A DNA stretch of 64,000 nt, taken from contig CAVOXA010000001.1 of NCBI GenBank assembly GCA_963700285.1, positions 1,376,001 to 1,440,000 of the forward strand. Reading direction: 5' to 3'. Of the stretch, positions 1 through 64,000 are shown piece by piece (positions within the stretch are counted from its first letter, which is position 1; each line of letters starts with the position of its first letter). Under the pieces are notes generated by a model. It did not search any database and was not told the origin of the DNA. It was given only the letters and a program-made list of their open reading frames with translations. Origin of the DNA: an uncultured Chloroflexia bacterium. GTDB lineage: Bacteria; Chloroflexota; Anaerolineae; JAAYZQ01. Made by a program: the position numbers and the translations under genes.

Positions 1-884
1 GTGGTGGACCAGTGCCGCATGAAGGCGGAGTCACCGTTCCTAAAGGCGGCCAGCGAGGAACCGTCATCGTAGTCTGCGATATCCCGTGGAGACGCGCCCG
101 AGGCAACGAGATCACGCATCTGTTCAAGCGCAGACCGGGTTTGGGGACTGTCAAAAACGATGTTGCCGTCACTGTCAAAGACGTCTCCGCCGTGGCTCCA
201 GATCTGTTCGAGTGTGTTGCAGGTCAGGTTCTCGTCGGCTGTACCTTGCCAGACATAACCTTCGGGAAGGCCTTCCCTCTCTGTGATCCCGAGGGCTACC
301 TGCTGCAAGTCGGCCCATGTGGATGGTGGGTCGTAGCCATACGCGTCCAGCAGATCGCGACGATAGTAGAGCAGCCCAGCATCGGCTACCCACGGAAGAG
401 CCACCAGGTGTCCCCGAAACTCGTTGGCCTGGATCGTACCTGGCAGGAAGGCGCTTGGCTCAATCCCAAGCGACTCGCTCCGTTCTTCAAGCGGAACGAG
501 GCTACCTCCTGCCGCAAACTCGGCTGGCCAGGTGGCGTCAAGCAGGAGGATATCCAGGCTGGTATCCCCTTTGCCAAGCCTATCTGCGACCCATTCGCGG
601 CGTTGGACGCTGTCTTTTGGGGCGCGAACAACCTCGACCTTGACGTCAGTGTTGAGGGCCTCGTAGCGGGCAATGAGTTCATCCAGGGCAGCTAGCCTCT
701 CCCGAGAAAAATTACCGGCCAGGGAGAGCGTGATCGGCAGAGGTATTGGGACGGTTACGGTCGGCGCAGGACCGCTGGGCAAAGGGGTGACCTCGACCGG
801 GGTTGATCCGCACCCAACTATCGTGCAACCCAGGAGGAAGATGAAGAGGGCTACCCCAGGCCAAAGATGTCTCTGTTTGGTCAC
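1..884 (-). CDS. ABC transporter sugar-type extracellular solute-binding lipoprotein (partial, runs off window start)
   Basis: Not in the ORF track; read manually: GTG at 884, MTKQRHLWPGVALFIFLLGCTIVGCGS (lipobox-like), then LDILLLDATWPAEFAA...ALPWVADAGLLYYRRDLL...PSTWADL, typical SBP family 1 motifs. Start overlaps the cyoE stop (GTGA). Confidence 0.85.
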   Translation of the reverse strand, partial: MTKQRHLWPGVALFIFLLGCTIVGCGSTPVEVTPLPSGPAPTVTVPIPLPITLSLAGNFSRERLAALDELIARYEALNTDVKVEVVRAPKDSVQRREWVADRLGKGDTSLDILLLDATWPAEFAAGGSLVPLEERSESLGIEPSAFLPGTIQANEFRGHLVALPWVADAGLLYYRRDLLDAYGYDPPSTWADLQQVALGITEREGLPEGYVWQGTADENLTCNTLEQIWSHGGDVFDSDGNIVFDSPQTRSALEQMRDLVASGASPRDIADYDDGSSLAAFRNGDSAFMRHWST

Positions 885-1801
885 AGTAGCTGGTCGACTA
901 TCATCCCAGCGAACACTGCTGCCAGGTAAAGGCTTGACAGCTTGAACATCCGCCATGCGTTGTGCTCTGTGGGCTTGAGCATCAGGTACCCGTGCCCGAT
1001 CAGTGCGACGATACCGCCGGCAATGGCAATGGCAAAGTAAATGGGACCGAACTGGCCTGCATAACCGAGCAGGAGGGACTCTGCGACCATGAACACGACG
1101 CTCATGGCGATCAGACCTACGGCCCTTTGCAGATTTGTCACCACAGGCAGCATCGGTACACTGGCTCGAGCATAGTCCTCTCGGTAGCGAATGGCCAGGT
1201 TCCAGATGTGGTTGGGGGTCCAGGTGATGACCAACAGACTCATAAGTACGGGCGTCCAGGTGACATTGCCTTGAACGACTGCCCAGCCGAAAAGAACAGG
1301 CATACCGCCGCTGAGAGAACCCAATAGGATGTTGGTACATGAGCGGCGCTTGGCCAATAGGCTGTAGACCACCACGTTGTCGAAAAGGCCCAAGAACATC
1401 CAGAGCGCGGCAAGAGGATTGAACAGGAAAGAGAGTCCCAGAGCCAGGATTGCCAGGAACAGACCCCACACGAGGGCTTTTTCAGGTGGACTGATGCGCT
1501 TGCCCGGCAGAGGACGTCCCTTTGTTCGATCCATGATCGCGTCAATGTCGCGATCGATGTAGCAGGTCAGCGTATCGGCGGCAGCACAACCAGCCGAAAT
1601 TGCCAGCAAAGCCAAGACCCAGCCACCCAGCGACAGGTTTCCCACGCCTCCGGCTGCGACCATGGACCCTATGCAGGTGAAGACAAGAAGTGCGACGGTG
1701 CTGGGTTTCGTAACCTCAACGTACTTCCACATTCTGGCGCGCCAGCTCTGAGACTCGCGGGCGAGAGCCAGGCGGCCAGTCTTTGTCGACTCGTCGATCA
1801 T
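881..1801 (-). CDS. cyoE: Protoheme IX farnesyltransferase (heme o synthase)
   Basis: VTKP, YIDRDIDAIMDRTKGRPLP, WTPNHIWNLAIRYREDYARASVPMLPV motifs of CyoE/CtaB; polytopic. Confidence 0.93.
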   Translation of the reverse strand: MIDESTKTGRLALARESQSWRARMWKYVEVTKPSTVALLVFTCIGSMVAAGGVGNLSLGGWVLALLAISAGCAAADTLTCYIDRDIDAIMDRTKGRPLPGKRISPPEKALVWGLFLAILALGLSFLFNPLAALWMFLGLFDNVVVYSLLAKRRSCTNILLGSLSGGMPVLFGWAVVQGNVTWTPVLMSLLVITWTPNHIWNLAIRYREDYARASVPMLPVVTNLQRAVGLIAMSVVFMVAESLLLGYAGQFGPIYFAIAIAGGIVALIGHGYLMLKPTEHNAWRMFKLSSLYLAAVFAGMIVDQLL

Positions 1802-1844
1802 TGCAGAATCTCCTCAGTGATCCTTGCTTCCATCTGGAGAGGGA

Positions 1845-1873
1845 ATTATAGCGGAAAAGAAGAAAGCGGTCAA
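1845..1873 (-). promoter_or_regulatory. sigma70-type promoter for cyoE
   Basis: Minus strand TTGACC-17 bp-TATAAT. Confidence 0.6.
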
Positions 1874-1894
1874 CTGGCAGAGCGGCTTTGAGTT

Positions 1895-1924
1895 TTGACA
1901 GTGAGTGTTCTTCCGTGGTAGAAT
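1895..1924 (+). promoter_or_regulatory. sigma70-type promoter for the response regulator
   Basis: TTGACA-18 bp-TAGAAT with extended TG. Confidence 0.55.
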
Positions 1925-1962
1925 GATCGAGTCACCAGAAAAGCTACGCGCAACGGAGCGAG

Positions 1963-2613
1963 ATGGGCAAGATACGGGTTCTATTGGCAGACGATCACGC
2001 GGTCCTACGGGATGGGCTACAGGCGCTGCTGGCCGAGCATGAGGCGATTGAAGTGGTGGGCCAGGCGTCCGATGGTCTTGAGGCCATTCGCCAAGCCCGT
2101 GAGCTGCAACCGGATGTTGTAGTGATGGATATTGGGATGCCGTGCGTCAATGGCCTGGAAGCCACTTGGAGGGTACTGAAAGAGTGTCCAGCGTGCCGTA
2201 TCCTTATTCTCAGCCAGCATGATGACAGCGATCATGTGCTGGATGCCCTGTCAGCCGGTGCTGCGGGTTACCTGCTCAAGCGTGCGGCTGGTGCCGAATT
2301 GGCTGAGGCCATCCAGGCGATATCGCAGGGCGGCGTGGTGCTTGATCCCCTCGCAGCTCGGATCCTCGTGGACGCTTACCGGCAGTGCGAGCGTGCCCAA
2401 AAGGTGGATAGCTATGAACATCTCACGGACCGAGAACGCCAAGTTTTGATCCTCGTGGCTGAGGGTCACACCAGCCAACAGATCGCCCAGATGCTGCATG
2501 TGAGTCCCAAGACGGTGAACGCACATCGCACAAGCCTGATGTCAAAGCTGGACCTTCACGATCGGACTGAGGTTGTCAAGTACGCACTACGTAAGCAACT
2601 CATCGATCTGTAG
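1963..2613 (+). CDS. NarL/LuxR-family DNA-binding response regulator
   Basis: REC domain (LADDH, VVMDIGMP, GYLLK) plus LuxR HTH (LTDRERQVL...SPKTVNAHR). Confidence 0.95.
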   Translation: MGKIRVLLADDHAVLRDGLQALLAEHEAIEVVGQASDGLEAIRQARELQPDVVVMDIGMPCVNGLEATWRVLKECPACRILILSQHDDSDHVLDALSAGAAGYLLKRAAGAELAEAIQAISQGGVVLDPLAARILVDAYRQCERAQKVDSYEHLTDRERQVLILVAEGHTSQQIAQMLHVSPKTVNAHRTSLMSKLDLHDRTEVVKYALRKQLIDL

Positions 2614-2655
2614 GGGGACCTTGGGTGCTACTGTTGCTGGCCTTCGCCGCCTGGG

Positions 2656-2673
2656 TTGTTACAGGTTTCACAA
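2656..2673. promoter_or_regulatory. Rex-like operator 1 (TTGTTAC-AGGT-TTCACAA)
   Basis: 18-bp imperfect palindrome resembling the Rex consensus TTGTGAA-N4-TTCACAA; repeated 48 bp downstream. Confidence 0.6.
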
Positions 2674-2703
2674 TCTATCTGGGAATTGGTGTTGAGAATA
2701 GGG

Positions 2704-2721
2704 TTGTTACCCTATTCACAA
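2704..2721. promoter_or_regulatory. Rex-like operator 2 (TTGTTAC-CCTA-TTCACAA), overlapping -35
   Basis: Arms identical to operator 1; the right arm is the -35 hexamer TTCACA. Confidence 0.62.
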
Positions 2722-2743
2722 ATCAAGATAAGTGTGCTATAAT
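2715..2743 (+). promoter_or_regulatory. sigma70 promoter of the fdh operon
   Basis: TTCACA-17 bp-TATAAT with extended -10 (TGcTATAAT). Confidence 0.7.
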
Positions 2744-2784
2744 CGGTTCGCCTGGGAAGAGTCTTGCTCCCGGGAGTATGTTTT

Positions 2785-2897
2785 GGTCTCCGAGCCTACC
2801 TGCCTACAGAGTGGGCCCACAGTGGGATTGCTCCAGGGCAGGAGGTCGATAGGGTGCAGTGGGAAACGGCTGCGCCTCCCGGATTGGAAAGGGGATC
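2785..2897 (+). ncRNA. Moco/Wco (molybdenum/tungsten cofactor) riboswitch, P3-less variant
   Basis: Hallmarks CTCCGAGC..., AGGGTGCAG-TGGGAAACGG-CTGCGCCTCCCG-GATT-GGAAAGGGG; P1 GGTCTCC/GGGGATC; P2 is joined to P4 by a short CGAT linker; lies upstream of a Mo/W-bisPGD enzyme. Confidence 0.85.
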
Positions 2898-2936
2898 GAT
2901 GGCTGGTTGTAGTGCCAGCTATCTATTCCCTTTTTT
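2891..2936 (+). terminator. Intrinsic terminator of the riboswitch expression platform
   Basis: GGGGAT-C-GATGGCTGG/loop/CCAGCTATC-T-ATTCCC followed by TTTTTT; its 5' arm is the 3' strand of aptamer P1. Confidence 0.72.
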
Positions 2937-3033
2937 GACAAGGTATTGGACTGGCGATTCGAGAAAGGAGGTAGCTACTCAGATACTGTGTGTGCCTTGA
3001 GGTTCTAGAACACGAGGAGGTGTAAGAAAAGCT

Positions 3034-6000
3034 ATGGAGCTATCGCGAAGAGATTTCATGAAACTGTCTGGAGCAAGCAGCCGGAGGCCTTTTCCTGCCG
3101 GCCGGTTTTGCGGCGACAGCGGCAGCCGAGGCGGGTGGTCTTTCCCGCTCCACAAGCCGATCGGTGAGGCAGCAACGATCTGCCCCTACTGCTCCTGCGG
3201 CTGTGGATTGCTGATCGCCACCGGGCCAGATGGACACATCATCAACTCGAGGGCGACCCAGACGACCATCAACAACCGGGGCGCGCTGGATCCCAAGTCG
3301 ATCTCGGTGCGCTCGCTGTCCCAGAGCGACCGGCGCCTGAACAAAGCCCATGTACCGGGCACCCGGCAGCGACAAGTTCGAGGAAGTAGAGTGGGACTGG
3401 GCCATCGATACGAGGTCGCCAAGCGGATCAAGAAGACCCGCGACGAGACCTTTCGAGAAGACGAATGCCAACGGCGTGACGGTCAATCGCACGCAGGCGA
3501 TCGCCTTCATGGGCGGCGCGGCCAACAACGACGAGGAGTGCTACCTCGCCGTCAAGCTGGCTCGCGCCCTGGGCCTGGTGTACATCGAACACCAGGCACG
3601 CATATGACACTCTGCCACTGTGGCCGGTCTGGCCACAACATTCGGGCGGGGTGCAATGACCAATCACTGGGTGGACCTCAAAAACGCCGACGTGATCATG
3701 ATCAACGGCTCCAACGCGGCGGAGAACCACCCGGCCTCGATGGCCTGGGTCAACAAGGCCCGCGACGAGCGCAAAGCCAAGTTGATCGTCGTCGATCCCC
3801 GCTTCACCCGCAGTGCGGCCAAGGCCGATATCTATGCCCCCATCCGCAGCGGCACGGACATCGCCTTCTACGGCGGCCTGATGAAGTACGTCATCGACAA
3901 CAACCTCTACCACGAGGAGTATGTGGTCCACTTTACCAACGCCGCCACCCTGATCAACCCCGAGTTCCAGGGTCCGGAAGACCTGGACGGGTCTTTTCTC
4001 CGGCTTTCGGACGACGACGGCGACGGCTTTGGCACCTACGCACGACCGGTCGACCTGGGCCTACCAGACCGATGCCGACGGCAATCCCCTGCGCGATGAG
4101 ACGCTCCAGGATCCCAACTGCGTCTTCCAACTGCTGAAGAAGCACTATCCGCGCTACGACCTGGACATGGTGTCGGCCATCACCGGCTGCCCCAAGGACA
4201 AGCTGGAGGAGGTGTACGATGCCTATGCCATCCACGGGCCAGCCGGACAAGACGGGCGACGATCCTGTACGCCATGGGCCAGACGCAGCACACGGTCGGC
4301 TCGCAGAACGTGCGCTGCATGGCCATGATCCAGCTGCTGCTGGGCAACATCGGACGGCCGGCGGCGGCGTGAACGCGCTGCGCGGCGAGAGCAACGTGCA
4401 GGGCTCGACCGACATGGCCATGCTGGCCCACATCATCCCGGCCTACATGTCCACGCCCGAACGCGGGAAGCCACCCGAACCTGGCCAGGCCTACCTCGAG
4501 GAGGAGACGCCCAAGACCAGCTACTGGTGCCAACAAGCCCAAGTTCCTGATCAGCCTGCTGAAGGCCTGGTGGGGCGACCATGCCACCGCGGACAACGAC
4601 TTTGCCTACGACTACCTGGGCAAGGTCGAGAGCGCGGCCAACCACTACTGGATCGCCCTGTTTGAGGCCATGCACGCCGGCACGATCAAGGGCTGCCTGG
4701 CTCCTGGGCCAGAACCCGGCGGTGGGCGGCCCCAACGCCCGCTTTGAGCGCGAGGCCCTGGAAAAGCTGGACTGGATGGTGGTCCAGGAGATCTTCCAGA
4801 CGGAGACGGTCGACTTCTGGAAGGCGCCGGGCACGAACCCGGCGGAGATCAAGACCGAGGTCTTTGTCCTGCCGGCGGCCGATGCCATGGAAAAAGAGGG
4901 CAGCATCGTCACCAGCGGGCGCCTGATCCAGTGGCGGCCCAAGGTGGCCGAAGCACCCGGCGAGGCCCTGCCCGACCACGACATCCAGAACCTGATCGGC
5001 CTCAAGCTGAAGGAGCTGTACGCCGCCGAGCCGGGCCCCTTTGCCGACCCCATCACGAACTCTGACCTGGGACTATGGCGGCGGGCCGGTCCATCCCGGT
5101 CGTCGGCGAGATGGTGGATATCGACAAGGTGGCCCACGAGATCAATGGCTATGCCATGGAGGACGTGCTGGATGACGACGGCAACGTCGTCGCCAAGAAG
5201 GGCGATCTGCTCAAGACCTTTGGCGCAGCTCACGGCCGATGGCAAGACGGCGTGCGGCAACTGGCTCTACGTGGGCTACTACTATCCGATGGCGGATGGC
5301 GAGGGCAACACCCTGCCGGCCAGCAAGCGGCGCGGCCAGAAGGACCCCGGTGGCCTGGGCATCTATCCCTACTGGGCCTACTCCTGGCCGGTCAACCGGC
5401 GCATCATCTACAACCGCTGCTCGGCCGACTCCAAGGGCAATCCCTGGCCCGGCGGCAAGGACCTGATCTGGTGGGATGCGGCCAGAGCAAGTGGACCGGC
5501 TACGACGTGCCCGACTTTGCCGGCGACCAAGGGCCCGGACGATCCCGGCTTCAACGATCCCTTCATCATGAAGACCGATGGCAAGGGCTGGCTCTTTGGC
5601 GCGCTGAACGAAGGACCGTTCCCCACCCACTACGAGCCGGTGGAGTCGCCGACGACCAACGCCCTGTACTCCAGCCAGCAGAACAACCCGGCTATCAAGG
5701 TCTGGCAGACGAACGAGGGACAGGACATCGGCGACAGCTATGGGCGATCGCCGGACAAGTTCCCCATCGTGGCCACGACCTACCGTGTTGTGGAGCACTG
5801 GCAGGCGGGCGGCATGTCCCGCTGGCTGGAGTGGCTGGCCGAAGCTCAGCCCGACATGTTCGTGGAGATGAGCGAGGAGCTGGCCGCAGGAGAAGGGGAT
5901 CAAGAACGGCGAGCTGGTCAAGGTCAGGTCGGCACGAGGCGAGATCGAGGCGGTGGCCATCGTCACCAAGCGCTTCAAGACCTTCCAGGTGAATGGCAAG

Positions 6001-6170
6001 GACGGTCCACCAGGTGGGCATGCCCTGGCACTTTGGCTGGGGCGGCGGCGGTGAGCTGGAGGCGCTGGCCAAGGGGGCAGCGGCCAACGATGCTGACGCC
6101 GCACGTGGGCGATGCCAACACCACGATCCCGGAATACAAGGCGTTCCTCGTGAACGTGGAGAAGGCGTAG
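3034..6170 (+). CDS. fdnG: Formate dehydrogenase-N/O-type alpha subunit, selenocysteine-containing, Tat-exported (multiple apparent frameshifts)
   Basis: SRRDFMK twin-arginine signal; CPYCSCGC; EHQARI-TGA(3605-3607)-HSATVAGLATTFGRGAMTNHW; LRGESNVQG; GPFPTHYEP; TTYRVVEHW; PEYKAFLVN. Pieces spread over ORFs 3034, 3350, 3620, 4029, 4219, 4581, 5075, 5993. Confidence 0.92.
3605..3637 (+). other. In-frame UGA (Sec) plus bacterial SECIS hairpin
   Basis: UGA at the catalytic Cys/Sec position; TGTGGCC-GGTCT-GGCCACA stem starts 11 nt after UGA, resembling the fdhF/fdnG SECIS. Confidence 0.9.
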
Positions 6171-6180
6171 GGGGTGCAAA

Positions 6181-6998
6181 ATGGCTGACAGACTTGCAAT
6201 GTACATCGACACGTCCAAGTGCATGGCCTGCCGTGGCTGCCAGGTGGCCTGCAAGCAGTGGAACGACCACCTGGGCTACGTCCCGGCGAGCGCGAGACGA
6301 GGAACATCGGCACCTACGAGAATCCCCTGTCGCTCGATCCGCAGACCTGGACGCGCATCAAGTTCACCGAGTACGACGATCCGAGATCGCGGTTCCAGTG
6401 GCTGTTCCTGAAAGAGGGTGCATGCACTGCACCGAGGCGGCCTGTGTGGACGTCTGCCCCACCGGCGGCGCTCAAGTACGGTCCCATGGGCATCATCACC
6501 TTCGAGCGCGAGCTGTGCAACGGCTGCGGCTACTGCAGCCAGTTCTGCCCCTTTGGGGTGCCGCAGCTGGAGGTGCTCAACGCCCTCACCGGCGAGGCCA
6601 AGAGTTCCAAGTGTGTCTTCTGCCAGGATCGGACGACGAACGGTCTGAAGCCAGCCTGTGTCAAGACCTGCCCGGCCGGGGCGCTGGACTGGGGCGACCG
6701 CGACGCAATGATCGCCAAGGCCGAAGCCCGTGTCGAGGAGCTCAAGGCCGAGCGGGGCTTTCCCAAGGCCAACGTCTATGGCAAGACCGAACTCGGCGGC
6801 TTGGGACGGATCTATGTGCTGACGGCCCCGGCGGCGGCCTATGACCTGCCCGAGGATCCCAAGTATCCGGCCATGAGCACGCTGGGCAAAAGATCCTCCA
6901 GCCGGTGGGGCAGGTCGCCTTTGGCGCGACCGTCGTCGGCGCGATTGCGGCCTTCTTTATCGCCCGGCGCAACGTTGCACATGGAGGAAGTAGAATGA
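6181..6998 (+). CDS. fdnH: Formate dehydrogenase iron-sulfur beta subunit (frameshifted)
   Basis: CMACRGCQVAC, CMHCTEAACVDVCP, CNGCGYCSQFCP, KCVFC...ACVKTCP; C-terminal TM anchor VAFGATVVGAIAAFFI in an adjacent frame. Confidence 0.9.
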
Positions 6999-7719
6999 GC
7001 GTCAGATTGAAGAGGTACAGACTCGGCCATCGCAGATCCGCTGGATCCCCAAGTACACCACCCTGGAACGGCTCCTGCACTGGGTCCATACGGCCACGCT
7101 TCCTCCCCCTGGCGCTGACGGGCTTTGTGCTCTTTGCTCCCTGGCTGCAGCCGATGGCCCAGAGCGAAGCCGGGCATCCACATCCGGCTGCTGCACCGCG
7201 TCGCAGCCGTCTTCTTTGGCGGCGTGCCCATCCTCTACACCATCCTGCAGCCCCGGCGGATGCTGATGAACCTGAAAGAGTTCCTGAGCTTTGGCAAGTA
7301 CGACCTCCTCTGGCTCAAAGCGGCCGATTCCCTACTATGTGCTGGGCGCCACGACGAGATGCCGCCCCAGCCCCGCTTCAACACCGGTGAGCGGCTGACG
7401 GCCGTCGTCATGGTCCTGGGCACGCTCACCTTTGGCATCACCGGCCTGTCGATGTGGTTCCTGAAGGGGATCATGCCACCGTGTCCTGTTCCAGTTGACG
7501 GTGCTCGTCCACGACCTGATGTTCATCGTCACCTTTGCCATGTTCATCGTCCACTTTTACCTGGCGGTGGTCCATCCCATGATGTGGCAGAGCCTGGTGA
7601 GCATGCGCTACGGCGTCGTGTCGGAGTCGTACGCCCGCGAGCACCACGCCATGTGGTACTATGGCGAGAAGCGGGCCAAGGAGATGTGGGAACAGCAGCC
7701 AGGCAGAGGCGGACATTAG
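6995..7719 (+). CDS. fdnI: Formate dehydrogenase cytochrome b gamma subunit (frameshifted)
   Basis: ERLLHWVH-like start, RLLHRVAAV, PPQPRFNTGE, VHDLMF...VHFYLAVVHP, YAREHHAMWY. Confidence 0.85.
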
Positions 7720-7734
7720 CTGCCTGCAGCAAGC

Positions 7735-7814
7735 GAGGGGACTGAGGGGCCTGGAGGTCGGAGGGGAGGAGCCTCCTCCGTGCCCTCTGGGTCTCTCGGC
7801 CCCTCTTCGTTTGT
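7735..7814 (+). terminator. Long imperfect hairpin / attenuator between fdnI and fdhE
   Basis: GAGGGG...GGAGG / CCTCC...CCCCTC stem followed by TTCGTTTGT. Confidence 0.45.
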
Positions 7815-7832
7815 GGATGGAGACGGAACGGT

Positions 7833-8691
7833 ATGGCAATCAGCGAAAAGGACCAGCACGTGCTGCGCGCCATTGACAGCAGGCCCGGGACCAGCACGAA
7901 GAACTGGCAGATCTGTTGGACTTTTACCAGGATCTGTATGAAGTGCAGTTTCAGGCCAAGGCCGAGCTGCCGAACCCAGAGATGCGTGACGATCTGGCGA
8001 TGCGCTGGCGACTGGAGGGCGGTATCCCCCAGCTGACCTTTGACCAGTTGGGCCTCGAGCCAGAGACCTTTGCCGAGCTGGTGGCACGAATCGCCGACGT
8101 GCTGCTGCCGCCACAACCCTGGCTGGGATCTTGAGCATGCAGACTGGGCGCCAGAGGAGCTGGTCGCCCAGGCCCGGAAGGTGTTTGAGACCTGGGATAC
8201 TTGACCGCGCCCAGGACCTGGATCTACCGGCGGAAGACCGATGGCGAGTCTCAGCCCGACCACGCCAGCGGCACTGGCCGTGGGCTTTGCCCTGGCTCCC
8301 TATCTGCAACGGGCAGCGGAGGACATTCTCCCCCGGCTGGATCTCACCCTGTGGCGCGAGGGTCATTGTCCCATCTGTGGCGGGCGACCGAACTTTGCTC
8401 TTCTGGAGGAAGAACGGGGGCTCGCCAGCTGATGTGCTCCCGATGCGACCGCGCTGTGGACCTATCGCGCGCGTCGGCTGTCCCTTCTGTACAATCGAAG
8501 GAGAAGCAGATCGTACTACCCCAGCGACGATGGCGTGTACCGACTGTACGTCTGTCCAGCCTGCAAGCGGCTACCTAAAGACCGATGGATCTACGCAGAG
8601 CTGCGCCGTCGAGGTCTATCCCGTCGTTGAGCGCCTTCTGACGGTGGGCATGGATCTGGCAGCGCAAGCAAGGAGGGCTATGGTGAGCTGA
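7833..8691 (+). CDS. fdhE: Formate dehydrogenase maturation protein FdhE (frameshifted)
   Basis: GHCPICGGRP, LMCSRC, CPFC, YVCPAC..YLKT motifs across frames; position after the gamma subunit. Confidence 0.82.
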
Positions 8692-8740
8692 GTAAGGTCT
8701 GGCTTAGCAGCTCAGGTGCGACATACCTGGAGCAAGTGGA

Positions 8741-8769
8741 TTGACAGTACCCGGCTTCTGTGTTATAAT
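8741..8769 (+). promoter_or_regulatory. Consensus sigma70 promoter
   Basis: TTGACA-17 bp-TATAAT with extended TG. Confidence 0.8.
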
Positions 8770-8815
8770 CCCATGCGTGTGAAAACGCGAACAATTGACA
8801 AGGAGGCAGAGAGTA

Positions 8816-9187
8816 ATGGCCAAGGTCCTCGTGGTCGATGATGACCCTGATTTCGTGAAGGTGACTTCCAAGGTACTAGAAAAGGCAGGGCACGAAGTGG
8901 TGTCTGCAGCAAATGGGGCCAAGGCGTTGAAGGCCATGCGCCAGGATACTCCTGATGTTGTTTTGCTGGACATCATGATGTCCTATATTCTCGACGGATT
9001 GGACGTTAGCCGTGAGATGGCTGAAGATCCGGCTCTGAAGGATATTCCTGTCATCATGGTTACATCCCTTACAGGCGTGAAAGGGAGCGACATGTTCCCT
9101 ACGGACGAGTATGTCCCCGTTGACGAGTGGCTGTCCAAGCCCGTTGATCCCGATACTTTGCTAGCGCGCGTGGATGAGGCTGCTTGA
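8816..9187 (+). CDS. Single-domain response regulator (CheY-like)
   Basis: VLVVDDD, LLDIMM, IMVTS, LSKP; RBS AGGAGG. Confidence 0.92.
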   Translation: MAKVLVVDDDPDFVKVTSKVLEKAGHEVVSAANGAKALKAMRQDTPDVVLLDIMMSYILDGLDVSREMAEDPALKDIPVIMVTSLTGVKGSDMFPTDEYVPVDEWLSKPVDPDTLLARVDEAA

Positions 9188-9234
9188 GCTAGCGGCTGAA
9201 AGCGCTGGCCGGTTCTGAAAAGGGGGAGGCAGAG

Positions 9235-9709
9235 ATGGAAAGAATCCAGATCGGCGGGATTATGCAGAATGCACATCTCTCGCTGCTCAACGTGACCGCC
9301 GTGCCTGATCGACCGGGTATTGCTGCGGCAATTCTCAGCGGCTTGGGAGATCGCGACATCAATGTGCAGTTTATTGTGCAATGTATCGATCAGAACCAGC
9401 AAGACCAGGTGGCGTTTTGCGTCGATCGGGATGATCATGCTGTGGCGCTTGAGTTGGTGACTGCCATCGCGCCCGAGCTGGAGGCCGGCAAAGTGGTCTC
9501 TCTAGCCGGAGGCGGCTATTGTCTCCATCTTTGGTCCCGATTTCCGCGAGCGGCCGGGCATCGCGGGCACGATGTTCAGAGCTTTGGCGGACCGAGGGGT
9601 GAATATCCTGGCCATCAGTACTTCCATCTCGACTGTCTCAAGCGTCATCATGTCTGACGACCTTGAGGCTGCGTTGCTCGCGCTGCGAGATACTTTCGAA
9701 TTGCCCTAG
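9235..9709 (+). CDS. Tandem ACT-domain protein, aspartokinase beta-subunit-like (one frameshift near 9505)
   Basis: VPDRPGIAAAIL...INVQFIVQ, then in a shifted frame AIVSIFGPDFRERPGIAGTMFRALADRGVNILAISTS...LRDTFELP*. Confidence 0.8.
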
Positions 9710-9737
9710 TCACCGGCAAGCAAGGAAGCGCATGACG

Positions 9738-9769
9738 AGCGCGGCACCCGAGTGTGTCGCGCTTTTTTT
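9738..9769 (+). terminator. Intrinsic terminator
   Basis: AGCGCGGCAC/GTGTCGCGCT stem followed by a T-run. Confidence 0.75.
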
Positions 9770-9777
9770 CTTTGGCC

Positions 9778-11070
9778 CTAATTCCCAGTGGAGGATGACG
9801 TACCCTTTCCCTGGATGAATGCCTTCGACTGGGCTGCCGATGGGGTATAGGTGTCGGCAGAGTAGTCCGGGTGGGGAATACTTGGCGAGGCATGAGCCTC
9901 AGAGCGTTCTTGCGCAGGTGGCTCGAGGGGGAGTGTGAACGTGAAGCGGCTGCCTTGACCCAGCTCCGATGTGACTTCGATCTGTCCTTGGTAAGCCTCA
10001 ACGATCTGCTTGACGATGGACAGTCCTAGCCCTGTGCCGATCTCGCCGCTGGCTTTGGCCTCGTCAGTACGAAAAAAGTCGCGGAACAGGTTGGGCAGAT
10101 CGCTCTTGCCGATGCCGATTCCCGAGTCCTCAACGGTTCCGATGGCACTGTTCTCGTCCGCCCGCAATTGGACCTTGATGCGCCCTCCCTCTGGCGTGTA
10201 CTTGATTGCGTTGCTAATTAGGTTCATCCAGATCCCCCTGAGATGATCCCGGTCTGCAACGACAAGGGGGCGATCTTGGATTCGGACCTCCAGATCCTGT
10301 CGTTTCTCGCGAGCTTGGTCACCCAGCAGCGCACAGACCTCCTGGAGGATATCAGCCATGTCCTGAGGGCTTGCCTTGGCTGCACGCTGCTCCCCCAGTT
10401 GCTTGATCTGTGATAGTTCCAGGAGATCGGCAATCAGATCCAGTGTCTCCTGGAGCCGCTCCTGTACCCGGGTCAACGTGGGTTTCAGTTCCTCTTGTGT
10501 TACGTAGCCAGCCAGGATCAGGTTAATGTAGCTCTGGACTGCCGCGATGGGTGCTCGTACCTCATGGGCCACTTTCAGCATCAGCTGGCTCTTGACTTCG
10601 TCCAGCCTTTCCAACTGCTCTTTCGCCCGCGCTAGCCTCCCTGACTTCACTTCGACGGCTTTCAGCCGTCGTCGTTCCAGGCTCTGTTGCACAGAAATAA
10701 TCAGTTCGTCCGAAGTGAATGGCTTGGACAGGAAATCATAGGCCCCCTGCCTTACAGCTTGGATTGCCATCTCGACGCTTCCAAAGCCGGTAATGATGAT
10801 GCACACCGCGTCGGGATCGTTTTCGAGGATGTGGATCATCAAGTCCATGCCTCTGCCATCCGGCAGCATAAGATCAATGATATACACATCATATTTCGTC
10901 GCATGGAGCATCTCGCGACCGGTGGCTGCGTCGGCTGCAGTCTCCACGCTATAGCCCGATGGCTCCAATGCTCTACGACAGCCCTCTCGCATTCCGGCTT
11001 CGTCATCGATGATCAGGACTTTGGCCTGGTTGTCTGGCCCGTATTCGTGTTCGGTTTCCATCCAGATCAC
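9778..11070 (-). CDS. Hybrid REC-histidine kinase
   Basis: N-terminal REC (LIIDDE, IDLMLP, GAYDFLSKPF), H-box AHEVRAP, NLISNAIKY, DSGIGI, GTGLGL. Confidence 0.93.
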   Translation of the reverse strand: MIWMETEHEYGPDNQAKVLIIDDEAGMREGCRRALEPSGYSVETAADAATGREMLHATKYDVYIIDLMLPDGRGMDLMIHILENDPDAVCIIITGFGSVEMAIQAVRQGAYDFLSKPFTSDELIISVQQSLERRRLKAVEVKSGRLARAKEQLERLDEVKSQLMLKVAHEVRAPIAAVQSYINLILAGYVTQEELKPTLTRVQERLQETLDLIADLLELSQIKQLGEQRAAKASPQDMADILQEVCALLGDQAREKRQDLEVRIQDRPLVVADRDHLRGIWMNLISNAIKYTPEGGRIKVQLRADENSAIGTVEDSGIGIGKSDLPNLFRDFFRTDEAKASGEIGTGLGLSIVKQIVEAYQGQIEVTSELGQGSRFTFTLPLEPPAQERSEAHASPSIPHPDYSADTYTPSAAQSKAFIQGKGTSSSTGN

Positions 11071-11131
11071 TCCTTCTCAGGAACCCCAGCGCTTCGGCAT
11101 TGTACTTCCAATGGACGGTGTGTTGACTCGG

Positions 11132-13123
11132 TTACAGCATGGAGGCGCCCTCTGGCCTGGCGATGTGCGCTGGCAGGTGTCTCGGCAAGTCGATGGAAAA
11201 CAGTGTGCCTTTGCCTACTTTACTCTGTACCGCAACCTGTCCGCGGTGCATTTTGACAATGCCGTAGGTGATGGCCAGACCCAGCCCAGTACCCTTGCCA
11301 ATGGGTTTTGTGGTGAAAAAGGGCGTGAACATCCTCTTCATGTTCTCCTCAGAGATGCCGCTGCCTGTGTCCTGGACTTGCACAGTGATAAAGTCCGGCG
11401 TAGGCCCAACCAGGGTGCGGAGCGTCAATCTGCCACCATCAGGCATGGCCTCCGCGGCGTTATTCATGAGGTTCACAAAGACCTGGTGTAGCTGCAGAGG
11501 ATCGGCCTGTATGCTGTGCAGGTCTTGGGCGAGTTCCGTCACGATTTCGACGTCCTGGAATAGACCCTGTTTGCCCAGTTGTCCGACCAACTCCTGTATC
11601 ATGGCATTGACGTCCGTCTCTTGGGCCAAGATCTCATTCTGTCGTGAGAAGTTCAGTAGGTCATTGACGATAATCTTGCAGCGGGTAGCCTCTCGGATGA
11701 TCATCTGCAGGTCTTCCCGTTGCTGCTGGTCTTCCTCTGGCGTCTCTTTGCATAGAATGTCAGCGTAGAGGAGGACCGAGCCCAACGGATTGTTGATTTC
11801 GTGGGCTACGCCGGCTGCCAACTGGCCCACCGAGGCCAGTTTCTCTTTCTGAATCAGTTGCTGCTGTGCTTCTTCCAAGCTGGCGACCATGGTGTTGAAG
11901 GACTGGGCCAGCGTACGCATCTCGACATAGCCTTCAGGTCGAACGCGTACGGACCAGTCTCCCTCTGCAACTCGTTGCGTTGCGTGTGCCAGACCTCCAA
12001 GAGGACGCGAGATGGACCAGGCCAGCGGGATGGCGATGAGGATGGCCACCAGAATGCTGGCGATAGCTATGAAAAAGACCTGCCCAGCAAAAGAGTCCAG
12101 CAGGCGCTGGAATGCCGCTCGCTGCGCGCCCACATACAGCATTCCAACGATTTGTCCCAGGTGGTTGTAAAGCGGTTCGTAGCGGGTGATATACCATTGA
12201 TTGACGACGAAAGCGTCTCCGGTAAAGTCCTCACCCTGCACGAGTACGCGATCAAAGACCTCTTGCGACACCCGCGTGCCCATGGCCCGGCCCTGCTTTT
12301 CGTCCAGGACGTTGGTGGAGACGCGCAGATCACCGAAAAAGATGGTTGCTGTGTCAACACCTGCCACGTCCTTGATGCGGTCAACCAGGGTAAAGTCGTT
12401 GTTGAACAGGTGGCCCGTTAGCACTGAGCCCTGTATCTCGCCCATCTCGGAGATGATGGGCGCTGCGCCAAGCAGGGCCAGTCCAGCCGTTCCCTCGCGG
12501 GGATCAAAGGGCTTAGGGGCTGCCTTGGGGGTGTCAATAAGGGTGATGCGGGACTGGCCGTCCAATCCAAGCCAGGTCAGTTGCTCGGCCGGCACAACTT
12601 CGGTAGCAGCTTGCCGTTCCTTTTGGCTGAGGACGCTCTGGACGATGGGCAGGGAAGACCAATTTGTTCCCATGGCGACCGGCTCTGTCCGGCCGTCCGA
12701 CGTCACTTGCCCTGCTACGGCCGTACCCTCAGAGTCTGTGAGCACGACGAACCGCTGCGTCCCGGCCGGCATATTGGCGATCTCGTTGTCAATGCCTGCT
12801 TCAATGGCCTGACCAGCACCAGAATCGCCCTGAACCATATTCACAAAGTTCTGGCGCACGCTGCAGGTCGAAGCAATGCGGCCGGCCATGGCAGAGATGT
12901 CATTGAGCTTGCTGCTGTAGAAAGCGCCGGCCAGTTCCATATCCCGGCCGACGCGAGCATCCTGGGCCTCTGTCAGATAGTTGTTGATGAGGCCGTAGGT
13001 AAGCAGCGCACCGACGACGACGGTGATGGCTGTCGTAAGAGCAAACCCGAGAATGAGGATGTACTGAAGCCGCCAACCAAAGGGCCGCGCTATCAGTCGT
13101 TGCATCGCCCTGCTACCTCCCAT
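11132..13123 (-). CDS. Cache/HAMP sensor histidine kinase (NtrB-like)
   Basis: Two TMs, Cache domain (ATIFFGDLRVSTNV...YITRYEPL), HAMP, AHEINNPL, NLMNNAAEA, FFTTKPIGKGTGLGL. Confidence 0.93.
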   Translation of the reverse strand: MGGSRAMQRLIARPFGWRLQYILILGFALTTAITVVVGALLTYGLINNYLTEAQDARVGRDMELAGAFYSSKLNDISAMAGRIASTCSVRQNFVNMVQGDSGAGQAIEAGIDNEIANMPAGTQRFVVLTDSEGTAVAGQVTSDGRTEPVAMGTNWSSLPIVQSVLSQKERQAATEVVPAEQLTWLGLDGQSRITLIDTPKAAPKPFDPREGTAGLALLGAAPIISEMGEIQGSVLTGHLFNNDFTLVDRIKDVAGVDTATIFFGDLRVSTNVLDEKQGRAMGTRVSQEVFDRVLVQGEDFTGDAFVVNQWYITRYEPLYNHLGQIVGMLYVGAQRAAFQRLLDSFAGQVFFIAIASILVAILIAIPLAWSISRPLGGLAHATQRVAEGDWSVRVRPEGYVEMRTLAQSFNTMVASLEEAQQQLIQKEKLASVGQLAAGVAHEINNPLGSVLLYADILCKETPEEDQQQREDLQMIIREATRCKIIVNDLLNFSRQNEILAQETDVNAMIQELVGQLGKQGLFQDVEIVTELAQDLHSIQADPLQLHQVFVNLMNNAAEAMPDGGRLTLRTLVGPTPDFITVQVQDTGSGISEENMKRMFTPFFTTKPIGKGTGLGLAITYGIVKMHRGQVAVQSKVGKGTLFSIDLPRHLPAHIARPEGASML

Positions 13124-13287
13124 GACCTGAAGGTGGGATTCTAGTCAAGATCGAGGAGATTATACCATAGGTGAGCGGCTGGGGCGAAAAGGCAGCGGAT
13201 GTCAGCCTGCCGGTCTGACAGACCTGGGCAGTTGTGAGACTGGACCGACTGCAAAGAGACGTGGCGAACGGCCAGCGGCTCTCTGTC

Positions 13288-14649
13288 TTACTCTGTTCTG
13301 TTCACAGGACCTTGCAGGATTCGGCCGGCGTACGTGGGCATGAACCGTGCCAGTCGCAAAAAGTTCTTGGGAGTGAGTAGGTATGAAAAGAAGCCAAAGA
13401 ACCCGGGGTGGAACATCAGAACAAGCGCGCCGCCATGCTCCAGGGCTTGTTCCAGGTCCTGGAGTGCCTGCTCGTAAAAGACCTCGGCAAAGTTCTTGTA
13501 GGGGATGCCAATGTCTCGAAACTGATAGCAGATGCAATAGGTATCTGAGAGATTGCCCTCGTTCGTCAGCCAGCGGTACGGCAAGTAATAGGCGAATGCG
13601 CGCTGAGATATTGTCCACAGGAACCCGGCGCCTTCGACCGCTCCCCAGTAGTTCGGTGTATAGTTCTCTACCAGTTCACCGCCGTGGTTAGACACGCCTG
13701 CCACAGGCACACCAGCGACTGCTTCGAGGTGTGCCTTGTCGGCCCTCGCGGCGGCCTCTTCGCTGCCATGCTTCTCAGCGTGGGCAAAGAACTCTGCGTG
13801 CAAGGCGATCTCAACCGGGTCGGACAAAGATGTGAGTTTATTGATCTCTTTGTCGTTGTAGAAAGGCTGAAACACGCGGATGTAGACTGTACTTCTGGCA
13901 CCATGCTCGTGCTCCAGTTTTACGATCCTGGGAACGTTCGTAAGGGCCCGCTCTACGTCGTGGCGTGGCGAGAAAACGCCTTTCATCACCTTGCCGTCAA
14001 TGCGAGGGTTGTACCAGATGCGGATAAGGGGCAGGCCCTGTTTAGCCAATCTGGCAACAACCAAGTCTCTGACGGCCACGATAGTCTCGTCGTACTCGGC
14101 TAGCTCTTGTCGGCGCAGGTGTCCCTCCATCATCTCCAGGATATCGTCTAGTTCATGGGAAAGGAAGAACTCTCCATCCTTGCCAATGGATGTATTCATG
14201 ATGCCTTCTCTTCGCAGGGCCTCAATCAGCAGGTCCCGTCGCGCCAGTGAGGCATCGACAACCCATTGCACATCTCCAGAAAGGGAGCAGTCCGGGCAGC
14301 CAACTGTGTGGGAAGTCAGAAACTCTCCTGGGAACTTTTCAAAGACCGCACCTTCTAGATCGGACCTCACGCTGCATCTCGCCTCGGATACACGAATGCT
14401 CAATGAGGCTCTATGGCGCCTGTCCCACCAACCAGCGTACTCTCCCTGAGATGCCATCCAGACATCTCCACGGGCTTGAACGCTTCGGAGGACGCGTTCG
14501 TAGGGGCGGTAGCTTCGGATCTTTGTGTACCTTTCGATTGCCCGTTTCATCAGGGTGATCTTCATCTTTTCATCCTCTGGGGGGCTTTGACTCTGATTCT
14601 GGAAGCTCTGAACGGCCTGGCTGCCCTGTTCGTCCGGTGACTGCGTCAC
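13288..14649 (-). CDS. Polysaccharide deacetylase (NodB/CE4)-like protein, unusual motif order
   Basis: RHDVE, STVYI, EIALH, NHGG, LVLMFHP motifs; RBS GAGGAGG before GTG. Confidence 0.6.
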   Translation of the reverse strand: MTQSPDEQGSQAVQSFQNQSQSPPEDEKMKITLMKRAIERYTKIRSYRPYERVLRSVQARGDVWMASQGEYAGWWDRRHRASLSIRVSEARCSVRSDLEGAVFEKFPGEFLTSHTVGCPDCSLSGDVQWVVDASLARRDLLIEALRREGIMNTSIGKDGEFFLSHELDDILEMMEGHLRRQELAEYDETIVAVRDLVVARLAKQGLPLIRIWYNPRIDGKVMKGVFSPRHDVERALTNVPRIVKLEHEHGARSTVYIRVFQPFYNDKEINKLTSLSDPVEIALHAEFFAHAEKHGSEEAAARADKAHLEAVAGVPVAGVSNHGGELVENYTPNYWGAVEGAGFLWTISQRAFAYYLPYRWLTNEGNLSDTYCICYQFRDIGIPYKNFAEVFYEQALQDLEQALEHGGALVLMFHPGFFGFFSYLLTPKNFLRLARFMPTYAGRILQGPVNRTE

Positions 14650-14701
14650 GTACCTCCTCGCCGCACTTTTTTGGACTGCTTGGTGCTGGACCTGAGCAGC
14701 T

Positions 14702-17035
14702 CTAGCTGGCGATGGGCCTCAGATTGCGCACAAAATCCTCGTAGGTGTTGCCAGCAAGTGGAACTCCGCAATGGGCGACGACCTTGGCGGGGTTTCCCTG
14801 CACCATTGTCAGGGGGGGAATGGACTGGCTTACCACACTTCCTGCGGTGACCACAGCACCCTGGCCAATGGTCAGGTTCGGTAGGATAATGGCTCCTGCA
14901 CCGATATAGGCATCGTCCTCAATCCGAACTGAGGGCTTGTTACCGGACTTGGCCCTGTCGGTGCTTTCTCTGAAATGGGCGACGATCACGGAGCGCATGC
15001 TGATCGATACGTTGTTGCCGATGGAGACAAGCTGGGGATAGGCGGTCTCGATGATCACCGAGGTTCCGATAGCAACGTTGTTGCCGATTTTGACGCCGCG
15101 CATTCGGTGCAGCCGAACCCGCGTTGTCTTGAAGCCTGGCGCATACAGAGCAATCACCTGGAGGACGCGGTTTCTGAGCCCCTTCCAAAAACTGTCTCTC
15201 ATGGGCTTGGACTCGGCTGGTTCGCTCCCTTCCTCCGTGGCCGCCGGGACCGGGCTGTCCTCTCCCCGCAGGATTCTGGCAACCTGCTCAATGGTCGGAG
15301 TTTGAAAGAATGACGCTAGGGAGCTGACCGATCCGCAGGTTCCCTCCGTCTGGGCAAACAGGCGCATGGCCAGAAGGGAGTTGCCTCCCAAGTCGAAGAA
15401 ACTGTCCCTGACACCGACGGACTGGACGTCCAGAACCTCTTCCCAAATCGCGGTCAGCTGGCGCTCCAGGTCATCGCGGGGCCCTAAGAAGGGCACATCC
15501 AGCTCTGGCCTGGATCTGCCAGTTCTCGATAGCTTACGCTGGCCTTTCGGCTCGGCTGAATCTGGACTGGTGCTTTCGGCTGCCGGACGGGGTTCCAGTT
15601 CGGGCACGGATAACAGAGACGATAGTGCAAGCTCTGGTGCGGCCACGGCTTGCTCCAGGATCCTAAAGAACTGGTCGAGCATTCGTTTGGCAGTGGATGC
15701 GTTATACAGGTCGGTTTTGTACTCCAGTATCCCTGTGAGGTCGTTGCCGCGCTGCTCAACAAAGAGAGACAACTCAAAATCGGTTGCTCCCTTGTCAAAG
15801 TCGAAGGGGTTCGTGGCCATGCCTTGCAGAGGAGGAACCTGGCTGGGAAAATTCTGGAGAGCAAACAGCGCCCTCGACAGAGGCGTGTGCGCGAGACCGG
15901 GTAACTCTGCCAGAGTCTGAAAGGGTAGGCGCTGGTGATCATAGGCCCCCATGACGACGCGACGCACTCGGTTCAGGAGTTCGCGAAAACTGGGGTCGCC
16001 GGAAAGGTCTGTACGCATGACAATGATGTTGTTAAAGTAGCCGATCAATGTTTCAAGCTCAGCCTGCTCTCGATTGGCGACAGGCGTGCACACCATGATG
16101 TCTTTCTGGCCCGAATGGTGAGCCAACAATGCCTGATAGGCAGCCAATAGGGTCATGTACAGCGTGACTCCCTCCTGCTGGCTCAGTGCCCTGAGGGAAT
16201 CTGCCAGGCCCTTCGGAAGTTTCAGCGATTCTCTGGCGCCTCGGAAGGTCAAGACTGCCTGCCGGGGATGATCGGTTGGCAATTCCAGCGCAGGCGGATT
16301 GTCGCCCAACTGCTGCTCCCAGTATGCGAGTTCTGACGCCAAAACCTCGCCCTGAAGTTGCTCTCGCTGCCAGTACGCAAAGTCGGCGTACTGGATAGGC
16401 AGTTCCGGGAGGGGCGAGGGTTCTCCCGCTGAGAAAGCTGTGTACAGCGCTGCCAGCTCCCGCAAGAGCACTTGAGCTGACCAGCCGTCAAACACGATGT
16501 GATGGATCACAAGGAGCAGTACGTGCTCCTCTGGATCCAGGCGCAGCAGCGTGGTCCGTAACAAAGGGCCACTGGCCAAGTTAAAGGGGCGCTGTGCGCC
16601 CTCGACTGCAAGGCGTGTGGCACGGTCCTGCCTCTCTACCTTTGGCCATTGATTCAAGTCAACAACAGGTATGGTCAAGGGTTGATGGGGTGTGATGATT
16701 CGATATGGCCTGCCCTCTTTGGTGGGGAAAGTAGCCCTCAGCGTCTCGTGCCTCCGGACGATTTCGCTGAGTGCCTGTTCCAGAACTGCGACGTCCAGGG
16801 GACCAGTGAGGTGCAGCGCAACGGGTCGGTTGTAGGCCGGGCTGCCAGGCTCCCATCGATCACGGAACCAAAGCCGCTCTTGAGCAAACGATAGGGGCGC
16901 ATCCTTCAGATCTGGGCGATGTGGGATCGTTGGCGACGCTGGCATCAATGCGCCCCGAAGGCGCTGCTCAAGCAGTGTTCTCTTGGCAGTGGACAGCCGG
17001 ACGCGCCGTTCAGAGCTAGTTCCGTCTTGTATCAT
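14702..17035 (-). CDS. NRPS-like protein: condensation domain - PCP - left-handed beta-helix (hexapeptide) acyltransferase
   Basis: PLSFAQERLW, RHETLRATF, HHIVFDGWS, QYADFAYWQ; PCP FFDLGGNSLLA; LbH repeats VKIGNNVAIG...IEDDAYIGAGAIILPNLTIGQGAVVTAGSVV...GNPAK; no A domain. Confidence 0.9.
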   Translation of the reverse strand: MIQDGTSSERRVRLSTAKRTLLEQRLRGALMPASPTIPHRPDLKDAPLSFAQERLWFRDRWEPGSPAYNRPVALHLTGPLDVAVLEQALSEIVRRHETLRATFPTKEGRPYRIITPHQPLTIPVVDLNQWPKVERQDRATRLAVEGAQRPFNLASGPLLRTTLLRLDPEEHVLLLVIHHIVFDGWSAQVLLRELAALYTAFSAGEPSPLPELPIQYADFAYWQREQLQGEVLASELAYWEQQLGDNPPALELPTDHPRQAVLTFRGARESLKLPKGLADSLRALSQQEGVTLYMTLLAAYQALLAHHSGQKDIMVCTPVANREQAELETLIGYFNNIIVMRTDLSGDPSFRELLNRVRRVVMGAYDHQRLPFQTLAELPGLAHTPLSRALFALQNFPSQVPPLQGMATNPFDFDKGATDFELSLFVEQRGNDLTGILEYKTDLYNASTAKRMLDQFFRILEQAVAAPELALSSLLSVPELEPRPAAESTSPDSAEPKGQRKLSRTGRSRPELDVPFLGPRDDLERQLTAIWEEVLDVQSVGVRDSFFDLGGNSLLAMRLFAQTEGTCGSVSSLASFFQTPTIEQVARILRGEDSPVPAATEEGSEPAESKPMRDSFWKGLRNRVLQVIALYAPGFKTTRVRLHRMRGVKIGNNVAIGTSVIIETAYPQLVSIGNNVSISMRSVIVAHFRESTDRAKSGNKPSVRIEDDAYIGAGAIILPNLTIGQGAVVTAGSVVSQSIPPLTMVQGNPAKVVAHCGVPLAGNTYEDFVRNLRPIAS

Positions 17036-17063
17036 TCCCACAAACCATCCAGACAGGGGCGGT

Positions 17064-18940
17064 TCAACCCAAGAGGCGCTGTGCTTCCTCGTCAGAGAGC
17101 GCTTCCAGCTCGGCGATGAGTATTTCTTCGATCTGGGCGGCCTGGCCGGCAATTGTGGGCTCTCGGAACATCATGGTCGCTGGTAGTTCAACCTGGAAGG
17201 CGGCGCGTACCCGTGTGACCACCTGGGTCGCCCGAAGCGAGTCGCCACCCAGCCCGAAAAAGTTGTCATAAACACCAATGCGCTGAATGCCCAGCACCTC
17301 TGCCCAGATCTTGGCCAAGGCCTCCTCGGCAGTGTCCCTGGGCGCCACGTATTGGGGTTTGAGCTGGGATGCCAGCTTGTCGTATAGACCGATGCGCTGC
17401 AACTTGCCGGTGGGCCCCTTTGGAATTTCATCGACAATCACAATCTGACTTGGTACTTTGAAATCCGCCAGCCGGTCAAAGGCCGTGCTACGGAGTTCCT
17501 GTTCCGAGACCGCGGAGCCCTGGTGCAACACAACGGCCGCGGCTACGTCCTCGCCCAGTGTTGTGTGAGGTACGGCAAAGGTGACGGCTTGTGCGACCGC
17601 GGGATGGTCCAGGAGAGCTTCGTCGACTTCCCTTGGCACGACCTTTTCGCCGCCGCGATTGATGATCTCTTTGAGACGACCGGTAATCAAGAGATAGCCA
17701 TCTCCGTCCAGGTAGCCCTCATCACCGGTCCGGAACCAGCCGTCTGTGAACGAACTCTCATTTGCCTCGGGGTTGTTCTCATAGCCCGCGGTGACGTTGG
17801 CACCGCGGATAACAATCTCCCCCGTTGCTGCCCGACGGAACCAGATGGCCGTCTTGATCCATGATCGCTACATCTGGCCCGGTGGCTATTCCTACGGAGC
17901 CGGGCTTTTCGCTCTGCTGGAGGAAGGGGGTTGCTGCTCATCTGGTGGGCGGCTTCGGTCATGCCGTAAGCCTCGAGTGCCGGGACGCCAAAGGTACGCT
18001 CCAACTCTGCCATCACCTGAGGGGGCAGGGCAGCGGAGCAGGAGCGGATGAACCGCAGTGAATGGCGGGCAACAATGTCGCTGTTGGCAGCAGAACGATT
18101 CAGGATTGCCTGGTGCATCGTTGGAACAGCCGTGTACCAGCTTGGCTGGAAGGCATCTAGCCAACCAAAAAATTCGGCATCATCAAAGCCGGAGGTACAA
18201 ACGACGCTGGCGCCGGACACCATTGTCGACAGAATCGCCGCGACGAGGCCGTGAATGTGAAACAAGGGCATGACATTCAGACAGCGATCAGTGCTGGAGA
18301 GTTTGTAGGCATTTCGAATATTATGGGCCGAGGTACAAAGATTCTCGTGGGTCAGAGGGACGATCTTGGGGCGTGAGGTCGTGCCAGAAGTATGGAGCAC
18401 CAGAGCTACATCGCTAGGTTGTGCATAGCCGCCAGCAGCAGGGCTGGATCCCTTCTCCCCGGTGAGCGCAAACAGGCCGGCTTCAGCCTCGAAATCTGGT
18501 AGTAGTTCGATGATGGGGATGGCGTGGTTCCGCGCTACCTCTGAAGCTGGCGAATCCATGCCCGAAAGGATGAGCAGCGCCTTGGCATGTAAATCTGACA
18601 GATAGAAGTCGAATTCGCGGGCGCCATAGGCAGGATTGAGCGGTGCGCAGGTTGCGCCCGAAGCCACGGACAGAAAGGCGGTCGCCATCTCCGGACTGTT
18701 GGGTAGAACAATGGCCACCCGGTCATTGCGTCCCACCCCTATTGAGTTCAGCGAGGCGACGACTTCTGCGATGTGGTCGCCCAGCCGGCCGTATGACAGG
18801 GGGCGGCGGCCTGGAGCGGCTAGAGCCACGCTTTCTGGAGAACACCGAGCCTGGTAGAAAAGCAGGTCGCCTATGGCTTGCTCGGCGCAACCCGTGCTGA
18901 AAACGGTCTTCTGGTTCATGGTCCGAAGGGACTCCATCAT
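17064..18940 (-). CDS. Oxalate-CoA-ligase-like adenylation domain fused to PCP (frameshifts near 17830-17905)
   Basis: APLNPAY, LHTSGTTSRPK, MPLFHIHGL, WYTAVPTMHQAIL, LRFIRSCSAAL, EAYGMTEAAHQMSSNPLP, GWFRTGD, GRLKEIINRGGEK, PKGPTGKLQR; PCP FFGLGGDSLRA. Confidence 0.88.
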
Positions 18941-19139
18941 CTCATGTCCTTCCAGTGTCAGCTAACGCGCACTAGTCTGCACGAATCCCCTATATACCAC
19001 ATCTAGGTTGAGAAGTCAATTCCCAAGCTGATGTGATGGGCGCGCGGCGCCTGGCTCTGATCGACGTTCGCCAGAGATGCCTCCGGGAATAGCAGACATC
19101 GCCTCTCAGCCAGCGGCCCAGCCGTGCTTGCCCCAAGCC

Positions 19140-19691
19140 TCACGCTACGAACCGGTACATCAAGACGCCGTCCAAGTAGGTCCCGTCGGCCTTTTTGAAC
19201 TCGTGAGGCAGCCTGCCCTCTTCCAAGAAGCCGAGATTGCGATAGAGGGCCAGTGCGAGCCGGTTCGTGGCGACAACCTCTAGCTTGACCTTGTCGATGA
19301 CCGGGTTCTCGGCGGCCCAATCCAGCGCTGTCTCTATTAGGGAGGTGCCAACGCCGCGCGCACGCCACGGCTGTGCCACTGTGATACCCAACAATGCGGT
19401 GTGGCGTGTCCGCAGCCTGGTACCACCTCGCAAACTGGCCCAACCGATGATATCGGCCTCTTGCTCTGCTACGAACAGAGCAGAGTTCTCTTTGTCGATG
19501 AACCCCTGGATCCAGCTCTTTTCCTCATCGATACCGATAGTGAGCTCTTCGGGTTGGGTGATCAGGTAGTCCAAACGCTCAGCCATGGCGGCCCTGGCGC
19601 CTGCCAGCAGCCGTTCCGCGTCGCGAACCCGGGCCTCGCGTACCACGAACCCTTGGCCGTCCTTGGTCACGAACTGTCTAATTCCTGTCAT
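19140..19691 (-). CDS. GNAT-family N-acetyltransferase (RimJ/YhhY-like)
   Basis: WRARGVGTSL, LEVVATNRLALALYRNLGF.EEG. Confidence 0.88.
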   Translation of the reverse strand: MTGIRQFVTKDGQGFVVREARVRDAERLLAGARAAMAERLDYLITQPEELTIGIDEEKSWIQGFIDKENSALFVAEQEADIIGWASLRGGTRLRTRHTALLGITVAQPWRARGVGTSLIETALDWAAENPVIDKVKLEVVATNRLALALYRNLGFLEEGRLPHEFKKADGTYLDGVLMYRFVA

Positions 19692-19698
19692 GCTGTCC

Positions 19699-20682
19699 CT
19701 ACAGGTAGCCATACTGTCGGAACCAGGCAAGTGTATCGCTCACGGTTTCAGAAAAAGGGCGGGACTGGAAACCAAGCTCCTCCCTTGCCTTGCTCGTGCT
19801 CAGTGCCTGCCACTCTGCCACCGTCTTCAAGTGCTCCAGAGGTAGGGGTTCGACGAGTGGCAGGTGGCCGAGTGCTTCTCCGAATCTGACCATCCCCCGG
19901 ACCAATCCCAGCGGGGCACGCCACCGAGGCGGCCGAACCCCTGCCTGCTCGGCGGCCATTGTAAGAGCCTCACGCACGGCCAGGTTCTCGCCGCCCAGGA
20001 TGTATCGCTGGCCTTCCCGGCCTCTTTCCGCGGCAAGCACCTCGCCCACGCCCACGTCGCGAGCATCAACAACATTCACATCAAGATCCAGCCAAATGGG
20101 AAAGCGACCCTTGGCCACATTCAGCAGAATCTCCCCTGTTGTCGGTTTGACGTCCCACGGGCCGAATATTGCGGAAGGGCAGACGATGACCACCGGTAAC
20201 CCTGCTGCAACGGCCCGCCAGGCCTCTGCCTCCATGGCCCATTTGGTCTCAAAATAGGCACTCTTTGTGCTTCCAGGTAGGTAGTAGTCCCGCTCGTCGG
20301 CCAGGCGGCCTTTCTCGCCTGGGGACGCAACTGTTGTGAGCGTACTGGTATATACCAGCTTGCCGATGCCGGATTTGGCAGCAGCCTCAAGTACGTTGCG
20401 CATCCCACCCACGGCTGTCCGAAGGGAACCGTTCAAGTCCAGTGAGTGACGTGGATAGAAAGCTGCCGCGTGAAAGACCACATCACAGCCACGCATGGCT
20501 TGGAGCAGCGACTCGGGGGCTTCAAGATTGCCTGTGGCCTGCTCCACATCGAGGCCGTCGAGCATCCAGGTTTTGCTCTCGGCCCGGCGAAACGCTCGGA
20601 CCTGCCATCCTCTCTCGAGGCAGGCACGGACAACGTTGTTGCCGATACAACCTGTGGCTCCCAAAACCAAGGCCCTGGTCAC
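19699..20682 (-). CDS. NAD-dependent epimerase/dehydratase (HpnA/dihydroflavonol reductase-like)
   Basis: GATGCIG, VFHAAAFY, YFETK, GPWDVKPTTG. Confidence 0.88.
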   Translation of the reverse strand: MTRALVLGATGCIGNNVVRACLERGWQVRAFRRAESKTWMLDGLDVEQATGNLEAPESLLQAMRGCDVVFHAAAFYPRHSLDLNGSLRTAVGGMRNVLEAAAKSGIGKLVYTSTLTTVASPGEKGRLADERDYYLPGSTKSAYFETKWAMEAEAWRAVAAGLPVVIVCPSAIFGPWDVKPTTGEILLNVAKGRFPIWLDLDVNVVDARDVGVGEVLAAERGREGQRYILGGENLAVREALTMAAEQAGVRPPRWRAPLGLVRGMVRFGEALGHLPLVEPLPLEHLKTVAEWQALSTSKAREELGFQSRPFSETVSDTLAWFRQYGYL

Positions 20683-20781
20683 TCTTGCCCAGACCTCCCT
20701 GACGCCTGTTCTGGGCCGATTTGCATTCGGGCACCGTACTTGCTTAGCTTACTCACTTGCTCCATTGCCTGTTCCCCCGCC

Positions 20782-22599
20782 TCATCGGCGTCCAAATGCT
20801 TTCTCCAGCTGCTCGACCGTGAAGTGTAGGATGGTTGGCCGGCCGTGAGGGCAGGTTCGGGGCGCCTCGCACTGCTCGAGTTGGCGCACCAGATGCTGCA
20901 TCTCTTCGTGGGAAAGGGTTTGCCCGGCTTTGATGGCGGCCCGCTTGCACACGGCGGCGACGAGCTGTTCTTCTGCTTGAGACGCCAGTGGATCGTCGCC
21001 TTGCCGCAACATCTCCAGGATGTCCAGCACCGCAGCCTGGACATCCGGCACGACCAGGATCGAAGGGACCGCTCTCATGAGATAACTGGCTCCACCAAAA
21101 GGCTCCAGCTGAAAGCCGGCCTGGTTGAGCCTGTCCAGGTGTTCGGCCAGAATCCCTGCCAGCAGCGGATCAAGATCCAGGGCCATGGGCTCGAGCAGCG
21201 TCTGCGACTTGACGACTTTTTGCGTGACCTCTACCATCATCTGTTCGTAGAGGATGCGCTCGTGGGCGGCGTGTTGATCGATGAGATACATGCCCTGCGG
21301 GCCCTCGGCCACAACGTAGGTTTGTCCTACCTGGCCGATGGCACGCAGCAGCGGCAACCGTACCGGTCCCACGGACTGTAGATCACCGACTGCGCTCAAG
21401 CCGTAAGGGTCGCCGGGCGGGCCAGTGAGCTGGTCCTGCTTGTCGCCTGTGCGGTACAACTCCATTGCCATCTGGGTGTCGATCTGTTCGCCCAGTCCGG
21501 CGGCGAGCAGGCTCTGCCTGCGCTGCCAGTGGGGAGTGGGCCATGTCCGCGTTGCCTCATGAGCGGAGGATGCGGGCCCGCGTTCAACCAGTGCGTGTCG
21601 TACGGCTTTCTGTACTGCACTGAACACCGAGCGCCCGTCGCGAAACTTGACCTCCCGCTTTGTGGGATGAACATTCACATCCACCTCGGCCGGGTCGATC
21701 TCTAACATCAGTACCGCTACTGGATGTCGTCCTATGGGCAGCAGTGTATGGTAGGCTTGTGCCACAGCGTGAGCAAGTGAGATGTCTTGAATCCAGCGCC
21801 GGTTGACAAAGAGAGTGATGTAGCTCCGGTTGACCCGGTTCAATGAGGGAATCCCGGTGTACCCGGTGACTGATGGGGAGCCAGCGCCGGCGGTTTCCCC
21901 GACCGTAGGCTCGGATCCTTCAGTGGTCATGACTTCCAGCATTTGCTCAGCCACTTCAAGCCCGTACACCGCGATCAAGACGTCGTAAAGATTGCCGCCA
22001 CCGCTTGATTGAAATGCCTGGCGTCCATCAATCGTCAAGCTGGTACGAATGCGAGGATAGGCGAGGGCATAGCGCGTGATAATGGCGTGGATGTGACCCG
22101 CTTCAGTCCTGGGCTGGCGCAGGAACTTGAGGCGGGCAGGCATGTTCTGAAACAGGTGCTCAACTGTGACTGTGGTACCTACCGGGCAGCCATGGCCCTC
22201 TTGCCGGGTGAGCCGGCCCCCGTCCAACTTTAGGAGTTGCCCCAAGTCCTGCTCAAGGGGGCGTGTAAGAAGCATCACTTGACTCACCGCAGCGATACTG
22301 GCAAGTGCTTCTCCGCGAAAGCCAAGCGTACCAATCCTGTCCAGATCAGACACATCGGTCAGCTTGCTCGTGGCATGGCGAGCGAATGCTAGGGGCGCCT
22401 CTTTGGCGGGGATACCCGAACCGTTGTCAGCGACCCGGATCAGGCGGCGTCCCCCGTCACGGATCTCAACCCGGATGTCAGTGGCACCAGCATCGAGACT
22501 ATTCTCAAGCAGTTCCTTTACGACAGAGGCAGGGCGTTCTACCACTTCGCCGGCTGCGATTTTCCCCGCCACTTCGGGCGGCAGCACTTTGATTTCCAT
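20782..22599 (-). CDS. mutL: DNA mismatch repair endonuclease MutL
   Basis: IAAGEVVERPASVVKELLENSLDAGA, GFRGEALASI, DQHAAHERILYE, CPHGRP. Confidence 0.98.
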   Translation of the reverse strand: MEIKVLPPEVAGKIAAGEVVERPASVVKELLENSLDAGATDIRVEIRDGGRRLIRVADNGSGIPAKEAPLAFARHATSKLTDVSDLDRIGTLGFRGEALASIAAVSQVMLLTRPLEQDLGQLLKLDGGRLTRQEGHGCPVGTTVTVEHLFQNMPARLKFLRQPRTEAGHIHAIITRYALAYPRIRTSLTIDGRQAFQSSGGGNLYDVLIAVYGLEVAEQMLEVMTTEGSEPTVGETAGAGSPSVTGYTGIPSLNRVNRSYITLFVNRRWIQDISLAHAVAQAYHTLLPIGRHPVAVLMLEIDPAEVDVNVHPTKREVKFRDGRSVFSAVQKAVRHALVERGPASSAHEATRTWPTPHWQRRQSLLAAGLGEQIDTQMAMELYRTGDKQDQLTGPPGDPYGLSAVGDLQSVGPVRLPLLRAIGQVGQTYVVAEGPQGMYLIDQHAAHERILYEQMMVEVTQKVVKSQTLLEPMALDLDPLLAGILAEHLDRLNQAGFQLEPFGGASYLMRAVPSILVVPDVQAAVLDILEMLRQGDDPLASQAEEQLVAAVCKRAAIKAGQTLSHEEMQHLVRQLEQCEAPRTCPHGRPTILHFTVEQLEKAFGRR

Positions 22600-22710
22600 T
22601 CTTGGTCCTTGCCAAGTTGTGAACTGTGACAGGCGATCCTACCCTGGATTGTACCACATAGGGGCGCCTTGAGACAAGACCCGGTAGATCCAAATCCATG
22701 CCCTCATTTG

Positions 22711-22739
22711 TTGACAAGCCTGATCCCTTGGTGTATAAT
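22711..22739 (+). promoter_or_regulatory. Consensus sigma70 promoter of the riboflavin transporter operon
   Basis: TTGACA-17 bp-TATAAT upstream of the FMN riboswitch. Confidence 0.8.
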
Positions 22740-22789
22740 CCAGCCAAGCCAGCCCCAGATTCTGGGTCTGGGTCAGCGTCAATCGACAA

Positions 22790-22964
22790 GCTTTCGGGGC
22801 AGGGTGAGGCGCAGGTGCGCCAAATCCCGACCGGCGGTGTGGTTGGTTCCGAGACGCAGAAGGAACTGGTCAAGCCCGCGAGCCTCCCCTTGGTACCGAG
22901 CCAACGGGGTGGGTGGATCCGGTGAGAATCCGGAGCCGACGGTAGAGTCCGGATGGGAGAAAGT
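22790..22964 (+). ncRNA. FMN riboswitch (RFN element)
   Basis: TTCGGGGCAGGGTGA...AATCCCGACCGGCGGT...AGCCCGCGAG...GATCCGGTGAGAATCCGGAGCCGACGGTAGAGTCCGGATGGGAGAAAG. Confidence 0.95.
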
Positions 22965-23042
22965 GGTTGGCGTTGGGTGCGATACTGAGCGGGTTTCGTT
23001 TTCGCGAACCAGGCATCTGGCCGCTCAGACCGCCGGGAACCT

Positions 23043-23078
23043 GCCCCGAAGGCTTTTTTGCCTTTGGGGCTTTGTGTT
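23043..23078 (+). terminator. Riboswitch-controlled terminator
   Basis: GCCCCGAAGGC-TTTTTT-GCCTTTGGGGC then TTTGTGTT; CTGCCCCGAAGG (23041-23052) is also complementary to the aptamer 5' end CTTTCGGGGCAG (antiterminator), giving OFF-switch logic. Confidence 0.8.
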
Positions 23079-23097
23079 GGATGCTGAGAACGTGACT

Positions 23098-23970
23098 ATG
23101 TATGTGGATAGAAACAAGGCCGGAAGCATAACAGACGCTCACCACCTTGAAGAGGAGCGACGAGGCTTCACCTACAGGTGGCCAAGGCGTTTGAGCCGGC
23201 AGTACTATGGCCGGCAAAGGTGGGAGATCTTGCTGGTCCCGGTGGCCATGGTTGGTTTCGTGGGAGTGTGGGGGCTCGTCGCGCATCTGGGCGATTATCC
23301 ATCCTTCTTGTTGCCTACCCCTTGGCAGGTATGGACCAAATTCGTCAAGGTGGCTGCAGACGGTACGCTTTGGTATCATACGTCCATTACGCTGCTCGAA
23401 ATCTTGGGGGGATTGGCTGTGGGGCTGACGGTGGCGACGGCTCTGGGCTATCTGCTAGCCAAATCACCCTTTGTGGAGCGGCTATTGTCGCCCTATATTA
23501 TCGCCAGCCAGTCGGTGCCTATTGTGGCGCTGGCCCCCTTGCTTATCATCTGGTTTGGTTTTGGGCTGACCTCCAAGATTTTGGTCTGCGCCCTGACGAT
23601 CTTTTTCCCAGTTCTGATCACGACCATCGTTGGCATCCGGTCAGTTGAGGAAGACTTGATGGACCTGATGCGCTCACTGCAGGCCAGCCGCTGGCAGGTA
23701 TTCAGATTCCTCGAGGTGCCGGCTGCCACGCCCGTGATTCTGGGAGGGTTGAAGGTTGGGGTCACGCTGTCTGTGATCGGGGCGGTCGTGGGTGAGTTTG
23801 CTCAATCTGACCGGGGCTTGGGATTTCTGGTGAACCTGGCCAACCGGGGGTTGTTCGATACGCCATTGATGTTTGTTGCGCTCTTTGTACTGATGACCAT
23901 TGCGCTTGGTCTGTACGGTATCGTCTCCTTTTTGGAGTCAGTGCTATTGACTTGGCGGCGAGGAAGCTGA
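23098..23970 (+). CDS. ribX: ABC permease, NitT/TauT family; probable riboflavin transporter RibX
   Basis: QSVPIVALAPLLIIWFGFG, AVVGEF motifs; directly under an FMN riboswitch. The longer ORF call from 22669 runs through the riboswitch. Confidence 0.8.
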   Translation: MYVDRNKAGSITDAHHLEEERRGFTYRWPRRLSRQYYGRQRWEILLVPVAMVGFVGVWGLVAHLGDYPSFLLPTPWQVWTKFVKVAADGTLWYHTSITLLEILGGLAVGLTVATALGYLLAKSPFVERLLSPYIIASQSVPIVALAPLLIIWFGFGLTSKILVCALTIFFPVLITTIVGIRSVEEDLMDLMRSLQASRWQVFRFLEVPAATPVILGGLKVGVTLSVIGAVVGEFAQSDRGLGFLVNLANRGLFDTPLMFVALFVLMTIALGLYGIVSFLESVLLTWRRGS

Positions 23971-24019
23971 TTCTGTTAGATCCGCGAGGGGCGCGGATTG
24001 CCCAGGCTGGAGGAAAGCT

Positions 24020-25504
24020 TTGAAGCTGGGTCTGATCTTGCTGGGGGCAGGCGTGGTGACCGAAGCAGTGTATTTGGCGGTAACGCTGCGGCTGCCGTGG
24101 TGGCGCTATGGTGGGGCCTTGCAGAGCTGGCGCGAACTGTTGGGGGCAGCCAATGGGGCGTTCTGGGCCTGTCTGGCAGGCGTACTGGTCGTATTGATTG
24201 CCTATGTCTTGGGCTGGCGCGTTGTTCGCGGGTTGAATCGGTGCCAGCAGAGGGTGCGGGGGAGGCTCGTTTGGTTCTTTGCTCTGGTGTTTTGCGCCAC
24301 GTTGTTCTGGCTAATGCCCATTACTTCTGATCTGTTCAACTATCTGAGCCAAGCCCATCTGTTCACAGACCTGGGAGCTAACCCCCTGCTTGAGCCTGCC
24401 GTGGCAGTGAATGAAGTCGTTTTGGCCAGGGATGGTGCTGCCGATCCGCTGCTGTCGACCTATGCAACCGCGTATGCTGCTACACCTTCGATCTATGGAC
24501 CTGCGTGGACACTTGTCTCAGCGCCAGCGACTTATGGGAACTTGAACTCGGCCTTCGGGCTGTTCTATCTGAAAGGTCTGGCCTGCCTGGCTTTTCTTGG
24601 TTCTGCCTGGCTTGTACAGCAGATCGTCGGGAAGCTCCGGCCTGCCGCGGCAATGGAAGCCCTGTACCTCTTTGCCTGGAACCCCCTTGTTTTGCTGATG
24701 GCTATCGGCGACGGACACAATGACATGGTGATGATGGCCGCAGTTCTATTGGGATTCTGGTTCCTTCTGCAGGACTCCTGGGCCCTGGCTTTTGGTGCCC
24801 TGGCTCTTTCGGCATCCATCAAATACGTTGGCGCCCTTTTTCTTCCACTCTTTGTCCTGTATATCTGGGATAGACCAGGGCGTGGAAGTCGGCGCATGCC
24901 ATGGTCCGCGCTGCTACAGGGTGGGTGTGCTACTGTAGCCGTGACAGGCTTGCTGTATGCGCCCCTGGGATCCTTGGAGTGGGCCGGCAGCGTACTCTAT
25001 CGTCTGCTCAGGCCAGAGAGTTGGGCACTGACCTTTGCCCCCCAGTGGGCAGCGAGGACATCTAGGACTGTGTTTGGGGATGGCACTGTTTTGCCGGAAA
25101 TGCTGGCATGGCTGCCTACCCTGGCACTGGTTATCGGGCTTTTGGCATTCTCTGCGGTGTATCTCTTCCTGACCACGAGATTGGCGTTGGGACTGAAGGG
25201 GGAGTACCTGAGCACAGGTCAGTTCGGGGAGACCCGGCAAAGGCAGGGATTATTCTCTGTGCGCGAGACCCAAACGCAACGGCTGTTCGAAGCTGGCTTT
25301 ACCGTGTCTCTGCTGATCTTTGTTCTGGGAGCGGCGCGGAGTCAGCCATGGCACCTGATATGGCCGGCCTCACTGGCAGGCCTGTCGGCGCGGCGGTGGG
25401 CGTGGCTTCCAGTCATTGCTCTGTCGGCCGTTATGCTACTGAGCCAAATCTGGGTCGAGTGGGGGACTCCCGACCTGGTGACCCTATTCTCGGAGGCAAT
25501 ATGA
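24020..25504 (+). CDS. Polytopic GT-C glycosyltransferase (MptA/MptB alpha-1,6-mannosyltransferase-like)
   Basis: DLFNY...ANP, SIYGPAW, LFAWNPLVL...GDGHND, SASIKY, QPWH; many TMs. Confidence 0.72.
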   Translation: MKLGLILLGAGVVTEAVYLAVTLRLPWWRYGGALQSWRELLGAANGAFWACLAGVLVVLIAYVLGWRVVRGLNRCQQRVRGRLVWFFALVFCATLFWLMPITSDLFNYLSQAHLFTDLGANPLLEPAVAVNEVVLARDGAADPLLSTYATAYAATPSIYGPAWTLVSAPATYGNLNSAFGLFYLKGLACLAFLGSAWLVQQIVGKLRPAAAMEALYLFAWNPLVLLMAIGDGHNDMVMMAAVLLGFWFLLQDSWALAFGALALSASIKYVGALFLPLFVLYIWDRPGRGSRRMPWSALLQGGCATVAVTGLLYAPLGSLEWAGSVLYRLLRPESWALTFAPQWAARTSRTVFGDGTVLPEMLAWLPTLALVIGLLAFSAVYLFLTTRLALGLKGEYLSTGQFGETRQRQGLFSVRETQTQRLFEAGFTVSLLIFVLGAARSQPWHLIWPASLAGLSARRWAWLPVIALSAVMLLSQIWVEWGTPDLVTLFSEAI

Positions 25505-26580
25505 ACTTGACGTGCCCCTTGTCGATGCCCGTTGTACGGTCTGTGATGAGGAAGCGGCGTGCGAGCACGGCCGTGCTCCTCTTGGCTGGGCTGTCCATGC
25601 TGGGCATCCTTCTGACAGGCTGTGAAGCGACCGATCAGGATGAAACGACCGAACCGGTGACCCTGGCCATGGGCTTTGTACCCAATGTCCAGTTTGCGCC
25701 ATTCTACGTGGCTCTGGAAAAGGGCTATTTTGCCAACGAGGGGATCCAACTCGAGTTTGACTATGGTTGGGAGACCGATCTGCTGAAACTTGTGGGCAGC
25801 GAAGGTGCGGGTACGGACTCTGGTCTGCAGTTTGCCATTGGCAGTGGCGATCAGATTATCCTGGCTCGCAGTCAGGGCCTGCCTGTCGTCAATGTGCTGA
25901 ACTGGTACCGGCGGTTCCCGGTATGTGTCGTCTCCTTGCAGGATACGGGCATCAGTGAGCCGGCCGACCTGGTGGGGCGGCGTGTTGGGACTCCGGCGAC
26001 TTATGGCGCGAGCTATATCGGCTGGCGCGCGCTACTCGAAGCGGCGGGTTTGGACGTCACTGCGATCGAGTTGATCTCGATTGGGTATACGCAGGTTGGG
26101 GCTCTTTCCGAAGGCCAGGTAGACGCAGCACTTTGCTACGCCATGAACGAGCCCGTGCAGATGCAGGCTGCCGGACAAAAAGTCGACGTAATCTATGTGG
26201 CTGACTATGCAAACCTTGTCTCCAACGGCATGTTCACCAACGAGAAGACGATCCGAGAACAACCGGAACTGGTACAGGGTATGGTACGAGCGGCATTGCG
26301 TGGACTTGCCTATACCCTTGAACACCCAGAGGAGGCTTTCCAGATATCACTCAAGCACTTGCCCGAAGCGGCTGCCGATGCTGAATCCGAAGCTGTCAAT
26401 CGGGCGATTCTGGCCAAATCGATCGACTTTTGGCAGGCGGAGCCCGGTGAGCTTGGCCGCTCCAGCCAAGATGAATGGGATGCCGCGGTGCGCATCATGC
26501 AGCAGATGGATCTCGTCGAGCCAGGGTTCGATACGGGACAGATGTTTACGAACCGGTTTGTAGAGGGCGCTGGGCCCTAG
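25501..26580 (+). CDS. ribY: ABC substrate-binding lipoprotein, NMT1/THI5-like; probable riboflavin-binding RibY
   Basis: Lipobox LLTGC; MGFVPNVQFAPFYVALEKGYF, GASYIGW; ATGA overlap with the upstream gene. Confidence 0.8.
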   Translation: MNLTCPLSMPVVRSVMRKRRASTAVLLLAGLSMLGILLTGCEATDQDETTEPVTLAMGFVPNVQFAPFYVALEKGYFANEGIQLEFDYGWETDLLKLVGSEGAGTDSGLQFAIGSGDQIILARSQGLPVVNVLNWYRRFPVCVVSLQDTGISEPADLVGRRVGTPATYGASYIGWRALLEAAGLDVTAIELISIGYTQVGALSEGQVDAALCYAMNEPVQMQAAGQKVDVIYVADYANLVSNGMFTNEKTIREQPELVQGMVRAALRGLAYTLEHPEEAFQISLKHLPEAAADAESEAVNRAILAKSIDFWQAEPGELGRSSQDEWDAAVRIMQQMDLVEPGFDTGQMFTNRFVEGAGP

Positions 26581-26581
26581 A

Positions 26582-27391
26582 ATGAGACCCTTGTTGGAGG
26601 CAGCGTCCCTCTCTTACGTCTATCATGGACGCCGGGGGGATCTCCTGGCCTTGGACCAGATGGATATGGTTGTTGGCGAGGGCGAGTTTCTGGCTATTGT
26701 AGGTCCCTCCGGCTGTGGAAAGAGTACATTGTTGCGGCTCCTTGGCGGGCTGCTGGTCCCAACAGCAGGTCAAGTCCGCCTGGACATCCAGCGCCAGCAG
26801 TTGCGGGCGGGGTCAAGCGACGCCGCCTCACCTTCAAGACCGCTGGGTCGCCGGCTGGGGCCTGAGGTGGCCGTTGTCTTCCAGAATGCGAACCTGATGC
26901 CCTGGCGCACGGTTCTGCGCAATGTGATGCTGCCACTGGAGGTGGCAAGAGTGCCGCGGGAGGAGTCGGAACGGCGCGCCGGGAAGCTTTTGGGGGCGGT
27001 TGGGCTGGCGGGTTTTGAGCAGGCCTATCCCCGAGAGCTTTCCGGTGGTATGGCTCAGCGGGCCGCCCTGGCCCGGTCTCTGGTTGGGGACCCAGCCCTG
27101 CTGCTGCTCGACGAGCCCTTTGGTTCCCTTGATGCGCTGAGCCGTGAGAGGATGAACCTGGATCTGCTCCGCATCTGGCGCGATCAGGGGGTCACTGCGG
27201 TGATGGTTACCCACGATCTCGAAGAGGCGGTGTTTCTGGCAGATCGAGTGCTGGTCATGTCAGCACGACCGGGCCGGATCTGTGCTGAGGTGCAAGTGGA
27301 TCTGCCCCGGCCGCGGACCCTAGAAGTTACATACACAGAGTTCTTTGGCGTTCTTTCTCGGCGGGTACGCGAAGCGATTGGGAGCGCATGA
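26582..27391 (+). CDS. ABC ATP-binding subunit (NitT/TauT family)
   Basis: GPSGCGKST, LSGGMAQR, LLLDEPF. Confidence 0.95.
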   Translation: MRPLLEAASLSYVYHGRRGDLLALDQMDMVVGEGEFLAIVGPSGCGKSTLLRLLGGLLVPTAGQVRLDIQRQQLRAGSSDAASPSRPLGRRLGPEVAVVFQNANLMPWRTVLRNVMLPLEVARVPREESERRAGKLLGAVGLAGFEQAYPRELSGGMAQRAALARSLVGDPALLLLDEPFGSLDALSRERMNLDLLRIWRDQGVTAVMVTHDLEEAVFLADRVLVMSARPGRICAEVQVDLPRPRTLEVTYTEFFGVLSRRVREAIGSA

Positions 27392-27422
27392 TCACTATCA
27401 ATGTAAGGGAGGATGCGATACC

Positions 27423-27656
27423 ATGAACAAGATAGTCAACATCACCACAGGGCTGGTTCTGGGTGCGGTGGTTGGTGCAGGCATGGTCTTACTCTTGGCC
27501 CCACAGAGTGGGGAGGACACACGGCAGGGGATCCGCGACCGCGTCCACGAGATTCTGGCCGAGGGGCAACATGCAGCCGAAACGCGGCGGCTTGAGCTGG
27601 CGGACCGCTTTGAGACGCTCAAACAGCCTGGAGGACAGACCCAACCGACGCGGTGA
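27423..27656 (+). CDS. YtxH-domain small membrane protein
   Basis: GLVLGAVVGAGMVLLLAPQSGEDTR; RBS GGGAGG. Confidence 0.85.
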   Translation: MNKIVNITTGLVLGAVVGAGMVLLLAPQSGEDTRQGIRDRVHEILAEGQHAAETRRLELADRFETLKQPGGQTQPTR

Positions 27657-27859
27657 CTGGGCTAGTGGATTATCCGGGCCTCTAGGGCTAGCTCGCCCCT
27701 GCGAGGCCGCACGCCAGCGGAACCTCTACGTATAGTGCGCGCGCCCAGAGACCCGAAGCGATATGGCGCCTGGCCAGGAGCAGGACTTGTACTGCCGCCT
27801 CTGTCCGTTTCGCCTGCTGTCTCTTGCCCTTGGGCTTGGTCAGTCGCGAAGCGTGGAGT

Positions 27860-29296
27860 CTAGAGCTGCCCGGCCTCCATGGCTGACAGCAGCGCCATGC
27901 CTTTGTGTATGGGATCGGCAGCAACGCGCTGGGCCAGTGCCCCGGCCTGAGCCTGGGCTTCAGCCCGCACAGCGGCCTGATCGGTGCAGAGCAGCTCGCC
28001 GTCACGTATCAGCACCTGTCCGGCTACCATTACCATCTTGACTTCGTGCCCGCTTCCAGCGTAGACCAGGTTGGGCACAATGTTGCGTACGGGCAGATCC
28101 ACGACCGGGGAGAGGTTGGGTGAGCTCAGATCCACCAGGATAACGTCAGCCTGTTTGCCAACTTCTAGCGATCCAATCTCCTCTCCCAATCCGATTGCCT
28201 GGGCCCCCTCCACCGTGGCCATTCGCAGAACCTTCCAGGCAGGCATGACTGCGGGGTCGCGTGACTGAATTTTGTTAAAGAGGGCTGTGAGCTTCATCTC
28301 GTTAAAGATGTTGTTGCAGTTATTGCCGCTGGCCTGATCAGAGCCGAGCGCTACCATGCCTCCAGCTTCCTGGAAAGCCCGGGCTGGGGGGACGATACCG
28401 TCGATGATGCCAATGCTGCCAGAGCAGAGGGCCATGCGTGCCCCGCGTCGAGCGATCAGCGCAGCCTCGTCGTCGGTGGCCTCGGTCAGGTGCACGGCTA
28501 GCAGTTGCTCATCCAGATAACCCAAATCGTCCAGAAAGGCAGGCGTCCGCTGTCCATAGCGCTGGACTAGTTGATCGATCTCGCGATCCCCCTGGGCAAC
28601 GTGCATGTGGATCATCCACCCTTGGCTATCCGCGACTCGCTTGATTTGGAGGAGTTGCTCTCGAGGGATCATATCGGGTCCCTGCGGGCCAAGCATGACG
28701 GAAATCCGCCCGTCAGCAGCACCCTGCCACTCCTGGCAGAAGGCAATGGCTGTGTCAGCGGCTGCCTTGCCGGCCTCCAAATCAAAGGGATAGAGGTCCC
28801 CGACCTTCCAGCCTGCCATGTCCCGCGGCGGGAGGGCGCTGATCCTGGGTGTGAGCCGGGCTCGAACGCCAAGCTCAACAAAGGCTTCGGGCCAGCCGGG
28901 GTAGGGCACGGCATAGTCACCCATCGTCGTTGTCCCCGCCATGAGGGCCTCCACGACGTTGAGGCGCGTCCCGGCCAGGGATGCCTGTGGGGTGATGTGC
29001 CGGGTATAGGGGGCCAAGGCGCGCTGCATCCAATGCGTCACGTCCTGTGCCACGCCGCGGATGATGGCCAGTGGTGTGTGCATGTGGGCATCGATCAGGC
29101 CTGGCAGCACCGCACAGTCTGTTGCATCAACGACGTCAATGGCCTCATAGCGTGTGGACAGCCTGGCAGTAGCTCCCACCGCGACGATGCGGCTCCCCTG
29201 TATCGCCACGGCACCGTCGGCCAGATAGCCTACTCCCTTACCCGCCATGCTGAACAGGTGGGCGTGAGTTATGAGTGTGTCAGCCCGTTCGGCCAC
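27860..29296 (-). CDS. Amidohydrolase (MtaD/SAH-deaminase-like)
   Basis: PGLIDAHMH, HMHVAQ, AVH, LGSDQ, GSLEVGKQAD. Confidence 0.9.
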   Translation of the reverse strand: MAERADTLITHAHLFSMAGKGVGYLADGAVAIQGSRIVAVGATARLSTRYEAIDVVDATDCAVLPGLIDAHMHTPLAIIRGVAQDVTHWMQRALAPYTRHITPQASLAGTRLNVVEALMAGTTTMGDYAVPYPGWPEAFVELGVRARLTPRISALPPRDMAGWKVGDLYPFDLEAGKAAADTAIAFCQEWQGAADGRISVMLGPQGPDMIPREQLLQIKRVADSQGWMIHMHVAQGDREIDQLVQRYGQRTPAFLDDLGYLDEQLLAVHLTEATDDEAALIARRGARMALCSGSIGIIDGIVPPARAFQEAGGMVALGSDQASGNNCNNIFNEMKLTALFNKIQSRDPAVMPAWKVLRMATVEGAQAIGLGEEIGSLEVGKQADVILVDLSSPNLSPVVDLPVRNIVPNLVYAGSGHEVKMVMVAGQVLIRDGELLCTDQAAVRAEAQAQAGALAQRVAADPIHKGMALLSAMEAGQL

Positions 29297-29337
29297 GATG
29301 ACTCCTTTCAGTTGCGGGCCCGCTCCCTGGATGGGCT

Positions 29338-29970
29338 TCAGTCAAACATCGCGGGACGGTTGGGATCCCCCAGATGGGCAAGCACCTCCGCCAGGTGCCG
29401 CTCATTGGTCCGGCTCGAGGACAGTGGGGGCAAATCGTCAAAGTCAAAGAACTCGGCGGCAAGGGTCTCGTTGCTGGGGCGGGCCTGGCCTCCGGTCAGC
29501 TTGCACAGGAAGACTATTTTGTAGGCGTGATAGAATGTCAAGGGCGTTCCATCGCGGTTGGCATCAAAGACCCCCACTACCTTGGCTGGCACTACGTCGA
29601 ACCCACTCTCTTCCCATACCTCGCGGATGACCACCTCGGAAGGGAGATCGCCGACGTCAGCCCAGCCTCCTGGCATACACCAACGTTCGTCGGCCCGCTC
29701 CTGGACCAGGAGGATCCTGCCAGCGCGTGTGACAGCACCCCGCACATCCACCTTGGGGGTTGCATAGCCCGGCTGCATTCGAAAGTCCTGGAGCAGAGAG
29801 TCCAGGGGAAGCCCGGTCTGGCTATGGACGATTTCGCCGGCGATCTCGGTTAGGCGCTGGTAGCGAAGCGTGTCGTATTCGGTTTCACTGAAAGTCAGGC
29901 CGGTCTGGCTGAGAGCCTGGATCTCTCGGGCCCAGGCCAGCCAATGTGGCGTGCTCCTCCCTGACTCCAA
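29338..29970 (-). CDS. NUDIX hydrolase (YjhB-like, with N-terminal domain)
   Basis: GYATPKVDVRGAV, PGGWADVGD...REVWEESG. Confidence 0.92.
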   Translation of the reverse strand: MESGRSTPHWLAWAREIQALSQTGLTFSETEYDTLRYQRLTEIAGEIVHSQTGLPLDSLLQDFRMQPGYATPKVDVRGAVTRAGRILLVQERADERWCMPGGWADVGDLPSEVVIREVWEESGFDVVPAKVVGVFDANRDGTPLTFYHAYKIVFLCKLTGGQARPSNETLAAEFFDFDDLPPLSSSRTNERHLAEVLAHLGDPNRPAMFD

Positions 29971-30630
29971 TCAATCACCAGCCTCAAGGATCACTGTTTC
30001 TCCGGCGTAGAGTTTGGTGAAAGACCGTCCATCGTCGTCTGTCCCGATACCAGAACCAAAGTGCATCGGGACGACAACTTGGGGCTGTATGGTGCGAGCC
30101 GCTTCTGCTGCCTCTTCTGCCGTCATCACGTATTTGCCGCTGACGGGCAACAGGGCTACATCGCAGCCCAAGTCTGCCATCTCGGGGATGTGATCGGTGT
30201 CCCCGGCAAAGTAGAGTCGCTGGCCACCGATGGTGACAATATAGCCCACCATGTCGGCCTCCCTGGGGTGGAAAGGGACTCCAGGTGAGCGAAACTTGTT
30301 GGTGTTGTAAGCGCGTACCGCCTCGATCTCGACTCCGGCTATCGTCATGCTCTCTCCAGGGCGGATGATCTGTGCCCCAGGTAGCTGCTCTGCTGCGCCA
30401 GAATTGCAGACCACTACGGTGTCTGGTCCACTGATGGTTTCTATGTCTTTGGGCGAGCAGTGATCGCCGTGTTCGTGGCTGATCAGCACAAGATCGGCTA
30501 CGTGCCCCAGGCCCTCAATATCAGTTGGGTGCAGCTGCCAGGGATCAAAGTAGATGATGGGCGGGCCATCCAGTCGGAAACTATCATGTCCCAGCCAATG
30601 CAACTTGTTAAGTAGCTCCTGGATGTTCAT
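29971..30630 (-). CDS. Metallo-beta-lactamase-fold hydrolase
   Basis: WLGHDSF, SHEHGDH, YFAGDTD, VPMH. Confidence 0.9.
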   Translation of the reverse strand: MNIQELLNKLHWLGHDSFRLDGPPIIYFDPWQLHPTDIEGLGHVADLVLISHEHGDHCSPKDIETISGPDTVVVCNSGAAEQLPGAQIIRPGESMTIAGVEIEAVRAYNTNKFRSPGVPFHPREADMVGYIVTIGGQRLYFAGDTDHIPEMADLGCDVALLPVSGKYVMTAEEAAEAARTIQPQVVVPMHFGSGIGTDDDGRSFTKLYAGETVILEAGD

Positions 30631-30709
30631 GCTACCCTCCTTGGGTTATCCACTTCTGAAACCGGTACCCGGATTCCGGAATTGATTGTGCCCCATTATA
30701 CAACAACTT

Positions 30710-31945
30710 TCAGTGGATCGGCAACCTGTGCTCTGAGTAGAATAGCAGGGCCAGCAAGACGCCCAGCGCCAGGATCAGATAGATGGTGAGTAGCGCCATG
30801 GCGCTCTGCGGACTGATCGATTCAAAGAGTTGTCCCATGAGCAGAGGCAGTGTCATGCCCCCCAAGCTGGCCCCAACCAGAAACCAGCCGGTGATCTGGC
30901 CAGTGATGGTCACGCGGTGCTCGGCAAGCGTCACGGCAGTGGGAAAAACCGACGCCATGAACAGGCCCATGCCGATGGTGGCCGCCCAGGTTGCCAGCGG
31001 TGACTGGGGCCAAAGGAGCAGGACGCTCACGCTGGCCAGACATCCGACAGCGTCGGCGAGGAGGATCCATCGGGGGCGTACCCGGCTGGCAATCGGTATG
31101 GCCAGCAGCCGGCCGAAGGTCAGGGCGCCCCAATAGGCTGAAGTGAGATAGACCGCAGCAGTCGCACTGCCCAGATCCAGAGCGATAGCGTAGCTATAGA
31201 TCCAGCCACCAAAACCACTCTCGACACCGACAAAGAGGAACAGGATCAGCGTAATCAGTAGCACGACAGTGCGCTCGCGGAGCACTGGTCTCGGATCCGC
31301 TGTGGCCTGTGCGTCAGTTGTCGCTGGCGGGGCTTGAGCTTCAATCTGCGCTACCGGACTGGCCAGCCGCAACAACCAGGCGGCGACAGGCAACATCAGC
31401 ACTGCCAGTGTCCAGAAGGCCCACGAGATCTCACCTCTGGCCAACAAAGCCCGGCCAACGATGATTGGGGAGACAAGTGCCCCCAGTCCCCAGAAGAAAT
31501 GGAGGCCGTTCATGAACGGTCCCACCCTGCGGCCATGTACCCATACTAGCAGTGCGTTTCCACCGACATCCACAGTACCCTGAGCCGCACCGAGCACGGC
31601 CATGATAGGAATCAACAACCAGAGCCGGGGTAAAAAAGGGGTGAGAGCCAGCATTGAGGACACAACCAGCAGCCCAGCAGCCATGAGCGGGTTGCCTGGC
31701 ACTCGGTCATATGTGCGTCCCGCCAGGAGGGAACCAACCAGGTAGCCCACCGCGACGGCCGTGAATAGAAAGCTTACCTCGCTCAATCGGGACTGCGTCT
31801 GGCCGGCTAGCCCCGGGAGGGTTGGCCCCAGGATGGCTCCTGCCATTCCCAGGGCAATAAAAGCGAGGTAGTAGGCGGCAGTCAGAGACCAGCGCCGCCA
31901 GTCACTCACCGTATCTATTGCAACTGCCGCGTGATTGTCCGTCAT
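30710..31945 (-). CDS. MFS transporter (FucP/MFSD4-like)
   Basis: About 12 TMs; LGPTLP, DVGGNAL, MNGLHFFWGLGALVSP. Confidence 0.88.
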   Translation of the reverse strand: MTDNHAAVAIDTVSDWRRWSLTAAYYLAFIALGMAGAILGPTLPGLAGQTQSRLSEVSFLFTAVAVGYLVGSLLAGRTYDRVPGNPLMAAGLLVVSSMLALTPFLPRLWLLIPIMAVLGAAQGTVDVGGNALLVWVHGRRVGPFMNGLHFFWGLGALVSPIIVGRALLARGEISWAFWTLAVLMLPVAAWLLRLASPVAQIEAQAPPATTDAQATADPRPVLRERTVVLLITLILFLFVGVESGFGGWIYSYAIALDLGSATAAVYLTSAYWGALTFGRLLAIPIASRVRPRWILLADAVGCLASVSVLLLWPQSPLATWAATIGMGLFMASVFPTAVTLAEHRVTITGQITGWFLVGASLGGMTLPLLMGQLFESISPQSAMALLTIYLILALGVLLALLFYSEHRLPIH

Positions 31946-32059
31946 GGGTGGCCCATCAGGCGGAGGGTAGCGGTCCGTAGTGCCGTGTGTCCGCCGGCGT
32001 CGAGCTTTCTCTCAGCCACGAGTGTTCGTTCGAAACCACTGTATGCTGGCCAGCGTATC

Positions 32060-33109
32060 TCAGACATTGGCTTTGATGGATAGTTTGAGAGATCGCATGC
32101 CCAGATCGCGCTCGACAATCTCGACTGCGGACTGCTGGTCGGCTTTGCTGCGGGCAACGAATTGAACTGAGCCATCGCCCTGGGAGCCAACCCCTTTGCC
32201 ACCCCAAATGTAGGGCTCGAGGGGCTGGTAGTTCAGGACGCGATGGAGTACGGGAGCAGACAATTCCTCCGGGCAGGCCGGGATGGCGAACTCGTCGAAC
32301 AGTGCCTGGGCGTCGACCATGAGCGCTCCCATGCGCTTGGCATCTCCATCCCGCAGAGCCTCGACGGCTTGGTGGACAATACGGTCATTGATCGGGCCCA
32401 GGAGCGCCTGCACACCTCGGTCGATCTCATTCCTGGCCTGAGGATAGCAATGGTTCAATTGTTCCAGAATCCGCATGGTGTCCTTCTGTGCGTCCAGATC
32501 GACGAGTACCAGATGCAAGTCTTGACCGACTTGTAGTGCTACCGTATCCAGTTCTTCGCCATCGAAGGTCATCAGAACAGGGCAGTTGCCAAAGGCGCAG
32601 CCCTGATCCATGCGGCCGCATCGTGAAGGCGTTGTGATCTCACCCTGGTAGGCCAATTCCATCTCGTCGCGGACGGACAGTCCCAGATCATAGACGCGGT
32701 TGAAGGCTCGTGCTGCCAGCACGCAGGCCGCTGCGCTGGACGAGAGCCCCTTCTTGATGGGTAGATCGGTTTTGTAGTTGTCGACTACCAGACCTCTAAC
32801 GCCGTAATGGGTCAGCATCTGGTAGGCAGCACCGGCAACGTAGCTCCAGAATCTGCCCCGCTGCGCTTCCTCCAGCAACGCACCAGGCTCCATCGGAACC
32901 TCATGCGGGCCACGCTTCTCGCCGCCAGGCATTGTAGCCGTGACGACTAATGCGCTGGGATGCGGCTCGACCTGGGCATAGATGCCTTGATCGGTGCCAC
33001 AGATGAGGGTGTAGCCCTTCTCGATGGATGGGTTCGCGGGCCGGTATCCTCCGGCCCAGTCCGAGTGTTCTCCAAACAGGCAGAGGCGCCCGGGGACAAA
33101 GAGATTCAT
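32060..33109 (-). CDS. GHMP-family sugar kinase
   Basis: PGRLCLFGEHSD, LPIKKGLSSSAA, CGRMDQ, KGVGSQGDG. Confidence 0.88.
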   Translation of the reverse strand: MNLFVPGRLCLFGEHSDWAGGYRPANPSIEKGYTLICGTDQGIYAQVEPHPSALVVTATMPGGEKRGPHEVPMEPGALLEEAQRGRFWSYVAGAAYQMLTHYGVRGLVVDNYKTDLPIKKGLSSSAAACVLAARAFNRVYDLGLSVRDEMELAYQGEITTPSRCGRMDQGCAFGNCPVLMTFDGEELDTVALQVGQDLHLVLVDLDAQKDTMRILEQLNHCYPQARNEIDRGVQALLGPINDRIVHQAVEALRDGDAKRMGALMVDAQALFDEFAIPACPEELSAPVLHRVLNYQPLEPYIWGGKGVGSQGDGSVQFVARSKADQQSAVEIVERDLGMRSLKLSIKANV

Positions 33110-33124
33110 GAGGGGTCTCCTGGT

Positions 33125-34186
33125 TCAGTATGGTCGAGCGGTCTGGTATTGGCGAGGCCAGGTTACTTTTTGACCCAAGACGTGGGCAGCGTGCAGGGGC
33201 CAGTATGGATGCCGCAACAGTTCGCGGCCCAAGACTATCAGGTCGGCCCGGCTGTTGCGGATGATCTCGTCGGCCAGTTCAGGTGTCGTGATGAGCCCCA
33301 CTGCTGCCGTTGGTATGTCTGCCTCGCGTCGGATATGTTCAGCAAAAGGCACCTGATAGCCTGCACCGAGCCCTTCTGGACGTGTGGGCAGTGACCCGCC
33401 GGAGGAGCAGTCGATGAGATCTACGCTCAGGGCGCGCAGCTCCCGTGCCACAAGGACGACCTCGCCTGGCGTCAGACCCTTTTCTGGCGCGTGCAACTGC
33501 TCGGCCCAATCTGTGGCTGAAACGCGAACAAAGAGAGGCTTTTCCAGGGGCCAGACCTGTCGTATGGCCTCAGTCACCTGCAGCAAAAACCGCATGCGGT
33601 TCTCAAGAGATCCACCGTATTCATCCGTGCGGTGGTTCGAAATGGGCGAGAGAAATTCGTGGATCAGATAGCCGTGGGCTGCATGGATCTCGACCAGGTC
33701 AAAACCGGCGGCCAGGGCCCGCTGGGCAGCCGCTTTCCATCCGGCGATGATCTCGTCAATTTCCCCTGGCTCGAGTTCGACCGGCTCTTGCCAGCCCTCC
33801 TCGAAAGGCAGGGCGCTGGGGCCAACTGGAGGCTCGGGGCCCCAACCCTTGTCTGCGCTCCATGCCTTGCGCCCTGCGTGGGCGAGTTGGACGCCAATGG
33901 CCGCACCTTCTGCCTGAACCAACCGGACCATACGGGCCAGCGGCTCTACCTGCCCGTTGTCCCACAGGCCCAGGTCCCGCTGGCTGATGCGCCCGCGTGG
34001 CTCAACGGCCGTGGCCTCGGTGAGCAGCAGCCCACTTCCACCGATAGCGCGAGCCAGGTAGTGAGCCATGTGCCAATCTGTCGAGCACCCGTCGCTCTGG
34101 GCAGAGTTCATGACCATGGGGGCCATTACGATACGGTTACGAAGCTCAAGTCCCCGCAGGGCCAACGGTGAGAATAGCTGTGTCAT
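33125..34186 (-). CDS. namA: NADH:flavin oxidoreductase / Old Yellow Enzyme (NamA/YqjM-like)
   Basis: LRNRIVMAPM, QLAHAGRKA, EIHAAHGYL, GRELLRHPYWP. Confidence 0.88.
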   Translation of the reverse strand: MTQLFSPLALRGLELRNRIVMAPMVMNSAQSDGCSTDWHMAHYLARAIGGSGLLLTEATAVEPRGRISQRDLGLWDNGQVEPLARMVRLVQAEGAAIGVQLAHAGRKAWSADKGWGPEPPVGPSALPFEEGWQEPVELEPGEIDEIIAGWKAAAQRALAAGFDLVEIHAAHGYLIHEFLSPISNHRTDEYGGSLENRMRFLLQVTEAIRQVWPLEKPLFVRVSATDWAEQLHAPEKGLTPGEVVLVARELRALSVDLIDCSSGGSLPTRPEGLGAGYQVPFAEHIRREADIPTAAVGLITTPELADEIIRNSRADLIVLGRELLRHPYWPLHAAHVLGQKVTWPRQYQTARPY

Positions 34187-34242
34187 GGTACTCTCCTTCA
34201 AGGTCATTCTTTGGGCAGCAGTACCGATCTGAGTCCGAGATC

Positions 34243-34875
34243 CTAGGTCAGGGCAGCCACACCGGCCACAAACTCGGCTTTTCCGCCCCTTGACGGGTGC
34301 CGGATGTATTGGGCATCCACGCCGATGGCAATCAAGGTCCGCTGTGCCACGCGGCCGATGGCGTAGGCTTGCGCATCAGGATACAGGGCAAGCAAGCATT
34401 TTAAGACTTGGCGCCCGTGATGCAAGTCCTGGCCCGGGGGCCGGTTGGTGAGTGGTCCCGACGGCCCACAAGGGTGCCATGGGAAGGCGTTCCACAAGAC
34501 GCAGTCCCTGCGCTCACCCAGGGTTTGCCATACCATCTTGGCCGATCTCTCGGCCCAGGGGCTGTCAGCTCTACTGCTGCGCGCCAGTTTCTTGCCCACC
34601 GTCCAGCTCAGGCGACCTGGACCGGCCAACTGTGCTTCTCCGGTGAAGGGGATGCCCGAGAAGCGACAACCCGCATAGCCTGCCGCCTCACCCACGAGCA
34701 CAAAGCGCACACCTGAGCGCTGATCAAAGGTCTCCAGGTAGCGTTTCAGGTTCTGCCGCCGAACCTCAGCACCAGTGGGTCTGTCCAACTCTGGGTGGAC
34801 ATCCCTATACTGGTTAAAGGCCAGGCTACTGCCAGCGTATTGGGTCAGTAGATGGAATAGCAGGTCGTACTTCAT
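34243..34875 (-). CDS. Uracil-DNA glycosylase superfamily protein
   Basis: LVGEAAGYAGCRFSGIPFT, WNAFPWHP, IRHPS. Confidence 0.82.
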   Translation of the reverse strand: MKYDLLFHLLTQYAGSSLAFNQYRDVHPELDRPTGAEVRRQNLKRYLETFDQRSGVRFVLVGEAAGYAGCRFSGIPFTGEAQLAGPGRLSWTVGKKLARSSRADSPWAERSAKMVWQTLGERRDCVLWNAFPWHPCGPSGPLTNRPPGQDLHHGRQVLKCLLALYPDAQAYAIGRVAQRTLIAIGVDAQYIRHPSRGGKAEFVAGVAALT

Positions 34876-34946
34876 TGGCCGGAAGTCGCAATCGCCTCTT
34901 TCATGACAAGATTCTGGGACTGACCAGCAGGCGCGGGTAAGCAGGG

Positions 34947-36464
34947 CTACCTGGACGTCGCCGACTGGATAAAGGCCGCCAAGTCTCGCCCAAGTTGTAC
35001 CAGTGAAGGCTCGTGGACATACATCATGTGCCCTGCCTCATAGTGCCCCATTGAGATGTTTCCCTGCAGGCCGGTATCGATGCCCAAATGATTGAAAGTA
35101 AAGTGCGTGGCAAAGTAGGGCGTGGCCAAGTCATAGTAGCCGTTGGCCACAAACACCTTCAGAAAAGGATTCTTGGACATGGCCTCGCGCAGGATTTCGG
35201 CCACGTTCACATACTGGTTCTGATGCTCGTCGTAGCTCCAGGGCTGTACCCGGTCCGATATGATCTCATAAAGATGATCGCTCTCATATTCCAACTCAAC
35301 GCGCACATAGTCGTTGAGCATAGCTGTATAGGCGCCCTGTACCACTGCATAGCTGGGATCATACTCGTGCTTTTCACCGGCGGCATCCCGATCGATGCCC
35401 GTGAACCTGCTGTCAAATCGGCCCACGGTGCGGTGTTGGTTTCGCAGCAACTCTTTGACAAACCGGTGGATGTTGATCCTGAGATCGGTCTGCTCGATGT
35501 ATTCCTGGCTTAGCCCCGTGTACCGGGCCAGCTTTTCGACAACCTGCTTGCGTTCATCGCTCGTGAGGGCCGCACCCTTCATCAGGGCCAGGTTGTACTC
35601 ACCCAGGGCGAAGGCTTCCACTTCTGCCAGCGTGCTGAGGAGGTCTGCCTGCAAATCCTCAGGCAGCTTTCGGTGATACCAGGCGGTCGCGGCATAGGAT
35701 GGCAGGAACAAGACAAAGGGAAGATCGTTGCCTGGATAGAACCTGGCTGTCTGAAAGTTGAGGATCGTCGACACAAACGCGATACCATTGAGGTACATGC
35801 CATGCCGGTCCTGGAGATAACCCGAGAGGCCAGCAGCGCGTGTGGTCCCATAGCTCTCGCCGATGAGGAACTTGGGCGAAGACCAGCGCTTGTAGCGGGT
35901 TGTGTAGAGACGAATAAAGTCGCCCACGGACTCGATGTCGTTCTTGAATCCATGGAATTGGGTGGTCTTTTCACCGGGCACTGCCCGGCTGAAGCCAGTG
36001 CTCACCGGATCGATGAATACCAGATCTGTCTGATCCAAAAGCGATTGCTGATTATCGGTCAACCGGTAGGGTGGCGGCAAAGGCTCGTCATTTTCGTCCA
36101 TCGCCTGCACTCGCCGCGGGCCGAGAAGACCCAAGTGCAGCCACACCGAAGATGATCCTGGCCCGCCATTGAACGAAAACGCTATGGGACGCTCATGCCT
36201 GTAGGAGATCTCGTCTGCACCCTGGGGGGCATCCTTTGTGTAGGCGATAAAAAAGATCGAAGCCTTGGCTTTGTCACCCTTGGCCTTTTTGTCCTCTCCT
36301 TCCTCTTCCTGTTTGAGGATTAAGCTGCCTGCTGTTGCCGTATAGCGAATCTTTTCTCCACCGATGAGAATGGTGTGCCGGGTTTCCGAGATCCGTTCCT
36401 CGGGGACCTCGGTGGCGGTTTCCTGGGCCGCGGTTTCCTGGGTTTCCCCATCCTTCTTGGACAT
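34947..36464 (-). CDS. Serine carboxypeptidase, family S10
   Basis: FNGGPGSSS, FIDPVSTGFS, GESYG, AGHMMY. Confidence 0.93.
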   Translation of the reverse strand: MSKKDGETQETAAQETATEVPEERISETRHTILIGGEKIRYTATAGSLILKQEEEGEDKKAKGDKAKASIFFIAYTKDAPQGADEISYRHERPIAFSFNGGPGSSSVWLHLGLLGPRRVQAMDENDEPLPPPYRLTDNQQSLLDQTDLVFIDPVSTGFSRAVPGEKTTQFHGFKNDIESVGDFIRLYTTRYKRWSSPKFLIGESYGTTRAAGLSGYLQDRHGMYLNGIAFVSTILNFQTARFYPGNDLPFVLFLPSYAATAWYHRKLPEDLQADLLSTLAEVEAFALGEYNLALMKGAALTSDERKQVVEKLARYTGLSQEYIEQTDLRINIHRFVKELLRNQHRTVGRFDSRFTGIDRDAAGEKHEYDPSYAVVQGAYTAMLNDYVRVELEYESDHLYEIISDRVQPWSYDEHQNQYVNVAEILREAMSKNPFLKVFVANGYYDLATPYFATHFTFNHLGIDTGLQGNISMGHYEAGHMMYVHEPSLVQLGRDLAAFIQSATSR

Positions 36465-36502
36465 TTTTAGCTCCTTCTCAGCTATTCACTTCTAACGCTT
36501 GA

Positions 36503-37252
36503 TCACGCCTGTTCATTTTCTGAGCGGGCGGACGCCATGCGGTTGGCGATCAATCCTGCCATCGCTCCGGCGCCAATCCCGTTGTCAATGTTGACTATGG
36601 CCATTCCCGGCGCGCAGCTCTGGAGCATTGAGAGAAGCGCTGCCTCGCCCTGGCCTCCATAGCCATAGCCAATGGATGTGGGCAAGCCCACGACGGGTAC
36701 GTCGACAAGGCCGGATACCACCGAGGGCAGCGCACCGTCCATGCCAGCAGCCACGATCAGAACATCGACCTGGACATCCTCCAGCAAGTGCTGAAGTGGT
36801 TCCCACAGGCGGTGGATGCCGGCCACGCCCACATCGTAGACTGTGAATACCTCGCAGCCCATCTCGCGGCAGAGTAGCGCCGACTCTTCTGCCCAGGGAA
36901 TGTCCGACGTTCCCGCCGTGATCACGCCCACGCGCCCACCCAAGCGGGCCGGTTCCTGGCCCTGGCGACGCAGGACCGCGGCCCTTGGAGCAGGAAACCA
37001 TTCCAACTGTGCCTCATCTGCAAACGCAGTTCGCAGGCGAGGTTCCAGTTCGGCTGGGACACGGCTCAGGATGGCCCGCCCGGTCGTCTCTAGAAAGCGT
37101 CTCGCTATCTCCAGGGATTGTTCGACCGTCTTTCGTTCTGCAATGATTACTTCGGGTACGCCCTTGCGCTCCTGGCGGTGAAAGTCTGGCCGAGCGGCGC
37201 TTGAGGCGCCCGCAGGTTCACTGGCGTATCGATTCTGATTCAAGCTCATCAT
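36503..37252 (-). CDS. larB: Nickel-pincer cofactor biosynthesis protein LarB
   Basis: RKGVPEVI, AGTSDIP, DVGVAGIHRL, AGMDGALPSVV, VNIDNG. Confidence 0.93.
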   Translation of the reverse strand: MMSLNQNRYASEPAGASSAARPDFHRQERKGVPEVIIAERKTVEQSLEIARRFLETTGRAILSRVPAELEPRLRTAFADEAQLEWFPAPRAAVLRRQGQEPARLGGRVGVITAGTSDIPWAEESALLCREMGCEVFTVYDVGVAGIHRLWEPLQHLLEDVQVDVLIVAAGMDGALPSVVSGLVDVPVVGLPTSIGYGYGGQGEAALLSMLQSCAPGMAIVNIDNGIGAGAMAGLIANRMASARSENEQA

Positions 37253-38090
37253 TTAGACTCCCCATGCGATAACCAGCCAAGTCCAAGGTGACATAACGGT
37301 AGCCCAGGCTGCGCAGTGCTTCGACAGCTGGGGCACGAACATCAGATTGGGTCAACCGTTCGATTTCCTCCGGTGGCACTTCCACGCGGGCTACGGGGTA
37401 ATGGTCCCGGACCCGGATCTGGCGTAGATTCCACAGTTCCCGAAGAGTTTCTTCGGCAACCTCGACACGGGCCAGACCTTGTGCAGTCAGTCGTGTGCCA
37501 TAGGGGAAGCGGCTGGCAAGGCAGGCGTTGGCTGGCCGGTCCCAGTTTGGCAGGCCCCGGGCCCTGGACAACGCGCGCACGGCAGCCTTGGTCAGTCCTG
37601 CCTCGCGCAAGGGTGCGCGCACGCCCAACTCCTCGGCAGCACGGCTGCCAGGGCGATAGTCTGCCACGTCGTCGGCGTTTTCGCCATGGATCAAGTGCGA
37701 TAGACCCTCGCTTCGAGCCACCTTCAGCAGGGCGTCAAAACGAGAGAACTTGCAGTGGTAGCAACGATCCGGTGGGTTGGCGACAATGCCGGGATTGTCC
37801 ATGTCGTCGCTGGGCAGCACGAGATGCCGGGCACCTAGCTTCGCTGCCAGCATGCGAGCTAGGTCTAGCTCGCCCCGTGGCGTCAGGGGCGAGTCAGCTG
37901 TCAGGGCCAGCACTCGATCGGCGCCCAGAACATCGATACAAGCGGCCAGGAGGTAGCTGCTGTCGGTGCCACCGGAGTAGGCCACGGCCGTGCTGCCCAG
38001 ATCCACGATGATTTCGCTAAGGCGCGCCAATTGCCCTTGGAGGGAGGGGGACAGGTTTCTGCCAGATGCATTCCGCAAGTCAGCACTCAT
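37218..38090 (-). CDS. larE: ATP-dependent sulfur transferase LarE
   Basis: PP-loop AYSGGTDS, RCYHCK, DYRPG, ACLASRFPYG, GYRMGSLN. Confidence 0.93.
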   Translation of the reverse strand: MSADLRNASGRNLSPSLQGQLARLSEIIVDLGSTAVAYSGGTDSSYLLAACIDVLGADRVLALTADSPLTPRGELDLARMLAAKLGARHLVLPSDDMDNPGIVANPPDRCYHCKFSRFDALLKVARSEGLSHLIHGENADDVADYRPGSRAAEELGVRAPLREAGLTKAAVRALSRARGLPNWDRPANACLASRFPYGTRLTAQGLARVEVAEETLRELWNLRQIRVRDHYPVARVEVPPEEIERLTQSDVRAPAVEALRSLGYRYVTLDLAGYRMGSLNDELESESIRQ

Positions 38091-38830
38091 CAATTCACCA
38101 CCAACCAGGGGCAGAATCGCCCTTGCAGGCGATCAACCGCAAAATAGAGAATCAAGCCCAGGAGGCTCATGGCCACCACCCCCGCGTACATCTCCGGATA
38201 GGCCAGACGGCCCCAGGTTTCTACAATGATATAGTAACCCAGACCAGAGTTGGTGGCAAATGACTCGGCGAAAAAGAGGACGGCAATGGCCGTGCCGATG
38301 CTTACCCGTAGTGAGGTCAGGACAGCGGGCAGACATGCTGGCAGATAGACGAAGCGAAAGATGGCCCGACGGCCAGCACCCAGCGAGCGTACCGAGGCGA
38401 TCAGTTCTGGGCGCAGGTTCGCGGCTTCGTCGCGGACTACGACCAGTATCTGGAAAAAAAGGATTAGGGCGATAATGAATATCTTGGATGCATTGCCGAT
38501 GCCCAGCAGGAGCAGGATGATGGGCAGGAACACGATCTTGGGAATGGGATAGAGGAGGTAGATTGCCGGTGCTGCCAGGCGGTCGGCCGTGGGACTGAGA
38601 CCCAGGGCCAGCCCTGCAGGTACGGCAACGACCACAGCTACCAGGATGCTGGCGACTACGCGCCCGGCGCTAACCGCGGTGTGGCGCCCCAGGTCTTTGG
38701 GCAACTCTGATACAAAGGCTGCCAGTACCTCCCATGGCAGCGGAAGGATCGGTTTGCTAAGGAACATCGAGGCCAGTTGCCAGACAACCAGCAGCCCAGC
38801 GATGGCCAGGATCAGATCGCGTTTGCGCAC
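38090..38830 (-). CDS. ABC permease (NitT/TauT family)
   Basis: YPIPKIVFLP, SVRSLGA, LFFAESF...GLGY; stop overlaps the larE start (TGATG). Confidence 0.92.
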   Translation of the reverse strand: MRKRDLILAIAGLLVVWQLASMFLSKPILPLPWEVLAAFVSELPKDLGRHTAVSAGRVVASILVAVVVAVPAGLALGLSPTADRLAAPAIYLLYPIPKIVFLPIILLLLGIGNASKIFIIALILFFQILVVVRDEAANLRPELIASVRSLGAGRRAIFRFVYLPACLPAVLTSLRVSIGTAIAVLFFAESFATNSGLGYYIIVETWGRLAYPEMYAGVVAMSLLGLILYFAVDRLQGRFCPWLVVN

Positions 38831-38978
38831 AGAAGGTCTCCCCTGGGTATTGCCCAGAACCGGGCTCGTACCATCGCATCGGGTTTGCCGACGTCCCTGG
38901 AACGACGGAGGCCGTGGCTTGGCCCATCGCTCAATCTAACTGTCAAGGGTCTGTGGCTCTCCAGAGCCGGGCAGGTTC

Positions 38979-39746
38979 TCATAGTAGCTCGCGGACTTTG
39001 TTGCAGCGCACCTGGAATATGGGTTGCTCGCGATAGTCTAGCTGGCCGGAGTCAGGGTTGTCGATGACCAGGGCCTCACGGTGGGGAGGCCGGCGCAACA
39101 CCAGCAGGCGCTGCCCCAGGTAGACAGCTTCCTCGATATTGTGCGTCACGACAACGGTTGTCACCCCCGTTTCGGCCCGAAGTTCTAGCGTCAACCTTTC
39201 CAGGTCCTCACGGGTCAAGGTGTCCAGGGACGAGAAGGGTTCATCCATCAGCAGCAGATCGGGGTTCATGATAAGTGTGCGCGCGATGGCCGTACGTTGG
39301 CGCTGGCCTCCAGAGATCTGAGCCGGATACTGGTCGCGCAGGTCAGCGATTCCCAATCGCGCCAGCCAAGAGTCTACCCGGTGGGCAATTTGCTTCTTTT
39401 GGAGGCGGTCGCCAGCAGGTGCGTGACGGCCATCTGGACCGTAGAAGCGACGAACAGTCAGCCCCAGCGCCGCGTTCTGGGCAACAGTGGCCCAGGGCAG
39501 CAGACCGTAATCTTGCAGGATGAGGCCGGTGCGAGGTCTGGGCCGTGTTAGAAGCTGGCTGCCAACCTGTATTGCTCCGCTTGCAGGCTGCCGCAGCCCA
39601 GCCAGCAGATAGAGCAGCGTCGATTTGCCGCAGCCCGAGGGCCCGATGACGGCCCATGCCTCGTCGGCTGCGGCGTGCCAACTGAATCCCTCAAACAGCG
39701 CTGGCTGATCAGGGTAGGCAAAGACCAGATCCTGGACGTCGATCAT
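38979..39746 (-). CDS. ABC ATP-binding subunit (NitT/TauT family)
   Basis: GPSGCGKST, ISGGQRQR, LLMDEPF. Confidence 0.93.
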   Translation of the reverse strand: MIDVQDLVFAYPDQPALFEGFSWHAAADEAWAVIGPSGCGKSTLLYLLAGLRQPASGAIQVGSQLLTRPRPRTGLILQDYGLLPWATVAQNAALGLTVRRFYGPDGRHAPAGDRLQKKQIAHRVDSWLARLGIADLRDQYPAQISGGQRQRTAIARTLIMNPDLLLMDEPFSSLDTLTREDLERLTLELRAETGVTTVVVTHNIEEAVYLGQRLLVLRRPPHREALVIDNPDSGQLDYREQPIFQVRCNKVRELL

Positions 39747-39807
39747 GAGGAGAGCCGCAACCGGACGGATAGGCGAGCAAGCGCTGACAGCATCTACGTG
39801 TCTGCTT

Positions 39808-40725
39808 TCACAGTACGATACCAATGGAGAAAAGGATGCTGAAGAGGAGGTCAAGGGTTGCTGTGCCTGCCAAGGCTTTGTTCAGAGGCGCACCATCGAC
39901 GGTCCGGTAAATGGTGCGTACCAGTCTCACCGCCAGCGGGATAGTCAACCATGGGAGCAGCACCCAGGTCGATGCCAAGTCTGTGACCCAGAGCACCATG
40001 GGGACAGCCAAGGCTGCGGCCAGGAGCGCCACGTATTCGATGCGGGTGGCCTGCGGGCCGATCCTGACCGCCAAGGTGCGTTTACCTGCCTGCCTGTCGG
40101 TATCGATGTCTCGCAGGTTATTCACCACCAGGATCGCTGTAGTCAGCGCGCCGATGGGGACGGCAGCGAGGAACACCCAGGGTTCCATGCTGAGCACCTG
40201 TATATAGTAGGTTCCACAGACGCCAGCCAGTCCAAAGAAGACAAAGACAAACAGGTCACCGAGACCGTGATAGCCTATGGGAAAGGGCCCGCCGGTGTAG
40301 GCTACGGCCGAGATCAGGGAGGCAATGCCCACCACGAGGATTGGCCAGCCTCCAATAAGGATGAGATATAGCCCGACCAGGGCGGCAAGTGCAAAAGTGA
40401 TGGCCATACCGGTACGAAGTTGGGGCAGTGAGATCAGTCCACTTTGGGCTACCCTGGTTGGTCCTTTGCGCCCGGCCGTGTCGGCTCCCTGGACGTAGTC
40501 AAAATAGTCATTGGCCAGATTGGTGCCGATCTGGATGAGCAGTGCAGCCACCAGCGTGGCTAGCGCGGGCAAAGGCGAGAAAGCACCGTTCGACCAGGCC
40601 AGGGCGGTCCCGACCAGCACGGGCGCAACGGCTGCCGGCAGTGTTTTGGGGCGAATAGCCATCAGCCAGGCCTGCCCCTGCCCCGGGGAGATCGCTTCCG
40701 AATGAGTCATTTGACGGTCTTTCAC
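39808..40725 (-). CDS. menA: 1,4-dihydroxy-2-naphthoate polyprenyltransferase
   Basis: AIRPKTLPAA, NLANDYFD...GAD, YTGGPFPIGYHGLGD, VNNLRDIDTD..AGKRTLAVR. Confidence 0.96.
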   Translation of the reverse strand: MKDRQMTHSEAISPGQGQAWLMAIRPKTLPAAVAPVLVGTALAWSNGAFSPLPALATLVAALLIQIGTNLANDYFDYVQGADTAGRKGPTRVAQSGLISLPQLRTGMAITFALAALVGLYLILIGGWPILVVGIASLISAVAYTGGPFPIGYHGLGDLFVFVFFGLAGVCGTYYIQVLSMEPWVFLAAVPIGALTTAILVVNNLRDIDTDRQAGKRTLAVRIGPQATRIEYVALLAAALAVPMVLWVTDLASTWVLLPWLTIPLAVRLVRTIYRTVDGAPLNKALAGTATLDLLFSILFSIGIVL

Positions 40726-40757
40726 GTTTGGTTCAACGGAGGTAGCTATCTTCCACC

Positions 40758-41780
40758 TCAGGGGAGGTAGCTGTCATCTACCATCCGCTCGTAGGGAATG
40801 TCTTCCCCGATAAGGCCCATGTCCAGGGCCCAGCTTACCACGTCGGCCAATTGCTCGGGGGTTGGCACGCTGGCTTCTGGGAAAGGCGGCATTTGGTAGG
40901 TGCCCTGGATCGACTCCGGCACTCGCCCTTTCTCTATGAGCAATGCCTTGTATTCCTCGGGGTTGTTGTTCAACTCGGCCACGGCCATCTCCCATGCCTT
41001 CAGGAACTTGCGTATAGCCTCTGGCTTGCCCTCCAGAGACTCGGTGCTGAAGGCGAGGATAGATTGCGAGAGTTCGGGCACCGAAGTATCATCCACGATG
41101 AGTACCGCCCCCGCAGCCATGGCTCCGGAAGCCAAGGGATCGGGCAGCGTGGCGGCCGGGATCTCGCCATTGATCAGCAGCTCAAAGCGCACGGGGATGG
41201 CACTCACCTCCTGGGTAGCGATCTTGTCGGAGGGGACCCCAGCATTCTCCATCATCCGGTCGGTAATGTACTCGATAACCGTGTTCTGGGCGCTGCCAAT
41301 GGCTACACCCGCCAGGTCTAAGGGGGAAGTGGCTGTACTGCCAGGGGCGGCCAGAGTACGGAACAGCGGTGAATTAGGGTAGACCCTACGCGCGGTGCGG
41401 ACTGCCTTGACCTGAGCCTCGTCCTGATTAAAGAGCACCGGGGAGAGCAGGTCCGTGAGCATGCCATCGACCTGGCCCGTCTGCATCAGCGTATCGCGCT
41501 CTTGTCCGCTCTTGACGGGCACCAATTCAACCTGCACGCCAACTTGCTCAAAATAGCCGTTCTGCTGGGCAACGTGAAAGGGTAGGACATCCTGGACCGG
41601 TAGCAGGGCCATCTTGAGCACCTGGAGGCCGCCCGCTGAATCCGGGGCAGACAGTGGTGACTGCGTCGTGCCGGCATCCGCCTCGGGGCCGGTGGCTGGT
41701 TCCTGGCCTCCGCAGCTAGCCAGAATCAAGGTCACGATGACCAAGACTGGCGGTACCATCCAGCACATGCGTTTGCTCAC
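40758..41780 (-). CDS. ABC substrate-binding lipoprotein (SsuA/NMT1-like)
   Basis: Lipobox LILASC; LPVQDVLPFHVAQQNGYF, NTVIEY, ATLPDPLA; RBS GAGGAGG. Confidence 0.88.
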   Translation of the reverse strand: MSKRMCWMVPPVLVIVTLILASCGGQEPATGPEADAGTTQSPLSAPDSAGGLQVLKMALLPVQDVLPFHVAQQNGYFEQVGVQVELVPVKSGQERDTLMQTGQVDGMLTDLLSPVLFNQDEAQVKAVRTARRVYPNSPLFRTLAAPGSTATSPLDLAGVAIGSAQNTVIEYITDRMMENAGVPSDKIATQEVSAIPVRFELLINGEIPAATLPDPLASGAMAAGAVLIVDDTSVPELSQSILAFSTESLEGKPEAIRKFLKAWEMAVAELNNNPEEYKALLIEKGRVPESIQGTYQMPPFPEASVPTPEQLADVVSWALDMGLIGEDIPYERMVDDSYLP

Positions 41781-42054
41781 TGGGACAAGCCTCCTCTATT
41801 GCTTGGATTCTCTCATTATGATAAGCTATCCCGTCCACAGGGCTGTAAGGCTTGACACCGAAGCGATCGCACGTCGGCGCAGGCCTTTGAGAGGCATCTT
41901 GGTTACGGGCTTTGGTGGATGGTCCGTCCAGCACCAAATGAAGGCCCGAGTGCCATGACCCGGGGACAGGCTGAGTTTGGTGGCCGAAACTATACCATAG
42001 AAAGTGGGTGCCAGCAAGTTCCATGGACCCGGCGGAGTGCAGCCTGACAGCAGC

Positions 42055-42083
42055 TTGACAGAAAGGGCGACAGCCGCTACAAT
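42055..42083 (+). promoter_or_regulatory. sigma70 promoter
   Basis: TTGACA-17 bp-TACAAT. Confidence 0.65.
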
Positions 42084-42161
42084 GCGAGCTGGCTGGCAAG
42101 CCTTGTAGATTCTCATTGACGGGTGTAGCAAGGCGGGCAGATCGATCTGGAGGGTAGATTG

Positions 42162-42749
42162 ATGGACGAAACCGTTACTGCATGTCTAGCGCTTGGTCGA
42201 CGCTACGGCTTTGAAGAGGAACACAGTTGCCAGGATGCGAGGCTGGCAGTGCGCATATTTGACCTGACCTATGACCTTCACCACCTGGATGACGAGTACC
42301 GGGATCTCCTCTACTTTGCCGGTCTTTTGCACGACATTGGCTACGTTGAGGGGTACTGGGGGCATCACAAGACCGCCTACAGGCTTATCATCAAGGCGGA
42401 CCTGCCGGGACTGACAGAGCGTGAGAAGCGGATCGTGGCCAACGTGGCCCGCTACCACCGAGGACCCACGCCCAAGCTAGGGCATGCCGGCTTTGCTGCG
42501 CTGGACCTGGATGATCGCGAGATCGTAACCATGCTGGGCTCAATCTTGCGACTGGCCGATGGTCTGGACCGCGGGCATACTGATGCTGTCCAAGACCTGG
42601 ACGCTTGGCTGGAGGGTGATGACCTGACGTTGTTGGTAGATTGCCCCCTGGGCTGTAGCGCCGAGATCTGGGCTGGAGAAAAGAAGGGCCGTTTCTTTAG
42701 CGACGTGTTTGACGTACGGGTTCGGGTACGCCAGCGCGCGGATGCTTGA
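42162..42749 (+). CDS. Stand-alone HD-domain protein (Ppx/GppA C-terminal-like)
   Basis: LLHDIG, HHKTAY, VARYHR, ILRLADGLDRGH. Confidence 0.85.
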   Translation: MDETVTACLALGRRYGFEEEHSCQDARLAVRIFDLTYDLHHLDDEYRDLLYFAGLLHDIGYVEGYWGHHKTAYRLIIKADLPGLTEREKRIVANVARYHRGPTPKLGHAGFAALDLDDREIVTMLGSILRLADGLDRGHTDAVQDLDAWLEGDDLTLLVDCPLGCSAEIWAGEKKGRFFSDVFDVRVRVRQRADA

Positions 42750-42845
42750 AGGCTGCAAATCAAGTTGCCAACTTGCTCTACCTATGGTACACTGACCCCC
42801 GCAGGTCAAAAGGCATAGGGTCTGACCCAGTTGCGGAGAGGCAAC

Positions 42846-43931
42846 ATGTACCGGCTGTTGGTAATCAATCCCGGTTCGACGTCCACCAAGGTTGCTGTCT
42901 ATGAAGATGAGCAGCCTTTGTTCGTTGAGACGCTGCGACACTCCAGCCAGGAGATAGGCACGTTCACGCACATCCTGGACCAATATGACTTGCGTCTTGA
43001 TGTCATTCTGGGACTCCTGCGCCAGCGCCAAATCCCCCTTGCCTCTCTGTCAGGGGTTGTGAGCAGGGGTGGCTTGCTGCGACCTATCCCCAGCGGAACC
43101 TACGGCGTGAACGGGAAAATGGTATCTGAGCTGTCCCGGCGGGACAAGGAGCGGGAGCATGCCTCAAACCTGGGTGCGCTGATAGCCAGAGAGATCGCTG
43201 GGCAAGTGGGTGTGCCCGCTTACATCGTCGATCCGGTATGCGTGGACGAATTCGAGGACCTGGCCCGAGTTTCGGGCTTACCCGAGATCGAGCGCAAGAG
43301 CCTTTCTCATGCGCTGAACCTGAAGGCCACGGCCCGGCGAGCGGCCCAGGATCTGGGACGGCCCTACGGTGAACTCGACCTGGTGGTCGTCCACCTGGGC
43401 GGCGGCATTTCGGTGACGGCGCATCGGCGGGGCCAAATGGTGGACGTGAATCAGGCCCTGGATGGGACAGGCCCCTTTGCGCCAGAGCGCTCGGGCGGGC
43501 TGCCCGTGGGAGACGTGGTCCGACTCTGTTTTGGCATAGCTCCGTACGAGGGGATGAACCTGACCTACGATGAGATGTTCAAGAAACTGGCTGGGCACGG
43601 AGGACTGGTCGCTCACCTGGGCACCAACAACGCACTCGAGGTGGAACAGCGCATCACCGCAGGTGATGAGCATGCAAAGCTGGTCTATGAAGCCATGGCC
43701 TACCAGATTGCCAAGGAGATCGGCTCGATGGCTACCGTCCTGAAGGGGGTTGTTGATGGCATCGCCATCGCAGGAGGTCTAGCTCACTCGGAGATGCTGA
43801 TAGGCTGGATCCGTGAGCGAGTGTCCTGGATTGCCCCTGTACTCGTCTATCCTGGGGAGGATGAGATGCTGGCCCTGGCCCAAGGTGCTCTTCGAGTGCT
43901 CAGCGGGACCGAGCCAGCGTGGGAGTATTGA
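42846..43931 (+). CDS. buk: Butyrate kinase
   Basis: INPGSTSTK, RGGLLRP, HASNLG, DPVCVDE, HALNLKA, HLGGGISV. Confidence 0.95.
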   Translation: MYRLLVINPGSTSTKVAVYEDEQPLFVETLRHSSQEIGTFTHILDQYDLRLDVILGLLRQRQIPLASLSGVVSRGGLLRPIPSGTYGVNGKMVSELSRRDKEREHASNLGALIAREIAGQVGVPAYIVDPVCVDEFEDLARVSGLPEIERKSLSHALNLKATARRAAQDLGRPYGELDLVVVHLGGGISVTAHRRGQMVDVNQALDGTGPFAPERSGGLPVGDVVRLCFGIAPYEGMNLTYDEMFKKLAGHGGLVAHLGTNNALEVEQRITAGDEHAKLVYEAMAYQIAKEIGSMATVLKGVVDGIAIAGGLAHSEMLIGWIRERVSWIAPVLVYPGEDEMLALAQGALRVLSGTEPAWEY

Positions 43932-44162
43932 ACTCGGGTTTTCAAAGCAGCGACCGTGCTGGGCAACTCGCACCGGATAGGGATCTCGCCTCGGGCCCGG
44001 ACACCCAGTCACTGTCGCAGGCAGCCCTCGCCAGGTGAAGTAGGGCTCGTCCGAGTTCTGCCATGCCTGGCCCGAGCAGAATCAGACTAGATCTGGCGCG
44101 AGATCGGACACCGGAGAGAGCGCTGCCAGCCGAACCATACTACATGAGGAGCTTGAACCAAG

Positions 44163-45323
44163 ATGCAAGTTGCAGAGAGAGTCGCCAACCTACCGCCCTA
44201 CATCTTTGCCCAAGTGGGCCGTCGTATACGCGAACTGCAGGCCCAGGGGATGGATATCATCCGCTTGGACATCGGCAGCCCTGACCTTCCGCCGCCCGAT
44301 TTCATCCTCGATGCCATGTTTCGTTCAGCGCAGGATGGGGCCAAACATGGCTATGGGGGCTACTATGGTACGCCTGCCTTGCGCGCGGCAATGTCGACCT
44401 ACTACCTGCAGCGCTTCGGGGTGGAACTCGATCCGGATAGGGAGGTCGCTCCTCTGATTGGCTCCAAGGAGGGCATCGTTAACACGGCGCTGGCCTTTGT
44501 GGACCCAGGCAGCACGGTACTGGTGCCTGATCCGGGCTATCCGACCTACACGTTGGGGACACTGCTGGCAGGGGGAGAAACGTATGCTATGCCCCTGCTG
44601 CCCGAGAATGACTTTCTTCCTGACCTGGATGCGATTCCCGACGAGGTCGCACGGTCCGCCCGAATCCTGTGGCTGAACTATCCTAACAATCCAACCGGCG
44701 CCGTTGCGCCATTGTCGTTTTTTGAGCGCGTGGTGGCCTTTGGCAAACGGCATGATATACTCATCTGCCACGACAACCCCTACTGCGATGTGACCTTCGG
44801 CGGCTATACGGCCCCGAGCATCCTCCAGGTGCCGGGCGCGATGGATGTGGCGCTGGAGTTCAACTCGTTGTCCAAGGCCTACAACATGGCTGGCTGGCGG
44901 GTGGGCATGGCCGTTGGCAATGCTACTGCCGCCCAGACGCTTGCCCGGACAAAGACCAACATCGATTCGGGCATCTTTCTGGCCATCCAGGATGCGTCTA
45001 TCGTGGCCTTGACTGGAGACCAATCGTGGCTGAAGGATCGCAACGAGATCTACCACGAGCGGCAGGATGTGATCTTGGCTGGCCTTGGGGAGGTCGGGAT
45101 GCGGGCGAGCAAGCCGCAGGCTAGCCTGTACATTTGGGCTGAGACGCCGGAGGGCTACTCCTCGGAGTCATTCGCCACGCGATTGCTGGAAGAAGCGGGC
45201 ATTAGCATCGGGGCAGGAACCATATTTGGTCTGCACGGAGAGGGTTATCTGCGCATCTCGCTGGGCATGAGCACTGAGCGCATCCGCGAGGCCATGGAGC
45301 GGCTCAAAAGCTTCTCTTTCTAA
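44163..45323 (+). CDS. dapL: LL-diaminopimelate aminotransferase-like class I PLP aminotransferase
   Basis: LIGSKEGI, NYPNNPTG, SLSKAYNMAGWRVG, KTNIDSGIF. Confidence 0.75.
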   Translation: MQVAERVANLPPYIFAQVGRRIRELQAQGMDIIRLDIGSPDLPPPDFILDAMFRSAQDGAKHGYGGYYGTPALRAAMSTYYLQRFGVELDPDREVAPLIGSKEGIVNTALAFVDPGSTVLVPDPGYPTYTLGTLLAGGETYAMPLLPENDFLPDLDAIPDEVARSARILWLNYPNNPTGAVAPLSFFERVVAFGKRHDILICHDNPYCDVTFGGYTAPSILQVPGAMDVALEFNSLSKAYNMAGWRVGMAVGNATAAQTLARTKTNIDSGIFLAIQDASIVALTGDQSWLKDRNEIYHERQDVILAGLGEVGMRASKPQASLYIWAETPEGYSSESFATRLLEEAGISIGAGTIFGLHGEGYLRISLGMSTERIREAMERLKSFSF

Positions 45324-45351
45324 GTAGAGGTGGGTTATCGAGCATAGATCA

Positions 45352-46665
45352 GTGGAAACCGCGGCTCCTGTCCAGCGGGCATTGCTGGTAGGGATCCAAC
45401 TGAAGGGCCATAGTAGCAGTTGGGGCATCGAGGATTCTCTGGTGGAGTTGTGCCAGCTTTCCCACACGGCCGGGCTGGAGGTCGCAGGCCAGACGTGGCA
45501 GCGCCTGCACAGCTTCAATCCGGCCACGCTGGTCGGCTCGGGCAAGGTAGAGGAATTGGTCGAGTTGCGCCGAGACCTGGCCTGCGACTTGATTGTCTTT
45601 GATGACGAACTTTCCCCTCGGCAGCTGCGGAACCTGGAAGAGGCAGTTGGGGATGATGTCCAGGTCTTGGACCGGACAGGGCTGATCCTCGATATCTTTG
45701 CCCAGCACGCCAGGACGCGGGAAGGCCAGCTCCAAGTGGAATTGGCCCAGTACCAGTACCGGCTGCCTCGTCTGACCCGAGCTTGGACGCACCTGGCACG
45801 CCAGGCTGGTGGCGGCGCGGCCCGAGGGGGAAGCGGCGGGGTGGGTCTGCGCGGGCCCGGCGAGACCCAGCTCGAGGTAGACCGGCGGGAGATCGGACGG
45901 CGCATTTCCCGGATCAAGGCAGATCTGGAGGTGGTGCGCCGGCATCGCCAGCTCCACCGGCGGCAGCGGAAACGGACGGCAGTGCCGGTGGTAGCCATTG
46001 TAGGCTATACCAATGCAGGCAAGTCGACGTTGCTCAATGCGTTGTCCGGGGCCTCGGTCCTCAGCGAAGACAAGCTCTTTGCTACCCTGGATCCGACGAC
46101 GAGGCGAGTGACGCTGCCCAATGGGCGCGATGTCCTTTTCTCCGATACGGTAGGTTTTATTCAAAAGCTGCCAACAGAGTTGGTCGCTGCCTTCCGGGCC
46201 ACTCTGGAGGAGATCAACGAGGCGGACCTGATCCTGCACGTGGTGGACATCGCGCACCCTAACGCCTGCCAACAGAGCGAAACCGTGATGGAGACGCTTG
46301 CTGAACTGGGCGTCGTAGACCAGCCAGTGCTGACCATACTGAACAAGATCGATGGCCTGCCCGGCAGAGTCCCGAGTGCGGACTGCCTGGATCTATTCCC
46401 GGACAGTGTGGCGGTCTCGGCCCTGGAGGGGCAGGGCCTGGACCTTCTCCTGGCGAGAGTCGAGGAAGTCCTTGGGGCCGAGTTGGTCCCCGTTGAAGTC
46501 CAGATTCCCTACGAACGAGGTGATCTCGCAGCGCTCTTCCACGAGCAGGGTACTGTAGTAACTGTGAGGCATGATGGAGAGGGCACAACCCTGTCAGGTT
46601 ATCTGCCCCGCCGCTGGATGGAGGGCTTTCGGCCCTACGTGGTCCAGGCGAGCGGGATCCGGTGA
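45352..46665 (+). CDS. hflX: GTPase HflX
   Basis: [38 protein letters not shown]. Confidence 0.97.
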
Positions 46666-46873
46666 GGTGGGGCTTCCCCCTGGATAACGTTACATGGCCT
46701 TGCGCCGTGGCCAGTAGTCCACGCCGAGCACAAAGGGTTGCGGTTCCGTATTCCTCTCCATGGCTGAACCATGTCCTACTTTTTGATGGGTAGAGGTCTG
46801 CCACCGAGCCCAATGGCGCTGCGGCCAGGGCGGATGCGACAGCGGTCAGGGGATCCTGCCGAACAAGCAGAGA

Positions 46874-48900
<2,027 letters not shown>

Positions 48901-49142
48901 TGCTCTTGCCTCCGCGCACCACCGGACGGTAGTGTTTGTATGCTGGCGTGGGGCGCCAATCTAGCCTTCTTCCCCGAATCCGCGACTGGATAGGGAGCAC
49001 TGCCTCTGAGTCCCTCACTTATCACGGGATGAATCAACCAGAGCTGGTGCGAAAGCCAAGCTACATCTAGGGCCGCCTGGCGAGCCACTGCAAGACGTTG
49101 CTGTGGAATCCACGCAGACGGCCAGTACCTCTGATGCCGTTC

Positions 49143-49171
49143 ATTATACACCGCATGCAGAGTGTCTGCAA
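49143..49171 (-). promoter_or_regulatory. sigma70 promoter upstream of ligA
   Basis: Minus strand TTGCAG-17 bp-TATAAT. Confidence 0.55.
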
Positions 49172-49509
49172 GGGTGCGATCGCCAGGAAGCAGAACGGAT
49201 GAACCTCCGATGTGCGTCTCAGCTGGGTGGAAGCGGTATTCAGTACTTCTCAATGTGCGTTGCTAGTCAGTGCCTTGGCCGCGCAGGATCCCAATTACAG
49301 AGACCAAGGTATCCGCTTCGCCCACATGGCCCGGGTAGTGTCCACGCAAGGTTGGGTCACTACGACTCAGGACCGAGGATTCTGTTTTGTGAGCACGCGC
49401 CACCTACACCAGATTGCCTGCGCTCTCCCGATTCATGGCTATGGTCTCTGCCAGGGGTATCGTCGAAAGTTGGCCATGATGTAGAAGCAAGTTTCGGCTT
49501 CCAGGCACT

Positions 49510-50401
49510 CTACGATCCTGCTGGCGTCCCGATGCCCAACAGATCTGCGATGTTGGCCTGGGGATCGATCACTGGTTCAATTAGCGATGTCCCGCAAGTC
49601 ATGAGCGTCGTGACTCCTGGACCGTGCCCGGCGCGTAGACAGTCGCTGTGAACCACGACGCCAATGGTAACGGCCCCCTGTCGATAAGCCCTTCCGTACC
49701 GATTGTCGTGATCCATCAATGCTACGAAATCCCCGAATCGGATCTTGTCCAGTTGATATTCCTCCATGGTTCCTGGATCACTGGTTACAATGTCATAGTC
49801 GCCTTTGGCCACGTGCGCTGCGCCAATGCCCGATCCCAGCGCGGCCGCGGGTACGATGGTCGTCACCGGAACCTGTAACCCTGTCCCTCCCGACTCTTTG
49901 ATCTTCATCTTGTGCAACAGCGTGGGGTCAAGGTTGAAGAGCACAATATCCGGGTAGTCGACCAACCTCAGCCCCTGGCCTTGGGCGTGAATCATGATTT
50001 TGTCATCGTAGGTGAGATCCTTTTTCACCTCGTAGGGAAAATCGACCATGACGTGCTCTGATCCTCCGTGGTGGCCCAGGACGTAGCCGGTCGCACCCTC
50101 CACTTTCCCGGAGATGACCTTTGCCTTGTTGCCCACGCAGGCAAACACTTGGAGGGATACGTTTGGATGCTCAAAGGGTTTCATCGTGTCAGCGGTACAG
50201 CTCACGCCGGGCTCGACGTGGTCTCCCGCCCAGCCAAATGCAGAGTCGCCCACCTGAATGTTCAGCGTGATGCCGCCAATCCCGGGCAGGATGAAGGGGG
50301 TTCCCTGATGGTCGATACCCCAGGTCCCCCTCGTCTTGGGCGGACCGGCTTGACATTGTAGCAGGAATTCTACGATTCTTGTCTTCATTTGTCTTGAGCA
50401 T
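49510..50401 (-). CDS. DUF4438-family protein (frameshift after about codon 8)
   Basis: MLKTNEDK start at 50401 with RBS GGAG, continuing in a second frame: [38 protein letters not shown]. Confidence 0.75.
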
Positions 50402-50464
50402 GTTTTCTCCAATCTGATAGTATGGTTCTCGGAACGTGGGTTCCGGGCTCGACTGCCCAGCACG

Positions 50465-51640
50465 TCAATAGGTCAGGCGCGACGTGGTTTGGATTCCTCT
50501 TTTTTGTAGCTCCCTGACAAAGGGTTCATAGGGCACATCGTTTACGGCCGCGACCAGACCCCGCTTGCTAATCTGGCCGGAGGCGATCATCTGGGCGCCG
50601 ATGCTGGCCGTGTAGCCCACGGTGCGGCACATGGCCGTGTGGCCTGTTTCCAGGTCGCGCAGGTCGATGACCTCGTGCAGGACGCGCGCCCTCTTGCCGT
50701 CCTTCCAGCCTGCCACATCGATGCGCACTACCACCACGTCCCGCTCGTGATCGCCGTATTGGATTTGTGGTTCGATGATGGCGGCCAGAAAGTGCTTGCG
50801 GTCCACGGTCATGCCGTCAACCAACACTGGCTCATCGTCGAGGAGATGGAGGTCCACCAGCGTCTGCCACAGGGCGCAGTGGCCGGGCCAGCGCAGCACG
50901 TAGCGCCCCAAGTTGCGCAGCCCAGAGGGGTCAAGCCCAAGCAGCCTGGCGTATGTCAACGCATCGCCGTTGGGAAAAGCCTCCAGCCGTCCCAGACCCT
51001 CAAGCTCGACCTCGTGGATGTTCTGTGGTAGGAACATCTCAGTGGCGCCGATGTCGACGATCTGTCCATCTCGGATCACGCGTCCGGCGCGCAGATAGGA
51101 CCTGAGCACCCCGTCAAAGGTCCAGGTCACTTTGTACTTGAGCGCACCCGTGGCTGCGGCTGGTTCGGGAAAGCCCGCGCCGTAGGTGATAATCTCCTCG
51201 ACGCTGTCCAGCGAGCGAACGGCCTCTCCCAGCAATACCAGGTCGATGCCAGGGTCCATGCCGAACTCGGGCAGGAGGGTGATGTTCTTCGCTTTGGCCT
51301 CGTCTGCCAGACTGGCCAGGCCTGACGTGACATAAGATGCATTGACCAGGTGCACTCCAAGCGCAACGGCTGCGCGGGCCACGTTGTCGTGAAAGATCAT
51401 GGGCATGAGGTCGATGACCGTGTCCGGCCGGCTAGCCATTAATCTCTCGATGCTGGCCGGGTCCGAAGCGTCAACCGGCTCGCAGATCACCTTATCGCCG
51501 TACGCCTGGTGATCGACGTGGTCTACGAGGGCATTGAAATCCCGATCGGCAGCGACGACCTGCTCTACTGCCTCGCTTGCCGCCAAATCGTGGAGGGCTG
51601 CCTTTCCTTGCATGCCTACGCCCAGAAGCAGGATCCTCAT
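50465..51640 (-). CDS. Saccharopine dehydrogenase / lysine 6-dehydrogenase family protein
   Basis: [34 protein letters not shown]. Confidence 0.88.
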
Positions 51641-51652
51641 GGTTCTTTCTCC

Positions 51653-52531
51653 TCACGTATCGCTGATGTTCGGGGCGAAATCAGCCCGAAATCTTGTCGG
51701 GATGCGGACAGGCCTGCCACTTTTGACATCAACCCAGGCCCAAAGCGTACGCGCGCGTGCCAGCGGCGCTCCATCGCTGACCCGGGTCAGGACAAAGTGT
51801 CGGAGCACCGTCGTATGCTTCATGTCGGAGGCCCAGGTCGCCACTTCCACATCGTCGTCCAGGATGGCTGGCTGCTTGTACTCGAGTTGATGGCGCCGGG
51901 CGATGATGGCAAAGCCTTCTGCTTGCATGCGCTCCGGCGGCCAACCGTAGGCTGCAGCTAGCTGAAGGGCACAGTCCTCAATGTAGGCCAGGTACACAGC
52001 ATTGTTCACGTGTTGCGCCGGGTCCAGGTCCCGCCATTCGACCCGGCGCCGCTGGTGGAATACCTCCGGGGGGACAGGTGCTGGGGATGGAAACCGGGGG
52101 CGGGGGGGCGCTGAATCAGGCGGCCCTTCGGGCCAGAAGCCGCTGATCATCTCTGCTGGGATAGGGGTGGGCCGGTGGGTCGCAGTGTTCAGGTATACCC
52201 AGTCGGTCATCCCCCGTGCTGCCAGTTCCCCCGTTGAGGCAATGCGTAGCTCGTAAGCACGGCGGGAACGAACCCGTCGGAAATCAACCACCCAGGTCTT
52301 GATTTCCACCGAGTCGCCGTAGCGCAGGGGACACAAATACTCGACGTCGGTCTCACGGACCAGCCAGTGGCAGCCCATGGCCTCGTAGCGTGCCATGTCA
52401 TAGCCGGCCGCCGCAGAGGCGTCAAAGGCTGCCTCTTGCATGTAGCGCAAATAGTTGACATTGTTGACGTGTCCATACCTGTCGCATTCATAGTGGCGTA
52501 CCCGGAACGCTCGGACATGGGTCAGGGCCAT
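51653..52531 (-). CDS. Tandem hot-dog acyl-CoA/ACP thioesterase
   Basis: Two 4HBT motifs: ECDRYGHVNNVNY and DLDPAQHVNNAVY. Confidence 0.9.
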   Translation of the reverse strand: MALTHVRAFRVRHYECDRYGHVNNVNYLRYMQEAAFDASAAAGYDMARYEAMGCHWLVRETDVEYLCPLRYGDSVEIKTWVVDFRRVRSRRAYELRIASTGELAARGMTDWVYLNTATHRPTPIPAEMISGFWPEGPPDSAPPRPRFPSPAPVPPEVFHQRRRVEWRDLDPAQHVNNAVYLAYIEDCALQLAAAYGWPPERMQAEGFAIIARRHQLEYKQPAILDDDVEVATWASDMKHTTVLRHFVLTRVSDGAPLARARTLWAWVDVKSGRPVRIPTRFRADFAPNISDT

Positions 52532-52550
52532 GGTGTTCTCCCGTCCATCC

Positions 52551-53894
52551 CTACTTGGCAGCCACGTTGGCGGCTACCAGAATGGGATCCCAGACCGGCG
52601 CAAAGGGTGGCGCATAGCTCAGGTCCAGTTGTTGCAGGTCGGCGACGGTCATGCGGTTGTAGAGCGCTGTGGCCAGCACATCGATACGCTTCGCTACGCC
52701 GCGCTTGCCGACAATCTGCCCGCCCAACAGCCGGCCGCTGTTCTCGTCGACGACCAGCTTGACGTGGATCTGCGCGGCGCCGGGTAAGTAGTGAGAAATG
52801 TCGCTGGCTGTGACCATGGTCTCGCGGACGCTGTGGCCGTAGGACCTGGCCTTTTCTGCCGTGAGGCCCGTGGAGGCCGCGGCCAGGTCAAAGACCCGTA
52901 CCACCGTGGTACCCACCACGCCACCAAAGGCGGCCGTGCCGCCCGCGGCGTTCGTGCCGGCCACGCGTCCCTGCTTGTTGGCCGTACTGCCCAGAGGGAT
53001 GTAGGCCGGTACACCGCTAACCAGGTGCAGGGCCTCGGAGCAGTCACCCGCGGCGTACACGCCCAGGACGTTGGTCTGCATGCTGCTGTTGGTAGCGATC
53101 GCTCCGGTTATGCCGAGGGCCACGCCCGCATCTTGGGCCAACGTGACGTTGGGTTGCGCTCCCATGCCCAGCAGGGCGACGTCGCAGGGCAAGTGCTCTT
53201 CCTCGGTGACCACAGCCTCCACTCTATGCTTGCCCTCGAAGGCTATGGGCGTGCCCTTGACGACGGTCACGCCTCGCTGGGCCAGTTCCGCAGCCAGTAG
53301 CTCGCGTACATCGTCGTCGAGCGTGGCTCGCATCACCTTGCCCGAGCGGATCACCATTGTGACCTCCAAGCCCCTACGCTGGAAGGTCTCGGCCATCTCC
53401 ACCCCGACATAGCCGCCGCCAACAACCACCGCTCGTTGTGGCCGGTGCTCGGCAAGGAACGCTTGGATGGCCAGGCCAGACTCGAGGGATCGCAGGCCAA
53501 AGATGCCCTCCATGGCAGATCCGGACAGGGACGGGCGGATGGCGCGTGCACCACTGCCAATGATAAGTTTGTCATAATCCATCGTGAACTTGCGGTCAGC
53601 TTCGAGATCGTGGACGCGCACTGCCTGGGCCCCCACGTCAATGGAGATGACTGCGTGGCGGATATGTACGCTCACGCCTTGGTTGGCCATCTGGGCCGGG
53701 GTACGCTGGATGAGTGCCTGGTAGTCAGGAACGTCTCCCGCGACAAAATAGGGGATACCGCAAGCCGCGAAGGAGATGAAGCGACTTTTTTCATAGACCA
53801 CGATCTCCAGTTCGCGGTCCACGCGCGCCGCCTTGGCCGCGGCGCTCATGCCCGCCGCCCCGCCTCCGATCACGACCAGCCGTCTGGGTCCCAT
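52551..53894 (-). CDS. CoA-disulfide reductase / NADH oxidase family flavoprotein
   Basis: GGGAAG, SFAACGIPY, GGGYVG, AAGDC, YAPPFAPVWD. Confidence 0.9.
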   Translation of the reverse strand: MGPRRLVVIGGGAAGMSAAAKAARVDRELEIVVYEKSRFISFAACGIPYFVAGDVPDYQALIQRTPAQMANQGVSVHIRHAVISIDVGAQAVRVHDLEADRKFTMDYDKLIIGSGARAIRPSLSGSAMEGIFGLRSLESGLAIQAFLAEHRPQRAVVVGGGYVGVEMAETFQRRGLEVTMVIRSGKVMRATLDDDVRELLAAELAQRGVTVVKGTPIAFEGKHRVEAVVTEEEHLPCDVALLGMGAQPNVTLAQDAGVALGITGAIATNSSMQTNVLGVYAAGDCSEALHLVSGVPAYIPLGSTANKQGRVAGTNAAGGTAAFGGVVGTTVVRVFDLAAASTGLTAEKARSYGHSVRETMVTASDISHYLPGAAQIHVKLVVDENSGRLLGGQIVGKRGVAKRIDVLATALYNRMTVADLQQLDLSYAPPFAPVWDPILVAANVAAK

Positions 53895-53928
53895 GGGTGC
53901 CTCCTTGCCCCGCCTAGGTCTGGGCGTG

Positions 53929-54240
53929 CTACTTGGACGGTTTGATGGTGGCGTCGGCGGGGAGAGCCAGGCCAGCCTCTATCTCAACAGCCTTGATGAC
54001 GCCCACCGGCACAGGGCAGGCGGGGTGATAGCAATGCTGGGCACCCAGCTTGAGTGTCCGAGGGCCTTCGCCCCGGAAGCTTATCTCCTGAAAGGGGTCT
54101 ACCTCGGCCAGATCTTTGCCCAAGCGCTGGATGGCGTCGCAGTCGCTCTCGATAGAGACAACGCACTTGCGACCGTCCATTTGCGTTCGCACGGTAGCCG
54201 TAAAGCCGCAGATGCCTGAATTTATCTCTGCCTTTGCCAT
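53929..54240 (-). CDS. Small Cys-rich conserved hypothetical protein (DUF6951-like)
   Basis: GICGF, ESDC, HCYHPACPVP, EAGLALP pattern. Confidence 0.65.
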   Translation of the reverse strand: MAKAEINSGICGFTATVRTQMDGRKCVVSIESDCDAIQRLGKDLAEVDPFQEISFRGEGPRTLKLGAQHCYHPACPVPVGVIKAVEIEAGLALPADATIKPSK

Positions 54241-54259
54241 GTATGTTTTCTGTCTCCTT

Positions 54260-55021
54260 CTATGCTATTTGGTCCAAGGGTACCGCTATGTCATCAATGG
54301 ACTGGATGACGATGTCGGCGCCAGCAGCCAACAGATCTGGATCGCCTGGTCCGGTCCGGACCGCGATCCGCAGACCCGCACCAGCTCGCTGGGCCATCAA
54401 CAGGTCGGCCTGGGTATCACCCACGACGGCGGTACGGCTGGGGTCGATCTGCAGTCGATCGCAGGCGGCTATCAACATGTCCGGCGCCGGTTTGGATGGC
54501 AATCCATCGTCGCCGCAGACAAGGAGATCGACCAGGTTCTCGATTCCCAGGATGCGTACCGTCTCTTCTGTTTCGGCGCGATGGTCGGTAGTAACCACGG
54601 CAAGGCGAACGCCCGCGTGTTGCAGGCGCGTGAACAACCCGGCCACATCGCCGGTTGGACGGACCAGATCGGGGAGCGCCAGTTCGTCGCCAACCTGGCC
54701 AAAGGCAGCCTGGATCCGGTCTTCGGCCTCTGGCCAGGGGATGCCGTGGCGATAGAGTGTGCCCGCGGCGATGGCCCGCAGTTGTCCGGTGGTGGCAATG
54801 GACAGTGGGCTCTGTGGCAGGGTGTGCCGCAGGGTTGAGTCGTAGCCAAGGGAGTGGTAGAGATCGTGTTCCAGGGTTTGGTCCGCATCATCGGCCAGCT
54901 TGGCTACCCAGGCCTCGGCCAGCCGGCCCCACATGCCGTCGAACTCAATCAGCGTGCCGTCTTTGTCGAAGGCGAGCATGTCGGCTTCGAATGCAGTCCG
55001 GCCAAATTCAACGCGTGCCAT
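54260..55021 (-). CDS. HAD-superfamily hydrolase
   Basis: FDKDGTL, VTTD, KPAPD, VGDTQAD; RBS GAGGAG. Confidence 0.88.
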   Translation of the reverse strand: MARVEFGRTAFEADMLAFDKDGTLIEFDGMWGRLAEAWVAKLADDADQTLEHDLYHSLGYDSTLRHTLPQSPLSIATTGQLRAIAAGTLYRHGIPWPEAEDRIQAAFGQVGDELALPDLVRPTGDVAGLFTRLQHAGVRLAVVTTDHRAETEETVRILGIENLVDLLVCGDDGLPSKPAPDMLIAACDRLQIDPSRTAVVGDTQADLLMAQRAGAGLRIAVRTGPGDPDLLAAGADIVIQSIDDIAVPLDQIA

Positions 55022-55202
55022 TTGCTCCTCGCTGGGCGTCTCCCCTGGGGAATGAATGAACCTCCCTGCAGCCCCGCTGCATTCTATCATGCCTTGGCTG
55101 TGCTGTCCAATGGCAGGTATTAGGTCAGTATTGAGTGGTGGCCAGGGGACTTGGATCGGAGAACGTCCACCAGCAGTTAAGGGGCAGCCGCGAGCACCAT
55201 GG

Positions 55203-56108
55203 TTACTCATCGTTCTCAAGAAAAATCGGATTGCTCCAGGCCCAGTGGCCGTCGAGATCCCGGCAGGCCACCCGCACATACCGCTGCTCCCAACCGAGCC
55301 AGACGCGTGCTTCGGTCAACGTCTCCCCTGGGGGAGCTGTCACACGCTGGCTGCGGTAGCCGTTACCGACAAAGTCGATCACGGTCGACGGGGAACATTG
55401 GGCCCAGACTTGGGGTCCGTCGAGCGCCACATTGTAGATCTGGGGACCACAGCTCGGGTAAAAGTGTCCATTCTCCAGCGCCTGGAGGATCGCTGCCTGT
55501 GTCAGCGCCGGCGCCTTCACCCACACCCACCCCAGGCCGGCATCCTTGGAACCGTTCCGCCAGTGCGCATCATCCACTGCAATGCCCCACAACCGGCGGC
55601 CAGCGGCCAGCAGGTCATCCCAGTGGATGGTGGAGAAGCCCTTCGCGTCGTCTACCTCGCAGCCGCCGTTATAGATCTCAAGGGCAAAGCAGCCCTCTAT
55701 GCCTACCAGGTCTTTCGACATCTGGCCGGACCAGTAGGGATGGGCAATGGCCACCAGGGCGCCTGCCGCTCGTAGCTCGTTGACCGCCTCCTGCATGGGA
55801 GCATTGTCCGTGCTTGCCCCTGTCAATGGCCCTGATGCCGACAGGCCGATCACATGGTACAGGCCTGCCACGGGATCCATGCCATCCAGCTCGATGCCGG
55901 CGAGGGTGATAAAGTCAGAGCCTATTGACTGCACCTCTGATCCAACGCGGTGGTCGGTCAGCGCTACAAAGTGGTACCCTCGGTTGCCGTACCAGGCCAG
56001 GACCTCGGCGGGTGTGCGTTCGCCGTCCGATGTGGCGCTGTGCACATGCAGGCAACCCTTGAACCACGTTCCGGGCTGGCTAAAGGGATCTGGACATTCG
56101 ATGCCCAA
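55203..56108 (-). CDS. PHP-domain metallohydrolase (CehA/McbA-like)
   Basis: KGCLHVHSATSDG, LTDH, AHPYW, EIYNG, AVDDAH; start approximate (TTG). Confidence 0.85.
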   Translation of the reverse strand: MGIECPDPFSQPGTWFKGCLHVHSATSDGERTPAEVLAWYGNRGYHFVALTDHRVGSEVQSIGSDFITLAGIELDGMDPVAGLYHVIGLSASGPLTGASTDNAPMQEAVNELRAAGALVAIAHPYWSGQMSKDLVGIEGCFALEIYNGGCEVDDAKGFSTIHWDDLLAAGRRLWGIAVDDAHWRNGSKDAGLGWVWVKAPALTQAAILQALENGHFYPSCGPQIYNVALDGPQVWAQCSPSTVIDFVGNGYRSQRVTAPPGETLTEARVWLGWEQRYVRVACRDLDGHWAWSNPIFLENDE

Positions 56109-56136
56109 GGTTAACCTCGCTTGGCCACGGCTGCGG

Positions 56137-57225
56137 CTAGGGGAGCCACCCTGCGGCCTGGTAGTTGCGGGTGAGCGGACCCGGAGGCACGTTTGGCCCG
56201 CAGGCAATGATGGGTACCTGACTGGTGTGCAGCCCTCCATGCGAGCGTATCGCGACCTGCTCCCGCGCTGAAGCCAGGTGCCCAAAGACTGTTTCTTGCG
56301 TAGCCAGTACGAAAAGGTCGCCGATCCGGCCGGGATAGAGTTGAAATTCTTGTGCAGCTGCGGCGCGGGTCCAAACAGACTCAACGCCAGGTTCCTCCAC
56401 CAGAAGCGCAATCGCCTGGTCAAGTTGTGCTGGGTCTTTTGAGTAGATGTAGGCCGCGCCTCCCAGGTTCTGGTGGTGGGCCACGTAGCGGTCTTTGATG
56501 ATCGGTATGGCGTCGGCGTTGAGGCCTGCGGCGGCAAGGATCTGGCCCAGGTCAAGCCCACGTGTTTTTGCCGCCATGCCATGGTCCGCGGTGACGATCA
56601 CCGAGAACTCGGGGCCACTGTTCAGCAAGTCGGCCAAGAGCCTATCCAGGGCCGACAGGTTTTCCTGTGATTGGGCTGATTCCGGGGCATGCATATGCTG
56701 GGCATAGTCGGTTGTGGAGAGATAGAGCAGGTCCGGCGGCCGGAGGCTGCACAGCGCTTCGGCCGCCCGAAAGAGCCAGTGGTTGACCTCCACCGACAGA
56801 ATGTGCGGTGGTGGTCCAATCGCGTCGATGAGCCAGTTCGGAGGGGATTCAGCCGAAATCGTCTCTGTCGCACCCCGCTGGAGCAGAGTGCTCAGCTTGT
56901 CCTTGGCAGTGAACAACGCCGAACGCTGTCCTACCCGTGTTGCTGCCTCAAAGATCGTGGGCGCCAGGATGAAACCGGCCGCTTCCATGTAGACGCCCTG
57001 ACCTGCCGCCCCGTCATAGTAATAGTTGGCCGTGATCCCATGGAGCGAAGGCGGACCGCCGGTGATGATCGAGACGTTATTGACGTTGGTCACGGCCGGC
57101 ATGGCGCACTGGGCGACCGTTCGCCAGCCACGCTGGCCGAGTTCGTCCAGGGTGGGCACCGTAGCCTGGGCCAAATAGTCGGGGCCGACTCCATCCAGAC
57201 AGATGATCAGATGGGTGTGCATCAT
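56137..57225 (-). CDS. phnA: Alkaline-phosphatase-superfamily enzyme, phosphonoacetate hydrolase-like
   Basis: ICLDG, PAVTNVNNVSIITG.PP..HGITANY, YLSTTDYAQH, TADHGM, YVAHH, RSHGG. Confidence 0.72.
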   Translation of the reverse strand: MMHTHLIICLDGVGPDYLAQATVPTLDELGQRGWRTVAQCAMPAVTNVNNVSIITGGPPSLHGITANYYYDGAAGQGVYMEAAGFILAPTIFEAATRVGQRSALFTAKDKLSTLLQRGATETISAESPPNWLIDAIGPPPHILSVEVNHWLFRAAEALCSLRPPDLLYLSTTDYAQHMHAPESAQSQENLSALDRLLADLLNSGPEFSVIVTADHGMAAKTRGLDLGQILAAAGLNADAIPIIKDRYVAHHQNLGGAAYIYSKDPAQLDQAIALLVEEPGVESVWTRAAAAQEFQLYPGRIGDLFVLATQETVFGHLASAREQVAIRSHGGLHTSQVPIIACGPNVPPGPLTRNYQAAGWLP

Positions 57226-57379
57226 GCCATGTCCATTTCCGCTGCGCTGCAGCAAGGCTTCGTCTCGCACGAGTTGCACCGATTCTATCATATCTTGGAG
57301 ACGGGGGCAATGTAGACGCTGGCAGGGGGTGGCTGCGACCTGGTCTGGCAGAGGCAGGAAGTTCCATGATAGGAGGCTG

Positions 57380-57408
57380 TTGCACGATCAGCAGAAAGCC
57401 GCTATAAT
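57380..57408 (+). promoter_or_regulatory. sigma70 promoter of hypD
   Basis: TTGCAC-17 bp-TATAAT. Confidence 0.6.
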
Positions 57409-57446
57409 AGGCCGAGCCCACCAGGTCTAGTCAGGAGGTTGAATCC

Positions 57447-59813
57447 ATGGTCATGAGTGACCGTGTTGCCCGTCTGCGACAGCAGAGCCTGGATGCCCTG
57501 CCCAGCATTTCGACAGAGCGGGCAGAGTTGATGACCGAATTCTACCGGCAGACGGAAGGCCTCATGTCGGTGCCCTTGCGCCGTGCCCTTGCCTTTCAGT
57601 ACCTGATGGAGCACCTCACCATCTGTATCAACCCCGATGAACTGATCGTCGGCGAGAAGGGGCCCACCCCCAAGGCGACGCCAACTTTTCCAGAGCTGTG
57701 CTGCCACACACTGGTGGACCTCGAGACTCTAGACGGCAGGGAAAAGATACCTTTTGCCGCCAGCATGGAGACGAGGCAGGTGTACGAGGGGGCGATTATC
57801 CCCTTTTGGCGTGGCAGATCGATGCGCGATCTCATCTTTCAGGAGATGGCTCCGGAGTGGTTGGCGGCGTACGAGGCGGGCGTCTTTACCGAGTTTATGG
57901 AACAGCGTTCCCCGGGCCACACCGTCCTGGATGACAAGATATACCACAAAGGCATGCTCGATTTCAAGCGTGACATTAAGCAGAGCCTGGCCAACCTAGA
58001 CTACCTTGACGATCCAGATGCTTATGCGAGACAGGAAGAACTCAGGGCCATGGACATTTGCGCCAGTGCTCTGATCCGCTTTGCAGAGCGTCACGCGGAA
58101 AAGGCTCGGGAGCTGGCCCTGGAGCAGGCAGACCCGCAGCGCAGAGAGGAATTGGCGCGTATCGCCGAGGTGTGTACCCGCGTACCGGCACAAGCGCCGC
58201 GGGACTTTTGGGAAGCGCTGCAGTACTACTGGTTCGTTCACCTGGGCGTGACCACAGAGTTGAACCCCTGGGACGCCTATTGTCCTGGCAAGCTCGATCA
58301 GCACCTCCTTCCCTTCTACGAGGCCGGCCTGGACTCGGGGGCACTGACGCGGGACCAGGCTGAGGAACTGCTCCAATGCTTCTGGATCAAGTTTAACAAC
58401 CAGCCCGCGCCGCCCAAGGTGGGCGTCACCGCCAAGGAGAGCAGCACCTACACCGACTTTGCCCAGATCAACTTGGGCGGCATCACGCCGGATGGTTCTG
58501 ACGGTGTCGACGAGGTTACTTACTTGATGCTGGATGTGATCGAGGAGATGCGGTTGCTGCAGCCCAGCTCTTCCATCCAGGTCAGCAAAAAGAACCCGGA
58601 CCGCTTTATCAAGCGTGCCGCTCGTATCATTCGCACCGGATTTGGCCAGCCCTCCGTGTTCAATGCCGATCTGATCGTCCAGGAGCTGATGCGCATGGGC
58701 AAGTCGGTGGCCGATGCGCGGCAGGGCGGCTCCAGCGGCTGCGTGGAGGTAGGGGCCTTTGGCAAGGAAAACTATAACCTGACCGGTTATTTCAACATGC
58801 CAAAGGTTCTGGAACTCACCCTGCATAACGGCAGCGATCCCCGGACAGGCATCCGCATCGGGCTGGAAACCGGGGACGCCAAGTACCTAGATACCTTTGA
58901 GGCTCTCTTTGCAGCCTACCGCCAGCAACTGGACCACTTGATCGATATCAAGGTCCGGGGCAACAATGTGATCGAGCGCCTGTACGCAACCTATATGCCG
59001 GCGCCGTTTCTGTCCTTGCTTACCGATGATTGCATCGCTACAGGCAAGGACTATCACGACGGGGGCGCCCGGTACAACACGACCTACATCCAGGGAGTAG
59101 GCCTGGGTACGATGACCGATGCCCTGTCGGCCATCAAGTACCACGTTTTTGACCAGAAGACGCTGGCGATGGAAGAGCTTTTGGCCGCCCTACAGGCGGA
59201 CTTTGAGGGCTATGAACGCGTGCAGTCTTTGCTGCTGAACAAGACGCCCCGTTATGGCAATGATGATGACTATGCAGACGATGTGATGCAGGCTGTGTTT
59301 GAGGCCTACTATGAGGCCGTGGAAGGCCGGCCGAACACCAAGGGGGGTGCCTACCACATCAATCTCCTGCCTACTACCTGCCACGTCTATTTTGGCTCTG
59401 TCATTGGCGCTACGCCGGATGGGCGTAAGGCGGATATGCCGCTCTCGGAAGGCATCTCGCCGGTACAGGGCGCCGACCGGCGCGGGCCCACGGCGGTCAT
59501 CAAGTCTGCGGCCAAGATGGACCACGCCCGGACCGGTGGCACCTTGCTGAACCAGAAATTCACGCCACAGTTGCTAGAGACTGAGGAGGACCTGGACAAG
59601 CTGGTTCAGTTGGTGCGCAGCTACTTTCGGCTAGATGGTCACCACATTCAATTCAACGTCGTGGATGCAGCCACGCTGCGGGCAGCGCAGAGAAATCCAG
59701 AGCAGCACCGCAACCTGATCGTACGCGTGGCGGGCTACAGCGACTATTTCTGCGATCTCACGCCAGCGCTTCAGGAAGAAATCATTGCCCGCACGGAGCA
59801 CCACTTGTTCTAA
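57447..59813 (+). CDS. hypD: Glycyl radical enzyme, trans-4-hydroxy-L-proline dehydratase
   Basis: FTEFMEQRSPGHT, ELNPWDAY, PAPPKVGVTAKESSTYTDF, SGCVE, LTGYFN, LPTTCH, RVAGYS. Confidence 0.88.
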   Translation: MVMSDRVARLRQQSLDALPSISTERAELMTEFYRQTEGLMSVPLRRALAFQYLMEHLTICINPDELIVGEKGPTPKATPTFPELCCHTLVDLETLDGREKIPFAASMETRQVYEGAIIPFWRGRSMRDLIFQEMAPEWLAAYEAGVFTEFMEQRSPGHTVLDDKIYHKGMLDFKRDIKQSLANLDYLDDPDAYARQEELRAMDICASALIRFAERHAEKARELALEQADPQRREELARIAEVCTRVPAQAPRDFWEALQYYWFVHLGVTTELNPWDAYCPGKLDQHLLPFYEAGLDSGALTRDQAEELLQCFWIKFNNQPAPPKVGVTAKESSTYTDFAQINLGGITPDGSDGVDEVTYLMLDVIEEMRLLQPSSSIQVSKKNPDRFIKRAARIIRTGFGQPSVFNADLIVQELMRMGKSVADARQGGSSGCVEVGAFGKENYNLTGYFNMPKVLELTLHNGSDPRTGIRIGLETGDAKYLDTFEALFAAYRQQLDHLIDIKVRGNNVIERLYATYMPAPFLSLLTDDCIATGKDYHDGGARYNTTYIQGVGLGTMTDALSAIKYHVFDQKTLAMEELLAALQADFEGYERVQSLLLNKTPRYGNDDDYADDVMQAVFEAYYEAVEGRPNTKGGAYHINLLPTTCHVYFGSVIGATPDGRKADMPLSEGISPVQGADRRGPTAVIKSAAKMDHARTGGTLLNQKFTPQLLETEEDLDKLVQLVRSYFRLDGHHIQFNVVDAATLRAAQRNPEQHRNLIVRVAGYSDYFCDLTPALQEEIIARTEHHLF

Positions 59814-59830
59814 GCCCCCAGGCCAGACAG

Positions 59831-59850
59831 GGGCCACAGGGCCCTTTTTT
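59831..59850 (+). terminator. Intrinsic terminator after hypD
   Basis: GGGCC-ACAG-GGCCC-TTTTTT. Confidence 0.6.
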
Positions 59851-59933
59851 CGGGATGGTTGAGGACCCTGGTTGGCCGCAAGCTTGTACCGTCTGGGGGC
59901 TGACCTGGCAGGTCTTCGAATCGTCGGAAAACA

Positions 59934-61714
59934 ATGACAGTTAGCGAATTCGCGATTTCCCAAACCTGGCAGTCTGACCGGCGTTCTTCGGTACGTTGGC
60001 TGCTGTCGCACGCCTTCCGGAACAAACTCTTCATCCTCGGCGTGTTCTTTGGGGCCTTTAGCAATGCGGCTCTGGCGGCTGTCGTGCCGGTGCTCGTCGG
60101 GCGCGCCTTTGATGCTGTGACAGCTTCTCCACCCAACCTCACGGTAGTGGGTATGGCCGCAGCAGTCATCGCGGTGTCCCAACTGGTGCGAGGCGGGTTG
60201 CAGCTGATGCGCAATTTCTCGGCCGAGGTCATTGGCCAGCGGATGGAGCGCGACACCCGCGACGAACTGTACGCCAGTCTCATCGGCAAGAGCATGTCCT
60301 TTCACGACCTGCAGCCTACAGGCGACCTGATGGCCCGGGCAACCAACGACGTGCGCGAGATCAACCTGATGTTCAATCCGGGCGTGAACCTGGTGATCGG
60401 TTCGGCCTATTTTCTCTTCATGCCCCTCATTGTCGCGCCAACTATCGATCCCCAGCTCATCCTTGCTCCTCTGATATACCTGGCTGGCCTATGTCCTATC
60501 GCTCTGGCATTATTCTGCGGCGTCTGCGGCCGGCTGCCGAGCGGGTACGCGGCGAGTTTGGCCGGATGAATGCAACACTGGCCGAGGCCATCGAGGGCAT
60601 CGAGACGGTCAAAGGTGCCGCCCAGGAGGATCGGGAGAGCCGTCGCTTCCTCGATGCAGTCGCCTCATGGCGTGACGCTTACGTGGCGCAGGGCGACATT
60701 GAGGCCATGTTCGTCCCCCTCCTGCTGATGGGCCTGGTCCAGGCAGCAGGTTTGCTGCACAGTCTGCTTCTTTTCCGCGACGGGGCCATCGACGTGGGCG
60801 ATGTGGTGGCCTACAACGGGCTGCTGCTTCTCTTGGGCTTCCCCACCTTTGCCGCCCAGTGGGCCTATCTCACGGGTGGCGACGGGAGTGGCCAGCGCCC
60901 GTCGCATCCTGGAGCTGATCAACCATGAGACCGAGCTGGATCAGAACGTCGACTGGCTATGACGCACCCATCAAGGGCAGTGTAGCCTTTCGACGATGTC
61001 AGCTTTTGCTACCGGCCGCCAGGTGATGCGTGTCCCAGCGAGCCTGCGCTGGAAGGCATCACTTTCAGCGCCGAACCGGGCCAGACCATCGCCATCGTCG
61101 GGCAGACCGGCTCTGGCAAGAGCTCCATCGCCAAGCTGATCAACCGCATCTACGACGCCGACGACGGTGAGGTGCTGGTGGATGGGGTGGATGTGCGTGA
61201 CTGGAACCTGGAAGCCCTGCGCCGCCAGATCTCGATCATCGAGCAGGACATCTTTCTCTTTTCGCGGACGTCGCCGAGAATATCGCTTTTGGCCGCCCTG
61301 AGCGCGGCCCGAGATGAAATCGAGGCGGCGGCCCGGGCGGCCCAGGCCCACGAGTTCATCACAAGTTTCAAGGATGGCTACGACACAGTCGTCGGCGAGC
61401 GGGGCGTGACCCTGTCGGGCGGGCAGCGACAGCGGATCGCGCTGGCCCGCGCTTTTCTGACCGAGCCGCGGATCCTGATCCTGGACGACTCGACCAGCGC
61501 CATCGACAGCGCCACCGAGGACCGCATCCAGCGGGCCATCGAGCAGGCTGGCGCCAGATCGTACCATGTTTCTCATCACCCACCGCCTGTCGCAGATCCG
61601 CCGCGCCGACCTGATCGTCGTCATGCGCGAGGGTGAGGTGGCGGCGGTAGGCGCGCACGAGGAGCTGATGCGCGATTCGCAGGCCTATCGCAACATCTTT
61701 GCCGGTACGAATAA
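59934..61714 (+). CDS. ABC exporter, fused permease/ATPase, subunit A (multiple frameshifts)
   Basis: [41 protein letters not shown] across frames. Confidence 0.85.
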
Positions 61715-61716
61715 CT

Positions 61717-63585
61717 ATGGGTCTGTTTTTTGGCCTTGACACCGAAGCATACGACCGACAATACAGCGACCGGGAGCTGATACGCCGCATCCTGGGGTAC
61801 TTTCGCGCCGCATCGCGCCGTCGTGTGGTCATGGTGGGGATCCTCATCGCTGCTCTCTCGCTACTGGGAGCGGCGCAGCCTATCATTGTCTCCCGAGGCT
61901 TGGATCTGCTGGTCGCCTCACCCACGCTGGCGCTGATACTGGGTCTCACGGCCGCCGTACTGATTCTCGGCGTGTTGACCTGGGCTTGGCAACTGGCTGC
62001 GACGCGGCTATCACCGTCCGCGTGATCGGCGACCTGGTGCTGGCTCTGCGCAGCGATGCATTTGATGCCTCGGTACGCCACGACATGTCCTTCTTTGACG
62101 AGTTCCAGTCGGGCCGCATCATCAGCCGTATCACCTCCGACACGGAGGAGTTCGCCCAGGTCGTGCTGCTCGTCACCGATCTGATAGGCCAGATCCTGCT
62201 GGTCGCTCATTCTACTGGTCGTGCTGTTCACAATCTCCTGGCAATTGACGCTGACTCTGCTGGCGCTGGCACCCTTTGTCCTTCTCCTGGCCATGGCCTT
62301 CCGGCGCGTTGCCCGCTTTGTCACCCGCGAGGGTTTTCGGGCCATCGCCGAGGTCAATGCCGCCATCCAGGAGGCGGTGACCGGTATCAGCGTGGCCAAG
62401 AATTTCGCCAGGAAGCGGCCATTTATGAGACCTTTTCCAGAGTCAACCGCCAGTCCTATGCCATCAACCTGCGGCGCGGATTCGTGCTGTCCAACATTTT
62501 TCCCATCCTCAATGCCCTGGCCGGCGTAGGCACGGCGGCGCTGGTCTACTGGGGCGGTTTATCGGCGACCACCGGCGCCATCTCCCTCGGGGCCTGGTAC
62601 CTGTTCATCGTCAGCGTCGACCGGTTCTGGTTTCCGATGATCAACGTTTCTGCTTTCTGGAGCCAGTTCCAGGCTGGGCTTGCCGCCTCCGAGCGGATCT
62701 TTGCTCTCATCGATGCCGAGCCGACGGTCCACCAGATTGGCGACCAGCCGGCGCACTGTACTGCAGGGAGAGATCTGTTTCGAGCAGGTCGATTTTCGCT
62801 ACACCGAACAGGAGCAGGTGCTGCGCGGACTTTTCCCTGCGCATCGCGCCCGGCGAGAGCGTGGCCCTGGTCGGGCACACCGGCGCCGGCAAGAGCAGCA
62901 TCGCCAAGCTGATCGCTCGCTTTTACGAGTTCCAGCAAGGGCAGATCGCCATCGACGGGCATGACATCCGCACCCTGGATCTGAGCAGCTATCGCCGGCA
63001 GTTGGGCATCGTCTCGCAGATGCCTTTCCTCTTTTCCGGGACGGTGGCCGACAATATCCGCTATGCCCGTCCTGACCTGAGCGACGCAGAGATCGAGGCC
63101 GTGGCGCAGGCGCATTGGCGAGGGTGAGTGGCTGGATGCACTGCCCGAGGGCCTGCAGACCGACGTCGGCGAGCGGGGCTCGCGTCTTGTCCATGGGCCA
63201 GCGGCAGCTGGTGGCCCTGATGCGGGTGCTGGTCCAGGCGCCGGCCATCTTTGTTCTCGACGAAGCCACGGCCAGCGTCGATCCCTTTACCGAGGCCCAG
63301 ATCCAGGAGGCGACCGAGCTGATCCTGGCCCGCAGCACCTCGATCCTCATCGCCCACCGCCTGTCAACGGTGCGCAAGGTAGATCGCATCATTGTCTTGG
63401 AGGACGGGCGCATCATCGAGGAAGGGGACCACGAGTCGCTGATGGCCCAGGGTGGGCACTATGCCGAGCTGTATGATACCTACTTCCGCCACCAGTCGCC
63501 CGACTACCGGCCCCCACCAGTGGAGCCTATCGAGGCGATCGTGCCGGTGTCACCTGGCGCTGCGCCTGTGTCGGCAGGCGTTTGA
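61717..63585 (+). CDS. ABC exporter, fused permease/ATPase, subunit B (multiple frameshifts)
   Basis: [43 protein letters not shown]. Confidence 0.87.
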
Positions 63586-63644
63586 ACACAGTCGTGTCTG
63601 GCACTGGACTCCTATGGTTCCCTGTTGCTACAACATCAGGTTGT

Positions 63645-63681
63645 GCTTGTGGCGGCGCGCACCCGCTCGCAAGCCACAAGC
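63645..63681. terminator. Inverted repeat between convergent genes
   Basis: Perfect 9-bp arms GCTTGTGGC / GCCACAAGC. Confidence 0.4.
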
Positions 63682-63742
63682 GGCGAACCAGAAGTACCTT
63701 CCATGCTGAAGGCGGGAAGAAGAAACAGGTGTTCTGGGCCAC

Positions 63743-64000
63743 CTAGTGTGGCTCGATGATCACGTCCTTCCAGAACCACCCCCCTCGGGCCGACACGGGG
63801 AACCTACGCACCCATGGCTTGATCAGAAACGTGTTGCGGGCGTAAAAGAGGGGCCCTACCGCTGCCTCTTCGACCAGTATGCGGTCGGCCTGGCTGTACA
63901 ACTTTATTCGCTGCCGCTGATCGGTGAGCCTCCTGGCCTTCTCGACCAGCTCCTCGTAGGCTGGATTCCGCCAGCCCGTCGGGTTTGTCGCCAAAGCTAC
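63743..64000 (-). CDS. C-terminus of a peptide ABC substrate-binding (OppA-like) domain (partial)
   Basis: NPTGWRNPAYEELVEKA...RIKLYSQADRILVEEAAVGPLFY...IKPWV. Confidence 0.8.
   Translation of the reverse strand, partial: VALATNPTGWRNPAYEELVEKARRLTDQRQRIKLYSQADRILVEEAAVGPLFYARNTFLIKPWVRRFPVSARGGWFWKDVIIEPH

Follow-up and report, generated by a model that had tools for sequence, protein, structure and literature searches.

A three-gene operon in the window, by which we mean the whole stretch of 64,000 nucleotides analyzed here, is best explained as a carrier-based line that may oxalylate a sugar from which a surface polysaccharide is built, via an LbH (hexapeptide) acyltransferase-type domain. 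This reading, drawn from sequence, is tentative, and we place it slightly short of an even bet.

Layout of the operon

The operon lies on the minus strand as three same-direction genes, A-PCP (18940-17064), C-PCP-LbH (17035-14702, 777 aa), and ORF3 (14565-13288, 425 aa), the last beginning at an ATG that is the start used by relatives too. The gaps are 28 nt between A-PCP and C-PCP-LbH and 136 nt between C-PCP-LbH and ORF3, so the sequence-only reading of three co-oriented, closely spaced genes stands, and every motif it quoted is in place: PLFHIHGL (18268), WYTAVPTMHQ (18139), FIRSCSAAL (18052), and EAAHQMSSNPLP (17956) in the A-PCP gene, HHIVFDG (16504) in the C domain, and the PCP serine motifs GGDSL (17249, carrier T1) and GGNSL (15388, carrier T2). 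In a Pfam scan the operon shows a single A domain, a single C domain, two PP-binding domains, and hexapeptide repeats; a TE, a reductase, and a second A domain are all lacking, as had been claimed. Set against a canonical NRPS elongation and termination module, the operon has the HHxxxDG C domain and the carrier serine motifs and lacks an extending-module A domain and a terminal TE or reductase. A possible sigma-70-like promoter, TTGACT-17-TATATA (18991..19019, minus strand), was read by eye in the 200-nt gap upstream of gene 1; it is a weak candidate because the consensus scan did not list it, and the promoter and terminator scan had a yield no higher than shuffled sequence.

The adenylation gene

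Gene 1 begins with an oxalyl-CoA-synthetase-type adenylation domain (17375..18940), which is split in the assembly: the A-PCP gene falls into three frames because of one surplus base near 17902-17909 and another at 17824. These single-base insertions in homopolymer runs (17820..17910) are likely assembly errors since near-identical contigs lack them, and they are very likely long-read errors in particular. Neither appears in a run X2 contig 549 nt long that has 6 mismatches, and the first is also missing from a run X3 contig with 1 mismatch; no single contig of the examined runs covers the entire operon. In a same-genus genome with the same gene order, the A-PCP gene is intact at both insertion places and broken elsewhere, and P0148 is an intact 623-aa orthologue, 87% identical over 623 columns. 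Compared with the same-genus relative, dN/dS is 0.08 to 0.21 in all four parts of the operon, with mutL giving 0.15 as a control. With frameshifts missing from near-identical contigs and a low dN/dS, we reject a true pseudogene.

The best PDB matches to the A domain are the oxalyl-CoA synthetases 6qjz, 5ie0, 8atd, and 8aff (E = 1e-71 to 6e-59), and the next solved family follows at E = 4e-27, a gap of more than 30 orders of magnitude. In AtAAE3 the oxalate contacts are Ser289, His319, and Lys500, and conservation of Ser289 and His319 is reported as restricted to oxalyl-CoA synthetases (PMC8905533). Ser302, His332, and Lys513 of the read-through A domain align with these three; the Arg proposed earlier as an oxalate contact is not one of them. 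The pocket has 6 of 8 residues identical to the plant enzyme and 2 conservative changes, Val to Ile and Ala to Gly, and among 207 fully aligned relatives, 201 retain every one of the three direct contacts. A fatty-acyl ligase is rejected, the FadD7 model scoring 242 bits against a cut-off of 650 and the pocket being of the oxalate type. Judged by these residues, the A domain likely activates oxalate and works like an oxalyl-CoA synthetase, though we do not file it as one: it is fused to a carrier, as the length of the intact orthologue reflects, unlike the stand-alone, CoA-acylating oxalate-CoA ligases of about 510-540 aa. The oxalate assignment of the sequence-only reading is thus borne out by PDB matches and pocket, and also by the predicted oxalate lyases that neighbor family loci, as described below.

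Carrier T1 with an acidic C-terminal tail occupies 17064..17340 (PF00550, E = 1.5e-15). This tail resembles an NRPS docking tail and may have a docking role. The ends of both proteins, the A-PCP C-terminus and the C-PCP-LbH N-terminus, are docking-like, and the genome has two PPTase-family genes.

The condensation and acyltransferase-type gene

Gene 2 opens with the N-terminal docking-like helix and a condensation domain (15635..17035; PF00668, E = 2e-104) that, among PDB entries, best matches the C domains of teixobactin synthetase. All 5 proteins of its clade keep the HHxxxDG motif, as does the same-genus relative, against which the domain's dN/dS is 0.21. The C-domain tree, made by a quick method, leaves the backbone open and does not name the donor module. 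Next comes a linker (15488..15634) that ends in the A-to-T linker remnant RPELDVPFLGPRDDLE and matches the post-A linker of P0008, a C-A-T-LbH relative; this match suggests that the linker is likely the scar of a deleted A domain. The carrier T2 follows at 15269..15487 (PF00550, E = 2.5e-11), and all 120 aligned relatives have its Ser. There is a second A-less C-T-LbH lineage (P0006, P0263), in which the catalytic His of the C domain is lost.

The LbH domain (14702..15200; PF00132, E = 2e-9) carries His687 and a GNPA motif and is extended at its N-terminus in a way specific to the clade. It has the marks of an LbH acyltransferase, namely PF00132 above cut-off, hexapeptide repeats, a loop histidine, and a C-terminal G.PA motif; His687 is kept in 99% of 120 relatives and GNPA in 100% of them. 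PDB matches are to DapH, QdtC, and the maltose/galactoside and serine acetyltransferases, with His687 aligning to a His of QdtC and of SACOL2570. The domain does not fall in any named LbH subfamily examined, as YvoF, WcaF, NeuD/PglB, CysE, maltose acetyltransferase, and Vat are all far below their curated cut-offs, and the best NCBIfam match, a lipid O-acetyltransferase, scores 81 bits against a cut-off of 300. A tree of the LbH domains is short, with weak support. That this domain occupies the release position, as first proposed, is supported by domain order here and in relatives.

ORF3

ORF3 (13288..14565) has no match in Pfam, NCBIfam, or PDB by sequence search. Its model has a pLDDT of 85.7 from a 20-row alignment, where a single sequence gave 32.5, and the modeled fold matches PplD (Z = 13.6), WbmS (12.9), and ArnD (12.7). 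CE4-type or CE4-fold proteins, among them a virus turret protein, fill the first 9 rows of the Foldseek results and the first 15 of the VIA results. On this predicted fold ORF3 is of the CE4/NodB type and deacetylase-like, which upholds the earlier call. CE4 enzymes have an Asp-His-His metal triad with a catalytic Asp and His; in ORF3, D203, H256, E258, H294, and H386 do not vary across 20 aligned relatives, and the HxxxH motif is absent. Residues 20-63 match the C-terminal end of neighboring CE4-like proteins (probability 72%), and ORF3 is apparently circularly permuted.

Relatives and their neighborhoods

The 120 PCP-LbH relatives listed include 104 with oxalate-A-PCP-LbH in one chain and 6 with the C-PCP-LbH layout. 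What the family conserves is A-PCP-LbH lacking C, and C-PCP-LbH is a rare variant; the C domain lies outside the family core. C-A-T-LbH relatives also exist (P0008, P0293). A, T, C, or KS domains precede LbH in 36 of the 38 long representatives scanned, and of the stand-alone LbH genes with enough upstream DNA, 18 of 25 have a carrier-like gene upstream. Because the same LbH clade also terminates other A-PCP proteins, multi-module NRPSs, and one PKS, it looks like an unnamed release domain. The oxalate A-T loaders are likewise found at the head of ordinary NRPS and PKS lines.

A genome-collection scan with LbH alone gives 2 close loci of 73, and LbH-only searches hit 2 of 401 genomes of the class and, for the phylum to which G002 belongs, 2 of 301. 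A phylum-wide search with alignment A1, in which 2 candidates were scored per genome, was dominated by A-domain matches and has little weight for LbH absence. No plasmid record covers 80% of a full A-T-LbH protein. A literature search, with most subscription journals outside its coverage, found no oxalate A-carrier line with an LbH outlet and no account of this LbH domain as the outlet of peptide or polyketide lines, and among the matches listed for oxalyl with O-antigen there is no such system.

Around the oxalate-type genes, the next gene is a methyltransferase in 21 of 27 loci, as against 0 of 40 stand-alone LbH loci, and an ICL/PEP-mutase-family lyase is present in 6 of 27 (5 of 18 dereplicated groups), again against 0 of 40, contrasts that overstate independence since the loci are related. 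An adjacent methyltransferase would be expected if the product keeps a free carboxyl for capping. The neighbor lyases have the RCGH catalytic Cys loop and a marker serine in 6 of 6. In the aligned column, Ser is found in the fungal oxaloacetate hydrolase 3lye and the petal death protein 1zlp, and Pro in methylisocitrate/dimethylmalate lyases. A serine marker of oxaloacetate hydrolases is described in two papers that cite the fungal hydrolase structure (PMC3256194, PMC8224569), and we infer that their Ser281 is this column. Oxalate making by these lyases is a prediction, since the best PDB matches are mixed, being 1zlp for the lyase of locus L088 and 4iqd for that of L087.

Glycosyltransferase, Wzy, Wzx, or nucleotide-sugar genes are present in 10 of 14 oxalate-type loci of at least 8 kb, and the pattern recurs in genome G981; the tested glycan genes are absent from the other 4 of the 14, which counts against a glycan acceptor. 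A CE4-like gene is found in 21 of 31 long loci, while the ORF3 family has no clear-score match in 80 metagenome loci. Our operon is flanked by mutL/epimerase/GNAT on one side and a two-component system on the other, and no glycan gene adjoins it in either genome of this genus. Hence the cell-surface glycan acylation of the sequence-only reading is favored by family context and not by an adjacent gene in this genome. The nearest Wzx/Wzy locus begins about 25 kb from the operon, at a position relative to it that is kept in the second genome, and, 50-70 kb away, NRPS modules border the Wzx/Wzy locus. Every amino-acid-type A domain that was found in the genome belongs to one of three NRPS loci. 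The typical family methyltransferase is missing from the operon. As to the source of oxalate, no PEP_mutase-family lyase was found in the 89%-complete assembly and no oxalyl-CoA decarboxylase or oxalate antiporter scores above family cut-off in the genome, which counts against our reading. The genome also has an A-domain paralogue with a changed pocket.

Discussion

In the line we propose, the A domain would very probably convert ATP and oxalate to oxalyl-AMP and load T1 as the oxalyl thioester. The two proteins would dock and the oxalyl group would reach T2 through the A domain in trans or thiol exchange at C, with C itself the remnant of a C-A-T module whose A domain was lost, a joint step that we consider a little better than even. 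Transfer of the acyl group off T2 would then quite probably fall to an LbH trimer, the form in which such acyltransferases have their active sites between subunits, with His687 serving as base, much as LpxD works with acyl-ACP. The acceptor would probably be a precursor of a Wzx/Wzy polymer, either a sugar nucleotide or a lipid-linked repeat unit, taken at an amino or hydroxyl group of the sugar, and ORF3 might, speculatively, strip an N-acetyl or N-formyl group from it beforehand. The direct oxalyl route is favored because the majority family form has no C domain and the sister A-less lineage no catalytic His.

An intact HHxxxDG under purifying selection is more readily explained by genuine condensation chemistry than by a scaffold role, which argues against our preferred reading. 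With normal C chemistry, T2 would get an amino acid in trans from another A domain, C would join it to oxalyl-T1, and LbH would transfer an N-oxalyl-aminoacyl group to the glycan precursor. The motif kept throughout the clade, the docking-like ends, the C-A-T-LbH relatives, and the NRPS modules next to the Wzx/Wzy locus are consistent with this, as are trans-loaded A-less modules reported in WS9326A and thalassospiramide (PMC10510592). We nevertheless consider it unlikely, as the operon has neither a second A domain nor a shuttle thioesterase, the amino-acid-type A domains found belong to the three NRPS loci, and the sister lineage has lost the catalytic His. Rather improbable is oxalyl transfer to a lipid or a small molecule, such as a free amine accepted by C or LbH, with a metabolite such as a metal chelator as the product. 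The lack of adjoining glycan genes in both genomes of the genus would fit, with the A-T loaders that start ordinary NRPS/PKS lines and the NCBIfam lipid O-acetyltransferase match, low as it is; the family's glycan context, the predicted carbohydrate-deacetylase fold of ORF3, and the kept position of the Wzx/Wzy locus oppose it.

The cargo may also differ, in that the A domain may have drifted to another very small acid such as glyoxylate, oxamate, malonate, or monomethyl oxalate. The pocket does depart from that of the plant enzyme at two of 8 positions, no oxalate source was found in the genome, which has the paralogue with a changed pocket, and grass-pea OCS is reported to retain glyoxylate activity, 61-fold lower (PMC8905533). 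The three contacts kept here and in nearly all aligned relatives, and the predicted oxalate-making lyases adjoining family loci, make such drift improbable. We find it very improbable that this is a fragment of a cassette, stranded or in decay, with ORF3 an unrelated neighbor: the frameshifts, lost A domain, missing methyltransferase, and rarity in the class would suit decay, and the 136-nt gap and lack of ORF3 matches in metagenome loci an unrelated ORF3, but near-identical contigs are free of the frameshifts, dN/dS is like that of mutL, and the relative has the same gene order.

Several known systems resemble parts of the oxalylation line. In Dlt and similar systems, an A domain, a carrier, and a transferase decorate a surface glycopolymer, but the cargo is an amino acid and the transferase is membrane-bound, where the LbH domain here is soluble. 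The closest solved relatives, with the same pocket, are the oxalyl-CoA synthetases (Arabidopsis AAE3, 5IE0-5IE3; grass-pea LsOCS, 6QJZ; yeast Pcs60, 8AFF; and bacterial Oxs beside a PanE-like reductase), which are free enzymes loading CoA for catabolism or beta-ODAP synthesis, whereas this one is carrier-fused and would feed a transferase. A stand-alone relative, 57% identical to family member P0024, adjoins a 2-dehydropantoate-reductase-like gene on a plasmid. LpxD and LpxA are described as LbH trimers that, using a His as base, move acyl from a phosphopantetheinyl carrier to a sugar nucleotide (PMC6286764), and a deacetylating ORF3 would parallel LpxC before LpxD N-acylation. Those enzymes use free fatty acyl-ACP with no A, C, or fused carrier, and similarity to this LbH is remote; among the 60 PDB matches listed none is named LpxA or LpxD, bar one weak LpxA-like plant protein. 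In Pls/PosA, the epsilon-poly-L-lysine synthetase, A and T are followed by acetyltransferase-related domains replacing C/TE (PMC8117764), and the operon weakly matches the model of the Pls terminal domain, TIGR02353 (49.6 bits against a cut-off of 423). Pls polymerizes an amino acid and has three of these domains in tandem, with six membrane segments, where we see one LbH domain, and membership is rejected on that count and on the low score. The C-T module without its own A domain in WS9326A and thalassospiramide is like ours, but its amino acid arrives in trans within a long peptide line with ordinary release (PMC10510592). O-oxalyl sugars and oxalyl polysaccharides do occur in nature through a plant cell-wall oxalyltransferase, described as apoplastic transacylation from oxalyl-threonate without ATP, carrier, or LbH (PMC6099474). 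For bacterial polysaccharide, our literature search, with the journal coverage given above, found no description of oxalyl or methyl-oxalyl decoration.

For the family as a whole, we see even chances that the LbH clade is an unrecognized class of thiotemplate release domain, passing oxalyl, aminoacyl, peptide, or polyketide groups from the last carrier to a sugar, with the commonest version making oxalate on site, loading it, and installing oxalyl or methyl-oxalyl on bacterial surface polysaccharides. The single-chain A-T-LbH relatives of 790 aa make oxalyl transfer testable with one purified protein. If true, this would be new release chemistry for NRPS/PKS logic, tied directly to glycan synthesis, and a biosynthetic role for oxalate in bacteria, where the known ligases are catabolic. 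The oxalyl group is strongly acidic and binds calcium and other metals, and its addition would alter the charge and metal binding of the coats of soil and sediment bacteria.

Operon and gene models

The three minus-strand genes described by the sequence-only reading are found in the window at 13288..18940, and every motif it cited is present. They are the A-PCP gene (18940-17064, minus), with an A domain and carrier T1; the C-PCP-LbH gene (17035-14702, minus, 777 aa), with a C domain, carrier T2 and a left-handed beta-helix (LbH) acyltransferase-type domain; and ORF3 (14565-13288, minus, 425 aa). On one side of the operon lie mutL, an epimerase-like gene and a GNAT gene; on the other is a two-component system. 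In the same-genus relative, a reverse-transcriptase-like ORF with a YADD motif, which we take to be of group II intron type, lies beside the two-component genes (L001:15139-16881); it is absent from the window.

In the source assembly (7.05 Mb, 22 contigs, completeness 89%), two surplus bases scatter the A-PCP gene over three frames. DNA near-identical to the window's occurs in four sediment metagenome runs. Both surplus bases are absent from a contig of run X2 and the first is absent from one of run X3; the gene of the relative is whole at both sites, but broken at other places, and an unbroken orthologue of 623 aa exists. On this comparison we treat the breaks as long-read errors. A formate-dehydrogenase-like operon at 4581-7745, judged from translations, is likewise split into overlapping frames, consistent with assembly-wide long-read indels.

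The A domain

The A domain had been read as an oxalate-CoA-ligase type, and this stands: oxalyl-CoA synthetases take the top four places among its PDB matches (E = 1e-71 to 6e-59), with the next family at 4e-27. The AtAAE3 oxalate pocket has eight residues, with Ser289, His319 and Lys500 in direct contact, and conservation of its Ser and His is restricted to oxalyl-CoA synthetases, according to PMC8905533. At these positions the window's domain has I-H-C-S-G-M-H-K, 6 of 8 identical and all 3 direct contacts kept. The Arg that had also been named as an oxalate contact is conserved, yet it falls outside this eight-residue set. Ser, His and Lys are kept together in 201 of 207 relatives aligned across the whole pocket, which, the relatives having been chosen by similarity, shows conservation and not function.

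Oxalate-type A domains are very common in long proteins (5448 of 8000 scored candidates of 591-2000 aa, E up to 1e-80), and nearly all of 120 listed long examples (P0148-P0256) have a carrier, as A-T, A-T-TE or A-T-C-A-T. Named cyanobacteria with such proteins are Iningainema tapete, Kamptonema formosum, Argonema galeatum and Coleofasciculus. In other genomes of the same phylum (L183:1071-13988, L182, L184), an oxalate-type A-T precedes C-C-A-T and PKS modules, or is fused to C or TE. This genome encodes a second oxalate-ligase-like A-T, 59% identical, at L074:8927-14427 (contig C10, ~574-579 kb). The C-A-T protein that comes after it lacks a release domain, and the pair is conserved in the same-genus genome. 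Because the pocket of this A-T is altered (FICSRSA, YGLTEASSH) and the His contact displaced, it may load a different acid.

The genome has two PPTase-family genes; no PEP_mutase-family gene was found in the 89%-complete assembly, nor any oxalyl-CoA decarboxylase or oxalate antiporter above cut-off.

The LbH domain

A PCP-LbH query finds 274 proteins, the named ones from MAGs of Thermodesulfovibrionales, Terriglobia and Deferrimicrobiaceae. The 120 listed relatives comprise 104 oxalate-type A-T-LbH proteins, 9 A-T-LbH with another A domain or fragments, 6 C-T-LbH (the window protein included) and 1 C-A-T-LbH, so among them the family appears to be mostly single-chain A-T-LbH lacking C. His687, which aligns with a His of QdtC and of SACOL2570, and the GNPA motif are retained in 99-100% of the 120.

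A profile-free search (E up to 1e-30) gave 83 clade representatives at 50% identity. Among 38 long ones scanned, 36 have A, T, C or KS domains ahead of LbH. They include a polyketide synthase (KS-AT-KR-ACP-LbH) and a multi-module NRPS, as well as C-A-T-LbH proteins and A-T-LbH proteins with many pockets other than the oxalate type. A rough motif test on the 25 stand-alone LbH genes that have at least 1.5 kb of upstream sequence finds a carrier-like gene there in 18 cases and an A domain in 15. From these fusions and upstream genes we infer that the clade occupies the TE position, downstream of many cargo types. This LbH domain terminates P0284, which is a PKS module, P0274, a multi-module NRPS, and P0267, which has the layout C-A-oxidase-T.

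A search of 401 genomes of the class found the LbH in 2, which belong to the same genus; this suggests recent acquisition.

The C domain and ORF3

The C domain resembles ordinary elongation C domains, and HHIVFDG is intact throughout its clade of 5 proteins, as it is in the relative. At its end the C-to-T linker retains what remains of an A-to-T linker, so an A domain has likely been lost from the module. A second A-less C-T-LbH lineage (P0006 and P0263, ~70% identical mutually and ~50% to the window protein) is missing the catalytic His.

The protein collection yields 23 relatives of ORF3, which has no family match. The suggestion that it is CE4/deacetylase-like is borne out by its predicted fold (20 rows, pLDDT 85.7), which matches the CE4 proteins PplD (Z = 13.6), WbmS (12.9) and ArnD (12.7); a language-model atlas agrees. 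Its first 60 residues correspond to the C-terminal end of neighboring CE4-like proteins, suggesting circular permutation. D203, H256, E258, H294 and H386 are invariant and the customary HxxxH is absent. In the relative as here, ORF3 comes after the LbH gene, and we infer a role for it in the operon.

Neighborhoods

A metagenome scan found at least 410 LbH relatives. Among the best 80 loci, 27 are of the oxalate A-T-LbH type and 40 have a stand-alone LbH whose 5' end is intact; grouped at 90% LbH identity, these form 18 and 27 groups, respectively. The other 13, others or cut loci, were excluded from contrasts. A SAM methyltransferase gene directly follows in 21/27 oxalate-type loci (13/18 groups) and none of the 40 stand-alone loci has one, and an ICL/PEP-mutase-family lyase occurs in 6/27 (5/18 groups) vs 0/40, with Fisher p on groups of 1e-7 and 0.007, both of which overstate the independence of loci. 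All 6 lyases have an RCGH loop and, at the marker column, the Ser of oxaloacetate hydrolase 3lye and petal death protein 1zlp, where methylisocitrate and dimethylmalate lyases have Pro. This supports oxalate as cargo independently.

The proposed glycan context holds for the family but not for this operon's flanks, which contain no glycan gene. Priming or other glycosyltransferases, Wzy, Wzx or nucleotide-sugar genes occur in 10 of 14 oxalate-type loci of at least 8 kb, and likewise in 8 of 15 long stand-alone loci; a CE4-like gene is in 21 of 31 long loci. In genome G981 the oxalate A-T-LbH gene stands between two methyltransferase genes, with a CE4-like gene ahead of the first; nucleotide-sugar-like genes lie upstream of this group and a priming transferase lies downstream. 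Here, a Wzx/Wzy locus (L177-L179, contig C1, 1.317-1.365 Mb) starts ~25 kb past the operon's 3' end on the same strand, a position unchanged in the relative. It encodes a priming transferase, Wzy, Wzx, GT4s, a sulfotransferase, CE4, FemAB-like, LbH and Gfo proteins, and gives way directly to several NRPS modules, among them an A-MT-T protein and a C-A-T-TE. As a glycan link this proximity is suggestive only.

Near the LbH clade, 25 of 82 loci carry a member of an unnamed ~600-aa family (L091:6064-7860, alignment A4), which has invariant DD and HG.DH motifs and a NodB/Agd3-like predicted structure. A recurring cassette (L002, L122, L134-L136, L141) joins a luciferase-like monooxygenase, an amino-acid-type A domain, a small carrier and a stand-alone LbH, at times with a formyltransferase or carbamoyltransferase, and often amid glycan genes.

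What the operon may make

Our best reading is that the A domain would activate oxalate, the oxalyl group would be transferred to T2, and LbH would catalyze oxalylation of a polysaccharide precursor; taken jointly, we put this slightly below an even chance. Loss of the catalytic His in P0006/P0263 favors a route in which C takes no part in bond formation. It tells against C making an N-oxalyl-amino-acid cargo, which the intact HHIVFDG of the window's C domain keeps viable, and A-less modules supplied in trans are described in PMC10510592; we consider that route rather unlikely.

The lack of glycan genes in these flanks speaks for an acceptor other than glycan and their frequency around the family against it; such an acceptor seems improbable. 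Use of another tiny acid by the A domain is less probable still, as the lyases with RCGH and the Ser marker beside 6/27 oxalate-type loci support oxalate. Against the relative, dN/dS is 0.08 for LbH, 0.13 for ORF3, 0.15 for mutL, 0.17 for the A core and 0.21 for C; that the cassette is decaying here we hold to be very improbable.

The literature covered, which includes few subscription journals, yielded neither an oxalate-loading carrier system nor an LbH release domain. Every single part of the operon has a known precedent: oxalyl-CoA synthetases for oxalate activation (PMC8905533), LpxA and LpxD for an ACP-fed LbH transferase (PMC6286764), Pls for acetyltransferase-like terminal domains (PMC8117764) and plant oxalyl-sugars for the predicted product (PMC6099474). 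Oxalate-derived glycan acylation through LbH, which direct oxalylation and the N-oxalyl-amino-acid route would share, is on balance probable.
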